Shown: positions 1 to 64,000 of the stretch, piece after piece | How the letters are laid out: each line of letters opens with the position of its first letter | Position numbering within the stretch: the stretch's first letter is position 1 | Source: Eledone cirrhosa | Taxonomy: Eukaryota | Reading direction: 5' to 3' | Assembly (NCBI GenBank): GCA_964016885.1 | Contig: OZ024749.1 | Location: 54,374,001 to 54,438,000, forward strand | DNA length: 64,000 nt | The notes under the pieces: generated by a model | The model's input: the letters and a program-made list of their open reading frames with translations, nothing else | Told to the model about the DNA's origin: nothing | Database searches by the model: none | Program-made: the position numbers and the translations under genes

Positions 1-79
1 ATACAAAGTTTCAAGGGTGTGTGTGTGGGTGTGTGATACAAAGTTTCAAGGGTGTGTGTTTCTGATCTTCAAGATACAA

Positions 80-290
80 ATTTGTCCAGTGATTCTCTCC
101 TGAGACATTCTAACCATTTGCCTGTAATATCGGAGTTGTGATCTCTCGGAGAAGAAGTGGCTCTATCTGGAGATAATATTGCTACTCTATTTATCGATCC
201 CAAACGATGCAATATATTACATCAGAGTGCAACGAGCCGGAACTGTTCCATACCCTAACCACTCGGCTATGTCACCAATACATTATTATA
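80..290 (-). mobile_element. Degenerate RTE-clade LINE 3' fragment
   Basis: Similar to 49650-49800 (cctgagacattctaaccat...ggagttgtgatctctc). Minus strand reads ERSQLRYYRQMVRMSQER, like the RTE C-terminal 'QLRWxGHVxRM' motif. Confidence 0.55.
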
Positions 291-518
291 TTTATGGTTT
301 TTCAATAGTGAACGAAATTTTGAATTTCTGTTGTGAATTATTAGTGTACTATATAGTTGTTTCAACATTCTCTAAGGTGTGTATATATATATATATACAT
401 ACAGACACACATACACATATATATACAAACGCATTTATGTATGCATGTATGTATATATATATATACATACACACATACATACATGCATGTATATAAACAT
501 ACTTATAAATACACACAC

Positions 519-571
<53 letters not shown>

Positions 572-899
572 TGGTGTAAAATAAATCTATATTATTTCAA
601 TTTATTTTTGTAAAATACACTTGATATATTTCAAATTTTTTTCCTAAAATATATTTATGTTACGTCAAATTTTTTTTTAAGAAATATATATTTAAGATTT
701 AAATTTGGTGAAACACTTATGAGTGTTGACTTTTTTTAGTGACACATTTTATTTTATTTTATTTTTATTTGGAAGATTTATAGAAATATATTTAATTTAT
801 TTGAACTGCAGCGAAATATATTTCACATTTAATTCTTTACTTTTATGAAAATATTTTATTTTATTTCATTTTATCCTGGAGGTTTGCTCTAAATGTATG

Positions 900-942
<43 letters not shown>

Positions 943-1184
943 ATGAAAAAGGTAGTCAGCAGAAATAACAAAGCAAACACAGTACAATGAAGAAATATAT
1001 GTTTGCATGAATGTGTGTATGTATGTGTGTATGTATGTGTGTATGTATGTGTGTATGAATGTGTGTATGAATGTGTGTATGAATGTGTGTATGTATATAT
1101 ACATATATACATGTTTGTGTGTGTACACACACACAAAGTATATGAATATATACAAAGAGAGAGAGGGGGAGGGAATGTCGACTA

Positions 1185-1320
1185 GATCGACACCAGTATA
1201 TTACTGGTGCTTTATTTTATCGACCCCGTAAGGATGAAAGGTAAAGCTAACCTCGGCAGGATTTGAACTCAGAACTTAAAAAGCTGTAACTATGTGCCAC
1301 AAAACGTGATGTCCGATAAG
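1185..1320 (-). mobile_element. tRNA-derived SINE family A, partial copy
   Basis: tttattttatcgaccccgtaaggatgaaagg...ggatttgaactcag, the reverse complement of the family core and B box. A second partial copy lies at about 1480-1578. Confidence 0.75.
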
Positions 1321-1455
1321 ATTGCTGTTGGGGTCTTGGGGCCAGTCTCAAAATATATTGAGAGGGACATAAAGACAATAGAATGTCCAGTTGAGACTAT
1401 TGGAAAACATTTGTCTCCTTGACACGGCCGGCATTATCAGGAAAATATTAGATTA
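1321..1455 (+). mobile_element. Decayed 3' end of an R4/Dong-like (RLE) non-LTR element
   Basis: Reads IAVGVLGPVSK, then after a frameshift LENICLLDTAGIIRKILD, resembling the 'IGALG...LLGTARIIRKVL' C-terminus of R4/Dong-type ORFs. Confidence 0.45.
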
Positions 1456-1900
1456 TTAAAAAGAACAAATATGTGTTTCTACTTTTAGCACAAGACCAGC
1501 AATCATCCCAGTGTATTACTGGTACTTTATTTTATCGACCCCGTAAGGATAAAAGGCAAAGTTAACCTCGACGGGATATTATGGTACCATAAGCTGCAGG
1601 TAGCAAGACCAATACTCCTGCAAGAATCTAGGAGTTCTAAGAAAATATGAGATAAAGAAAAAGTGTTTCATTGTTATTGCTACAAAGGTGACGAACGAGG
1701 AGAATACGACAATATAAACATTGGAATGTACTTTGTATTTATAGCCACGAAACCTTTTACTAATGCAAAAATGAGTCAAACTATTAATACAAATATATAT
1801 ATATACATGTGTGTGTACGTGTGTGTGTACATGCGTGTATTTAATGTACATGTGTGAGCTCGTGTGCGCGCATGAATGGGTGAATATGTATGTGTGCCTA

Positions 1901-1965
<65 letters not shown>

Positions 1966-2331
1966 TTATATTTATATATATATATATATGCATTATGATA
2001 AGATTGTCGTATATGGATATTGATTCTATCTTTTGCATGTAGAACTATCAAGAAATATATATCGTTGACAGTTGAATGTTATCTGGGATGAAGAAAAATG
2101 TTGAATACACAGCCATATACATATATACACATATATACACAGCCATACACATGTACATATATATATATACACACAGCCATACGCATCTACACACATATAC
2201 ACACAGCCACATACATGGTGAGAGAGGGTAAGAGAGGGAGAGAGAGATAAAGGGGAGAGAGATAGAGAACCACATACACATACAAACGCGCGCATAAACA
2301 ATCAGAAAAGTATATATATACACACACACAC

Positions 2332-2366
<35 letters not shown>

Positions 2367-2559
2367 TGTATACACACATATATCTATGTATACACACATA
2401 TATATATGTATGTATACACACACACATATATATATATATATATATGTATACACACACATATATATATATATATGTATACACACACACATATATATATATA
2501 TATGTATACACACACACATATATATATATATATATATGTATACACACACATATATAAAT

Positions 2560-2590
<31 letters not shown>

Positions 2591-3031
2591 ATTATATATA
2601 CACTTACCAGCATAGCAGTGTAGTGTATATATAATTGTGTGGCGTAGATTGACGATGTATATTTGAAAATATTCCATGTCAGTCACATCTTATTATCATG
2701 GCAAAGAAGCAGACGCGGCGTTCGTATTGATAGGGTTAGCTTTTTAGATATGTATGAGGTTATGTTGACACAAGTGACACCTTTCAATTGCAATGTCATC
2801 TTGATATTACAACAGGACAATTGGATCTGCTGCTTTTTAACTCTGACGACGTTAAGCTGCAGATAACAAACGGAACGGACAAGAAGAAATTCTCTACATA
2901 CACATATATATATCTGTATGTGTGTGTAGGCCTGTGTGCATATGTTTCTGTGTGTGTATGTGTGTGTGACGTTAAGCTGTAGATAAACGGAACGGACAAG
3001 AAAAAATTATCTACATGTGTGTGTATGCATA

Positions 3032-3091
<60 letters not shown>

Positions 3092-3093
<2 letters not shown>

Positions 3094-3169
3094 AGGTGTC
3101 CCAAAACAATGTATACATATATTTATTAGGATGCTGTTGAAGTGTGTATACATTTTTGGAGACATCCTG
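3092..3169. mobile_element. Short Tc1/mariner-type MITE (ca(a/g)ggtgtcc ends)
   Basis: Imperfect TIRs caaggtgtcccaaaa...tttttggagacatcctg. Homologous copies at about 6927-7044 and 38792-38869. Confidence 0.6.
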
Positions 3170-4012
3170 TTTATAAAAGACTTTCATAGGTTTCCGCGAT
3201 CAGTGTTCCAGTAGTTCGATCAACCGTAAAACCTTTTGCAATATTTTCTACTACTGTTGTGTAACTATACTTCTCAGGGAGATTCAATCTGGTCTAGTGT
3301 GTGACACTGCTGGCCCCCTGAATTACTGGTACAACTTATATATTTATCTAGTCATTAATAAAACTTTGTGTTTGTTTTATGGAATATCTTGTTTATGGTG
3401 CGATATCCTGAAACAATTGTTTCGATACAAAACTGAACTGTGGTTAATTTACTCTTTAAATTGTTCCCTATAATTATATCGATTAGGCTACATATGGTCC
3501 CATAACATCGACTTTATATATAGTCCCATAACATCGACTAGGTCTGTGAAAGGGGGATAGAGGAAAGGGAGAGAAGCGAGGGAACTTGGCAGGTTAAATT
3601 AAATATATAGATGTGTAAAAGCGCTACATAACTGCGTGTGTGTTTGTGTGTGTGTGTATATATGTGTGTGTGTGTGTGTCTAAATAACTGCTTTCATTGC
3701 ACCATTTTTATGTTGACTGGAAAATAAAATTCCAATACAATATATTGAGTTCTTCATAGACTAATGATAGATTGGGATCGCCTTGATAAATATAAATCGT
3801 ACAGATATTGTTCATAAACGATTTTATATTGTGATTTCTATTGATCTTTCCATCTGATATTCTGATCGGTACATTATCGATATTTATTGATTTAGTATTT
3901 TATTTAGATATTTGTAAAAGCATAAATGAAATATTAAATGCAGTGCCGTCCATATGTCATGTAGGGCCATATGTCATGTGACTTTATAAAGCCAAGTAGG
4001 ACTAGAATATTT

Positions 4013-4437
4013 GTGTTGGTCTTGTTTGCTGGTGGTGGTGTTGGTGGTGTTGTTGGTGGTGGTGTTGGTGGTAGTGTTGGTGTTGTTGGTGGTGGTGTTG
4101 GTGGTGGTGTTGATGGTAGTGTTGGTGGTGGTGTTGGTGGTGTTCGTGTTGGTGGTGTTGATGGTAGTGTTGGTGTTGTTGGTGGTGGTGTTGTTGGTGT
4201 TGTTGGTGGTAGTGTTGGTGTTGTTGGTGGTGGTGTTGGTGGTGTTGATGGTAGTGTTGGTGTTGTTGGTGGTGGTGTTGTTGGTGTTGTTGGTGGTAGT
4301 GTTGGTGTTGTTGGTGGTGGTGGTGGTGTTGGTGTTGGTGGTGGTGGTGTTGGCGGTGGTGTTGGCGGTGGTGGTGTTGGCGGTGGTGTTGGCGGTGGTG
4401 GTGGTGGTGGTGTTGGCGGTGGTGTTGTTGGTGTTGT
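4013..4437. repeat. (GGT/GTT)n trinucleotide microsatellite
   Basis: Seen directly; source of the poly-Gly/Val and His/Gln pseudo-ORFs. Confidence 0.95.
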
Positions 4438-5298
4438 GTGAGAGAAAGTGAGTGAATGTGAGTGAGAGAGTGAGTGAATGTGAGTGAGAGAGTGAGTGAA
4501 TGTGAGTGAGAGAGTGAGTGAATGTGAGTGAGAGAGTGAATGAATGTGAGTGAGAGAGTGAGTGAGTGAGTGAATGTGAGTGAGAGAGTGAGTGAATGTG
4601 AGAGAGTGAGTGAATGAATGTGAGTGAGAGAGTGAATGAATGTGAGTGAGAGAGTGAGTGAGAGAGTGAGTGAGTGAATGTGAGAGAGTGAGTGAATGAA
4701 TGTGAGAGAGTGAGTGAATGAATGTGAGTGAGAGAATGAATGAATGTGAGTGAGAGAGTGAGTGAATGTGAGAGAGTGAGTGAATGAATGTGAGTGAGAG
4801 AATGAATGAATGTGAGTGAGAGAATGAATGAATGTGAGTGAGAGAGTGAGTGAATGTGAGTGAGAGAGTGAGTGAATGTGAGAGAGTGAGTGAATGTGAG
4901 TGAGAGAGTGAATGAATGTGAGTGAGAGAGTGAATGAATGTGAGTGAGAGAGTGAATGAATGTGAGTGAGAGAGTGAGTGAATGTGAGAGAGTGAGTGAA
5001 TGAATGTGAGTGAGAGAGTGAATGAATGTGAGTGAGAGAATGAATGAATGTGAGTGAGAGAGTGAGTGAATGTGAGAGAGTGAGTGAATGTGAGTGAGAG
5101 AGTGAATGAATGTGAGTGAGAGAGTGAATGAATGTGAGTGAGAGAGTGAATGAATGTGAGTGAGAGAATGAATGAATGTGAGTGAGAGAGTGAGTGAATG
5201 TGAATGTGAATGAGAGTGAATGTGAATGAGAGTGAGAGTGAGAGAGAATGAGAGAGTGTGTGAATGTGAGTGAGAGAGTATGAATGTGAGTGAGTGAG
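4438..5298. repeat. Compound GAGT/GAAT/GA satellite
   Basis: Units such as gtgagtgagagagtgagtgaat repeated with variation. Confidence 0.95.
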
Positions 5299-5990
5299 TT
5301 TCTTTTTTCTCGGTTCAACAATTAATGGAAGAAACTGACAGATTTCTCTTGTCGTTTTGTAGACAGTGTAATCAGCGCCACCTACTTTAATTATTAAATG
5401 CAGTGTAAATGAGACTGTAACTGTTTATATATAACCACCTTTGGCGCTATCTTTCAGCCATTTGCCTAAAATGGCCACCATTACAAGCTATAAGTATCTC
5501 TCATTCGACCTGCTTAACTTAATAAACATCGAATTTGTCTTCCAAGCAAAATTATTCAAGTGGAAAATTTAGAACTTCAGTAAATCTATTAAATGGTTGA
5601 CTTGCTCCGCCACCCCTACCTCTCCCTCCACTTTCTCTACCTCTTTTTCTTCTCTTTCTTTGGTCTACTTTCATCTTCCACCTCTTCTACTACTACTACT
5701 ACATCGTCTACTCCTGCTACTCCTCCTTTCCCAGTTCTCCATTTTCGTCAACGTTTTCTACTTCTCATCATTATCACCACCACCATCATCACCATCACTA
5801 CCACCACCACCATTATCACCACCACCAACATCACCATCACCACCACCACCATCATCATCTATATAGCCACTGTCTTCAATCTCGCTACCATCATCATCAT
5901 TGTTACCATATCCACATTATCATCTTTATCGTCTTCATCGTTGTGTGAGGGAGAGAGTGTGTGTATGGATATATGTATGTGTGAGTAAGG

Positions 5991-6043
<53 letters not shown>

Positions 6044-6502
6044 TGTGTGTGTGTGTGAGTGTTTTTTTACTTTCTTTACATCATTATTCATTACTTCCCA
6101 CTAATATATTTTTTGTAAACATTCTCATTCATATCCCCAAACAGTAGTAGTAGTAACAGCAGCAGTAGCAGTAGTAGCAGCAGCAGTAGCAGTAGTAGCA
6201 GCAGCAGTAACAGCAGTTCAGGACAGACCAAACGAAAAATAGTAAAATAAAAAACAGTAAAACAAACAATTATATGAAAAAACAAAACAAGCTAAAGTAG
6301 GATTGAATAATTTATATTGTGTTGAAAGTCAAACAGACTGAATAATTGGTAAAACGGTTTATTAGGGAGGTGGAGAGGTAGCACTCATTGCTGGGGTAGT
6401 TTAGAACTTAATAATAATGATAATAAACCTTTCACAATATCTTTTGAAGTTTCGAGAAGTTAGAATGGGGAACTGGTATATAACACACACAATATATAAA
6501 TA

Positions 6503-6892
6503 CGAGAGTAATCCCAAAAGTAATGTCTCCAAAGCGATGGGGACGCAGAGAAACTCGTACGGCTGTTGGCAACACTGTTGTGATTGGTGCTTCCTTCACT
6601 CCCAAACAAGCATGCGCGCGCTTCGCTGGGATGCTCACTCTTGGCTTGGCAAGCCGTTGAGAATGGAGCTCCCGTTGAACGCTACCGCCAAGTGCGAATT
6701 TCGCGCAGTTATTATATAGAGGGCAATCCCAAAAGTAAGATCTCCTTCCGAGGAAAACATGCGTAAAGATCGGCGGATCACTCTGGATGCTCTCTGAATT
6801 TTGGTTCCTGAGGTTTCCCGAAGCACCAACCACAGGATTTTAACGGAAAAGTTGCAAAATCGGAAGGAGACCTTACTTTTGGATTGCCCTCG
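6503..6892 (+). mobile_element. Mariner deletion derivative / MITE with an extra internal TIR copy
   Basis: TA-flanked TIRs cgagagtaatcccaaaagtaatgtctcc / ggagaccttacttttggattgccctcg. Internal MELPLNATAKCEFRAVI resembles a mariner transposase N-terminus. Third TIR copy at about 6718-6745. Confidence 0.8.
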
Positions 6893-7247
6893 TATATATA
6901 TATATATATATACATATATATACACACAAAGAGTGTCCAAAAAAACGTATACACACTTCAACAGCATTCTAATAAATATTGCCTGTACAGATAATCAAAG
7001 TGTGTATACATTTTTTCGGGGGGGGGGGGGGGGGGGGGACCCTGTATATATGTATACAAGTGTGTATATATATTGAGAAACGCTGCTCTAAACACATTGT
7101 TTAAGTTTCTAATCATTTAAAAATAAAATATTTCATTTTAAACTTTTGATATCATCGATATTAAATTGGATAAAGATACTCCTGGTTCTAATTCTTGTAA
7201 ATTTGAAGCAGTGTCTTCCGTTAGAAATACGGTTCTATGATGCAAAG

Positions 7248-7292
<45 letters not shown>

Positions 7293-8097
7293 GTGTTTAT
7301 ATTTATCTAAAAATCTTCCAGCGTGGTTTTATGTAAGAAACTGTTAAGTTATGTTCCAGACACCAGATTGATAACGAAAATAACACGAAATTCTTGTATA
7401 TTTTAGGCAATGTATTTTGCTAGGAATATGGTAAATCAAGAGTTAAAGACACTAATTCCAAACATGGCACCAAGACTAGAAATAAACTCTGTTTTGAAAT
7501 GGTGATATATGTAAATATAAAACAGATTCCAGGATTCATATTGGTTTTTCTAAAACAGTTTCAAAACTCCATTTAAAAAAGAAACAAGTGAAGTTAAACG
7601 TTATTTAAACACAACCCAACATTTTTAAAAATAAATTTCGTTTATTAGCATTACTGAAAAAAACTCTTTAATGTCGTATTTCTACATGAGAATATCAATT
7701 CTTATTGAAATAACTTCGACACCAAAATTAATGTTTATTTGAAGCAGGGATCGGGGCTGTTGATTAAAATAATTTTAACTAAAAATGAAAACGTGTGGAC
7801 CTCCCTTTATTTTTTTATTTAATTTTATTTAATTTAATTTTACTTTATTTGGCCGGGGGGGGGGGGGGTGGAGGGGGAATACTGAAGTTAGAATAAAATG
7901 TAAAGATTTTTTCTAGGAATCTAAGAATTACACAAGACCTTCGTATGCTTCTTTTCTGGGAATAAAGGGCTTCAAATATTTCACAATTCCATTTGAAACG
8001 ATTTAGATTAATTAACAGAACACTTACGTTTGACAATTAACGAAGTAACCAAATAATTTCATTAACAATTGAACACGAATCGTAATTTAATAATAAT

Positions 8098-8222
8098 AAT
8101 TTCTACTTTAGGCACAAGGCCAGCAATTTAAAGGGGAGAGGAAAGTCTATTAAATCGACCCCAGTGCATTACTGGTACTTTATTTTATCGACCCCGTAAG
8201 GATGAAAGGCAAAGTTAACTTT
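8098..8222 (-). mobile_element. SINE family A, 3' half
   Basis: tttctactttaggcacaaggccagcaatt...actggtactttattttatcgaccccgtaaggatgaaagg matches the other copies. Confidence 0.75.
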
Positions 8223-9464
8223 GTGGTTCTACTTACCCTCCTCATCCGACCGTGAGGAAGCAGGTCTAGTCGTCAACCACCAGACCCTGAAAACGGGATC
8301 TAATCTGTTACATGATACCAGTAACAAGCTGAAGCCTGACCTCACCAGAATCATTTACATCTCCTTATTAAACTGGTAAACAAGGTGAACGTTAATTATT
8401 GAACATATTCTGTGACAAATTTCAACACGAGGAACTAAAGCGAGTTATTGTTGGCTCCCATATTACATTTCTTTTACATGAATTTAAAATTGACAAATTA
8501 AAAGTAAAGGCGATATTTGTTTAAGATCAATATCGTTGGCTTCATAAAGAAGGCAATTCAATATCTTCTTTCTCAACTACCGACAACTCAGTCTGATTAG
8601 GAAATTGAATACGACCACAACTGTTTCCGAGGTTCTCAAAGGATTAGCAGTCATTTTAGTTAACAGTTAATAGCGGCTCTGACTGGGCTATAAGCTAAAT
8701 ACGATAACAACACCATTCGTTGAATACTATAATAGCAACTTCAAAGTTCATAAAAAAACAACAGATAATAGGCCATTTTTTTTTCTATTTCAGTTAATGA
8801 CGATTTAGTCAAGATTTTACGTGAAATGCGAATAAACCAGCGATCAAGTTCGGAAAAGTAGTGATCAGACATTTAATTTCTCAATCAAGTACAGTTGTAT
8901 ACAAAACAATAAATACAATAAAAGCCGTTTAAGAGTTCATCAAAAGTGAATTAGCCTCTTTGTTTTCCGATAATAGTGATTTATTATGGTTGGTGGCGTT
9001 TACGTACGTCGAAAACGTGATCGGGCATTTTGGTTTACAGATAATTGGGACTCCAATCTAGTTTCTAATTTTAATGAGGCAAATACTACTAACGGCGAAA
9101 GAAATACTTTGTAATGTAATTCCCTTTATATCTCGGCTAGGAATATTTGTGTTATTCTTACATAAAAGAATCAACATTAGTAGTGAACTACAGACAAATG
9201 TAGCGTCACCCCCCCCCCCCCCCCCTCCTCTTGGTTTTTTCAAATTTTTATTTTTGTAGCAAAAACTGGTGAAAAGATAAAACTTATATTTGATGTTGTA
9301 ATTTTTTTAGAATTAATACTTAAAATATCGCCTAACTTTCCTTTACGGTATTGATTTGAATTCTTCTGATTAGTTGGAAAACTCAAACCTCCGTCTTTCA
9401 GCGATCGAACAACTTAGGCTTTTCTATATTGGAACTTGGACTATGGGAACTGCTTTTTTGGCCA

Positions 9465-9682
9465 CTTATTCCAGGGGAAAGGGTGTCGTGAGGGTAGAGA
9501 CCTCAAACACTCCATACAGCGAAGCCTGTCAGAAGCAACCATCTCCAATTGGTCCGGCTAGATCCCTAAGGGAGACCAGCTACGTTCATGGATGTCATCC
9601 AACCATCTTACTCGGGGTACACCCCTGGGGTCTCCTGTCGGTTGGTTTGGCTCGTAAAATCTGTCCAGCGATTCCTTCCTCG
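9465..9682 (-). mobile_element. RTE-clade LINE 3' fragment
   Basis: Minus strand reads [17 protein letters not shown] / [21 protein letters not shown] (frameshifted 'RxRGRPRxRW' RTE C-terminus). Homologous to 18505-18605 and 49450-49830. Confidence 0.7.
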
Positions 9683-9683
9683 A

Positions 9684-9689
9684 ATATAC

Positions 9690-9726
<37 letters not shown>

Positions 9727-10269
9727 CATATATATACATACATACATATATACATATATATACATATACATACATATATACATATATATACATATACATA
9801 CATATATATACATATACATACATATATATACATACATACATATATACATATACATACATATATATACATACATACATACATATATATACATACATACATA
9901 TATACATATACATACATATATATACATACATACATATATACATATATATACATACATACATATATACATATATATACATACATACATATATACATATATA
10001 TACATACATACATATATACATATATATACATATATATACATACATACATATATATACATATATATACATACATACATATATATACATATATATACATACA
10101 TACATATATACATATATATACATACATACATATATACATATATATACATACATACATATATACATATATATACATACATACATATATATACATATATACA
10201 TACATATATATATATACATACATATATATATACATACATATATATATACATACATATACATATACATAC

Positions 10270-10305
<36 letters not shown>

Positions 10306-11170
10306 ATACACACATATATATATACACACATATATATATACACACATATATATATACACACATATATATATACACACATATATATATACACTTATATATA
10401 TACACATATATATATATACACATATATATATATACACATATACACATATATATATATACACATATACACATATATATACATATACACATATACACATATA
10501 TATACATATATATATATACACATATATATACATATATATACACATATATATACATATATATATATACACATATATATATACATATATATATACATATACA
10601 TATATATACATATATATATACATATATATATACACATATATATATACACATATATACACATATATATACACACATATATATACAATATATATACACATAT
10701 ATATACACATATATATACACATATATATACACATATATACATATATATACATATATATACACATATATATATACATATATACACATACATATATATATAT
10801 ACATATATATACACATATATATATACACATATATATACACATATATACACATATATACACATATATATATACATATATACACATATATATATACATATAT
10901 ACACATACATATATATATATACATATATATACACATATACATATATATATATACATATACATACATACATATATATATACATATATACATACATATATAT
11001 ACATATACATATATATATACATATATACATACATATATATACATATACATATATACATACATACATATACATATATACATACACATATATACATACATAC
11101 ATATACATACATATATATATATATATATACATATACATACATATATATATATACATATACATACATATAT
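9684..11170. repeat. TA/TACA compound microsatellite (about 1.5 kb)
   Basis: Seen directly; abuts the 3' end of the element at 11171. Confidence 0.97.
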
Positions 11171-11578
11171 ATGGTGGCTGCCAACTCGTTTTCGAGTACG
11201 GCCACTACTTTATATCCATGTAGGAGAACCCCTACCGATGCGCTGAACAAGTGTGACTTTTTAGTCCAGCCAGCGACTTGAAAACTCTGGTACAAACACT
11301 ACACCTGTGACAATTATTGACACATAGTGCTGGGCCCATGGTACCATGTGACGACAAGTGCAGAGAGATCTCCAGATATAAAGCAATGCCTGTGCCGTAA
11401 AGCTTTTATAGTGAGCAAAGGCACTGCACAAAACCAGTCCCACTCTCTTAACCAAGATGATATTTACCAAAAACAAGAACAAGTCAACATCATTGGATAC
11501 CATCAGGGTTGCAGGTGTTATATCAGAGTTTTCCTTCTCCTAGAATTCTGCCTTGACAAAGGCTAAGGGGTCATCTCC
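11171..11578 (-). mobile_element. 5'-truncated copy of the bipartite RTE-derived element
   Basis: Near-identical (about a dozen differences) to 13633-14040. Confidence 0.75.
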
Positions 11579-11580
11579 CC

Positions 11581-11783
11581 ATACATATACATACATACAT
11601 ATATATATATATATACATATACATACATACATATATATATATATATACATATACATACATACATATATATATATATATACATATACATACATACATATAT
11701 ATATATATATACATATACATACATACATATATATATATACATACATACATACATACATACATACATACATACATACACATACA

Positions 11784-11849
<66 letters not shown>

Positions 11850-11850
11850 T

Positions 11851-11883
<33 letters not shown>

Positions 11884-11889
11884 TATACA

Positions 11890-11955
<66 letters not shown>

Positions 11956-11956
11956 T

Positions 11957-11989
<33 letters not shown>

Positions 11990-11995
11990 TATACA

Positions 11996-12031
<36 letters not shown>

Positions 12032-12084
12032 TATACATACATACATACATATATATATATATATACATACATATATATATATAT

Positions 12085-12181
<97 letters not shown>

Positions 12182-12196
12182 CATATATATATATAT

Positions 12197-12227
<31 letters not shown>

Positions 12228-12294
12228 CATACATATATATATATATATATATACATACATATATATATATATATACATACATATATATATATAT

Positions 12295-12325
<31 letters not shown>

Positions 12326-12656
12326 CATATACATACATATATATATATACATATACATACATATATATATATACATATACATACATATATATATATACAT
12401 ATACATACATATATATATATACATATACATACATATATATATATACATATACATACATATATATATATACATATACATACATACATATATATACATATAC
12501 ATACATACATATATATATATATATACATATACATACATACATATATATATATATATACATACATACATATATATATATACATATACATACATATATATAT
12601 ATATATACATATACATACATATATATATACATATACATATACATACATATATATAT

Positions 12657-12687
<31 letters not shown>

Positions 12688-12690
12688 CAT

Positions 12691-12721
<31 letters not shown>

Positions 12722-12860
12722 CATATACATACATATATATATATATACATATACATACATATATATATATATACATATACATACATATATATATATATAT
12801 ACATATACATACATATATATATATATATACATATACATACATACATATATATATATACAT

Positions 12861-12893
<33 letters not shown>

Positions 12894-13632
12894 CATATAC
12901 ATACATATATATATATATATATATACATATACATACATATATATATATATATATATACATATACATACATACATATATATATATATATACATATACATAC
13001 ATACATATATATATATATACATATACATACATACATATATATATATATACATATACATACATACATATATATATATATACATATACATACATACATACAT
13101 ATATATATACATATACATACATACATATATATATATATACATATACATACATACATATATATACATATACATACATACATATATATACATATACATACAT
13201 ACATATATATACATATACATACATACATATATATACATATACATACATACATATATATACATATACATACATACATATATATACATATACATACATACAT
13301 ATATATACATATACATACATACATATATATACATATACATACATACATATATATACATATACATACATACATATATATACATATACATACATACATATAT
13401 ATACATATACATACATACATATACATATACATACATACATATATATATATATACATATACATACATACATATACATACATACATACATATATATATACAT
13501 ACATACATACATATATATATACATATACATACATACATATATATATACATATACATACATACATATATATATACATATACATACATACATATATATACAT
13601 ATACATACATACATATATATACATATACATAC
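11581..13632. repeat. TA/TACA compound microsatellite (about 2 kb)
   Basis: Seen directly. Confidence 0.97.
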
Positions 13633-14240
13633 ATGGTGGCTGCCAACTCGTTTTCGAGTACGGCCACTACTTTATATCCATGTAGGAGAACCCCTACCGA
13701 TGCGCTGAACGAATGTGACTTTTTAGTCCAGCCAGCGACTTGAAAACTCTGGTACAAACACTACACTTGTGACAATTATTGACACATAGTGCTGGGCCCA
13801 TGGTACCCTGTGACGACAAGTGCAGAGATCTCCAGATACAAAGCAATGCCTGTGCCGTGAAGCTTTTATAGTGAGCAAAGGCACTGCACAAAGCCAGTCC
13901 CACTCTCTTAACCAAGATGATATTTACCAAAAAGAAGAACAAGTCAACATCATTGGATACCATCAGGGTTGCAGGTGTTATATCAGAGTTTTCCTTCTCC
14001 TAGAATTCTGCCTTGTCAAAGGCTAAGGGGTCATCTCTCCCGGTGATTTTGGATGGCCATTGACTCTTAAGAGCTCCTTTGCCCTTTGACAGGTTTTGTT
14101 TTTAGTCCTGCAGGATGTCCAAAGTCACCCTCCTCACCAAGAAACCTTGGTGGGGTTGCCAGTTTAGTCGCCAACGACCCGACCATGAGACAGGTTGTAC
14201 TGGGATACATGTTACCAGTAGCACCAACTGGTGACCTGAC
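13633..14240 (-). mobile_element. Non-autonomous bipartite RTE-derived element (5'UTR-like part joined to 3' end)
   Basis: Minus strand has an RTE-5'UTR-like segment (gcgactaaactggcaacccc...ggagaaggaaaactctgat), then a C2H2 finger [22 protein letters not shown] typical of RTE/BovB-type C-termini, a short 3'UTR and an (ATGT)n tail. No RT or EN domain. Confidence 0.65.
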
Positions 14241-14388
14241 ATATACATATACATACATACATATATATATACATATACATACATACATATATATACATAT
14301 ACATACATACATCTATATACATATACATACATACATATATATATATATATACATATACATACATATACATACATACATCTATATACAT

Positions 14389-14421
<33 letters not shown>

Positions 14422-14562
14422 CATATACATACATATACATACATACATCTATATACATATACATACATACATATATATATATATATACATATACATACAT
14501 ACATATATATATATATATACATATACATACATACATATATATATATATATACATATACATAC

Positions 14563-14594
<32 letters not shown>

Positions 14595-15403
14595 ATACAT
14601 ATACATACATATATACATATACATACATATATATATATATACATATACATACATATATATATACATATACATACATACATATATATATATATACATACAT
14701 ATATATATACATATACATACATATATATATATATACATATACATACATACATATACATACATATACATATACATACATATACATACATATACATATACAT
14801 ACATATACATACATACATATACATATACATACATACATATATATATATACATATACATACATATATATATATACATATACATACATACATATATATACAT
14901 ATACATACATACATATATATATATATACATATACATACATACATATATATATATATACATATACATACATACATATATATATATATACATATACATACAT
15001 ACATATATATATATATACATATACATACATACATATATATATATACATATACATACATACATATATATATATATACATATACATACATACATATATATAT
15101 ATATACATATACATACATACATATATATATATATACATATACATACATACATATATATACATATACATACATATACATACATACATATATATACATATAC
15201 ATAAAATACATATATATACATATACATACATACATATATATACATATACATACATACATTTATATACATATACATACATACATATATATACATATACATA
15301 CATATATATACATATACATACATACATATATATACATACATACATACATATATACATATACATACATACATATATATATACATATATACATATATATACA
15401 TAT
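14241..15403. repeat. TA/TACA compound microsatellite
   Basis: Seen directly. Confidence 0.97.
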
Positions 15404-15464
15404 AATGCATCCATAATTGACGCGTAGAATAAATAAATACATGTGCAGGTGAGAGTCTGTATGT

Positions 15465-15585
15465 ATGTGTATATATATCTGTGCCGTATGTGTATATATA
15501 TCTGTGCCGTATGTGTATATATATCTGTGCCGTATGTGTATATATATCTGTGCCGTATGTGTATATATATCTGTGCCGTATGTGT
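15465..15585. repeat. About 24-bp tandem repeat (tatatatatctgtgccgtatgtg), about 5 copies
   Basis: Seen directly. Confidence 0.85.
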
Positions 15586-16429
15586 GCGTGGGTGTGGCTA
15601 CCTCGTTACAACATATGTAATTATTATTCAGACACCTCCATACGTTATACCAATAGCGTGAGTACAAGTTATGTTCAACAAAAGCTGTGTAGGTGTATGA
15701 CTGTGTGATTAGCACAATCAGTAGTGAGTTAGTGTCTATATATATGTGTGTGCGTATATATTTGTATGTGTATATAAGTGTATATATGTGTATATTTGTA
15801 TATGTGTGTGTATGTTTATATATATATGTGTGTGTGTATGTATGTATGTGTATATATATATGTGTGTGTATATGAGTGTGTATATATATATATGTGTATA
15901 TGAGTGTGTATATGAGTGTTTTTGTGTGTGTATATGTGTGTGTATGTGAGTGTATGTGTGTTATGGTGCATGCGTGATTTCTGAAAAAAAAAAATTTTTT
16001 ATCGCTATCAGTTAATTTTGAATCACTTCATTTCCTGTGCAGACGAAAACCAGTTGTTATGGCAACGGAAATATGCTGTCTTTTGTAGTATTTTCTATTC
16101 AACTTTCCAATACAATGAACTTACCACTCAAACTGTCATCAGTCATGGTCTGTGACACATTAGTGGCTTTCACACTGTCCTACTTTGCACCTGTCTACTC
16201 GTTATGAAATCTGTATACACCATTTAGGCCTATATATAAATTCATCTTTTAAACATTTATATATATACTTCTACTCATTATATAAATATGTATATATATA
16301 CATATATATATATATTCCTTCTCAGTATTATATGAATACACATACATGTGTGTGTGTATATAATTAACTGTTGTACTGTTCCATTGATCTCGCACCTGTC
16401 TGTTTTACAAATGTTGCCAATGAGGTGAT

Positions 16430-16461
<32 letters not shown>

Positions 16462-16514
16462 TAATTGAATATAAAAGAGAGATAAACACAGATATATACA
16501 TATATGTGTTCAAA

Positions 16515-16570
<56 letters not shown>

Positions 16571-16658
16571 AAGTTATATTTAATTTGTTGGGGTACAACA
16601 AGCAAATATTTTTATAACTGATATAAAGCACTCAACAAATTTTGGGAGTAAAAATACA

Positions 16659-16782
16659 ATATATTAACAAATGGAAACTATATTTATAAAACCATATTTA
16701 TTTCATTATACATATTTCATATGTCCTTGAAATATGTATAATGAAATAAATATGGTTTTATAAATATAGTTTCCATTTGTTA

Positions 16783-16788
<6 letters not shown>
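16659..16788. repeat. Perfect inverted repeat, about 61-bp arms with an 8-nt loop
   Basis: atatattaacaaatggaaac...catatttca-tatgtcct-tgaaatatg...gtttccatttgttaatatat. Confidence 0.9.
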
Positions 16789-16813
<25 letters not shown>

Positions 16814-17008
16814 CACACACTTCGTTTATACAATTTGTTTTGCAACATTTTCTTATCTGAAAACTTGTGTTGAAACATATTGTTATACTTTGGGAGAATC
16901 ATGGTGCCAATAAAAGGAGCGTGTGTGTTTTTATTGACAGCATGACTTTCCTAAAAAAGAGAGAGAGAGAGAAAGAGAGAGTGTGTGCGTGTGCGTGTGC
17001 GTGTGCGT

Positions 17009-17052
<44 letters not shown>

Positions 17053-18074
17053 ATATATATATATATATATATTAGAAATGAGGTTTTTTTACAAAATGAA
17101 AAAAAAACGAGGTGTCCTACACGAGTGAAAGTATAAGGAAAAAAGATGAAATCGAAAATGCAACTGGAGTCTTTTTTTTTTTTTTTTTTTAAACATTTTT
17201 TTGGTTCCTTTACCGGTTTCGCAGTTCTTGTACTTTTCAAAAGTAGAGTTGAGATGGAGGGTTTGTAGTTTTTCTCATATATATATATATATATATATAT
17301 AAGGCCGCTAACCACTTTGGCTTTTGAATGACACATCCTGTGCGGCCCACTGTTCGAAAAAGGTTGCCCATGCTTGATTTAAAGAAATACAAACAGTTGG
17401 AAAGAGAGAACATCACACATCACTTTTTTTTTTTTTTTTTTTTTAGTTCAAAAGATGAAATCGTTTGATTTGAAACTGCAGATGTTCGTTAACCAAAGTA
17501 ATGTATTGTCTTTACTTTTCTATATTTTTAATCATTATTTATAGACAACACAAACTTGAATTTGGTTTCTAACTTGTTTTCTCTACATTAACTTTTATCA
17601 ATGAATTCACTGAACATTGTCTTCCATAATTATAATTAATTTATTCATTTAAGGACAACATAAAACAGCTATTCCTCGCCCCACCCCACCACACACCCGT
17701 GTGGATTTCCCTCAAGAACGACAGCAAATGAAAAATGACAACCTCAAACATATATTGAAAATTAGAAGAAAATGTAAGAACGCTGCTCCCTTGGGACAAA
17801 GAAACATGTTTTTATATATGACATTTACAACATGGATAACACGCAAATTTGAGAAACGTTACAGTTTTTCTCTATATCATATATTCTTTGGAGATGTGAG
17901 ATCAGAATTGATAGAACGAGGGACATTTTTCTTTTTTAACCATTCCATGCCCGCTATAGTCTACGGTTTCTTTGGACGAATTTTTGTAGCAATAAAAATT
18001 AGAACCCTTATAAGCCAAGCACATTATAGCCGTCGAAACGGCTTGAGCTCTGCCGTCGGGGTCATACATTTTCC

Positions 18075-18106
<32 letters not shown>

Positions 18107-18925
18107 CACAAGAGAGTGAGAGAGATAGTGGGCAGCTGACAGACAGAGAACAGTCGACCTAAGTACTTGACTGGTATTTTATCGTCAATGGAGTGATAAA
18201 AGTCGAAGTTGACCACGGCAGGATTTTAATTCAGCTGGGGGGGGGGGGAATACCTTGAGGGGTAGGTATGACATTTCTTTATGTTCTGAGTTCAAATCCC
18301 ACCAAAGGCAATTTAACCTTTTACTCTACCAATGTCGATAAAATAACTTCTTCGCCCAGTGGGTCCTGTCAGAAACAACCGTCGACAAACAAGATCAACC
18401 AAGCTGATAATAATTACCGAAAGGAAATAATTAAAAGAATAGAAATAACACCCAGATATACCTTAAATCACACACTATTATTTTGAAATAAGGAGACATC
18501 ATCGTCTCTTCTTCGTCCACTTATTCCTGAGAGGGTCGTGGCGGCAGAGTCCTCAAACACTCCTTCCAGCTGGTCCTATCAGAAGCAACCGTTTCCAACT
18601 GATTCGGAGTAAGAAGACATTCGTTCATATAATATTAGATATACAAATAAACGAGACAGTCACGACTGGAACGTCTTTGATCATAGATTTGCTTTATCAA
18701 TGAGTGGAATCAGTAAAAGAATAAAAGAATGCAAGGATATAAAACAGTCTCTTGGGAAAAAAACAGCTGATTTTGAAGACTAGGATATGATAATTAACGA
18801 AATGATTAAACTTCGGTTTGAAACATCAAAGGAAACTTTTGATGTGTGTTCATAATAAACGATTGTATATACATTCATATATACACACATAAATGTACAC
18901 ACACACATATGTCCCTGTGTGTGTG

Positions 18926-18958
<33 letters not shown>

Positions 18959-19081
18959 AAGACAGCCAGAGATGTTTGGTTAGAGGGTTCACTTCACAAC
19001 TATGGCACCTTGGACAAATATCGTCTGCTATTATAGACTCGAGACCAATACAATTTCTTTATTACAAATTGGGACACAGAA

Positions 19082-19171
19082 ATCGAACGACAGCCTGTTT
19101 AAATATATATATATATATTTAAACAGGCTGTCGTTCGATATATATATATATATATATAAACAGGCTGTCGT

Positions 19172-19176
<5 letters not shown>
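19082..19176. repeat. Palindrome around (TA)n with a duplicated right arm
   Basis: atcgaacgacagcctgtttaaa-(TA)n-tttaaacaggctgtcgttcgat, then aaacaggctgtcgttcgat again. Confidence 0.85.
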
Positions 19177-19205
<29 letters not shown>

Positions 19206-19399
19206 AGTAAATGTTGGTTGTATACCAACACCTTAGTATGCAGTAATAAACGAAGCCAAATTTTAAATATTTGACATTTATTTTAGTTTATTTTATATAT
19301 ATATAGTTCAAGAATAAACAAGACAAACATTGATGCTTGGGAATGAAGATAAATATATGTATGTCACGTGTGTGTGTGTGTGAGTGAGTGTGAGTGTGA

Positions 19400-19462
<63 letters not shown>

Positions 19463-20536
19463 TGTGTGTGTGTGAGTGTGTGAGAGTGAGTGTGGGAGTA
19501 TATATATATATATATATATATATACACCTGTAATATACATACATACAGTCTCAGCTTCAGTGTGCCACAAAGATAGGAGATAGTGACACAATATACTGTT
19601 GTGATATCCAACTGACAATTGATGAAGAATGTCTCCTAATTTAATGGAATTTAATAATCAAATGTTTTGTTTTTTTTAAGATATAGTTACTCTTTAGTGA
19701 TCAAAAGTATAATAGGACAACTTTTATCAGAGACCATGAGGTTCTGGCATAAAGCAATTTTCAATCTGATATTTTTCATATTGGCTTTCCAATTTTAACA
19801 TATGCTTGAATAAGAATTCTTTCTGGTATCACTTGCTCTACAGTAAAGTCTTCTGATTCGTTTTCGATGTGTTGAACTCCTGCAGTTCCTCAACAGGTTT
19901 TATTATATGTGGGGTTGGTTTAGTTACCGAGGTTATAGGAAAACATTTTCTATAATCTCGGTTGCTCCTAATTACTCACTAAATAAGAAATTGTTTGAAT
20001 ATATAGGCGAGCCAACAATTCTCAGAATGCTACCAAAATGTATATTTGTAATGGAGCAGTTTCACGTCGTTGTGTCCCGGACCCAATAGGTTTATTAACT
20101 TATCCAAATCTTCCAGTTTGACAAATGGCGTTCTTCTTTCATTGGCTCAAACTCCAAGAATGTATTGCAATCTTCTGACCATAGCTTTTTCCAAAGGCTT
20201 TTCACACAGTTCTCGGATAATTTACCCCAGGTTTATATCATCTATAGCCTTCGTGGAATGGTAACTTTGCAGAAGACCATAAGTAGTTTTACCTGGTGAT
20301 TTGATGTCGCAACTTGTTTTAACGATCCACAAGATCCCAGACCTAACGTTACACAGGATGTGTGTGTGTGGAGTGCTCTCTCCATCACTTCATATCTTGA
20401 TATCAACAGTTAAATTAAATTGTAACGCAACGATAAGACAACGAATTATCAAGCAAAGGAATATATATGTGTTTAATAACTACATATATTTGTTATAATG
20501 CATATGTATTTATATACATATATATATATATATATT

Positions 20537-20623
<87 letters not shown>

Positions 20624-20819
20624 TATCTAAAACAATAAATTAAGAAAAACAAACCTTAAACTCCTGGGGATGGAGAAGAGATAATATATAAAGAAAAACA
20701 TTTAAAAAACAATCAAAATAAATCCCCCACCCCGCCACGAAATATAACAAGATTGTAGTTTATCTTCATCGCCAACAGAGGGCGCCAATGAAAATGGGAG
20801 TGGGAGCCTAGAGTATATG

Positions 20820-21466
20820 AGAGCGGGCGGGGGGGGGGGAGAGAGGAAGAGAGGGAGAGGCGAAGAGAGGGAGAGTCGGAGAGAGAGAGACGAAGAGAGG
20901 GAGAGTCGGAGAGAGAGAGAGACGAAGAGAGGGAGAGTCGGAGAGAGAGAGAGACGAAGAGAGGGAGAGTCGGAGAGAGAGAGACGAAGAGAGGGAGAGT
21001 CGGAGAGAGGGAGAGTCGGAGAGAGAGAGGGAGAGTCGGAGAGGGAGAGACGAAGAGAGGGAGAGTCGGAGAGAGAGAGACGAAGAGAGGGAGAGTCGGA
21101 GAGAGAGAGACGAAGAGAGGGAGAGTCGGAGAGAGGGAGAGTCGGAGAGAGGGAGAGTCGGAGAGGGAGAGTCGGAGAGTGGGAGAGAGAGGGAGAGTCG
21201 AAGAGTGGGAGAGAGAGGGAGAGTCGAAGAGTGGGAGAGAGGGAGAGTCGGAGAGAGGGAGAGTCGGAGAGAGGGAGAGTCGGGGAGAGGGAGAGTCGGG
21301 GAGAGTCGGAGAGAGAGACGAAGAGTGGGAGAGAGAGAGAGAGTGGGAGAGAGAGAGAGAGTCGGAGAGAGAGACGAAGAGTGGGAGAGAGAGAGAGAGA
21401 GAGTCGGAGAGAGAGACGAAGAGTGGGGGAGAGAGAGAGACGAAGAATGGGAGAGAGAGAGAGTCG

Positions 21467-21500
<34 letters not shown>
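20820..21500. repeat. GA-rich minisatellite (gagagggagagtcg / gagacgaaga units)
   Basis: Seen directly; polypurine strand. Confidence 0.95.
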
Positions 21501-21501
<1 letters not shown>

Positions 21502-22355
21502 GTGTGGGGTAAATGCATTAGTGATGACACGTGACAATCGGCGTGTCGTCTGCGTTGATATTTACCTATGGGGGAACAGAATAACACATTAAAACCACTT
21601 TAGCGCAATTTTCTGTATAGACATCTTAAACATTAAATGCCATAAAGTGCATCGGGACATCAAACGACCACTTGATGTAACAGAAATCAACGAGTCGGAA
21701 ATCAAAATTCCCATACATACACACATACACCCATATATACATACATACACGCATATATACATACATATACACACACACTCTTTACTTTCCTCTCTCTCTT
21801 TTTCAAAACATATATATATAAATGTGTGTGTGTGTGTGTGTGTGTGTATGTATATATATATACATATCTATGTGCATATATATATGCCTGTGTAAGTATT
21901 TATCTGTATATATATATGTGTGTGTGTATGTGTGAGTATGTATATATATCTGTGTGTCTGTGTGTGTCTGTATGTGTGTGAGACTGTGCCCATATGTCGT
22001 TTGGTTTTTACATTGATTCAATAAAAAGTATGTTTTTTCAATGTTTTAGATCAGTTTCTCTTTATATATATTTTATACAATATATTATATATATTGTATT
22101 ATATTTTATACAATATCTTATATATATTGTATTATATTTTATACAATATCTTATATATATTTTATATATACTTATTCTATTGTATTCGTTGTATTGACAT
22201 TTTGTTTTCTTCTTTGTCTCCTTTTGTTTTGTTTTTTATTTATTATTGAGGAAAGATTTCGGTAGAAACCTGAGGGAGGGGTGTTTGTGAAATTATTTTT
22301 TGTTTAGATATGTATCTATGCATGTATTTAGGCATTTATATATTTACGCACACAC

Positions 22356-22413
<58 letters not shown>

Positions 22414-22689
22414 CACTTGTATAAATATTTATATTCGCCAGACGATAAATGACTGACTCGGCACATGTATAAATATATGCAGATATACAAAGATATTTAG
22501 ATATTCACATATTTTTTCATATATAAATAATTGTCAATGTGTGTATGTGTGTGTGTGTATATATATATATATTTGTACATAGATATGTATATAATATTTT
22601 TTCATATATTTGCACACACATACATACATATATTTATTCATATACACACGTATATTTATGCATATGCATGCATGTATGTATGTATATAT

Positions 22690-26398
<3,709 letters not shown>

Positions 26399-26722
26399 GC
26401 ATGTATGTATATGTATATATGTATGTATTTATGTATACATGTATGTATGTATTTATGTATATATGTATGTATGTATATAAGTAGAGACAAACAATGAGGA
26501 ATGTAGGTTTCTATGTCTGTGAAAGTATAATAGCCTGTCACCAAAGACTGCGATAGTCACTGTTGTACTCAAATACACGAATCAGCCGTTCCTTGCACTT
26601 GAATGTTTCAAACGGAATCACTTCTACACACAATTGAACTGATGCTATACAACTCCTTAATGTCTGTCTATTCCCTTTCAATCTTGGCAAATATTTTTAC
26701 AGTCAAGTGAATATATACATTT

Positions 26723-26771
<49 letters not shown>

Positions 26772-26841
26772 CATGTGAGTGCATATATATGATTTATTTC
26801 AATGTATATATATGTTGTGATTACATATATAAATATATGTG

Positions 26842-26916
<75 letters not shown>

Positions 26917-27969
26917 ACATGTGTGTTTGTGTGTGTGTGTGTGCGTGTGTATTTGGGTGCTTTTGTTCAGAAATAGAACAAAAAACAAATGTATGCCGAG
27001 TCAAAAATTGAGCTCCGCCATGACTTGGCATATGAGAGTGTTGGCTGTCATGGGAAACACAGGGTTAGTCATGATTTTATTGTGGTTAGTGTACAAGTCT
27101 TACCTTGCCAAACTATGTTGAACTCTTTATTTGGAACATTAAGATGCGTGACTGGGATAAGTGGGTTCTCATTTTAGGGTTAGCCTAGTATGTTAAATAC
27201 TCAGGCTAAAAAAAAGAAGTTTAAAGTTTGTCTCGAACCCAGAGTTTATCCCAGCTTCTGTGGCATGTTAATTGACTCAGGGTACAAGACCTCCCCTTGG
27301 ATAGGACGCCAGTCAATTGCAGGATGAAACTCCAGCTGAGTATACTGGAGCAACACTCAAGAACCCAACACACGACCCAGTCCATTAATCGAACCTACCA
27401 CATTATGATCATAAGTTCAACACACTTACCACTGGAACAACGTGGGTTGTGATGGCCACTTTGCATACATGTACACCCCCCGCCCCCTCTTATTACTCTG
27501 TGTGTGTGGCCGTTTCTAACTATGCAAATTTAATTAAGATTAATTAGATAAATATGACAGTCGAGTACCATATATATATATATATACATACACACACACT
27601 ACGATATGTTCCACAACTAACATAAATATAGTCATTCAGCTACAAGTGAAAAATAAGGTACATAACTTATTACTATGAGCTGAAATAAGATGGAAATTAT
27701 TTCCCTTGAAATTCGTATCTTTTTTTTTTCTTCGAATACTACGTCATTTGCTGCTACTGCTCATGATGATGATGTTGCTGGTGATGATAATAATGTTGTT
27801 ACTGGTGATGATGATGATGATGATGGCAATGACAGATGATGATGGTGGTGGTGAGGTGGAAAGATAAAAATCAACTTTGACCTCGGCAAGATTTGAACTC
27901 GAATCTTAAGAATACGGAGCAAATACTGCTCAGTAATTTCCTATAAAGTCTGTCTCGAGGCCTGTGTTT

Positions 27970-28212
27970 CATCGGGAAGGTGGTTTTCCCGGTTTTCGTA
28001 GCAACTGGGAGTACATGACCCCCGCCCCTGGACAGGACGCCAGTCCTTTCTATGGTTAAATCCCCAGCTATTGCTGCTGGTATTCATGTTCAGTGGAGTA
28101 TCCTGGAACAACGTGAAATAAAGTTTTTTGCTCAAAAATACAACACACAACCCTCTCCAGGAATCGAACCCACGACATTATGATCGTAGGTCCAACACCT
28201 TTACCACTAGGT
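27970..28212 (-). mobile_element. tRNA-derived SINE family B (V-SINE-like)
   Basis: ggaatcgaacccacgac...ccaacacctttaccact (reverse-complement B and A boxes) preceded by caacgtgaaataaag...ttgctcaa. Related copies at about 27240-27440 and 58680-58815. Confidence 0.65.
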
Positions 28213-28724
28213 AATTTTCCAACACTTTAATGATTCCGCCAATCCAGTTCCATGCTTGTTCCCAGAATTATTGATGCACTTGGTTATGTAGCCAAATATC
28301 TAAATAAGAATCTTGAAATACGCCTTTTAGCTTATAAATGGAACTGGGAAAATACAGGAGAATTCTCTAAACTCCAACGTGTATCATTTTATTTTGTTAT
28401 CGATCTTCATACAACAAAGCTTTTAATTTGTTAGAATTCAACCTCTTACTATCAGGAACTTTTCAAAATTCGGATAAATGTTAACAAGGGAAATTACTCT
28501 TTAAAAATATTTTGAATTATCTTTCTTGATTTTAGGATTGGTTATCTCTATTTTAATCATTTCTGTTATCACACACATACATAATTTCATTGCTAATTAC
28601 CGATATAAAAATATGAAGTTGTGGCATTCCTACATTTTTCTACCAGAATATATCTGATACCATAAAAATCAATTGCCTTTATGTTATAATGGAATCCAAA
28701 TCTCTAATGTGGCTTATCTTTAAT

Positions 28725-28875
28725 AGGCGGTCAGAGATGTTAGAAGGTCAGATAGAATAGTTTGTGCTATTCGTTCCCGACTCTGTTCTCTGAGTTCAAA
28801 TCCTGCCGAGGTCAACTTTGCCTTTCATCCTTTTGAGATCGAAAAAATGTACCAGTCTAAGACTGGGGGTCGATT
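28725..28875 (+). mobile_element. SINE family A variant
   Basis: taggcggtcagag...gagttcaaatcctgccgaggtcaactttgcctttcatcc; B box present. Confidence 0.7.
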
Positions 28876-29159
28876 CTGCTTCTACATCTCATTCTCACTT
28901 CCCTCTACCACTCTCCTTGTGTGTTCAGACCCGGAGAATGTATGGGTTCCGTCAGGCTTCTAAATGTGCCAGAAATACCGTATGTCAATACGGCGCCCCT
29001 ACAACACTATCAGGCAGGCGTTTCTAGGGCTTTTTTATTTTCCTTTTTACTATTTTAAACCTGGTAGAACCCATCTCTCCAGGTGTGAAAACAGCATATT
29101 TCTTCCAGAGAAGGGGAGAGAGGAAGAGAATGGATGTGAAAAAGAGATATAGGGGAAGA

Positions 29160-29319
29160 GTCGACACCAGTATTAGACTGGCACTTTTTTATTGACTTTG
29201 AATGAATGAAAGGCAAAGTTAACCTCGACGAGATTTGAACTCGGAGAGCTGAGAGTCGGAACGAATGCTGCGAAGCATTCTATCTGACGTTCTAATGACT
29301 CCGTCACTTCGCCGCCTAT
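29160..29319 (-). mobile_element. SINE family A variant
   Basis: Reverse complement begins ggcggcgaagtgacggag...gagttcaaatctcg. The same head occurs alone at 33582-33635. Confidence 0.7.
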
Positions 29320-29519
29320 AAACATAGTGCAGTATATTCAAAACCACCATAGTATGTAGACCTGACTTTATTGATTATTTTATTACTGTAGGTATCAGAT
29401 GGGGATTAAGATATCTTTCAAAACGTTTATGTAAACGAATGACAATTAAAACCATTTATATACTTCTTACATTGGACACGAATCGATGTTTTATTCCATA
29501 GAGAGAGAGAAGAGTTGAG

Positions 29520-29795
29520 AGAGCGAGTAGACAGATAGACAGACAGGGAGAGACGGTGTCAGTGACAGACAGGGAGAGAGACAGACAGACAGACAGATCG
29601 GGGAAACGCAGACAGACAGACAGACAGAGACGGGGAGACGGAGACAGACAGACAGATCGGGGAGACGGAGACAGACAGACAGACAGATCGGGGAGACGGA
29701 GACAAACAGATAGAATCAGTGACAGAGACGGGGAGAGAGACAGGGAGAAGGACAGAGATAGTGACACACACAGAGACAGACAGACAGAGACACGG
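29520..29795. repeat. GACA/GAGA compound repeat
   Basis: Seen directly. Confidence 0.9.
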
Positions 29796-29824
29796 GTGGA
29801 ATAGGAAGATCTATGATCAAATAC

Positions 29825-29872
<48 letters not shown>

Positions 29873-29879
29873 ATATATT

Positions 29880-31750
29880 AAACAAAAAAACACAAAATCA
29901 CTGGCTCTACTGTTGGCCCTCTAATTGATGAAAATGGCACTCTTCAAGACAATGCTAAAACCATGGGTGAGATACTGCAGAAACAATACTGCTCTGTTTT
30001 CAGCAATCCTGATATGGCCGATCTGGGCTGTATCGGCGATGTTACTCCCCATTACACCTTATCGGACATAACGTTTGGCGCCCCTGATGTCTTGGCGGCA
30101 ATAAAGGAAATCAAGCATAATTCAGCAGTAGGTCCCGATAGGTTCCCTGCTTGTGTCTTGAAGGCGTGTCAACACCAACTTGCTTCTCCTCTTGCCAATC
30201 TGTGGCGGAACTCACTGGATGCTGGATATGTGCCAGAAAACCTTCTATCCCAGTCTGTTGTCCCAGTTTTCAAAAAGGGAAACAAATCCCTTGCCGTGAA
30301 TTACCGTCCAATCTCACTCACCTCTCATATCATTAAGGTATTTGAGCGAGTGGTGAGATCGCGAATGACCCACTTCCTTGAGAGTAACAATATGCTGAAC
30401 TCCAACCAGCATGGATTCCGTAATGGAAGGGATTGCCTGACGCAACTACTGCATCACTTTGATGACATTTTGAGAGCCTTGGGAGAGGGTTCCAACACTG
30501 ATGTTATCTACCTTGATTTCAGCAAGGCCTTTGACAGGGTTGATCATAACATTCTACTGAGAAAGCTGTCCAATATTGGTGTCACTGGAAAGCTGCTGCA
30601 GTGGATCAAGAGCTTCCTGTCAAACAGAACCCAACATGTTGTAGTTGAGGGAGTCAAATCAAGCCCAGCCAAAGTCAGTAGTGGAGTCCCACAAGGCACT
30701 GTGTTGGGCTCACTTCTCTTCATCATCTATATTAATGACATCACTGACATCATCAAACACAGCAACATTAAAATTTTCGCTGATGATTCCAAGCTCCAAA
30801 AGGTCATCAATGGCGTGGATGACCGGATAAGCCTTCAGTCAGACCTACTGGCTGTTACCCAATGGGCAGAAAAGAACAACATGTTACTGAACGAAGACAA
30901 ATTCGAACTGATCCACTTTGGAAAAGAGGATGCTCTGAAACTCCCGTACTCCCTTCCCTCCGGGGAAACTCTCGTGGCATCTAACAACATCAGAGACTTG
31001 GGAGTAACCGTGGACAGCAACATAAGCTGGACCACGCATATAAGCAGCAAAGTTTACATGGCCCGCAGAATGTGTTCCTGGATCCTCAGAACCTTCCAGT
31101 CGAGAGATTCCCGCACCATTATCCTTCTCTTCTCTACTTTCGCCCGACCACACCTTGAATACTGTTGTCCACTGTGGTCTCCCCACACGAAACAAAGTAT
31201 CATGAAACTTGAAGCTCCTCAAAGGGCAATCACGAAAAAGATAGATGGCATGTCAGACCTTGACTACTGGGGTCGATTAGAAAACCTGAAACTTTACTCA
31301 CTCCAACGTCGCCGTGAGCGTTATATTATCTGCATGATGTGGAAAATGTTCCATCATCACTGCCCAAATGATGTTGGCATCGCCTTCAAGATACACCCAA
31401 GGCTTGGGCCCCGTGCTATCCGTCCCATTCAAAAATCTAAATCGCAACTCATAACAACAATACGGCACAATTATTTCACCTCAATCGGCCCTGCTCTCTT
31501 CAACATCACACCAGGACACGTCAAAACAGAAACTGACCACACAAAATTCAAGAAGTCTTTGGACAAATTCCTCCAAGTAATCCCGGACAAACCACCCACA
31601 CCCGGATATGTCTCCGCAAACAGTAATTCTCTTCTCGAATGGGCCATGGTGCCCAAATCCTGAATTGAAAGACTTCGCCAGGTGGTGCTATTAAGTTAGA
31701 CATGGCCTGGGCCAATACTGGCCAAAACATTTCAAAGTTATTCAAAGTTA
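29880..31750 (+). mobile_element. 5'-truncated CR1-group (CR1/L2 clade) LINE inserted in (TA)n
   Basis: Frame is open from about 29882 (TKKHKITGSTVGPLIDENG...). Short 3'UTR ends in tandem ttcaaagtta x2. TA/CA microsatellite on both sides. Confidence 0.9.
29963..31663 (+). CDS. LINE ORF2 reverse transcriptase (truncated, endonuclease domain absent)
   Basis: RT motifs [53 protein letters not shown] and [10 protein letters not shown] with no stops or frameshifts. Confidence 0.92.
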
Positions 31751-32253
31751 CATACATATACATATACATACATATACATATACATATATATATATACATA
31801 TATATATATACATACATATACATATATACATACATATACATATATATATATACATACATATACATATATATATATACATACATATACATATATATATATA
31901 CATACATATACATATATATATATACATACATACATATACATATATATATATACATACATATACATATATATATATACATACATATACATATATACATATA
32001 TATATACATATATATATACATATATATACATATATATATATACATACATATACATATATACATATATATATACATATATATATATACATACATATACATA
32101 TATACATATACATATATATATATATATATATACATATATATACATATATATATACATATATATATACATATATATACATATATATATATACATACATATA
32201 CATATATACATATATATATACATATATATATATACATACATATACATATATAC

Positions 32254-32285
<32 letters not shown>

Positions 32286-32347
32286 ATACATATACACATA
32301 TATATATACATATATATATATACATACATATACATATATACATATAC

Positions 32348-32402
<55 letters not shown>

Positions 32403-32413
32403 CATATATATAT

Positions 32414-32458
<45 letters not shown>

Positions 32459-32838
32459 CATATATATATATACATATATATATATACATATATATATATA
32501 CATATATATATATACATATATACATATACATATATATATATACATATATACATATACATATATATATATACATATACATATATACATATATACATATATA
32601 CATATATACATATATATATATACATATATACATATATACATATATATACATATATATATATACATATATATATATACATATATATATATACATATATACA
32701 TATATATATATATATACATATATATATACATATATATATATACATATATATATACATATATATATACATATATATATATACATATATACATATATATATA
32801 TACAATACATATATATATATACATATACATATATACAT

Positions 32839-32871
<33 letters not shown>

Positions 32872-33428
32872 TATATATATACATATATATATACATATAT
32901 ATATATACATATATACATATATATATATACATATATACATATATATATATACATATATACATATATATATATACATACATATACATATATACATATACAT
33001 ATATATATATACATATACATATATATATACATATATATATATACATATATATATACATATATATATATACATATATATATATACATATATATATATACAT
33101 ATATATATATACATATATATATATACATATATATATATACATATATATATATACATATATATATATACATATATATATATACATATATATATATACATAT
33201 ATATATATACATATATATATATATACATATACATATATATATATACATATACATATATATACATATACATATATATACATATACATATATATATATACAT
33301 ATATACATATACATATATATATATACATATATATACATATATATACATATATATACATACATATATATATATACATATACATATATACATATACATATAC
33401 ATATATATATATACATATATATATATAC

Positions 33429-33465
<37 letters not shown>

Positions 33466-33566
33466 CATATATATACATACATATACATATATACATATAC
33501 ATATATACATATACATATATACATATATATATATATACATACATATATATATATACATATATATAT
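31751..33566. repeat. TA/TACA microsatellite (about 1.8 kb) directly after the LINE tail
   Basis: Seen directly. Confidence 0.97.
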
Positions 33567-33631
33567 GTTTATATATGTTTATAGGCGGCGAAGTGACGGA
33601 GTTATGAGAACGTCAGATAGAATGCTTTGCA

Positions 33632-33718
<87 letters not shown>

Positions 33719-34333
33719 ATTTCAGCTTAAATATATTTCTATATATCTATATGACAAAACTAAATTGCTAAAACTGGCTTTTAGTCACCAATTACAAACC
33801 TGTCGTCTGCCTGCTAAAGAAAGACGAAGAGAAGAACGCTTACAAAATGTAATTGAAATTGTTCAACCAGGCTCAAATAATCAAAAATCTCACAATATGA
33901 TCCTTGAAACCCATGTAATCTCCAAAATCGAAAAAATATTTTAATGATTACTAACGGCCATATTTAGAATCTATTCCTAATGCAAGCAGACGGTCGCGGA
34001 GCGCGCGTGCGTGAGCGTGTGTTTTCGGTCGTGGAACGCTATTTGCATCGATTCGTATTTAAATGTACATTCTGATAAAACGATCTATAAGCACGGACGA
34101 TTCAAATTGAAATTAGTCAACCAAATATAGACCACCATAAAAACACATACATAGACATATATACATACATATAAACACTCACGTACATACAGACGTGTGG
34201 GGGGGGTGCATGTGTGTGTGTGCGTGTGTGTAAATGTGTTATATAGACCATATATACATACACATAGCTTCACTTACTCCAACACACACCCACACCAACA
34301 GGATAACTTGTCGAATTTTAACCCAAGATTAAT

Positions 34334-34465
34334 CGCGACTAAACTGGCAACCCTGCCAAGCTTACTTGGTGAATAGGGGGGGATTTGGGACAGCCTGCGA
34401 GACGAAGAACAAAACCCGTCAAAGGACAGATGAAGTCAGGACAGTCAACGGTCATCCAATAGTGC

Positions 34466-34468
<3 letters not shown>
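34334..34468 (+). mobile_element. Diverged fragment of an RTE 5'UTR-like segment
   Basis: gcgactaaactggcaaccctgccaag...aaaacccgtcaaagg...gtcaacggtcatccaa aligns by eye to the minus strand of 14050-14175. Confidence 0.6.
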
Positions 34469-34502
<34 letters not shown>

Positions 34503-34505
<3 letters not shown>

Positions 34506-34622
34506 ACAAAGGAATTGTGGTAAGGAACCAAATGGACCGTAACGCACCAGAGTACTCAATACTTGGTCCTGAAATAGCCGTCGAAACGGCTTGACCTCTG
34601 CCGTCGGGGTCATACTTTTTCA
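34503..34622 (+). mobile_element. Unclassified short (about 120 bp) TA-flanked element with a gccgt-cgaa-acggc hairpin
   Basis: Homologous copies at 59449-59568 (reverse) and 18025-18075 (3' half). Confidence 0.65.
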
Positions 34623-34639
34623 TATATATATATATATAT

Positions 34640-34812
34640 TGGGAGCCCCTACATGGACACACTAGAAGAAGAAGACCAAGGTTAACGTATGTTGATGCCC
34701 TAAGGACAGACACTGGTCTATTGGAGACGCAGGACATGGCAGCGATAATGAGGGACAGAGACCGCTGGAGAGAACTCGTCCATGGATCTCGGGAATTTTA
34801 CCCGCCTTAGAT

Positions 34813-34815
<3 letters not shown>
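34640..34815 (+). mobile_element. Short 3' fragment of the same RTE family as 60474-61407
   Basis: Encodes WEPLHGHTRRRRPRLTYVDALRTDTGLLETQDMAAIMRDRDRWRELVHGSREFYPP*, then tagataga and (TA)n. Confidence 0.9.
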
Positions 34816-34858
<43 letters not shown>

Positions 34859-35087
34859 TGGCGGACTGCGTCTAAAAATATTGGTTGCCAGTAGATGAAG
34901 GGGGCCCACCTACATATAGAATGCTATCATTTAATTTCTATAATGAATAAATAACATTTTCAAAAATTACGTAAGTGGAAACAAAACAGTGCAAAGAAAT
35001 TTTGCGGAAAAATATCTTACTTTCTCCAATAAAAAAATATGTATTTTGCGAAATCCGGAGACTTTCAATAATGACATTTGATCTTTC

Positions 35088-35130
<43 letters not shown>

Positions 35131-35392
35131 AAAGTTATATTTAAATTGTTGGGTTAACAACGAGTAAATATTTATAACTGATATAAAAGCACTCAACAAG
35201 TATTTGGAGTATATTTATGATATATATATAATTTGTTTGTTAAAATAATCAAATTAAATTAATTCAACAGTTAAACACACATAGGAATAATAAGGTTGTT
35301 ACCAAAGAGCCAGAAGATTGTCAAGTCGACTCTAAATATGACTAATAGCTCTAGGAAAGTCATGAACAACACCACATCTTTTTAACTTTGAT

Positions 35393-35675
35393 TTTGAAAT
35401 TAGGTTTATAATTATTAATTTTCATTATACTTTTGTAGCTGTCTCGGCGGCCTAGTTGGAGGAATCATAGACGGTGGTGATCCTGGTCCCCGGTAAACCT
35501 TTTTCATTTTTTTTTCTATTGGATGTAAAATAAAAACTGAAATAGATTACATGTACCTCTTGACCAGGATTGAACCCAAGAACAGAAACTCCACCGCCTC
35601 TAGTACCTACCACTAGTCCACTGAGACTGCTACGAAAAACTTACGAAAATTCATACTTATAAACCTACTTTCAAA
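35393..35675. mobile_element. Imperfect foldback element with tRNA-like arms
   Basis: Outer arms tttgaaattaggtttataa / ttataaacctactttcaaa. Inner arms gtagctgtctcggcggcctagt / actagtccactgagactgctac. The minus arm has an A-box-like tggactagtgg and a B-box-like ggttcaatcc. Confidence 0.55.
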
Positions 35676-35902
35676 GTTTTCAATACAAAATGATGGGGTT
35701 TCATTCATGTCTTTCTTAATGTTATTGCTTCTACTTAAGGTGCATATATGACAAAGACAATGAGAAAAACAATGGAAAGTCCCATCTGGAAATCACTACA
35801 CACACACACTCATACTGTGTGTGTGTATATAGTTCAAGGAAACGACAAGGTACCAAAGATCTTATTAGTTTCATGCTTTACATGGAAAAAGAGAAAGAAA
35901 TT

Positions 35903-35938
35903 TCGACGTGTCGGGCTTTAGCCCTTCTTCAGGAGTAC
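35903..35938 (-). mobile_element. Penelope-like element remnant with a mutated minimal hammerhead
   Basis: Minus strand: cCTGAAGA-a-gggc-taaa-gccc-GACA-cgtcga (GAAA core changed to GACA). Confidence 0.5.
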
Positions 35939-36017
35939 AAAAATAAAGACAGGATCACAAAGGATAGATACAGAAAATAAAAAGTAGTTCAAGTAAAAGA
36001 AAACCTAAATAATGAGT

Positions 36018-36054
<37 letters not shown>

Positions 36055-37421
36055 CTATTTAATAAAAGCTGCTTCTTCTAAATATCCCTCAAATTATATC
36101 CCACCATAAATTTATATACGAACCTTTGTTAAATTATGCTCCAAACCACCGGCCTAATAGTAACGACACTTATACAATTTAAGTCCCTTCAAATTCTTGG
36201 TTATTTCTTTTGTGAGAAATATGGTGTTAAGGGGGTTAAATTATAACAAACACAAACAAACAGCGAAACACAAAAATACAAACGTAATAAAAATAAAAAT
36301 CGTTTGGGCGTCGTTAAAATCTTAAAAACAACATTATGTATTTCTCTGGTTTCCATTGGTCGTTGGAGAACAGGAATGGTATTACAGTTTAACTTATATA
36401 ATGATTTATACACTCTGTTGTAATCCCTCTAAGACACTGTATTAGGGAGATTACAATATAATATATATTGTCTCACACAAACACAGACAGAGAGACAAAG
36501 ACAGATTCACACACACACAAACATACAGAGACAAAGATACACACAAACACACACACACACAAACACACTATCCCGAAAGGTCTTAAGACTTTTCGAGATA
36601 GTGTTTCCAAATGTGTTTCGTGAAATCAAAACAAAACAAAAAATCAAACAAAATTAAAAATAAACAAACAAAACAAAAAGACAATCATTATTATCTTATG
36701 AGGCGGAAAATACGGTAATTAAATTGAAAAGAAAAAAAATAATCAATACAATGTAATGCTTATCGTTCGCTACTTATCGTCTGCTAGTAAAGACGAAATA
36801 CATTTGACGTTGAAAAACTATTTCTTTCTATACAGAACTGTAATCATTTTTAAAGCCACCAGTCCCGTAAACACACCAATACATCCATCTACTTCCAGTA
36901 AACAAATCTTGCAGAAGAAGTAGAATATCTTGGCGTTTATTTATTATTTTATACCCATTATTTTGTTTTTCTTCAATTTTCAATGAAAAAAAAAGAAACC
37001 ACCTATTTGGTATTACAGTTTAATGTCTATTAGATCGGTCGCTTGTATTTTTCTACATTATCTTTATATGATATCTAATGTTTTTTTCCTTCCATTTATT
37101 TTCGTATTATTTCTCTCGTTTATTGCTAATCGGCGTCTAAGCTGAAGACTATCCTTTGCGGCAGGAAAGTCGTTTTGATCGGATTCGAGTCGACGACCAT
37201 TATATATATATATATATTTATATATCCCTCAGTGGAATCAAACGCACACTCATGGTTTCAAAAGTCTAAAACACTAGATCCCCACCCCCTCATATATATA
37301 TAAATATATATTAAAGTGGTTAAGACATGCGAATATTGAGCATGACACTGTGTGACAGAGCTGGTGTAAATGAAATGGTTACAGTCATTTCAGATTAGTG
37401 TTTGTCAACGTTCTATATGTA

Positions 37422-37614
37422 CAGGGTGAGTCATACGTAACCGGAAGTCCATCATTTATATTCCAAATGATATTTACTAAAATTCTGGTCATACACATGA
37501 AACAAAAGTAGTTTAAAGGAATATAACCACGTAAATATGTGGATGTTCAATAGGTTATCTGTAAACCTTGCTATAAATATACATTGACTGCTCGGTTACT
37601 TATGACTCACCCTG
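37422..37614. mobile_element. Tc1/mariner-type MITE
   Basis: TA-flanked TIRs cagggtgagtcatacgtaaccg / cggttacttatgactcaccctg. Confidence 0.85.
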
Positions 37615-37980
37615 TATTGTCAGTCCTGGGAATTCAGTCTTAATGGCAAAATAGAAACAAACAAAAAAGTCACACAAGAAACTTCTTTATGTTAATGTCA
37701 CCGCCATATTTAATGTAAAAACAAAACACAGAATTAAGATATATACTAAAGATACTGGTTGACCAATTTCTTGGAATATAAAGAGATGGAATTCCAAATG
37801 GAACAAAGCTCTGCATTTGAGAAACTCAAAGAAATCTTCGAGTTTCTCGTCATAGGAAAACAGAAGCAATAAATGGGGATATTTTCTACATTCATTAACT
37901 TATAACTATTTTAAACAACAACAACGGCGGCGGCGGCAGCAGCGACGACGACAATAATAATAATAACAAGAACAATGACA

Positions 37981-38171
37981 ATAATTGTTTCTACTTTTGG
38001 CACAAGGCCAGCAATTACCCAGAGCATTACTGGTACTTTATTTTATCGACCCCGTAAGGATGAAAGGCAAAGTCAACCTCGGCGGGATTTGAACTCAGAT
38101 CGTAAAGGGCCGTAACTCTATGCTGCAAAGCATGGCGTCCGACCATCTACCGATACTGCCAATCCACCGCT
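37981..38171 (-). mobile_element. Full-length SINE family A copy
   Basis: Reverse complement: gcggtggattggcagtatcgg (A box) ... gagttcaaatcc (B box) ... gcctttcatccttacggggtcgataaa core ... ccaaaagtagaaacaattat tail. Confidence 0.85.
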
Positions 38172-38310
38172 ATAACAATAATAATAATGATAATAATAAT
38201 GGTGGTGGTGATGATGATGATAATAAAAATAATGGTTTCTTTTATTTTCCCCAGTATGAAAATATTGCTGTTTAGATACGAGTCTAACTTCATTATGTTA
38301 ATTTTACGAA

Positions 38311-38371
38311 CTAAAATAAAGTACCAGTAATGCACTGGGTCATTGCTGGCCTTGTGCCAAAAGTAGAAACA
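38311..38371 (+). mobile_element. 5'-truncated SINE family A copy with a 19-bp target-site duplication
   Basis: attatgttaattttacgaa occurs at 38292-38310 and at 38372-38390. Confidence 0.85.
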
Positions 38372-38738
38372 ATTATGTTAATTTTACGAAGTGTTCGTAA
38401 ATGTCTTCTAGTAAAATTCATTAAAGTTCATATAATGGAAGAAGGCGTCATTGTTGAAGACAATAAATTCTATCAAATTCTAAACTTTTGAAACATTTTA
38501 CATATTTAACTCTTTTACCTGTGCCAATGTACACGGTTTAGAGATTTCATTGTTGTTGTTTTGTGTTGTTGGTGTATTGTTTGTCTTGCATTTGTTAGAA
38601 ACCGGTTTTGAGAGAAGAAACCGGTTTACAAACCATTAAGCAAATTATTAAAAAAAGTCTTTTGTCAAAACTCAGCAAAAAGAAACTTTCAAAGAATCAT
38701 CCACTGAACTTGATAAACGCACACACGCACACACACAA

Positions 38739-38770
<32 letters not shown>

Positions 38771-38791
38771 TTGTGTGTTTGTGTTTGTGTA

Positions 38792-38869
38792 CAGGATGTC
38801 CAAAAAAATGTATGCACACATCAACAGCATTCTAATCAAAGTGTGTATACATTTTGGGAGGACACCCTG
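38792..38869. mobile_element. Short Tc1/mariner-type MITE
   Basis: TA-flanked caggatgtccaaaaaaatgtat...atacattttgggaggacaccctg. Confidence 0.7.
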
Positions 38870-39832
38870 TATACATGCAGTGTGGGTGTGTGTGTGTGTT
38901 AGAAACAATGATAAACTAGAAGTGACAAGCAATCGATTCTTGTTCATAGGGGGTGGAGGGGTGATGGAGGGAGGGAGAGACGGGGGAGATGGTGGGAAAG
39001 GGGGGAGATGGGGGAGAGAGGGGGAGGGAGAGAGGGGGGAGAGGGGGAGCGGGGGAGGGAGAGCGGGGGAGGGGGTAAGAGGGAGGGGGAGCTTGTGGTA
39101 CACCCTCAGGGGAGGTGATACGACATTATATAATCGAGATTAGAGTGAGTTACATACGAGACAAATGTGGCTGCTATTTCTAACAGCATCAGTGACCTTG
39201 TAGACGCTCACCTAGAAAGATCATTGAATCATAATTTGTTTATAGTTAAATGTTGACTGGAAGTTTCAATGAAGGTGTCATGTCTGTCTGGCTGGCTGCC
39301 TGTCTGTCTGTCTAGCTGTCTGTCTGTCTGCCTGTAGCCCGTGGTCACAATTAACACCATGTACAATATAGTACATCATCAGACAGACAGACAGACAGAC
39401 AGGCAGGTAGACAGACAGACAGGCAGGTAGACAGACAGACAGACAGACAGATAGACAGACAGATAGACAGGTAGATAGATAGATAGGTAGGTAGGTAGGT
39501 ATATATGATGAATATGAAACATGTCAACGGTGGCTTCTCAAACGTCACGTAGATCACTGTATTATGTCACAGAACAGGTTCTCCTACAATAAGCTTTCAT
39601 CTCTGCTTGATTTGATCCAGTATGATAGAATTGGACCCACCACTTACGACAGACAGACAGACGTGGGTGTACATGGATGGGTGTGTGCATTTGCAAGGAT
39701 GAAAAGAGAAAGTGAACAAGTGATAGAGAGAGAGAGAGAAGGGGAGAATACGAAGGAGTGGGGGGAGAGAGAGGGAAATGAAAGTGTTTCAAATGTGTTA
39801 GCAGGTGTTTGTCTTGGTATTTAGCTACATAA

Positions 39833-40242
39833 GGGCAATGGATTGGCAATAATCGGCGTCGGACATCATGATTTATAGCATAGGGTTACCTCCCTTTATG
39901 TTTTGAGTTCAAATCCAGCCGAGGCTAGCTCTAGCTTTCATCCTTACGGGGTCGATAAATAAAGTACCAGTCATGCATTGGGGTCAATTTAATTGACTTT
40001 CTCATCCCTCCAAAATTGTTGGCCTTGAGCCTAAATTAGAAACCATTATTTAGCCGTGGATTGGCAGTATCGGTAGAGGGTCGGACGCCATGCTTTCCAG
40101 CATAGTTACGTCCCTTTACGATCTGAGTTCAAATCCCGCCGAGGTTGACTTTGCCTTTCATCCTTACGGGGTCGATAAAATAAAAGTACCAGTAATGCAC
40201 TGGATAATTGCTGACCTTGTGCCTAAAGTAGAAACAATTATT
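39833..40242 (+). mobile_element. Two head-to-tail SINE family A copies (about 39833-40050 and 40053-40242)
   Basis: Each has a ggattggca A-box region, a gagttcaaatcc B box, the core and an agaaac(c/a)attatt tail. Confidence 0.85.
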
Positions 40243-40577
40243 TAGCCATACATCTACCCTGACTGAGATGACCTATGGTCAAGGCGTTCCTAGACTAGGC
40301 CGTCTTTCTTTTGTAGTACATTATCTTCTGCCTTTGTTAAGCAGTTGGGTTTGATTTGAAGAATACTTTAGCTGCTATGTCTAGTAAGTCGGGCGGGCGA
40401 CCACCATATAGAGGTCACACTTATATTACATGTATGTGTGTGAATTAAAATACGTAATACGTGTGTGTGTGTGACTGTTTCTTTTCGACAATCGCTTTTC
40501 TCTCTCTCACATTCATCACCTTACAAACATATTTAAGACTTCTTAGATTACATCTCACACACACACACACACACACA

Positions 40578-40614
<37 letters not shown>

Positions 40615-40865
40615 AGAACCCCACCCACCCTACTACGTCATCCCTCCACTCCAATGCCCTTCTATCTCTCCCTGCCCTCTTATTCCCCTCTCTATCTGTT
40701 ACTATCGCTTCCCACCTATTCCTCACCTCTCATACTTTCATTCGTACACACACACATATATATTATACACACACACACACATATATATTATACACACACA
40801 CATATATATTATACACACACACATATATACATACATATATATATACACACACATATATATGTTAT

Positions 40866-40909
<44 letters not shown>

Positions 40910-41648
40910 TATACATACACACACACACATATATATATATTATACATACACACACACACATATATATTATACACACACACACGCAATTCAAATACAGGTA
41001 TGTACAACATTCCCACAGACATTAAATATGACATATGTAACACACACATAACCCAGTTGTCTACACTCACACATACATAATTCAAATACACACCCACACA
41101 TTTACACACAAGTAATCCAATTATCCACACACACACATACACACACACACGTACCCCAATTGCCCCCCCCCCCCTACACACAAACGTAATCCAGTTGTCC
41201 ACATACAACACAGGGGGGAAAAAAATCAATATAAACACACACACCCACACACACTCACAGACACACAGCGTCACACACTCACACACAGTCACACAGAGTC
41301 ACACACACTCACACACACAATCTCACACACACACACACACACAACAAAGTTTTGTGTCTGTTTCAACAGAAATATTAAAAAATATAAGAAAAGAAAAAAA
41401 GAAAAAAGAGGAAGAAAACTAAGGAAAACTAGAAAAAAGTGAAATGTAAGCCGTGAGTGGGGAATGGCACCTGAGATGACAGGTGAGACCAGGTGAGAGA
41501 GAGAGAGAGAGAGAGAATATAGTAATCCAGGTGAGGGAGAGAGTAGAGTCGTATAGTCCAGGTGAGAGAGAGAGAATATAGTAGTCCAAGTGAGAGAGAG
41601 AGAATATAGTAGTCCAGGTGAGAGAGAGAGATAGACAGAGAATATAGT

Positions 41649-44580
41649 AGTGTGGTCCAGGTGAGACTGGGGGAATAGTGTGGTCCAGGTGAGACTGGGG
41701 GAATATAATAGTGTGGTCCAGGTGAGACTGCGGGGATATAATAGTGTGGTCCAGGTGAGACTGGGGGAATAGTGTGGTCCAGGTGAGACTGCGGGAATAT
41801 AATAGTGTGGTCCAGGTGAGACTGGGGGAATAGTGTGGTCCAGGTGAGACTGGGGAAATATAATAGTGTGGTCCAGGTGAGACCGGGGGAATAGTGTGGT
41901 CCAGGTGAGACTGGGGGAATAGTGTGGTCCAGGTGAGACTGGGGGAATATAATAGTGTGGTCCAGGTGAGACCGGGGGAATAGTGTGGTCCAGGTGAGAC
42001 TGGGGGAATATAATAGTGTGGTCCAGGTGAGACCGGGGGAATAGTGTGGTCCAGGTGAGACTGGGGGAATATAATAGTGTGGTCCAGGTGAGACCGGGGG
42101 AATAGTGTGGTCCAGGTGTGACCGGGGGAATAGTGTGGTCCAGGTGAGACTGGGGGAATATAATAGTGTGGTCCAGGTGAGACCGGGGGAATAGTGTGGT
42201 CCAGGTGAGACTGGGGTAATAGTGTGGTCCAGGTGAGACCGGGGGAATAGTGTGGTCCAGGTGAGACTGGGGGAATATAATAGTGTGGTCCAGGTGAGAC
42301 CGGGGGAATAGTGTGGTCCAGGTGAGAGCGGGGGAATAGTGTGGTCCAGGTGAGACTGGGGGAATATAATAGTGTGGTCCAGGTGAGACCGGGGGAATAG
42401 TGTGGTCCAGGTGAGACTGGGGGAATAGTGTGGTCCAGGTGAGACTGCGGGAATATAATAGTGTGGTCCAGGTGAGACTGCGGGAATATAATAGTGTGGT
42501 CCAGGTGAGACCGGGGGAATAGTGTGGTCCAGGTGAGACTGGGGGAATAGTGTGGTCCAGGTGAGACTGGGGGAATAGTGTGGTCCAGGTGAGACCGGGG
42601 GAATAGTGTGGTCCAGGTGAGACTGCGGGAATATAATAGTGTGGTCCAGGTGAGACTGGGGGAATAGTGTGGTCCAGGTGAGACTGCGGGAATAGTGTGG
42701 TCCAGGTGAGACTGGGGGAATATAATAGTGTGGTCCAGGTGAGACCGGGGGAATAGTGTGGTCCAGGTGAGACTGCGGGAATAGTGTGGTCCAGGTGAGA
42801 CTGGGGGAATATAATAGTGTGGTCCAGGTGAGACCGGGGGAATAGTGTGGTCCAGGTGAGACTGGGGGAATAGTGTGGTCCAGGTGATACTGGGGGAATA
42901 TAATAGTGTGGTCCAGGTGAGACCGGGGGAATAGTGTGGTCCAGGTGAGACTGGGGGAATATAATAGTGTGGTCCAGGTGAGACCGGGGGAATAGTGTGG
43001 TCCAGGTGAGACTGGGGGAATATAATAGTGTGGTCCAGGTGAGACCGGGGGAATAGTGTGGTCCAGGTGAGACTGGGGTAATAGTGTGGTCCAGGTGAGA
43101 CCGGGGGAATAGTGTGGTCCAGGTGAGACTGGGGGAATATAATAGTGTGGTCCAGGTGAGACCGGGGGAATAGTGTGGTCCAGGTGAGACCGGGGGAATA
43201 GTGTGGTCCAGGTGAGACTGGGGGAATATAATAGTGTGGTCCAGGTGAGACCGGGGGAATAGTGTGGTCCAGGTGAGACCGGGGGAATAGTGTGGTCCAG
43301 GTGAGACTGGGGGAATATAATAGTGTGGTCCAGGTGAGACCGGGTGAATAGTGTGGTCCAGGTGAGACTGGGGGAATAGTGTGGTCCAGGTGAGACTGCG
43401 GGAATATAATAGTGTGGTCCAGGTGAGACTGCGGGAATATAATAGTGTGGTCCAGGTGAGACCGGGGGAATAGTGTGGTCCAGGTGAGACTGGGGGAATA
43501 GTGTGGTCCAGGTGAGACCGGGGGAATAGTGTGGTCCAGGTGAGACTGCGGGAATATAATAGTGTGGTCCAGGTGAGACTGGGGGAATAGTGTGGTCCAG
43601 GTGAGACTGCGGGAATATAATAGTGTGGTCCAGGTGAGACTGGGGGAATAGTGTGGTCCAGGTGAGACTGGGGGAATATAATAGTGTGGTCCAGGTGAGA
43701 CCGGGGGAATATAATAGTGTGGTTCAGGTGAGACCGGGGGAATAGTGTGGTCCAGGTGAGACTGCGGGAATATAATAGTGTGGTCCAGGTGAGACTGGGG
43801 GAATAGTGTGGTCCAGGTGAGACTGGGGGAATATAATAGTGTGGTCCAGGTGAGACTGGGGGAATAGTGTGGTCCAGGTGAGACTGGGGGAATATAATAG
43901 TGTGGTCCAGGTGAGACTGGGGGAATAGTGTGGTCCAGGTGAGACTGGGGGAATAGTGTGGTCCAGGTGAGACTGCGGGAATATAATAGTGTGGTCCAGG
44001 TGAGACTGCGGGAATATAATAGTGTGGTCCAGGTGAGACCGGGGGAATAGTGTGGTCCAGGTGAGACCGGGGGAATAGTGTGGTCCAGGTGAGACCGGGG
44101 GAATAGTGTGGTCCAGGTGAGACTGCGGGAATATAATAGTGTGGTCCAGGTGAGACTGGGGGAATAGTGTGGTCCAGGTGAGACTGCGGGAATATAATAG
44201 TGTGGTCCAGGTGAGACTGGGGGAATAGTGTGGTCCAGGTGAGACTGGGGGAATATAATAGTGTGGTCCAGGTGAGACCGGGGGAATATAATAGTGTGGT
44301 CCAGGTGAGACCGGGGGAATAGTGTGGTCCAGGTGAGACTGCGGGAATATAATAGTGTGGTCCAGGTGAGACTGGGGGAATATAATAGTGTGGTCCAGGT
44401 GAGACTGGGGGAATAGTGTGGTCCAGGTGAGACTGGGGGAATATAATAGTGTGGTCCAGGTGAGACTGGGGGAATAGTGTGGTCCAGGTGAGACTGGGGG
44501 AATAGTGTGGTCCAGGTGAGACTGGGGGAATAGTGTGGTCCAGGTGAGACTGCGGGAATATAATAGTGTGGTCCAGGTGA
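41649..44580. repeat. 28/33-bp minisatellite, roughly 95 units
   Basis: Unit agtgtggtccaggtgagac(t/c)g(g/c)gggaat with optional ataat. Degenerate (GA)n-containing monomers flank it at 41480-41648 and 44580-45020. Confidence 0.97.
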
Positions 44581-45272
44581 GAGAGAGAGAGAGACTGAGA
44601 GAATATAGTGGTATGGCCCAGGTGTGAGAGAGAGAATATAATAGTATGGTCCAGGTGAGAGAGGGCAGATTATATATGAACAGGTGAGAGAGAAAGAGAA
44701 ATGTGGGGCGGAGGAGATGATACCTGAAGCGCCAGGTTGATGAAAACAGAGAAGGGTGGGAGACGGACAGACAGACAGATGGATTAGAAGACAAAGTGTC
44801 AGAGAAAGAAAGAAAATATTAAGACGTGATATAGAAAACAAACTTATGAAACAGTCACTGTTAAGACAACCTGGTGAGGAAAGTCTGTTAGTGTTTAAAA
44901 GTATCGACACAGGTATATATACACACACGTGTGTGTGTGTGTATGTGTATATATATATAGTAGTCCAGGTGAGAGAGAGAGACTGAGAGAATATAGTAGT
45001 GTGGTCCAGGTGAGAGAGAATATATATATATATATACACACACACATTCACACACATATACACACATGTACATATGTATATACAGGTGAACACAAACACA
45101 GGTAGAGAAAAATATTTGTACATAATCTACATACTGGGCGATAATTTACGAAATGAAACCACACCAAACCAACCCAAACTACACCAAACTACACCAAACT
45201 ACAAAAGCGAATAATTTAAAAGTTTAGTGATAACGAAAAGAAAATATAACACTTTAAAAAAGAGAATGACAA

Positions 45273-45330
<58 letters not shown>

Positions 45331-45448
45331 TAAAATAACAGATTTAAGCAAAGAATCGCTGAGCCCTCTTTGGATTTTAGTCTTCAAATTTATTATTATT
45401 ATTACTATGGGTAATTGATGTCCTTGTGCCTAACGTAGAAACAATTAT

Positions 45449-45500
<52 letters not shown>

Positions 45501-45747
45501 ATAGCGTCAACAGCAACAATAACAAGTAACAAGACAACAACAACAACAACGCCAAGCAACGATAACGGAATACGACCTTAAAATTAAAAATAATAATACA
45601 ACTTGTGAGAATATATATTCCTGAATGAAATCGGGGGTAACCACAGTAAATAAGAGTACTCAATACATATCCATATATGTAAAAAATATCCGTAGGTGTG
45701 TAAAAGAAAAACAGTCCTCAGTCGGGAAGAGAGCAGATATATTATAT

Positions 45748-46109
45748 TATATAAATCAAGTTTACTTGATTCAGTCGCTCTGGGAAAAAAACAACCACCG
45801 AAAAGGTATTTATATCTACTAGTAAAGTACTGTAATAAAAGGACGCCGTCAGCAACAACAAAAGCACGTTACCAAAAACAAATAACAGCAACAAGAACAA
45901 CAAAATCACATTCCGTGACTGATTGAAAACTGTTGATGTGAAAAAAAAACATATATATATATAAAGTAGTATGTACAGGCGAAAAACTTGTGAAACTAAA
46001 AAGTTTTAGTAAACAGCTAAACAACCTCCTTGCGGATCCAGGATTGTTAAACCAAGGGGAGATAATAAAAAGGGGGAGAGAGCATTTATGGTGAGAGCAA
46101 AAGGTGAGT
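45748..46109 (+). promoter_or_regulatory. Candidate core promoter and non-coding first exon of the filamin-like gene
   Basis: TATATAAA at 45748, Inr-like TCAGTC at 45771 and AAG|GTGAGT donor at 46103/46104. Candidate acceptors end at 46629 and 46805. Motif-only evidence. Confidence 0.3.
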
Positions 46110-46761
46110 TTTGTCTCTGACTGTGTCATCTTTCTCTCTCTCGTTTTGTTCGGTCTGTTTCTGTTAGTCTCTCTCCCTCACACACACACTATCTCTCTCC
46201 TTCACACACACACAGTCTCTCTAGCTTCTTTCGGTCTGTCTCTCTTTCCATCTCACTCAGAAGGAGTAGAGTTAAGTTGGCTCTGCCAAAGGTCTGATTC
46301 GAACCTTGATAAATTAATTCAGACTCTTTTGTCAATAAGTGTATATAGAGAGAATCCGTGTGTTTCACTTAAATCGTTACCGAATTAAAAATAAAATCAA
46401 AATCAGATAAAAGAAAGAAAGAAAAACGTTATAAAAGTCATAACATCCCGTTTTCTCTTCCGCCAAATGTTAACATCTGCTACCTTCGTCGTCAATATCT
46501 AACATTATATATATACACACACACACGTACGTAGATATATAAGAGGAAAAGAGAACTCTACTTTCGTAATGTAACCCTCCCACTTCCACTCGTACTCAGA
46601 TTCAACCTCATACTCTCACTCCCCTTCAGGCTCTCAAATCAGCTGAGTCTGCACACTCGATACTGGTTTTGTGATTCTTGTTTGACTGGGTGCTCCACCT
46701 ATCTCTTCATATACGAGGTTGGTGTTCTCGGGAGTTGGCATCAGCATTACGACATACTATT

Positions 46762-46802
<41 letters not shown>

Positions 46803-47150
46803 CAGTGCCTTTAACATTTGAAAGGTTCTAAAAGAGATACAAAACACACACAAGACGGTTCTCACTGCAAATATTTACATCGTTTTTATATCATTTCTTC
46901 AACTGCTTATTTCTAGTTCAACATATTATTATTCATCCACATAGCTTTTTCATCTGTCTAAGATCGATAAAATAAATACGAGAGAAATACTAATATATCG
47001 ATACAGTGACTATTTCTTTCCGACGACAGAATTTCTAGACTTGTGCCTATATAAGAAATTACTATTTAAAATTTAAAAAAAAAGAAAATTTTAATTCCAC
47101 AACACTAACAGCAACAATAATAATAAAAACGTCGATAAAAATCTAAGAAA

Positions 47151-47490
47151 ATGTCGGAATCTACAATTGGTCGAAGTGTGAGGACTTTAGAGGGACATGC
47201 GGCTATGTCCATGAGACGTTCCGGACCAGATGACCTCCGATGGATTGAAATTCAAAACACGACGTTCAAAAATTGGGTAAATGAACAATTGCCGGACGGT
47301 AGCACAGTGACGGATTTGGAAAAGGATTTAGACGATGGAACTAAACTTATCGCTCTTGTGGAAGCTTTACAATCGAAACCTATAGGACGGAAGTTCTGTA
47401 AGAAACCAATGAACCAACATCAATACTTGGAGAACTTATCTATTGCATTGGAAGCTATTCGTAAAGATAAAGTTAAACTTGTAAACATCG
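47151..47490 (+). CDS. Filamin-like actin-binding protein, first coding exon (calponin-homology domain 1)
   Basis: WIEIQNTTFKNWVNEQL...VTDLEKDLDDGTKLIALVEALQ...KKPMNQHQYLENLSIALEAIRKDKVKLVNIG matches filamin CH1 (WKKIQQNTFTRW...DLSDGLRLIALLEVL...LENVSVAL...IKLVSID). Ends ATCG|gtaagt, a phase-1 donor at the position conserved in animal filamins. The next exon was not seen in the window. Confidence 0.92.
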
Positions 47491-48034
47491 GTAAGTAATC
47501 AAACTAATCAATATTTTGGTTTTCTCTTTGTATTGTTTTTATTTTGTATCTTTTTATTGGGGTCTTTTTATCCAGAGGAAGTGGCCAATTTTTTTTTTTT
47601 TTTTTTTTCGTATATATTTATTTGCAGTAGGGACGATGAGGTTTTTTATGTTTTTTTTACTTGCTTTACCTCGAGAAGGGGAGGTTCCATTTAATAATCA
47701 ATTTCGCAAACATAGCGTATGAAGACGATCAAAATCATCATAATCAATAACACCATAAATAACTATATATATATATATATAAGCATGTCGATTTGAAAGA
47801 TCTTATAACATTTATTTTAAAAAACAGTGGGCGAGGACAACGAAAAAAACGAACGAAACTGAGAACAATCCCTTCTCATCAGCCAACCTCTGGTGGTCCT
47901 TGTGGTTTCCGATCTCCAGAAGTAGACTGATGGGAATGGACTGTCCTGTCTCTTCTCCGTGTTTCCGTTGTCTACGCCTACCTTTTTTTTAAATTATATA
48001 CACACATACAATCAGATGTAACAACAGACACTAT

Positions 48035-48068
<34 letters not shown>

Positions 48069-48439
48069 ATATATCCTGTGATAGACAGGCGAAACTCCAG
48101 AGTAACAAGACTCACTTTTTAGCCTTAATATAAATTAATATATATACACACACACACACACTTACATCGCTGCCACTGAACGTTACCTCTACAGTTCAAC
48201 ATAATAATATTGTTCTATTCTGTAATGTTCCCAACCGACAAGTGAAGAAATTGTAGTTGTTATTATAATTACTAGAAACTTCCCGGCTTATTTCGTTATT
48301 TTAGTTGAAATCCAGAGCAGGGGAACTTCGCCTTTTATCCTTCCGGGTTAATAAAATGAGTCCTGTACTGAGTTCGCTATAATAAACTATTTCGTTCAAA
48401 CTCCGAATGTCTGGCCTTGTGCCTTTGTTAGAAATTGTT

Positions 48440-48660
48440 AGTGGACTGACAGTAGTCGGTAGAGTGTCGCACAACATGGTTTGCGGCATATAGTTACAAC
48501 TCTTTACGTTCTGAGTTCAAATCCCGCCGAATTTGGCTTTGACTTTCATCTTTATGGGGTCGATAAAATAAAGTACCAGTAATGCACTGCGGTAGATTTA
48601 ATCGACTTTACCATCTCAACCCAAAATTGTTGGCCTTGTGCCTAAAACAGGAACCATTAT
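48440..48660 (+). mobile_element. SINE family A copy
   Basis: gagttcaaatcccgccg...ggggtcgataaaataaagtaccagtaatgc...ggccttgtgcctaaa. Confidence 0.8.
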
Positions 48661-49029
48661 AACACATACAGCTAATTGTCGTGCCATGCCAAGTAGGACG
48701 ATTTAGTCAACCGAACACCTACTAGCGTGGAGAGTCAGTCGGCGTCCCGTCCCCCACAGGTAACATATGTACAAATATGATATAGTATCATTAAGTGACA
48801 AAAACTCAATGAATAGGGAAGATTGTTTTCATTGAGAATTCACACACACACACACTGACACACTCACACACACACACACTCACACAGGCAGTCACACACA
48901 CAGTGTAACATACATAGAAAAAATATGACAATTCCCCAAACAGACACACTAACAGTGACACACACACACACATATATATAATCGTATTTCTCTCATACAA
49001 ACATACCTATATGAAGTGTTTTTGTAAAG

Positions 49030-49130
<101 letters not shown>

Positions 49131-49449
49131 CGTGTGTGTGTGTATTCATAAAGACACACACGCATCACGTGTCAATAATCGTTTGGCAGTTTGTTTACAA
49201 ACATTTCTCTCAAGAGAGATTTCATTTTCAAGCGTTCGACAGCAACATCAGAACTTCCTGTAACATCTTCTGACCACGTGCCAACAAAGAAACACTTCTG
49301 GGAAATTGCTCGACCTGCTAGAAATAACAAATTTCCTTCACAACCACTCTATCGCCTTTAAAAGAAGTGGCAATACATTGGCAAAACTGAAATTGACAGA
49401 GACGCTCGAGCGTAAGACAAAACACATCGGGGTATATATTCTGGCACTC

Positions 49450-49830
49450 AACACTCTTCTTCCCCCTCTTATTCCTGGGAGGGTTGTTGGGGGGGGGGGG
49501 CACAGAGTCCTCAAACACTCCCTTTAGTGGGTCCTGTCAGAAACAACCGTCTCCAACTGGATCCCCAAGCGAGACCAGCCAGGTTCATGGATGTTATTTA
49601 ACCATCTTGCTCGGGGTCTACCTCTGCGTCTCTTTCCGGTTGGTTTTGCCTGTATAATCTGTCCAGTGATTCTTTCCTGAGACATTCTAACCACATGTCC
49701 TCCATAATATCGGAGCTGTGATCTCTCAATTCAGAGAAATAACAACTCTACCTGGAGTGACTTTCTGATCTCCGAGCTTTGCACTGTATCAAGTAACGTT
49801 GCTCCAAAGACCCTTCGGAGAAACTTCATA
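49450..49830 (-). mobile_element. RTE-clade LINE 3' fragment
   Basis: Minus strand reads ERSQLRYY..HVVRMSQERITGQIIQAKPTGKRRRGRPRARWLNNIHEPGWSRLGI. Confidence 0.8.
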
Positions 49831-49922
49831 TCTGGACAGTCCGTCACTTGGGCCCTTGGGTGCCTTTAACGGAATCTACTGTTGGAAGTATTTGAGACAG
49901 GCCTCAGTTTTGGGATACCCCC

Positions 49923-49986
<64 letters not shown>

Positions 49987-51234
49987 GCCCTAGAATGGGT
50001 CATTTGATACTACTTACCTTTATGACTAAACAGTAAAAAGCGAAATACTTATATTGGCTTATACGACTTCGTACATATACAGGTTAATACATACTCACCC
50101 ACAAATGCATAGAAGTATATACAAATAGTTGCACACACACAGACAGATTCACACACACGTTCATACACCACTCAGTTGCATATTACACACACACACATAC
50201 ACCACACAGTTGCATATTACACACACACGTTCATACACCACTCAGTTGCATATTACACACACACACATACACCACTCAGTTGCATATTACATACACACAT
50301 ACACACACACGTTCATACACCACACGCGCATATTTTCTTATACACATATATACCTAAGCGTACAAATAAAATAAACACACATACAAAGAGAGAGGGGGGG
50401 AAAGAGAATGAGACGATGAGGGGGGTGTACACACACACACGTGGCCCGGCGGTAACGGTTCCCGTTTGGTTTGGACCAAATCTACTGCAAACAGGTAAGT
50501 GAGGGATGGGGAGAGGAGATAGACAGGTAGAGAGAGAGAGAGATATGAAGGTGATTAACAGAAGAGGAAGAGGAATGTAAGGGGGAGATGAGGGAGACTG
50601 TCAATAGGGGGGAGAGAGGAGGGGGAAAGAGGGAGAGAGAGTGGGGGAGAGATGGGGAGGGGGAGGGGGAGGGGGAGAGAGTGTGTGCCAATAGATGTCA
50701 CCAGCTGTTCTAGATATATAAATAGTTCCGACTTTAGGAGTTGCCTTGATGAGAGATAAAACGAGTAAAGTATATATGGAGTGAGAGTATGAGTAATGGA
50801 ATGAGTGAAGGTAAGCTGAGTGGAGTGAAGGTCGCTAGAGAGAGGGGGGGGTGAGACTGACACCAGGTGTTCTGTTGAAGTGAATAGTTGGTTGTGTGGA
50901 GTTTCTCTGCGTGACATAACATGTGGAGTGAGTGGTGGTGGAAGTCGGTAGAGAGTGAGAGAGTGAGTGGTGGTGGAAGTAAAGAGAGAGAGTGAATGAG
51001 TGAGTGAGTGATTGGGAGAGTGAGTGATTGGGAGAGTGAGTGGTGGTGGGAGTCGGTAGTGAGAGTGAGTGAGAGAGTGAGTGAGAGAGTGAGTGAGTGA
51101 TTGGCAGAGTGAGTGAGTGATTGGAAGAGTGAGTGGTGGTGGGAGTCGGTAGAGAGAGAGGGGAGAGAGTGAGTGAGTGAGTGAGTGAGTGGTGGATGTC
51201 GGTAGAGGGAAAGAGTGAATACGTGTATTGGATC

Positions 51235-51635
51235 TCCGTCAACTCCGACGACGAATATTCCAGTTAATCAGATCAACGAAACAGCCCACTCGTGAAATTT
51301 ACCTGCAAGTGGCTAAGGATTCTAGAGACATACATTTGACGTAGTTCTCAGGGAGATTCAGCGTAACACTGTGCGTGACAAGACAGGCACATAAAATTAC
51401 AGGTTTTCATTATATATAAAAAGGATCGATAGACTTTCGTCAAATCGGACCGAGGAAACAATGTTTCCGTTAGTCTTTCCAGTTGCTAAAACTATCTATC
51501 TGTCACAACTCCAGGTAGAAGGAGCAACGTGAAATAAAGTGTCTTGCTCAAGGACATAACGCATCAACCGGTCCAGGAATCGAACTCACAACCTCAAGAT
51601 TGTGAATTCAATTCTCTAACCACTCAGCCTCCACT
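51235..51635 (-). mobile_element. SINE family B copy, interrupted
   Basis: Matches 59720-60030 (gtgtcttgctcaaggac...ggaatcgaactcacaacc). Confidence 0.7.
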
Positions 51636-51759
51636 AAGTGTGTGTGTGGGGGGGGGGGAGTTTTATAAATAAATATTTTATAAACAAATTTGTTGAGTGC
51701 TTTATATCAGTTATAAAAATATTTTGCTTGTTGTATCCCAACAAATTAAATATAACCTC

Positions 51760-51802
<43 letters not shown>

Positions 51803-52004
51803 TAAAATCTTTTCCTGAGTCCTGTATTTTCGTTGCTCTAGTGATGCGGCTGGGCTGCCGATCGCTATATTTGATTTGCTAAGCTGTCTAAATGTATTGT
51901 TATTACTCTGGGGTACTTTTCCCCATCCGAGTGCTAAAGCTACAGACCGAATTTGCATTCGTTAGCTTGGCCGCGAACTAAAGCTTCGTTAGTGCTGTAC
52001 TAAA

Positions 52005-52044
<40 letters not shown>

Positions 52045-52182
52045 TTGTTGAGTGACCAGATCGATGCTGGAGTCGGGTCCATAACTTCCATATGTGACCT
52101 TGAGCCATTCATCTGCGAAACGTGCGTAATGGGACGATACGCAACATAAACAACATGTAAACGAAATTTTACCGTTTTATTT

Positions 52183-52237
<55 letters not shown>

Positions 52238-52473
52238 AGTATGCATGTATACGTACATACATATATGTATACAGACGTACAGTAGCATGCACATATATAT
52301 ATATATATACACATATATATACATATGCATACAGGTACACATACATATATGCACGTATCAGTTTAGCGGCGCTAACGTCGCTTTGTTCGTTTGTAAACAA
52401 ACTGAACAGCCTGAATTTATGCCATACGGTGTTAAGGCAACCACGTCACCTTTTTGTTCAACACTGACACAGG

Positions 52474-52518
52474 AACGATGTACTAGTTTCAAGCTTGTTA
52501 GCTATCATCAGCACCGTT
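52474..52518 (-). ncRNA. Type I hammerhead ribozyme motif, copy 1
   Basis: Minus strand AACGGTG-CTGATGA-T-AGCT-AACA-AGCT-T-GAAA-C-TA-GTA^-CATCGTT. Confidence 0.8.
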
Positions 52519-52939
52519 TACCCATCTGCCAGATAGTTGAACGTTCGAAAGTATATACTTTCCTTATGAAAATTAACGGCTGAGCAGCCTAATTTGCATA
52601 TTGAGTGAGTTAAATCGGTCAGGCATACCGAAAACGATAAATTGAAACAAAATGAAAACGAAATTTCATTTCTCACTCTTAGTATGGCACTTACTTAAAT
52701 GTAAGTATGCATGTATACGTACATACATATATGTATACAGACGTACAGTAGCATGCACATATATATATATATATACACATATATATACATATGCATACAG
52801 GTACACATACATATATGCACGTATCAGTTTAGCGGCGCTAACGTCGCTTTGTTCGTTTGTAAACAAACTGAACAGCCTGAATTTATGCCATACGGTGTTA
52901 AGGCAACCACGTCACCTTTTTGTTCAACACTGACACAGG

Positions 52940-52984
52940 AACGATGTACTAGTTTCAAGCTTGTTAGCTATCATCAGCACCGTT
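52940..52984 (-). ncRNA. Type I hammerhead ribozyme motif, copy 2
   Basis: Identical motif, 466 bp further. Confidence 0.8.
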
Positions 52985-53407
52985 TACCCATCTGCCAGAT
53001 AGTTGAACGTTCGAAAGTATATACTTTCCTTATGAAAATTAACGGCTGAGCAGCCTAATTTGCATATTGAGTGAGTTAAATCGGTCAGGCATACCGAAAA
53101 CGATAAATTGAAACAAAATGAAAACGAAATTTCATTTCTCACTCTTAGTATGGCACTTACTTAAATGTAAGTATGCATGTATACGTACATACATATATGT
53201 ATACAGACGTACAGTAGCATGCACATATATATATATATATATACACATATATATACATATGCATACAGGTACACATACATATATGCACGTATCAGTTTAG
53301 CGGCGCTAACGTCGCTTTGTTCGTTTGTAAACAAACTGAACAGCCTGAATTTATGCCATACGGTGTTAAGGCAACCACGTCACCTTTTTGTTCAACACTG
53401 ACACAGG

Positions 53408-53452
53408 AACGATGTACTAGTTTCAAGCTTGTTAGCTATCATCAGCACCGTT
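53408..53452 (-). ncRNA. Type I hammerhead ribozyme motif, copy 3
   Basis: Identical motif, 468 bp further. Confidence 0.8.
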
Positions 53453-53873
53453 TACCCATCTGCCAGATAGTTGAACGTTCGAAAGTATATACTTTCCTTA
53501 TGAAAATTAACGGCTGAGCAGCCTAATTTGCATATTGAGTGAGTTAAATCGGTCAGGCATACCGAAAACGATAAATTGAAACAAAATGAAAACGAAATTT
53601 CATTTCTCACTCTTAGTATGGCACTTACTTAAATGTAAGTATGCATGTATACGTACATACATATATGTATACAGACGTACAGTAGCATGCACATATATAT
53701 ATATATATACACATATATATACATATGCATACAGGTACACATACATATATGCACGTATCAGTTTAGCGGCGCTAACGTCGCTTTGTTCGTTTGTAAACAA
53801 ACTGAACAGCCTGAATTTATGCCATACGGTGTTAAGGCAACCACGTCACCTTTTTGTTCAACACTGACACAGG

Positions 53874-53918
53874 AACGATGTACTAGTTTCAAGCTTGTTA
53901 GCTATCATCAGCACCGTT
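53874..53918 (-). ncRNA. Type I hammerhead ribozyme motif, copy 4
   Basis: Identical motif, 466 bp further. Confidence 0.8.
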
Positions 53919-54339
53919 TACCCATCTGCCAGATAGTTGAACGTTCGAAAGTATATACTTTCCTTATGAAAATTAACGGCTGAGCAGCCTAATTTGCATA
54001 TTGAGTGAGTTAAATCGGTCAGGCATACCGAAAACGATAAATTGAAACAAAATGAAAACGAAATTTCATTTCTCACTCTTAGTATGGCACTTACTTAAAT
54101 GTAAGTATGCATGTATACGTACATACATATATGTATACAGACGTACAGTAGCATGCACATATATATATATATATACACATATATATACATATGCATACAG
54201 GTACACATACATATATGCACGTATCAGTTTAGCGGCGCTAACGTCGCTTTGTTCGTTTGTAAACAAACTGAACAGCCTGAATTTATGCCATACGGTGTTA
54301 AGGCAACCACGTCACCTTTTTGTTCAACACTGACACAGG

Positions 54340-54384
54340 AACGATGTACTAGTTTCAAGCTTGTTAGCTATCATCAGCACCGTT
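54340..54384 (-). ncRNA. Type I hammerhead ribozyme motif, copy 5
   Basis: Identical motif, 466 bp further. Confidence 0.8.
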
Positions 54385-54574
54385 TACCCATCTGCCAGAT
54401 AGTTGAACGTTCGAAAGTATATACTTTCCTTATGAAAATTAACGGCTGAGCAGCCTAATTTGCATATTGAGTGAGTTAAATCGGTCAGGCATACCGAAAA
54501 CGATAAATTGAAACAAAATGAAAACGAAATTTCATTTCTCACTCTTAGTATGGCACTTACTTAAATGTAAGTAT

Positions 54575-54618
54575 ACGGTGCTGATGATAGCTAACAAGCT
54601 TGAAACTAGTACATCGTT
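54575..54618 (+). ncRNA. Type I hammerhead ribozyme motif, copy 6 (at the inversion junction; lacks the extended 5' stem)
   Basis: ACGGTG-CTGATGA(54581-87)-TAGCTAACAAGCTT-GAAA(54602-05)-CTAGTA^(54611)-CATCGTT. Confidence 0.78.
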
Positions 54619-55039
54619 CCTGTGTCAGTGTTGAACAAAAAGGTGACGTGGTTGCCTTAACACCGTATGGCATAAATTCAGGCTGTTCAGTTTGTTTACA
54701 AACGAACAAAGCGACGTTAGCGCCGCTAAACTGATACGTGCATATATGTATGTGTACCTGTATGCATATGTATATATATGTGTATATATATATATATATG
54801 TGCATGCTACTGTACGTCTGTATACATATATGTATGTACGTATACATGCATACTTACATTTAAGTAAGTGCCATACTAAGAGTGAGAAATGAAATTTCGT
54901 TTTCATTTTGTTTCAATTTATCGTTTTCGGTATGCCTGACCGATTTAACTCACTCAATATGCAAATTAGGCTGCTCAGCCGTTAATTTTCATAAGGAAAG
55001 TATATACTTTCGAACGTTCAACTATCTGGCAGATGGGTA

Positions 55040-55084
55040 AACGGTGCTGATGATAGCTAACAAGCTTGAAACTAGTACATCGTT
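55040..55084 (+). ncRNA. Type I hammerhead ribozyme motif, copy 7
   Basis: Complete motif with the extended stem I flanks. Confidence 0.8.
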
Positions 55085-55505
55085 CCTGTGTCAGTGTTGA
55101 ACAAAAAGGTGACGTGGTTGCCTTAACACCGTATGGCATAAATTCAGGCTGTTCAGTTTGTTTACAAACGAACAAAGCGACGTTAGCGCCGCTAAACTGA
55201 TACGTGCATATATGTATGTGTACCTGTATGCATATGTATATATATGTGTATATATATATATATATGTGCATGCTACTGTACGTCTGTATACATATATGTA
55301 TGTACGTATACATGCATACTTACATTTAAGTAAGTGCCATACTAAGAGTGAGAAATGAAATTTCGTTTTCATTTTGTTTCAATTTATCGTTTTCGGTATG
55401 CCTGACCGATTTAACTCACTCAATATGCAAATTAGGCTGCTCAGCCGTTAATTTTCATAAGGAAAGTATATACTTTCGAACGTTCAACTATCTGGCAGAT
55501 GGGTA

Positions 55506-55550
55506 AACGGTGCTGATGATAGCTAACAAGCTTGAAACTAGTACATCGTT
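55506..55550 (+). ncRNA. Type I hammerhead ribozyme motif, copy 8
   Basis: Complete motif, 466 bp further. Confidence 0.8.
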
Positions 55551-55847
55551 CCTGTGTCAGTGTTGAACAAAAAGGTGACGTGGTTGCCTTAACACCGTAT
55601 GGCATAAATTCAGGCTGTTCAGTTTGTTTACAAACGAACAAAGCGACGTTAGCGCCGCTAAACTGATACGTGCATATATGTATGTGTACCTGTATGCATA
55701 TGTATATATATGTGTATATATATATATATATGTGCATGCTACTGTACGTCTGTATACATATATGTATGTACGTATACATGCATACTTACATTTAAGTAAG
55801 TGCCATACTAAGAGTGAGAAATGAAATTTCGTTTTCATTTTGTTTCA

Positions 55848-55887
<40 letters not shown>

Positions 55888-56315
55888 ATAGATCGATATA
55901 TCCCAATGCTCAATCAGTGAATGTTGTGAATTAACAGGATGTTAGTGAAGTGTTAAGTGGGAAATACATGGACATGGTTTGGTAGAGAGAGTGAGAGAGA
56001 ACAAAGGACCTACTCCATTAATGACTACCACCACATTACACACACCACACACACCCCACATATACACACCGCTGACGCCAAAACTACACGAAATATGATA
56101 GACACAAAGAAAAACCTATAATCCTCTGATTATAACTTTCTAGATTGTCTACTATACATAGGATAATGTTGTCCAAGGTACACTATGCCTGAACCAGAAA
56201 TATGATAGTCATTGCCAGAATGGATTTAATATTAGTTATTCTTGATTCTAACTTTGCCCGTCTCATTCGAGGTTGATAAAAAAAAGTACCAGTTGAGTAC
56301 TGGGGTCAATTCTTC

Positions 56316-56353
<38 letters not shown>

Positions 56354-56706
56354 CCCTCTCTCTATCCTTCTCTGGAAGAAATCTGCTGTATCCAGCCTGG
56401 AGATGAGAAGGGCTCCACCAGGTTTTAAAATGCCCTACAAATGCCGTATGTCAATACGGTGACTCTACGACCCCCTCAAGAGTTAGTCTATTATCTACGG
56501 AACTAACGAAGGTAATATCTTCCTGGTTGTTCAACCTGCTAGAAACAGCAGCTCAAATTACACTATGTTCACAGGTGTTAACACTTAATATAACTCAGGG
56601 CTGGTTTCAGTCAGGGATCACGCCCACAATGGAGCAACGTCTTCAAAAGTATGGTCGATTGCCTCAACCACACACACGTGTGTGTGTATGTGTCTATATA
56701 CGTGAG

Positions 56707-56777
<71 letters not shown>

Positions 56778-58479
56778 TGTTTCCATGTGTGGACGTGTGT
56801 ATGTGTGTATGTGTGTGTTTCCATGTGTGGACGTGTGTATGTGTGCACCTGTGTTCATGTGATTGTGTGTGTGTGTTCTGTAACTTACACCACTAATTCC
56901 TAAATACCAGATAATGATCGGTCACAAACATGATCTTTGACAAAGCAGAGAAATATTTCACATATCTTAATACACTAAACTTACGACTCGTTGACATGTC
57001 TTAACAGAACAATCTTACGACTAGTCTTTCTGGTTTGACAACTTTTTTTTAAAGAAAAGAAAAGAAAGGGTATTTCTGTTATCCTGAGCAATAAACCTGG
57101 AGTTGATTTTTCTGATAGAAAAATAAGAAAATATAAGACAGTAAAAATTCCAGAGGGGGTGGGCTTGATAACAGCTATATACAAGATACAATAGTTTGTT
57201 GGGTTTAATAGACATTTCGGGTGTGACTATGTTACCCACTGACTGTAGAGTCTGTATAGTTATGTCAGGTAAATCTCTTTGTGTGTGTTCAGGGTTTGTT
57301 TCTGTTCGTTATTCTTGTTATGTGTGGGGGAGGTTAGGATGTGTGTGGGGGAGGTGAGGAGGTTAGGATGTGTGTGAGGGAGGTTAGGATGTGTGTGGGG
57401 GAGGGTTAGGATGTGGCTGACTAATGATGACAATATATTTGTGCTTTACTTAGTTACTAGCATTGATATCAATGTATTTGTTTAAATAGTTCTTTGCTTT
57501 GTTTTGTGCGAGGGGGTGTGGTGGGGCTGTATTATTTCAATTTCTCTGTTTCGTCAGGAAACAAAGCTTCGAACAAGTACTGAGTTAATTTCTCGTCGAG
57601 ATCGACTTTTGTCTTTCATCCTTTCAACATCGATAAGCTAAAATATCACCAGACTAGTCGAATGTTGATTTCGATTTAATCGTCTCCTCCCTCCCTCCCT
57701 CCTATGACCCCCCCCCCCCCCCCCAAAAAAACAACCGTCGTTTCTCGCCTCAGACATTTTCCAGAACCTTGAGAACGTGGAAAAGGTGCCGCATTGTGAG
57801 ATGTTTGTTTTCACATCTCGCTGCTTTAGCCTCAATAAATACGTGGTTTTTAGCCTTTGTTAAAGATTTTCCCAGACAGATGTCACGTAGGGATGGTCTT
57901 CAGTTTGGTTCGCTGGCCCTCTCTCTCTCGCTCATATATATTTGAGTGTGAGAGAGAGAGTGTCCCGAGCTCAATCGGAGATAACCACAGTAAGAAAGGT
58001 ACTCAATACATTAGTAGAGTGTAAACATGATGTTTAATATAGAAATTGCTTCTACAAGACTATAGAAGCCATTTCTATATTACACATTATATATTATATA
58101 TATGAGTGTGTATGTATTTATCTCCCTTCCTCGGTGTTCTCCTCTATCAGATGTGTAGATAGTGTAGAGTTTCTTGTACAAGTGTGGTGACGGTTGACCT
58201 CCTAACCTTATTGTATCGATGAGGTTATTACTGAGAAACGCTCAGTATTCATGTTAGTCGGGAGAGAAAGACGTCAGCTTCTCATTGCCGTTCTGCTCAC
58301 ATTAAAACCTGAACTACAAGCTCACTTCACACTCGTCGATTCTACCCTACTGAACAGCGTTCAGATTTTCACACGATCTATTTAGAAATAACATGTTTAT
58401 GTGGGGGGGGGGGGGGTTAAATATATTTAAATACTTTAAAACAGTTTTGTATGACTATAAACACACACCTAAATACATA

Positions 58480-58635
58480 CGAGGGTCAGCTGAAAGGTTC
58501 TAAGGCTGACCAAGATACTCTCCTGGAAAGAAGCAATGCTGCTATTAATCAGAGTTGAAATTCATGCATGTAAGATTTCATAGCTCTTGCATCACTCCTT
58601 CATAGTCAGCCTATGAACTTTTCAGCTGATCCTCG
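58480..58635. mobile_element. Mariner-type MITE
   Basis: TA-flanked TIRs cgagggtcagctgaaaggttc..aggctgac / gtcagcctatgaacttttcagctgatcctcg. Confidence 0.85.
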
Positions 58636-58999
58636 TAGTTCAAATTAACGCATGCAAGATTTCACAGCTCTAGCATCGCAGGGTTAAACCCTCAGCTGTT
58701 GCTGGAACAACGTGAAATGAAGTGTTTTGCTCAAGAACACAACATACAACCCACTCCAGGAATCGAACCCATGACATGGTCGTAAGTCCAACACCCTTAC
58801 CAATAGGCCATACGCCTATTTAAAGTGCTGCCCGAAATCGAACTGACGACCTTCCAATCGTAAACCGAACAGCATTTAGACTAAAGCACGCGCTTTCACA
58901 TTGTCTATACATACACACACACACACATACTTTGCATGCCTTAAATAACATACACACATACACACACACATACTTTGCATGTCTTAAATTACATAAATA

Positions 59000-59042
<43 letters not shown>

Positions 59043-59065
59043 TACTTTGCATGCATTAAATTACA

Positions 59066-59166
59066 TGAGGTTAACTTTGCCTTCCATCCTTACGGGGTCG
59101 ATAAAATAAAGTACCAGTAATGCACTGGAATAATTGCTGGCCTTGTGCCAAAAGTAGAAACAATTA
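59066..59166 (+). mobile_element. 5'-truncated SINE family A copy
   Basis: gaggttaactttgccttccatccttacggggtcgataaaataaagtaccagtaatgcac...agtagaaacaatta. Confidence 0.85.
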
Positions 59167-59179
59167 AATTACATATATA

Positions 59180-59212
59180 CATACTTTACATTACGTGTGT
59201 GTGTATGTAAGT

Positions 59213-59271
<59 letters not shown>

Positions 59272-59296
59272 TTTACATTACGCGTGTGTGTAAGTA

Positions 59297-59327
<31 letters not shown>

Positions 59328-59615
59328 CTTTACATTACGTGTGTGTGTATGTAAGTAACATATATATATATATATATATATATATACTTTACATTACGTG
59401 TGTGTATGTAAGTAATATATATATATATATTATTATATATATATATATAGGAACGAGTAGGACCCCGACGGCTGAGCTCAAGCCGTTTCGACGGCTAATT
59501 CTGGACTAAATATTGAGTACTTTGGTGCGTTATGGTCCATCTGGTTCCTTACCACATTTCCTTCGTTATATGTGTATATATATATATACGTTACATTACG
59601 TGTGTATGTAAGTAA
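59180..59615. repeat. Tandem repeat tactttacattacgtgtgt...gtaagtaa + (TA)n, 5 copies, interrupted by a short element at 59449-59568
   Basis: Seen directly. Confidence 0.8.
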
Positions 59616-59719
59616 TCTTAGTGATTGAGTTGAGAGAGAATGATAAAACAAAGGAAAAAAAGAGATAGAAAGAAAAAGAGAGACAGTAAGGAGACAATAC
59701 ACTGATATGTAAACTGCTA

Positions 59720-60028
59720 TTCCGTCGGTTAAGACGATGAGTGTTTTAGTTGAATACGATCAACATAACCTATTGGTGAAATTAACGTACAAGTGGCTGA
59801 GCATTCCGCAGACACGTGTATCCTTAACGTCAGGGAGATTCAGTGTGACAGAGTGTGGCAAGGCTGGCCATTCGAACTACAGGTACAACTCATTTTTGCC
59901 AGCTGAGTGAACTGGAGAAACGTAAAAAAAGTGTCTTGCTCAAGGACAACACCTCACCCGGTCCGGGAATCGAACTCACAACCTCACGATTGTAAGCCAT
60001 ACGTTCTAACCATTAAGCCACGCACCTT
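59720..60028 (-). mobile_element. tRNA-derived SINE family B (V-SINE-like), near full length
   Basis: Minus strand ggtgcgtggcttaatggttaga (A box) ... gagttcgattccc (B box) ... tgtccttgagcaagacac (V-domain-like motif). Confidence 0.8.
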
Positions 60029-60202
60029 GACTTGTACAAGTAGCAAGAGAAGATATAAATATACACCAATATTATTAGTTTATATTTATAGCTGTGGTTA
60101 TTAAAAGTATTTAACTTTGTAACTAAATGTTGTCGGTGTCTTGAGGCGTTTGTCCTGGCAATACCCGAAACTACTTGACCAATTCCTTAAATTACAACTA
60201 CA

Positions 60203-60389
60203 GGCTGTGGATTGGCAGTATCGGTAGGGGTCGGACGCTATGCTTTCCAGCATAGTTACGTCCCTTAATGATCCGAGTTCAAATCCCGCCGAGGTTGACT
60301 TTGCCTTTCATCCTTACGGGGTCGATAAAATAAAGTACCAGTAATGCACTGGGTAATTGCTGGCCTTGTGCCTAAAGTTGAAACAATTA
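60203..60389 (+). mobile_element. Full-length SINE family A copy
   Basis: Nearly the same as 40053-40242. Confidence 0.88.
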
Positions 60390-60437
60390 ATGAAACTATG
60401 AATATGTAAAACGTTCCAAACGTTTGCTTATAAATGT

Positions 60438-60473
<36 letters not shown>

Positions 60474-61407
60474 CTACGGCGGGTAAAATTCCCGAGATCC
60501 ATGGACGAGTTCTCTCCAGCGGTCTCTGTCCCTCATTATCGCTGCCATATCCTGCATCTCCAACAGACCAGTGTCTGTCCTTAGGGCATCAACATATGTT
60601 AACCTTGGTCTTCCTCTTCTAGTGTGTCCATGTAGGGGCTCCCAAAGGAGCACTGAGTGCAATGTCAACTCTGGATGTCGGTGAGCATGTCCAGCCAACC
60701 TCAGTCTCCTCTGTGTCACTTTTGAGCTGACTTTTGGGATGCTCCCATACAGCTCTGAGTTTTTCATCCTCAGTGTATACTGATTAATGTTCAGAGCCAT
60801 CCTCAGCATTCTCGTGTAGCACCTATCCACCATCTGAGTGAGTTTCTTGGTCAGTATCCAAGTCTCAGACCCATACAGCAGCACAGACTCCACTACAGCA
60901 ATGAAGAGGCGGATTTTCAGGTCTCTACGAAGGTCCGACTTCCACACCGATCTCAAGCTGTGGCACGCCGCCCAGGCCTTGCTCTTCCTCTCAACCACAT
61001 CATCCTCCGTATTCCCAATCTTTGCTCCCAAATACAGGAAGTCCTCAACCAATTCCAGCGGCTTCCCGCCTACATTAGTGATCCCCTCTGGCTTCTCAAC
61101 ATTCTCTACCAGATATTTTGTTTTAGTCTCATTCATTCTCAGCCCCACACTCATCGACACAGTCTCAACCTCCCGCATCAAATCCTCTGTCACCTTCACT
61201 GTATTTGTCACCAAAACTACACCTGATGGGATGACAGAGTTCTTTGAGATACTGGCTGGAGTGCTCCAGGGAGATACATTGGCTCCCTACCTTTTTATCA
61301 TCGTAGTGGACTATTATATGCGCCTTGCACTGGAGAAACACCAGGACTCTGGCTTTACTGTAGCACCGGCTCAGAGCAGGAGAGTTGGGGCGAAAAAGGT
61401 ATCGGAT
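60474..61407 (-). mobile_element. 5'-truncated RTE-clade LINE with an inverted 5' segment, inserted in (TA)n
   Basis: 60474-61214 (-) encodes the RT C-terminal half (GLRMNETKTK, FLYLG, ESVLLYGSETW, RRLRLAGH, RGRPRLTY). About 61215-61407 (+) encodes the preceding TPDG...GVLQGDTLAPYLF...KKVSD. The FADD motif expected between them is missing. Confidence 0.9.
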
Positions 61408-61458
61408 ATATATATATATATATATTGGAAAATGTGTGAGATCCTTGGTACAGTTAGG

Positions 61459-61640
61459 TATATTTGAAAAAAAGGAAAAGAATGACTTCACTTGTAGTTC
61501 TAAATAATTTGATATAGTTTTATAATATTATGAGTTGGTAGAACTACTAGTTCTACCAACTCATATTATATATTATAAAATTAGATCAAATTATTTAGAA
61601 CTACAAGTGAAGTCATTCTTTTCCTTTTTTTAAATATATA
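61459..61640. repeat. Near-perfect palindrome, arms about 85-90 bp
   Basis: aaaggaaaagaatgacttcacttgtagttctaaataatttgat...gagttggtagaacta-c-tagttctaccaactc...atcaaattatttagaactacaagtgaagtcattcttttccttt. Confidence 0.9.
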
Positions 61641-62919
61641 CAGTATATATATACACACACACACACATATATATAAAGGTATCCTCCGTCAGTTTTGACG
61701 TTGAGTGTTGCAGTTGTTTCATCAACTTAATTGCTTAGTCATTTGGATTATAGTGTAATTGTTTAAGTATAGTCTAATTGTAACCCTCGGTCACAATCTT
61801 CGTGACACCTATAACTATAGGATCTATTTGATGAAGGCCGCTGTGGGCCAAAAGAACAACCCTATACAACAGTGAAAGTGTTTTAGATATGTTCACGTAT
61901 TTTCCCAGGCAACAATCTACAGTTTGTGCTATTACTGCTGTTTAAACTGAAAACATCGCTATTCTTTATTATAATTGGGTGTGTTCATTTACACTGTGTG
62001 TGTTTTTATTACCTTCCTACTACTGTTATTGTTGTTACTGGAGTTGTTATAGTTGTTGTTGGTCATTCATTCTTCCCATGAACTGCACTATATAATGTGT
62101 GTTTCTTTTTTTTTTATTCCATGTCATTTCTATCCTAAATAAGGAAGGTAACAACCTTACAATTTCAAACACAAAGGTAACAGAGAGCTCGATATTTCTC
62201 ACACATACCAATGTTATGGATCACAATTCAAAAAATATTAATAGTCATTTTTCACGAGATGCACTCTATTTTCTGGTATCATCATCATCATTGGCATCAT
62301 CATCATCGTCATCATTATCCCCTGACACGTTCACAAACAGACCTGTCAACTCTCTCTGGCGGGCGGGGGAGATCTTTCACCCACTCTGGGGTAGCTGAGA
62401 GGTGTCTTCTCTTGTGAAAATGGGTATAGCTTTCATTGTGTAAAATCTCCCCATTTGCCTCATTTCTCCCCGTTTAGGGGTACTTTCTTTAATGGTACTT
62501 CCCGTTGGGGTTTTTAGAGGTTAGCAAGTCTGCTACATCCACGGGCAGAAATGCACCTGCAAATGTTAGTTTACAAATTCAATTTGCATATACACACAAA
62601 CATATATACATATACACACAAACATATATACATATACATACAAACATATATACACACGCTTATATACATATCCAATTAGGTTTTTAATTCAATTGCCATA
62701 AATTACCAATTTCAGAATCTATTTCATAACAATTTATGTTATATTGATTGTAAAGTATTCTTTTGTCCGTCTGTCACACACAGACGCTACGATCTGATAA
62801 AATGGTCCTAAAATATTTAGAACTCATGAAAAGCACAAATGTTGGGTTTAACTGTTCTAAATCTCCCACATGGCTTTCATCCCAGAAATCTATTAACGGG
62901 GTGGAATAGCAATTTATCT

Positions 62920-63076
62920 ACATGTGTGTATGTGTGTGTGTACACGTCACATACACGAGAGAGAGTGAGTGTGAGAGTGTGAGTGTGAGTGTGAGTGTGA
63001 GTGTGTGTATGTGTGTGTGTGTGTGCGTGTGTGCGTGTGTCTGTGTCTGTGTGTCTGTGTGTGTACACGTCACATA

Positions 63077-63116
<40 letters not shown>

Positions 63117-63144
63117 TGAGTGTGAGTGTGAGTGTGTGAGTGTG

Positions 63145-63195
<51 letters not shown>

Positions 63196-63235
63196 GTGCG
63201 TGTGTCTGTGTCTGTGTGTCTGTGTGTGTGTGTTT
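62920..63235. repeat. GT/GA compound microsatellite with a duplicated tacacgtcacatacacga motif
   Basis: Seen directly. Confidence 0.85.
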
Positions 63236-64000
63236 CATGCTTCTGTTCAATATCAGTATTTTGCTTCTCTTTTTGGCTGGCTTCAGATATTGCAATCATG
63301 AATTGTAAGAGGATCGCAGCCTCGGTGGGGGGGGGGGGGGGGGTCCCGGGGTGTGCCTGCCTTGAACTTGGTGATATTTGGGGGTTTAGGGAACGTCTAG
63401 AGAGAGAGGGGAAGTGAGAGAGAACGTCTCTAAATTAGAAGGGGAGGGGGTTGGTTGAAATATGTCAGTGGGACATTCAGGTCAAACATCCTTCCTTGGG
63501 GCATTAAAATAGTGCAGCGGAATCTCTTCTGCCTGTGTATGCTCACCCGATGTGTGTGTGTGCGTACGTACGTGTGCGCGTGTGTGTGTGTGTACGTACG
63601 TGTGCGCGTGTGTGTGTACGTACGTGCATGCGTATGTTTTCTCTTAAAGCAAGTCACAGCTTTGACTCATAAAATTTAGGTCTGATTCTAATATCTTACA
63701 TATTTTAAAGATCAACAAGAAATGTGGAACAAAGAGAGAAGGAGGGAGAGAGAGAAGGAGGAGGATGTGTGTGGGTGCATGTTTGTGTGCGAGCGAGAGT
63801 ATGTGTGTGTGCGTGCGTGATAGAGTACGTGTGTGCATGTATGTGATAGCGAGAGAGAGATACTGAAATAGAGTGAGTGAGGGAGACTGAGTGTGAGTGA
63901 GAGAGAGTGTGTTTGTGTGATAGTGTGTGTGTGAGTGAGTGTGATTGTGTGATAGTGTATGTATGAGTGAGAGTGTGTGTGTGTTTGAGTGTAATTTCAT

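Follow-up and report, generated by a model that had tools for sequence, protein, structure and literature searches.

What kind of element left a hammerhead-bearing repeat in the genome of the cephalopod Eledone cirrhosa, and how did it enter the DNA? The repeat lies in a stretch of 64,000 nucleotides (the window, to which all coordinates refer) and was described in the original prediction as a simple tandem of eight motifs at 466-bp spacing. The eight hammerhead cores are present, but five are on the minus and three on the plus strand: the array is inverted, its arms meeting 5′-to-5′ at ~54574, inside a (TA)n tract. One spacing is 468 instead of 466, and the units are identical except for one 2-nt TA insertion. 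Seven motifs are identical, and the one at 54581 loses the top of stem I to the junction. The whole repeat is one head-to-head insertion (Table 1); that it is inverted, that it sits in a (TA)n target and that its 3′ ends are two fixed points had been overlooked. It is very likely the insertion of a retrozyme, most probably reverse-transcribed by enzymes that belong to Neptune-type Penelope-like elements (PLEs).

The repeat unit and its hammerhead

With unit positions numbered from the base following the cut, the minus arm has its 5′ end at ~239 and its 3′ end at a short end, A (~248), while the plus arm has its 5′ end at ~430 and its 3′ end at a long end, B (310). Across two units the longest ATG frames are of 48 aa in sense and 112 aa in antisense; the claim that the unit has no coding potential therefore stands as far as only short frames are found, with neither reverse transcriptase (RT) nor LTR structure, as in non-LTR retrozymes, and is qualified by the antisense frame. 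Comparison of 19 PLE ORFs with the window by tblastn gave zero matches.

Table 1. Coordinates of the inverted array and its parts in the window
Feature	Position	Strand
Left (TA)n tract, likely target	52186..52233	
Minus arm, 5 hammerheads, 4 full units	52233..54574	-
Hammerhead, core 52511, predicted cut after 52481	52470..52524	-
Hammerhead, core 52977, predicted cut after 52947	52936..52990	-
Hammerhead, core 53445, predicted cut after 53415	53404..53458	-
Hammerhead, core 53911, predicted cut after 53881	53870..53924	-
Hammerhead, core 54377, predicted cut after 54347	54336..54390	-
5′-to-5′ inversion junction; few bases fit both arms	54571..54575	
Plus arm, 3 hammerheads, 2 full units	54575..55853	+
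Hammerhead cut off by inversion, core 54581, predicted cut after 54611	54575..54622	+
Full type I hammerhead, core 55047, predicted cut after 55077	55034..55088	+
Reference unit: 466-nt cut-to-cut monomer, highly self-paired by prediction	55078..55543	+
Internal TA/CA-rich block, predicted long hairpin, copy-to-copy length variation	55206..55314	+
Hammerhead, core 55513, predicted cut after 55543	55500..55554	+
62-nt tail separating end A from end B; outer end of plus arm only	55792..55853	+
Right (TA)n tract	55851..55884	

The full hammerhead at 55034..55088 is built, in order, of a lower stem I, a 3-nt loop, a 6-bp stem I and the core, and continues with a 4-bp stem II above a U·U mismatch and a palindromic stem III of 1-2 bp. 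The conserved core and an NUH cut site are present; the intact catalytic core and the three plus-strand GUA cut sites that had been predicted are borne out by the sequence. Helix lengths (6, 4 and 1-2 bp) and palindromic loop match the canonical metazoan type I set, in which helix I has 6 bp, helix II 4 bp and helix III 1-2 bp with a palindromic loop (PMC4209133). The Rfam check that had been suggested gave less: with only the best match per clan kept, RF00163 is not listed, and the best match of the motif, Hammerhead_HH9, scores 18.5 bits against a gathering threshold of 52 (E 0.046). This sub-gathering score is a limit of the model and not a defining feature of the class. The miRNA models that Rfam matches in the window (best 150 of 465) are matches to TA repeats, all below gathering, and stem from the internal TA/CA-rich block.

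In predicted folding stability the 57-nt motif does not surpass shuffled sequences (z -1.2), and its minimum-energy fold is devoid of stem III. The stems covary, with 93.9% of cells paired, two-sided change in 10 of 16 pairs and 0 of 500 shuffles reaching as high; one stem I pair, across 94, is G·U in 39, U·G in 27 and A-U in 18. Covariation extends between subfamilies and to a second, sequence-unrelated family, also hammerhead-bearing, with a 310-bp unit. Both families keep a UAN loop in stem I and a loop II ending in A, features that may serve a loop 1-loop 2 tertiary contact, and the only core change of a subfamily falls at what is presumably the free position 7 of hammerhead numbering. An anchor outside the ribozyme retrieved 29 older-subfamily loci; their majority sequence departs from that of the window unit at 66 positions out of 359, at 3 of 44 within the hammerhead and at none in the fixed core. 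Counting against the retrozyme reading, conservation elsewhere in the unit is about as high as in the hammerhead.

The U·U at the base of stem II had been put forward as a cause of slow cleavage. The mismatch is there, but the objection is weaker than claimed, because axolotl HHR_Amex2 has the same mismatch and is described as cleaving, 22% of the monomer in 1 h and the dimer better (PMC7229834). In vitro cleavage has been seen in just 1 of 9 Xenopus retrozyme dimers.

The exact 41-mer core occurs 10,032 times in the genome (reversed control, 0), far more often than chance would give, and degenerate hammerhead cores 27,416 times (control, 0), the family being dispersed over thousands of sites. 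Canonical type I fold, covarying stems, about 27,000 dispersed cores and tandem units support its filing with metazoan non-LTR retrozymes; we classify it as a non-LTR retrozyme, a putative non-autonomous Penelope-like element with no protein of its own. Full-text searching, with one key supplement outside its reach, found no paper on cephalopod retrozymes.

Fixed ends, inverted pairs and Penelope-like elements

The ends of 198 arms were surveyed in 116 loci, most of them in the initial 70 Mb of a single contig, where a hammerhead or a nearby anchor had led to them. Ends A and B lie 62 nt apart and adjoin (TA)n. From the 198 arms, 71 have their 3′ end at A, 92 at B and 19 in the internal TA block, and the remaining 16 end elsewhere or cannot be placed; TA follows 66 of the 71 A ends and 85 of the 92 B ends (151/163 together). 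The 5′ ends are variable, 69 of the 198 falling in a bin that includes ends hidden in the TA block. Permuted ends had been expected; it is instead at A or B that the 3′ ends are fixed. Adjacent arms of opposite orientation meet 5′-to-5′ in 63 cases and converge in 1. Among the inverted pairs with both ends resolved, which leaves out 20 of the 63 for one unplaced end, one arm ends at A and the other at B in 42 of 43 (41 of 42 counting a duplicated locus once; P 2e-11 against 0.5), the single exception being A+A. The two arms of a pair need not agree in length or 5′ position. The same rule of one short and one long end is followed by 8 of 8 pairs in the 310-bp family. Within (TA)n a target-site duplication is not discernible, a difficulty also described for PLEs (PMC8557442).

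Given (i) the inversion, (ii) the (TA)n target and (iii) the two fixed 3′ ends, Penelope-like machinery is indicated. Autonomous PLE ORFs of Neptune type, with RT, a CX2-5CxxC linker and GIY-YIG, are present in the genome, which holds 10,597 GIY-YIG candidates. Inverted PLE copies (L106, L107, L115 and L117) enter (TA)n with one short and one long end, and PLE tails measure 39-62 nt over four families. The fixed ends of the retrozyme copies match the design of Penelope-like retrotransposons in the same genome. A 938-aa open frame in L101 encodes a candidate enzyme. No sequence homology of the unit to an autonomous PLE or its pLTR was seen, besides nested copies, in 50 PLE loci, a small sample of the GIY-YIG candidates. 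Copies beside PLE ORFs in L113, L095 and L111 were considered as a link to a partner but are taken for separate insertion events in TA tracts. The L101/L106 family was considered as partner on account of its 62-nt tail; the match is weak because tails of older subfamilies are 54-59 nt (by eye) and those of another family 58.

Template and growth of the arrays

Copies just downstream of the cut number 28,456 and those spanning it 27,147; among the first 100 copies listed, a start at the cut is seen only once, and 1 of the 198 arms has its 5′ start within 5 nt of it. A cut monomer as template is contradicted by copies running through the cleavage site. The template was therefore a ligated circle or an uncut multimer.

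The second of these, a PLE-mobilised element copied from an uncut, linear read-through multimer, with a hammerhead that is weak or binds protein, no circle and local regrowth at the DNA level, is possible although we doubt it. Read-through of the cut fits it equally well, stems II and III are weak, and an anole PLE in vitro is described as using mainly unprocessed RNA (PMC11167929). Dimer or trimer periodicity in L180, L111, L067 and L065, which does not fit the copying of one monomer, also speaks for it, as does L180, which grew by local DNA duplication since its variants are found in L180 alone. A dimeric circle was rejected for that locus: its repeated block breaks in the TA block and not at the cut, and its variants are confined to it. 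The uncut multimer leaves unexplained, however, a full canonical fold with compensatory changes in two unrelated families, and partial cleavage would heap 5′ ends at the cut, and no such heap is seen. Against it stand also very young arms of up to 15 (first family) and 27 (310-bp family) near-identical hammerhead units, and a 308-bp variant of the second family that is uniform across both arms of L220.

Variants private to one sampled insertion occur in all units of both arms in L067 (7/7) and L039 (4/4). Across a broad young set, 110 of 126 private variants of multi-unit insertions are found in some units only, and later mutation can account for these. Near-perfect identity of units had been attributed to one rolling-circle event. 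That argument is weak because identity to the window unit (0 differences in 230 nt) is found in unlinked copies too, and local duplication enlarged at least one array; distances within and between arrays likewise say little, because the family is young. The search for a parent of the L066 haplotype led to a single further locus, L229, which has one full unit and may be either source or derivative. Outside the TA block A>G shows no excess over T>C that would point to A-to-I editing (4 v. 10, 13 v. 24 and 12 v. 8).

That the inverted arm came from a cDNA that folded back and primed itself, or from an antisense template, rather than from priming on both target strands, is improbable. Fold-back has been proposed for rotifer Penelope from junction palindromes (PMC3846280), junctions overlap by 13-29 nt in L042, L068, L144, L159 and L184, and many junctions lie in the self-complementary TA block. 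Nothing would make a folded-back cDNA halt at the opposite fixed end, but with a single exception the resolved pairs do so; arm length and 5′ position vary freely, and an anole PLE is reported to cut and extend both strands from two internal sites (PMC11167929). Far less probable still is an ordinary satellite spread at the DNA level, with the hammerhead a relic or chance motif. The local duplication in L180 would suit it, as would substitutions without strand bias (no strand-biased pattern betraying an RNA stage was seen in family copies), but the end analysis has already largely refuted it: fixed 3′ and variable 5′ ends at thousands of sites, in the design of RT-encoding PLEs, and the stem covariation stand against it. 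An assembly or read fold-back artefact can be practically dismissed: identical units in TA-rich DNA do assemble poorly, and single TA-length differences may be errors, but the arms end differently on their outer sides and are flanked by unique sequence, the same asymmetry is seen again in 63 pairs, including old diverged copies, and contigs of an independent public run carry the unit and its variants.

A proposed Penelope-like route and its relatives

For the retrozyme mobilised by PLE enzymes we propose the following model. Tandem transcripts would probably self-cleave, and, stem III being short and palindromic, pairing of hammerheads would probably give the best cleavage. We lean slightly towards ligation of the monomers into circles and towards a circle as the usual template, one that RT can copy more than once around. 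Very probably, a PLE RT and GIY-YIG endonuclease would act in trans, nicking a TA tract and starting reverse transcription from internal A or B. In two-armed insertions it is rather likely that a single event primes both target strands, A serving one and B the other, after which the two cDNAs are joined through their truncated 5′ ends. Some arrays would be enlarged afterwards by local DNA duplication, as seen in L180.

Retrozymes of coral, mussel and axolotl are described, like the present family, as non-coding units in tandem that carry a canonical type I hammerhead, with GC below 50% and thousands of copies; HHR_Amex1 shares the palindromic helix III, and HHR_Amex2 the basal U·U of helix II (PMC7229834). 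The unit is slightly longer here, of 420-540 bp against 150-450 bp in the metazoan non-LTR retrozymes covered there, and the available part of that account mentions neither arms joined head-to-head, nor a pair of fixed ends, nor insertion into (TA)n. Circles and cleavage are demonstrated in it; for the E. cirrhosa family cleavage is predicted and a circle plausible. Vertebrate retrozymes have been presented as non-autonomous PLE derivatives, with a PLE origin proposed (10.64898/2026.07.22.740005). According to the same source they co-occur with PLEs, span 51-972 bp, a range that holds the present unit, form mostly short arrays and may also be amplified locally; their link to PLEs is drawn from co-occurrence and Xenopus pLTR homology, that made here from insertion anatomy.

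EN+ PLEs (Neptune, Naiad) are likewise described with partial tandems, an inverted 5′-truncated copy, a microsatellite target and a tail that is optional and often confined to one end, and non-autonomous multicopy derivatives such as Chlamys MRC1 are known (PMC8557442, PMC3846280). Unlike the EN+ PLEs of those accounts, the present family has no ORF, a canonical rather than minimal hammerhead, a tail of 54-62 nt instead of the usual 30-40 and arms that may both be multimeric. In vitro, Anolis Poseidon is reported to use two internal RT starts that bound a tail, an AT-rich target, and cutting and extension of both strands (PMC11167929). It is autonomous and of another clade, and its start-site use is the same on both strands, whereas in the genomic pairs here the two arms almost always take different sites; in that report hammerhead mutants of the anole PLE were without effect on in vitro insertion.

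The origin of the inverted-plus-tail structure of PLEs is named as an open question in PMC8557442, and the re-entry of animal retrozymes into the genome has previously been argued mainly from co-occurrence and pLTR homology. The kind of element is already known; it is the insertion-site evidence that is unusually clear, since within one genome the same countable end rule is obeyed by thousands of young copies from two retrozyme families that are unrelated and by several families of autonomous Neptune-type elements. The rule of one short and one long end yields exact predicted RT start sites and, in the L101 frame, a candidate enzyme, and it opens a direct test of the circle as template. Tentatively, the inverted arrays may be the footprint of a circular RNA, in which a paired Neptune RT-endonuclease nicks both TA strands and primes at A and B on a ribozyme-made circle, each RT rolling independently. 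If this is true, the retrozyme circle model and the inverted-plus-tail structure of PLEs would be united in one mechanism, with its starts mapped in two unrelated families.

Architecture of the array and its hammerhead

The element works both like a non-LTR retrozyme and like a non-autonomous Penelope-like element (PLE), every testable feature of both having been found, with cleavage and expression predicted and circles possible. A link between retrozymes and PLEs has already been proposed (PMC7229834), and for Xenopus it has been drawn from homology (bioRxiv 10.64898/2026.07.22.740005). A literature search covering few subscription papers and main texts without supplements, which may include this lineage, found no report of a cephalopod retrozyme.

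The array contains eight hammerhead cores, in agreement with the original prediction of eight motifs at 466-bp spacing, but five of them are inverted on the minus strand, three lie on the plus strand, and one spacing is 468 bp. The two arms (same-strand runs of units) meet 5′-to-5′ at ~54574, (TA)n borders the array on both sides and the units are identical except for a single TA insertion. Unit numbering starts with the first base 3′ of the predicted cut (position 1, window 55078). The left flank consists of stacked dispersed repeats (51500-51630, 51680-51800, 51800-52035 and 52060-52190), each with matches in other loci; the last has a T-rich run at its end, at the same TA tract as the array, and may be another element of the same type. 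Minisatellite arrays make up a large share of the window.

In the genome searched (G000, 3.0 Gb) there are 10,032 copies of the exact 41-mer of the core, 27,416 matches to the degenerate core and 4,366 to an anchor of an older subfamily, all controls giving 0. Unit length is ~420-540 bp, the spread coming mostly from the internal TA block. Several A>G differences occur inside or beside the TA hairpin of this block at loci L229, L064 and L033; a test covering the sequence outside the block found no A>G excess there.

The motif matches the canonical animal type I hammerhead, with 6 bp in helix I, 4 bp in helix II and 1-2 bp in helix III, whose loop is palindromic; a helix III of this kind is reported to favour cleavage of tandem repeats by paired (dimeric) hammerheads (PMC4209133). 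The U.U mismatch at the base of helix II is described also in axolotl HHR_Amex2, which yet cleaves (PMC7229834). In a minor subfamily (L124, L131, L193, L195, L113) C and A replace U.U, and the cut triplet is mostly GUU rather than GUA. When the predicted hammerhead was checked in Rfam, the sole support was a weak Hammerhead HH9 match. For the older subfamily, 30 loci were retrieved with an anchor placed beyond the ribozyme, and one that overlapped another was removed. The majority sequence of the remaining 29 departs from the unit of the window at 66 of 359 positions overall and at 3 of 44 within the hammerhead; the latter affect one stem I pair, loop II and a core site that we take to be hammerhead position 7. 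Covariation was analyzed in 94 of 103 distinct motifs, chosen by core pattern, three of them from a second family and nine truncated or shifted rows having been removed. Paired cells amounted to 93.9% and 10 of 16 pairs changed on both sides, counts inflated by the relatedness of the copies; neither pairing nor covariation was as high in any of the 500 shuffles or in any slid control. In the clearest case one pair is G.U, U.G or A-U depending on the subfamily. Against ribozyme activity count the folding of the 57-nt motif, no better than that of shuffled sequences, and the report that one of nine Xenopus retrozyme dimers cleaved in vitro (bioRxiv 10.64898/2026.07.22.740005); cleavage by the motif is a prediction.

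Features of the array, the window and the compared loci
Feature	Location	Strand	Remarks
Minus arm	3′ end at unit position 248 (end A); 5′ end ~239	-	mapping to unit
Plus arm	3′ end at unit position 310 (end B); 5′ end ~430	+	mapping to unit
Long TA-rich and other minisatellite arrays	window 9684-15415, 22558-26479, 31752-33713, 41648-44560, 4435-5299		periods 4-89
Higher-order periodicity	L180:2290-4230; L111 with L192; L067:2270-5400; L065 with L191		two or three units
Second family	L067:5900-8400, L185:1-1500, L213-L222

Insertion ends and Penelope-like elements

Ends were surveyed at 116 loci, most of them within the initial 70 Mb of a single contig, using the 198 arms that do not touch a locus edge. 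Their 5′ ends lie at scattered positions, and the 3′ ends fall at A (71), at B, 62 nt away (92), in the internal TA block (19) or elsewhere or unresolved (16). TA repeats follow 66 of the 71 ends at A and 85 of the 92 at B. Adjacent opposite arms are joined 5′-to-5′ in 63 cases and converge in one. Where both ends are at A or B, which omits 20 inverted pairs with an unresolved end, 42 of 43 pairs are A+B and one is A+A; with a duplicated locus counted once, A+B holds in 41 of 42 (P 2e-11 against 0.5). A literature search of the same scope found no earlier count of such a rule.

We propose a model in which tandem copies are likely transcribed and the transcripts cut by paired hammerheads, the monomers being possibly ligated by a host ligase. 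A Neptune-type protein with reverse transcriptase (RT) and GIY-YIG endonuclease would then, most likely, nick a TA tract and start at A or B. Where an insertion has two arms, priming would probably take place on both target strands, on one from A and on the other from B, and the two truncated cDNAs would be joined head to head. RtcB is reported to circularise axolotl and mussel retrozyme monomers in vitro (PMC7229834), and anole Poseidon protein to cut and extend both strands of AT-rich DNA in vitro, starting at two positions inside the RNA, between which the tail lies (PMC11167929). The main rival to two-strand priming, fold-back priming, would also yield inversions, yet the A+B rule does not follow from it.

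GIY-YIG matches are abundant in the genome (150 of 10,597 candidates scored), and its long PLE frames contain RT and GIY-YIG with a CX2-5CxxC linker, the layout described for Neptune/Nematis (PMC8557442); that of L101 is open over 938 aa. Several Neptune-type families (L101, L102, L104, L106, L107, L115, L117), with members 87-98% identical in protein, have (TA)n targets and two alternative ends, their tails being 62, 39, 44 and 58 nt across four families. When inverted copies at L106, L107, L115 and L117 were inspected by eye, each proved to have a short end and a long end, both in (TA)n. This is the design already published for PLEs, an inverted and truncated copy whose tail is frequently present at a single end (PMC8557442, PMC3846280). 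Some of these PLEs have minimal hammerhead-like motifs downstream of the ORF, that of the L101 family appearing degenerate. Across the 50 PLE loci compared, candidates for the autonomous partner, the unit showed no sequence similarity beyond nested copies.

The template for the proposed reverse transcription

The 20-mer immediately downstream of the cut has 28,456 copies and that across it 27,147. Among the first 100 downstream matches listed, compared by eye, ten had no spanning match: eight have mutated or variant cores, one starts 9 nt upstream and one at the cut. These counts indicate that RT reads through the cut site, copying either a multimer left uncut or a circle closed by ligation.

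We lean slightly towards the circle. In its favour are the conserved ribozyme, 5′ ends without pile-up at the cut, arms that are very young and reach 15 (first family) and 27 (second family) hammerheads, and variants common to all units of both arms at L067 and L039, private within the sample. Against a simple monomer circle stands the two- or three-unit periodicity at L180, L111, L067 and L065. The repeated block of L180 has its breakpoint within the TA block and variants found nowhere else, which indicates that arrays also grow by local duplication. At L065 both inverted arms contain a rare stem II variant, each time in an identical three-unit context, a pattern compatible with a multimeric template or with conversion of one arm by the other. 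The haplotype of L066 is present at one other locus, and either of the two may be the source. A cut linear monomer was rejected, since copies from A or B would end at position 1, without the ribozyme, and read-through is seen instead.

A second hammerhead family

A second family, with a 310-bp unit and 7,395 hammerhead matches, shares no significant sequence similarity with the first outside TA-rich stretches. The fold is the same, including U.U and the palindromic helix III, and the stems differ. Each of its eight inverted pairs combines a short with a long end, both in (TA)n, and the tail measures ~26-35 nt. A 308-bp unit variant has 77 copies at 9 sites, and older relatives, 69-82% identical, occur at L199:1832-2205, L072, L114 and L110. 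The family is very young, its arms reaching 27 nearly identical units, and it would allow rolling-circle copying to be tested more cleanly than the family of the window does.

Follow-up and report, generated by a model that had tools for sequence, protein, structure and literature searches.

Structure of the array in the window

The window, by which we mean the whole stretch of 64,000 nucleotides that was analyzed, belongs to a microsatellite-rich genome of 3.0 Gb and contains a tandem array of a 466-bp unit with a GC content of 35%. No stop-free frame of at least 150 aa runs across the array. The units form two arms that are joined at their RNA-sense 5' ends and that each run into (TA)n (Table 1), a layout that was put forward in the original prediction and that we confirm. 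In RNA sense, the left arm, or A arm, runs from unit position 276 at its 5' end to site A, unit position 285, at its 3' end. The right arm, or B arm, starts at unit position 1, which is the first base of hammerhead stem I, again as predicted, and has its 3' end at site B (unit position 347). The sequence ends in CTTACAT on the left and in CAATTTAT on the right, with (AT)n next to each.

No difference was seen among the core segments of the units, at 4335 positions compared within arms and 4674 compared between arms, and one spacer carries an additional TA. At the junction, an overlap of 4 nt appears only against the allele of another subfamily, and none against the array's own unit. The two flanks differ in sequence and the array is therefore not a fold-back chimera; a fold-back artefact was also rejected on account of the family-wide pattern described below. 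Among contigs of four runs, those of X2 and X5 contain the family and those of X1 and X3 gave no alignment. In contigs of X2, an independent run, the same two parts meet head to head at six other joints; no listed piece bridges 54574/54575. Near-identical sequence was also seen in runs filed under many organisms, which may represent close relatives, transfer or contamination; no RNA run was among those listed as containing it.

Table 1. Features of the array and of its (TA)n target, in window coordinates
Feature	Position	Strand	Basis or remark
Left half of the (TA)n target	52186..52232	.	Sequence
A arm, 2342 bp, 5.0 units of the 466-bp unit	52233..54574	-	
Hammerhead copies of the A arm	54341..54383, 53875-53917, 53409-53451, 52941-52983, 52475-52517	-	
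5'-to-5' junction	54574..54575	.	Blunt against the array's own unit, 0 nt shared
B arm, 1279 bp, 2.74 units of the 466-bp unit	54575..55853	+	
Type I hammerhead: stem I, CUGAUGA, stem II, GAAA, palindromic CUAG stem III	54575..54617	+	Sequence and folds
Other hammerhead copies of the B arm	55041-55083, 55507-55549	+	
AU-rich spacer of the unit, folds into a long hairpin	55200..55313	+	Main place of A>G in sister loci
Small hairpin, loop contains start site A	55318..55335	+	Fold shown for one unit; A-type ends
62-nt tail, site A to site B	55792..55853	+	Found only at the B-arm end
Right half of the (AT)n target	55854..55885	.	

The unit carries a predicted hammerhead ribozyme

The hammerhead core and stems are present in all eight copies in the window, stems I and II form in the folds, and for the copy at the start of the B arm the cut is predicted after 54611. 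A search of Rfam gave no match at the gathering score; below it, there was a weak match to HH9 (18.5 bits, E 0.086). In an older relative, stem I has a U-G pair in place of G-U. With its short tandem unit, a type I hammerhead in every unit, no coding capacity and low GC, the element fits a non-LTR retrozyme with predicted self-cleavage. On its expression as linear and circular RNA there is an indirect sign only, the strand-specific, periodic A>G marks of L108 and L167 described below. It resembles the non-LTR retrozymes of animals in having a non-coding tandem unit of a few hundred bp with low GC and one type I hammerhead each, in its thousands of copies, and in the occurrence of Penelope-like elements (PLEs) in the same genome. 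The units of known non-LTR retrozymes measure 150-450 bp (Cervera and de la Pena, 2020; PMC7229834) or 51-972 bp (Li et al., 2026; 10.64898/2026.07.22.740005).

Twin arms are the usual layout of the family

The ribozyme 30-mer of the window unit has 10,692 exact matches in the genome. As a consecutive sample, we took all 54 clusters from the first 100 matches (L031-L084); 40 stretches were added by subfamily or variant (L085-L124) and 11 by spacer variants (L167-L177). Selection by the ribozyme 30-mer is biased towards loci with at least one long arm. Tabulating end phases and inversions for other copies, the check proposed with the original prediction, gave divergent twins, with arms 5' to 5', in 36 of the 54 consecutive clusters. 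In 18 of the 54 a single arm is seen, and one cluster (L035) is convergent, consisting of a pair of different haplotypes. Twin geometry is the usual layout of the family and not a peculiarity of the window locus.

Most arms (63 of 100) are longer than one unit. Median lengths are 732 bp for A arms and 942 bp for B arms (n=50), with no difference between the two, and the lengths of A and B arms are uncorrelated (rho 0.06, n=50). The youngest loci have the longest arms, up to 15-16 units, suggesting that the length of an array is mostly there at birth. L177, which extends over at least 37 kb from about 12.27 Mb, is an old array of the family with fixed sense A>G changes, including one at the cleavage triplet, and with high unit-to-unit divergence at the DNA level. 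It is perhaps a dead-ribozyme array that has grown into a satellite.

The 3' ends fall at two fixed sites that are used in pairs

Throughout the family, 3' ends fall at two fixed sites, A (about 285, in a hairpin loop) and B (about 347), which are 62 nt apart. We scored the outer ends of 70 twin junctions from 93 stretches, window included; the far ends of L053 and L087 were taken from L104 and L084 and set by hand. The ends were clearly A+B at 51 junctions and probably A+B at a further 8, and no A+A or B+B pair was found. At the remaining 11 of 70, one end was unresolved, being interrupted, cut or ending in spacer. Six further twins were all A+B, and (TA)4 directly follows 77 of 81 B-type stops. 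The strict pairing of one A with one B suggests that one complex gives each DNA end one start site. In four cases (L071, L073, L085 and L124), the B arm measures merely 57-73 bp and stops at site A, as if a B-primed reverse transcriptase (RT) had met the A-primed cDNA on the same RNA; this hint is a weak one.

The two sites alter the picture given by the original prediction, in which the arms start and stop at differing phases of the unit: the 5' ends are indeed scattered (see below), but the 3' ends are fixed across the family. Priming wherever AT microhomology occurs does not agree with 3' ends confined to two sites. Fixed termini had also been named as a sign of a DNA transposon; the fixed 3' termini found here correspond instead to a Penelope-like tail. 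The family further shows several features of a PLE passenger, namely two 3' ends that bound a one-end tail, an inverted 5'-truncated copy and a (TA)n target.

The 5' ends are scattered and often joined by shared bases

The 136 5' ends at 68 junctions are spread nearly uniformly over the phases of the unit (chi-square p 0.16), those within the AT-rich spacer being placed approximately. Three of the 136, including the one in the window, lie within 5 nt of stem I, and two lie within 5 nt of the predicted cut, against 3.2 expected in each case. Thus, the start of the window's B arm at stem I is a matter of chance, and the proposed stalling of a cDNA at the ribozyme helix finds no echo in the family. 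For 25 junctions, comparison with the unit of the same locus was possible. Insertions of 3-7 letters are seen at 6 of them; the other 19 are free of inserted letters, and at 10 of the 19 the arms share at least 2 nt, against 17.7% expected (p 6e-4). At L037 and L049, the arms share their starting phase, which lies on a palindrome of the unit; such junctions are of the fold-back type.

Both arms share a haplotype, and periodic marks, probably of RNA editing, label some templates

The distance between the arms of a locus equals that within arms, and is mostly far below the median distance to other loci, which is mostly 4-7%. Between-arm distance versus distance to the nearest other locus was 0.28% versus 2.65% for L032, 0 versus 1.53% for L036 and 0 versus 0.80% for L037. 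The exceptions, L059, L067 and L043 for example, involve neighboring older copies or short overlaps. The length of the unit is also specific to the locus and equal in both arms (474 in L107 and 476 in L090, for example).

Two arrays, found by following variants rather than at random, carry marks that alternate from unit to unit. In the B arm of L108, which has 12 units, X and Y units alternate for 6 rounds, and all 12 scored shared differences between them are sense A>G, many in the AU hairpin. ADAR disfavors a 5' G neighbor; none of the A>G sites of L108 has one, although this by itself is not significant. All 6 genomic matches of the Y pattern lie inside L108. The A arm carries the X marks, and both arms begin at one and the same X|Y boundary. 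In the single arm of L167, with 8 units, P and Q alternate for 4 rounds, 11 of 11 core differences are A>G, and the P pattern is equally private (4 of 4 genome matches in L167). At a third locus, L120, A224G is present in the second unit from the 3' end in both arms. Because editing acts on single molecules and a private pattern returns every second unit, one dimeric molecule appears to have been read repeatedly, and a covalent circle is the simplest template for the periodicity of L108 and L167. As read from the sequence of these sister arrays, marks in a fixed cycle suggest that one circular RNA was copied round and round.

A bias towards sense A>G is also seen more widely. In 43 young loci, shared variants comprise 19 A>G and 2 T>C, with L108 supplying 12 of the 19 (7 versus 2 without it), and singletons are 12 versus 14. 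A palindromic GTAC in the spacer was found 178 times with A>G and 54 times with the mirror change, T>C, counts that large arrays inflate; at 5 of the loci listed the same match contains another A>G, and none of the 54 T>C matches contains another T>C. Some candidates for private marks were discarded: G91A (471 matches) and A109T (39) are lineage marks instead, and T516C, present in all units of L174 and L175, is also found in L176. Variants restricted to some of the units of an array (L084/L087, L088, L120 and L121) indicate that multimeric templates, template switches or later duplication at the DNA level also occur.

Both heavily edited arrays, L108 and L167, are dimers, and in L108 one edit lies inside stem II of the ribozyme of one unit. 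Editing may hinder cleavage, or dimers may be better substrates for ADAR.

Penelope-like elements in the same genome

The genome contains 10,594 GIY-YIG candidates, of which 150 were scored, and at PLE loci RT and GIY-YIG are found in long frames. Among 42 GIY-YIG loci (of at least 150), there was no PLE with a pLTR akin to the unit; the lone hit, L149, is an older retrozyme copy adjoining a PLE. One PLE, L165, is itself built as a twin, its two 3' ends lying about 48 nt from each other; RT and GIY-YIG domains were read in its family member L158. The family to which these belong (L165, L158, L164, L154 and L159) has an RT with a C-terminal GIY-YIG and its own type I hammerhead, and ends in (TA)n. 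A different PLE, L160, has long inverted arms.

Proposed two-ended priming on one RNA, and its alternatives

We put at about 0.75 the probability of our best explanation, taken as a whole. In this explanation, the RT-GIY-YIG protein of a PLE moves a non-autonomous retrozyme with a hammerhead, and the window array is one of its young insertions; an RT-endonuclease of this PLE-like kind uses the two ends of a (TA)n cut as primers on a single RNA, which in at least some cases is an ADAR-edited circle subject to rolling-circle reverse transcription. The geometry, the A+B pairing, the scattered 5' ends, the haplotype common to both arms and the periodic, strand-specific A>G are all seen in the sequence. 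Cleavage and ligation, ADAR as the editor, a dimeric enzyme and, for the window array, a circle as the template are inferred. RNA from a source array would cleave itself into monomers or dimers, which would be ligated into circles. The PLE protein, probably as a dimer, would bind the RNA at its tail and cut both strands of (TA)n. Two cDNAs would then be begun on the same RNA, with one DNA end priming at site A and its partner 62 nt further 3', at site B. How far each RT runs would be random; on a circle it would go round many times, by strand displacement. The two cDNA 3' ends would be end-joined, often via 1-4 shared bases, leaving the arms 5' to 5'. The original prediction, that both ends of a (TA)n break primed reverse transcription for several rounds on a circular or multimeric RNA, is supported by the ends of the family, the shared haplotypes and the periodicity of the edits. 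The stricter proposal, that the arrays are fossils of single RNA molecules, in which a dimeric PLE protein engaged each DNA end at one start site of one ribozyme-made circle, both RTs rolled and ADAR edits became heritable, periodic DNA, we consider rather probable, if with less assurance.

A possible though less probable course is that the PLE protein primes from both ends on a linear, multimeric read-through RNA, and that arm length is inherited or results from later unequal crossing-over. The window array has no marker that separates a monomer circle from a uniform linear multimer, and both fit it equally. Several loci point to linear multimers: both arms of L084/L087 repeat, with no strict period, the succession of short spacer, plain unit and C210T unit, L088 has six A324G units followed by three plain ones, and L121 has G134A in two neighbors. 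The old array L177, with its changed cleavage site and its divergence at the DNA level, agrees with this course as well, as does unprocessed RNA being the main substrate in vitro (PMC11167929). A linear multimer, however, would be edited separately in each unit and cannot repeat a private pattern every second unit for 4-6 rounds, as in L108 and L167. Had misalignment by one unit followed insertion, runs of XX or YY should be seen, and there are none; it is also the youngest loci that carry the longest arms. We think it improbable that copying was pseudo-circular, with the RT jumping from the 5' end back to the 3' end of one linear monomer or dimer, in an R2-like or telomerase-like manner and with no covalent circle. 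This would yield the same periodic marks, but end jumps usually leave indels and a pile-up of 5' ends. In the young cores examined, there are no indels at the predicted cleavage site, and only the two 5' ends mentioned above fall there. The RTs of PLEs are the sister group of telomerase RT (PMC8557442), which lends such jumps some plausibility; against them, circles of RNAs of this kind are abundant in other animals (PMC7229834).

That the two arms stem from two different RNAs captured independently at the break ends is very unlikely, and L108 already largely refutes it. The uncorrelated lengths of A and B arms would be in keeping with two RNAs, and one cell may express one dominant variant. 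Yet none of the 59 callable twins is A+A or B+B, edit marks private to L108 are found in both arms and in register, and the mark of L120 is in register too. Least probable of all is an origin at the DNA level, as a DNA transposon, a Helitron-like satellite or an inverted tandem array, or else an artefact of assembly. The outer ends are indeed fixed and inverted, and no listed contig spans the window junction. Against this stand the constant 62-nt offset between the ends, a junction phase that differs at every locus, unique flanks, the strand bias of A>G and the six head-to-head joints in contigs of the independent run X2. A DNA transposon or Helitron with symmetric fixed termini and a fixed body was rejected on the same grounds, since the ends differ by 62 nt and the point of inversion varies with the locus.

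Relation to known systems

In L1 twin priming, both target strands prime cDNA on one RNA, and the arms cover adjacent parts of a linear RNA. Priming of the two strands on one RNA, the joining of cDNA 3' ends by microhomology and the 5'-to-5' arms are shared with the family described here. Unlike L1, however, the family has no poly(A) and has fixed internal starts, and both arms copy the same sequence repeatedly. The array is not a twin-priming product of the L1 kind: the arms overlap in sequence, and only the four short B arms mentioned above stop at site A. L1 is a fitting analogy for priming from two ends, though of a different class. A circular RNA also templates genomic insertion in circRNA-derived pseudogenes, for which back-spliced exons serve as the circular template and L1 performs the insertion; the present family differs from these in its presumed ribozyme-made circles, its PLE-type ends and its several rounds.

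There is also a likeness to GIY-YIG PLEs. These occur with an inverted 5'-truncated copy, a tail of 30-40 bp that is often one-ended, and (TA)n targets, by a mechanism called undefined (Craig, 2021; PMC8557442). In the work of Frangieh (2024; PMC11167929), a PLE protein with a predicted dimeric structure cleaves AT-rich DNA on both strands and extends each of them, and reverse transcription begins at two neighboring internal sites, which bound the tail. Two results of that study run against our explanation: ribozyme cleavage is unneeded for insertion in vitro, and the start site does not differ between strands. The family shares with these elements partial tandems, the inverted 5'-truncated copy, the one-ended tail, (TA)n targets without a visible target-site duplication (which is unreadable within a (TA)n target) and two internal RT starts in structured RNA. 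Unlike them, it has no ORF, a tail of 62 nt rather than 30-40, and arms of up to 16 units. The strict pairing of one A with one B and the evidence for a same-molecule origin are not stated for PLEs in the available text of these two reports (PMC8557442, PMC11167929).

For retrozymes, it has been proposed that tandem cDNA arises from a primed circle, with PLEs named as candidates (Cervera and de la Pena, 2020; PMC7229834). Retrozymes have since been linked to pLTRs, with local amplification favored (Li et al., 2026; 10.64898/2026.07.22.740005). Neither of these reports, as far as the accessible text goes, describes twin arms, fixed A/B ends or periodic dimers marked by edits; the text of PMC7229834 has no match for inverted, rolling, target site or microsatellite. 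Our search of the literature, which took in few subscription journals, turned up no retrozyme arrays with twin arms, paired A and B ends or periodic edits.

How tandem repeats with hammerheads spread has been a question since the work on the newt satellite, and the step from circle to tandem cDNA remains a proposal. The family offers thousands of young insertions in which A/B starts can be counted in each twin and edit marks label single templates. If the stricter proposal of single RNA molecules holds, the PLE tail and the inverted arms would be explained as one reaction, rolling-circle reverse transcription of retrozyme circles would have direct proof in vivo, and RNA editing would be a source of variants and of higher-order repeats in new satellites. 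The prediction for the reaction in vitro is that a PLE protein, supplied with circular RNA, would make head-to-head multimers that end once at A and once at B. The family also points towards a natural enzyme, an RT capable of processive copying of circular RNA into a genome.

Neighboring repeats

Other repeats were noted around arrays of the family. At the right end of L034, a short stretch of the left flank is found again in inverted orientation, with a TA run on either side. Pieces of a second repeat family are found repeatedly in the (TA)n tracts that flank L038, L041 and L083, and at L038 such a piece is directly joined to the 5' end of an arm. The window itself contains, by eye, LINE-type reverse-transcriptase-like frames at 29882-31663 (minus strand) and 60474-61467, which are unrelated to the array, and a tandem array with subunits of 28/33 bp at 41648-44560.

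What the first reader, a model, noticed from the sequence alone, without database searches (positions are those of the whole stretch)
55005..55112. Hammerhead sits in a long rod-like stem, and its palindromic stem III suggests dimeric cleavage
Seen: stem I extends beyond the core. GGG/CCU follows a UA bulge, then CUGGCA/UGUCAG, GUUCAAC/GUUGAAC and ACUUU/AAGGU, about 28 bp in all around the ribozyme. This makes a chance CUGAUGA...GAAA match unlikely. Stem III is only 2 bp with the self-complementary sequence ACUAGU. Established: hammerheads with such unstable stem III (newt satellite 2, ASBVd plus strand, Penelope-type minimal motifs) cleave as double hammerheads. Inference: cleavage needs two tandem units, so multimers are processed while monomer circles stay stable.
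Basis: partly seen in the sequence, partly recalled or inferred. Interest (0 to 1): 0.75.

Follow-up and report, generated by a model that had tools for sequence, protein, structure and literature searches.

The report
Mollusc retrozyme with dimer-type hammerhead ribozyme
This is the hammerhead-ribozyme motif of a 466-base non-coding repeat whose core occurs more than 23,000 times in a mollusc genome; it is predicted to cut itself only in pairs, as already known for newt and axolotl repeats, and its insertion ends show the pattern of Penelope-like jumping genes, which likely spread it.

Summary
The hammerhead is real: a type I core with 6-bp stem I, 4-bp stem II over a U·U pair, and stem III as one A-U pair plus a palindromic CUAG loop. 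It sits in each unit of a 466-bp non-coding repeat: 8 cores in this window, at least 23,730 genome-wide. The stem extension is about 23 bp, not 28. The outer ACUUU/AAGGU helix is an artefact of the excerpt, and the whole unit folds branched, not rod-like. Folding supports dimer cleavage: the double hammerhead lies 0.9 kcal/mol above the free minimum, two single ones 16.9. That idea is in print (PMC4209133, PMC7229834), and no cleavage was measured. The element is a non-LTR retrozyme. New here is its insertion anatomy: two divergent arms, two fixed 3' ends about 59 nt apart (one of each in 23 of 30 junctions), and (TA)n targets. This matches the two-site priming shown for a Penelope-like element. 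The exact mobiliser was not found. Verdict: new member of a known kind, with useful evidence on how retrozymes move.

The parts
55041..55083 (+). Type I hammerhead core: stem I 55041-55046 with 55078-55083, CUGAUGA 55047-55053, stem II 55055-55066 over U·U, GAAA 55068-55071, UA, predicted cleavage between 55077 and 55078
   Evidence: sequence; pairing across copies
55071..55076 (+). Stem III: A-U pair around palindromic CUAG loop (ACUAGU); would form a 6-bp duplex between two hammerheads
   Evidence: conservation
55016..55037 (+). 5' arm of stem I extension (GUUCAAC, CUGGCA, UGGG)
55085..55102 (+). 3' arm of stem I extension (CCUG, UGUCAG, GUUGAAC)
54996..55011 (+).
   Evidence: pair probability 0.98
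55106..55124 (+).
55078..55543 (+). One 466-bp repeat unit, from predicted cut to predicted cut; non-coding; holds an AT-rich microsatellite hairpin
54575..55853 (+). Forward arm of the insertion: 3 hammerhead cores (54581, 55047, 55513), 5'-truncated at the start of stem I, ends at the long 3' end (unit position about 310)
52232..54574 (-). Inverted arm: 5 hammerhead cores (54377, 53911, 53445, 52977, 52511), ends at the short 3' end (unit position about 248-251)
55795..55853 (+). [quoted passage not shown]
52186..52233 (.). (TA)n target tract, left flank
55851..55884 (.). (TA)n target tract, right flank
54959..54966 (+). ATGCAAAT (octamer motif, name recalled), one per unit; possible internal promoter element, untested
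   Evidence: 116 of 127 anchored units

Best explanation
It is the type I hammerhead motif of a high-copy 466-bp non-LTR retrozyme, predicted to cleave as a double hammerhead in tandem transcripts, which would release monomers that likely circularise and are likely copied back into (TA)n sites by a Penelope-like reverse transcriptase/endonuclease. Shown: the motif, the unit, the copy number, the conserved 23-bp stem and the insertion anatomy. Predicted: a lone hammerhead misfolds (UGCUG pairs with UAGUA), while two neighbours swap stem I and pair ACUAGU with ACUAGU. Inferred: in that swapped fold the 23-bp stem closes each unit on itself, the same pairing as in the circle, so double cleavage would give a monomer with its two ends held together for a host ligase. 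Cleavage in the single fold would leave neighbouring units clamped together by about 23 bp. Inferred: the retroelement protein cuts both strands of a TA tract and starts cDNA at two fixed internal sites (about 250 and 310). It then runs round one monomer-derived template several times, and the two truncated cDNAs are joined head to head.
For: Energies: double +0.9, two singles +16.9, single in circle +7.5 kcal/mol; +0.2 and +16.7 in subfamily B; alternative pairing 0.86 in the circle. Stem I pair 433:3 is U·G in 18, A-U in 11, G·U in 10, C-G in 1 and unpaired in 2 of 42 copies. Loop III varies in 163 copies against 1,122 for loop II; among the first 100 listed, loop II variants were repeated AAGA/AATA. 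Changing both ends of the loop gives 19 hits in all. In 50 GIY-YIG loci, 37 of 41 hammerhead-like motifs with a 4-nt loop III are palindromic: CCGG, GUAC and one CUAG retrozyme copy. Ends: 85 of 98 arms from 54 loci stop at one of two sites, and 76 of those 85 run into (TA)n. Of 30 divergent junctions, 23 have one long and one short end, 3 short/short, 0 long/long, 4 have another end. Coding Penelope-like elements in this genome show the same two ends and TA target. The two-site priming that makes the tail was shown in vitro in PMC11167929. Template: 191 of 193 anchors read through the cleavage site (some loci overlap). Fifteen substitutions private to one locus are carried by every unit covering the site, in 10 of 54 loci, 10 of them on both arms.
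Against: No cleavage, RNA or circle was observed. Nearest-neighbour energies omit tertiary contacts, which could rescue a single hammerhead. Stem I would form locally during transcription (-27.4 kcal/mol), 466 nt before the partner appears, so the swap may be kinetically slow. U·U at the base of stem II weakens the motif; the axolotl motif with that feature cleaved 22% in one hour as a monomer (PMC7229834). Covariation is thin: 4 pairs with two-sided change against 6.1 in shuffles, pair 423:11 is mismatched in 10 of 42, and the copies are close kin. Read-through of the cleavage site also fits uncleaved multimers, the main substrate for the anole element (PMC11167929). No coding element sharing sequence with the unit was found in 50 GIY-YIG loci. 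Against clean single-template copying, 130 private substitutions sit in one unit only and 11 in some units; these are most likely later mutation.
Confidence: 0.68

Rival explanations
1. Same element and mobiliser, but the hammerhead plays no needed part in transposition. Uncleaved read-through multimers are the template, as for the anole Penelope-like element, and the hammerhead is weak, protein-assisted or vestigial.
For: PMC11167929: hammerhead mutants did not affect insertion, unprocessed RNA was the main substrate, and cleavage needed protein. Arms almost never begin at the cleavage site. In the 2026 preprint 8 of 9 Xenopus dimer constructs showed no cleavage.
Against: Core and palindrome stay fixed between two subfamilies of 10,718 and 13,012 cores while N7 and loop II change. 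Locus-private variants shared by all units need a one-unit bottleneck.
Confidence: 0.17
2. The hammerhead cleaves well as a monomer through loop I-loop II contacts, like coral and mussel retrozymes, and the palindrome is incidental.
For: PMC7229834 reports efficient monomer cleavage for invertebrate retrozymes; this genome is molluscan. The stem I internal loop and loop II are kept in register across copies.
Against: Stem III has one pair, the design that needs dimers in the axolotl. The A-U pair has probability 0.0 in the monomer. Palindromic loops of different sequence recur in other families of this genome.
Confidence: 0.1
3. The unit is only the terminal repeat of a coding Penelope-like element, seen as truncated copies, and not an element of its own.
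For: Tail, inverted arm and TA target are all hallmarks of those elements (PMC8557442). An earlier scan finding in another genome turned out this way (e1-7908855, unchecked).
Against: Arms hold up to five or six complete units head to tail with no ORF between them. Of 123 retrozyme loci plus the window, 4 have Penelope-like coding hits. The one strong hit (L083), read base by base, is an insertion into that element's terminal TA tract; the other three were not inspected.
Confidence: 0.05

Closest known systems
Metazoan non-LTR retrozymes, especially axolotl Rtz331/Rtz353 and newt satellite 2 (PMC7229834)
   Same: Tandem non-coding units with one type I hammerhead each, low GC, many thousands of dispersed copies. 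One-pair stem III with palindromic tetraloop as in HHR_Amex1; U·U at the base of stem II as in HHR_Amex2.
   Different: Mollusc host; both weakening features in one motif; unit 466 bp with length-variable AT hairpin; 23-bp stem I; two-armed insertions with a tail, not found in the retrozyme texts I searched.
Mytilus galloprovincialis retrozyme (PMC7229834)
   Same: Molluscan tandem repeat with type I hammerhead; unit size of the same order (350-390 bp).
   Different: About 5,000 motifs there against at least 23,730 here; it cleaves as a single motif at about 0.1 per minute. Its stem III is in figures I could not see.
Endonuclease-positive Penelope-like elements, Neptune type (PMC8557442) and Poseidon PAc (PMC11167929)
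   Same: Inverted 5'-truncated copy at the 5' end, tail at one end only, AT-rich or (TA)n targets, hammerhead near the 3' end, palindromic loop III.
   Different: No reverse transcriptase or endonuclease ORF; tail 59 nt against 30-40 nt quoted (about 45-65 nt in this genome's own coding elements, read by eye); no shared sequence found.
Double hammerheads of avocado sunblotch viroid and newt RNA (Forster 1988, cited in PMC4209133; original not read)
   Same: Unstable stem III rescued by pairing of two motifs.
   Different: Genome-encoded; hammerhead on one strand only; branched fold; no sign of an infectious RNA.

Membership tests
Type I hammerhead ribozyme | Core CUGANGA, GAAA, UH in order | tested here: met
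Type I hammerhead ribozyme | Stem I open-ended, about 6 bp; stem II about 4 bp | tested here: met
   96.4% and 95.2% paired in 42 copies
Type I hammerhead ribozyme | G-C pair at the base of stem II | tested here: not met
   U·U; a known natural variant (HHR_Amex2, PMC7229834), so not disqualifying
Type I hammerhead ribozyme | Rfam hammerhead model at gathering score | tested here: not met
   none; HH9 18.5 bits against 52
Type I hammerhead ribozyme | Loop I-loop II tertiary contact | not tested
   internal loop and loop II present; no modelling done
Type I hammerhead ribozyme | Self-cleavage after UH | not testable with these tools
   needs in vitro assay
Dimer-dependent hammerhead | 1-2 bp stem III with palindromic loop; second copy in tandem | tested here: met
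Dimer-dependent hammerhead | Dimer cleaves much faster than monomer | not testable with these tools
   energies only
Non-LTR retrozyme | Tandem units of a few hundred bp, one type I hammerhead each | tested here: met
   466 bp
Non-LTR retrozyme | Non-coding, low GC | tested here: met
   no ORF of 120 aa or more in 52232-55853; GC 0.35 in the two bins covering it
Non-LTR retrozyme | Dispersed, high copy | tested here: met
   first 100 listed cores fall in 53 clusters over 68 Mb; 10,718 plus 13,012 cores
Non-LTR retrozyme | Expressed as linear and circular monomer RNA | not testable with these tools
   no run on record as RNA was offered
Non-LTR retrozyme | Target-site duplication | tested here: inconclusive
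   both flanks are (TA)n
Autonomous Penelope-like element | ORF with reverse transcriptase and GIY-YIG endonuclease | tested here: not met
Autonomous Penelope-like element | Inverted 5'-truncated copy and one-sided tail | tested here: met
   23 of 30 divergent junctions long/short
Autonomous Penelope-like element | (TA)n insertion bias (Neptune, Naiad) | tested here: met
   76 of 85 fixed ends
Viroid-like rod RNA | Rod-like fold and ribozymes in both polarities | tested here: not met
   branched fold; descriptor matches plus strand only

The most novel reading that the evidence does not exclude
The long stem I and the palindromic stem III together form a circle-making switch: only the double hammerhead leaves each unit folded on itself, ready for ligation. 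A Neptune-type protein then primes twice on one such circle, at two fixed sites 59 nt apart, and rolls round it from both ends of a break in (TA)n. The thousands of young two-armed insertions would then be the first direct genomic footprint of rolling-circle retrotransposition of an animal retrozyme by a Penelope-like enzyme, in a system that can be rebuilt in vitro.
Probability: 0.35. Interest if true: 0.68.

Novelty: new member of a known kind. Interest (0 to 1): 0.42.

Why it matters
The value lies in the surroundings. Which enzyme mobilises animal retrozymes has been argued from co-occurrence and shared sequence (PMC7229834; bioRxiv 10.64898/2026.07.22.740005). This family shows the two-site priming signature that was tied to a Penelope-like protein in vitro (PMC11167929), on a non-coding element, with young near-identical copies and long Neptune-type ORFs in the same genome. 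That makes the circle-template question directly testable. At 23,730 or more cores of units near 450 bp it is also a sizeable part of this genome's repeats.

Tried and rejected
Rfam gathering scan: nothing; microRNA-family hits at E-value level are the AT microsatellite. DNA search of the own genome returned nothing, even for the window itself, which the tool warns can happen for very common words; pattern searches replaced it. Outer helix ACUUU/AAGGU rejected. Pile-up of 5' ends at the cleavage site as a trace of cleavage in vivo: not seen. One arm starts there; three other apparent cases inspected start 10-17 nt upstream; the pile-up at position 131 is a microsatellite alignment artefact. 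Search for the coding partner: 50 of 150 listed GIY-YIG places read, none shares sequence with the unit beyond retrozyme copies lying in three of them; L083 is a nested insertion, not a chimera; seven look-alike cores elsewhere had no Penelope-like ORF. A propagated second palindrome within the family: not found. The cis-dimer test used the junction copy by mistake and was redone; only the 87-nt fragment results are used. Expression: no RNA holder listed. Four runs of unknown kind were laid: two hold a single near-identical contig over most of the unit at depth 7-10. Whether those are RNA could not be settled, so I draw nothing from it. Lunse 2017 was not held; I saw only its title in a reference list. 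PMC5785220 was the wrong paper.

Full report
Observation. It is a type I hammerhead: ACGGUG, CUGAUGA, U, AGCU-AACA-AGCU, U, GAAA, CUAG, UA, then CAUCGU. The 108-nt excerpt folds at -30.3 kcal/mol, z -2.46, with 5 of 200 shuffles as good. A hammerhead descriptor matched 0 of 20,000 shuffles of the unit, and only the plus strand of the real unit. Rfam gives nothing at gathering level and a weak HH9 match. Two corrections are needed. Stem III is one A-U pair around a CUAG loop, since two pairs would leave a 2-nt loop. The outer helix ACUUU/AAGGU forms only because the excerpt cuts off the true partners. In the circular unit its probability is 0.0, and each half lies in a local hairpin. The unit folds into a branched structure closed by about 23 bp.

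Context. The core is repeated every 466 bp: three copies on the plus strand and five on the minus strand, 99.6-100% identical. The arms diverge from a junction at about 54571-54575 and end in (TA)n tracts at 52186-52233 and 55851-55884. No ORF of 120 aa or more lies inside. The exact 31-nt core occurs 10,718 times in the 3.0-Gb assembly, with 0 for the control. A sister subfamily with loop AAUA, mostly CUGACGA, adds 13,012. The genome has 39 matches to the Pfam family Haemocyan_bet_s. That this marks a mollusc is my own knowledge; no finer taxon was tested.

Comparative structure. In 44 copies (42 distinct) from both subfamilies, stem I, stem II and the two extension blocks are 92.9-96.4% paired, and ACUUU/AAGGU 61%. 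Several rows carry a deletion or a truncation at the left end and are misaligned there. One stem I pair takes four forms (U·G 18, A-U 11, G·U 10, C-G 1). The covariation score beats 500 of 500 shuffles (0.123 against 0.099), but pairs with two-sided change are fewer than in shuffles (4 against 6.1). The copies are close kin, so this rests on few events.

Dimer question. For the 87-nt fragment the active monomer costs 8.8 kcal/mol over a misfold in which UGCUG pairs with UAGUA; the double hammerhead is -54.0 against -54.8 for two misfolded monomers. In a natural tandem pair the free minimum is -186.6, the double hammerhead -185.7 and two single hammerheads -169.7; in the circle one active hammerhead costs 7.5. 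Subfamily B gives -169.1, -168.9 and -152.4. Freeing the four loop III bases adds 163 copies, freeing loop II adds 1,122. No other palindrome has spread within the family (19 hits). In the 50 GIY-YIG loci fetched, 37 of 41 hammerhead-like motifs with a 4-nt loop III are palindromic, in three different sequences; the other 4 differ from CCGG by one base. These are predictions and conservation, not rates. The idea is published. PMC4209133 (passages read) describes the 1-2 bp helix III with palindromic loop, dimer rescue and protection of monomer circles. PMC7229834 (passages, sections 14 and 17) shows dimer dependence for the axolotl motifs, one with a single-pair helix III and one with U·U under helix II, and efficient monomer cleavage in coral and mussel. 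Its figures and supplements were not seen, so the mussel stem III could be closer to this one than I can tell.

A role for the long stem (inference). In the double-hammerhead fold, positions 1-25 of a unit pair with 405-435 of the same unit, as in the circle. Double cleavage would leave a monomer with its own ends together. In the single fold the stem joins neighbouring units, which would stay bound after a cut (-26.9 kcal/mol for the pair, against -10.7 and -1.0 apart). The same stability could trap the local misfold during transcription, so a protein may be needed.

Insertion anatomy. The first 100 listed cores form 53 clusters: 16 divergent, 1 convergent, 10 tandem, 26 single. All 53 were fetched and analysed with the window. 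Of 98 arms not at a locus edge, 46 end near unit position 310, 39 near 250 and 13 elsewhere; 41 of 46 and 35 of 39 run into (TA)n, against 3 of 13. Of 30 divergent junctions, 23 pair a long with a short end, 3 are short/short, none long/long, and 4 have another end. Subfamily B shows two ends too, near 220 and 270. PMC8557442 (passages) lists an inverted truncated copy, a one-sided tail and (TA)n bias as features of Penelope-like insertions. PMC11167929 (first two of four parts read) shows in vitro that such a protein cuts and extends both strands and starts at two internal sites, the tail being the sequence between them. This genome holds reverse-transcriptase/GIY-YIG ORFs up to 938 and 1,096 aa with a cysteine linker of the Neptune/Nematis type, read by eye. 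Their copies end at two sites in (TA)n in the same way. None of the 50 loci read shares sequence with the unit, so the partner is not identified.

Template. Arms read through the predicted cleavage site in 191 of 193 anchors, some from overlapping loci. Cleaved linear monomers are therefore not the usual template. Fifteen substitutions found in only one of 54 loci are carried by every unit covering the site, 10 of them on both arms; 130 are in one unit and 11 in some. All units of an insertion thus often descend from one unit, which a circle explains most simply. A homogeneous source array or repeated template jumping is not excluded.

What is in print. Searches: retrozyme/hammerhead/dimer, hammerhead ribozyme/octopus (13), cephalopod/hammerhead/ribozyme (57), Penelope-like/palindrome/dimer (41), internal initiation/tail (56), retrozyme/Penelope/inverted/tail/non-autonomous since 2020 (70). 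I found no description of this family, nor of tails or inverted arms in retrozymes. 'Inverted' is absent from PMC7229834; 'tail' is absent from the 2026 preprint, of which I read three of five parts. That preprint already argues the Penelope origin from distribution and homology in vertebrates. PMC6962438 (passage) counts 235 hammerhead-1 motifs in giant squid without analysis. Repeat libraries and subscription journals were not searchable, so the family may be catalogued as a repeat.

Verdict. Real hammerhead motif, likely dimer-dependent, in a new mollusc member of the non-LTR retrozymes. The insertion signature is the useful addition. Interest 0.42.

Noticed in passing
L084-L133 (GIY-YIG loci), e.g. 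L114, L121, L127, L130, L131: About four Neptune-type families carry hammerhead-like motifs with U3 and A8 in place of C3 and G8 (UUGANAA) and a palindromic CCGG loop III; one also has GCAA for GAAA. It looks like a compensatory swap of the 3-8 pair. Whether this is described was not checked.
   Followed up: partly
L113, L117, L118, L120, L125: A Neptune-type family with a canonical core, U·U under stem II and palindromic GUAC loop about 375 nt after the ORF; L125 is a two-armed insertion with one long and one short end.
   Followed up: partly
window 54959-54966 and each unit: ATGCAAAT is kept in 116 of 127 anchored units. Newt satellite 2 is reported to use an snRNA-type promoter (passage in PMC2220036); that such promoters use this octamer is recalled. 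The bases are also paired in the predicted RNA, so conservation may be structural.
   Followed up: partly
L119, L123, L127, L181, L094, L125: At least three further short hammerhead families with longer stem III, some in inverted pairs.
   Followed up: no
window 55200-55309 and each unit: An AT-rich microsatellite inside the unit folds into a long hairpin (24 plus 22 bp); spacing between cores runs from about 464 to 538 bp among insertions.
   Followed up: partly
L083:1-2607; L126:1900-3684: Retrozyme copies lie in the terminal (TA)n tract of coding Penelope-like elements.
   Followed up: yes
window 60474-61467, minus strand: Fragment that looks like a LINE reverse transcriptase C-terminus; only a weak DUF6451 hit.
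   Followed up: no
window 41648-44560: 28-bp minisatellite array of about 97 copies; long open frames there are products of the repeat.
   Followed up: no
L196:990-1535: A short tandem repeat of about 41 bp with CTGAAGA in most units ends in a hammerhead-like core.
   Followed up: no
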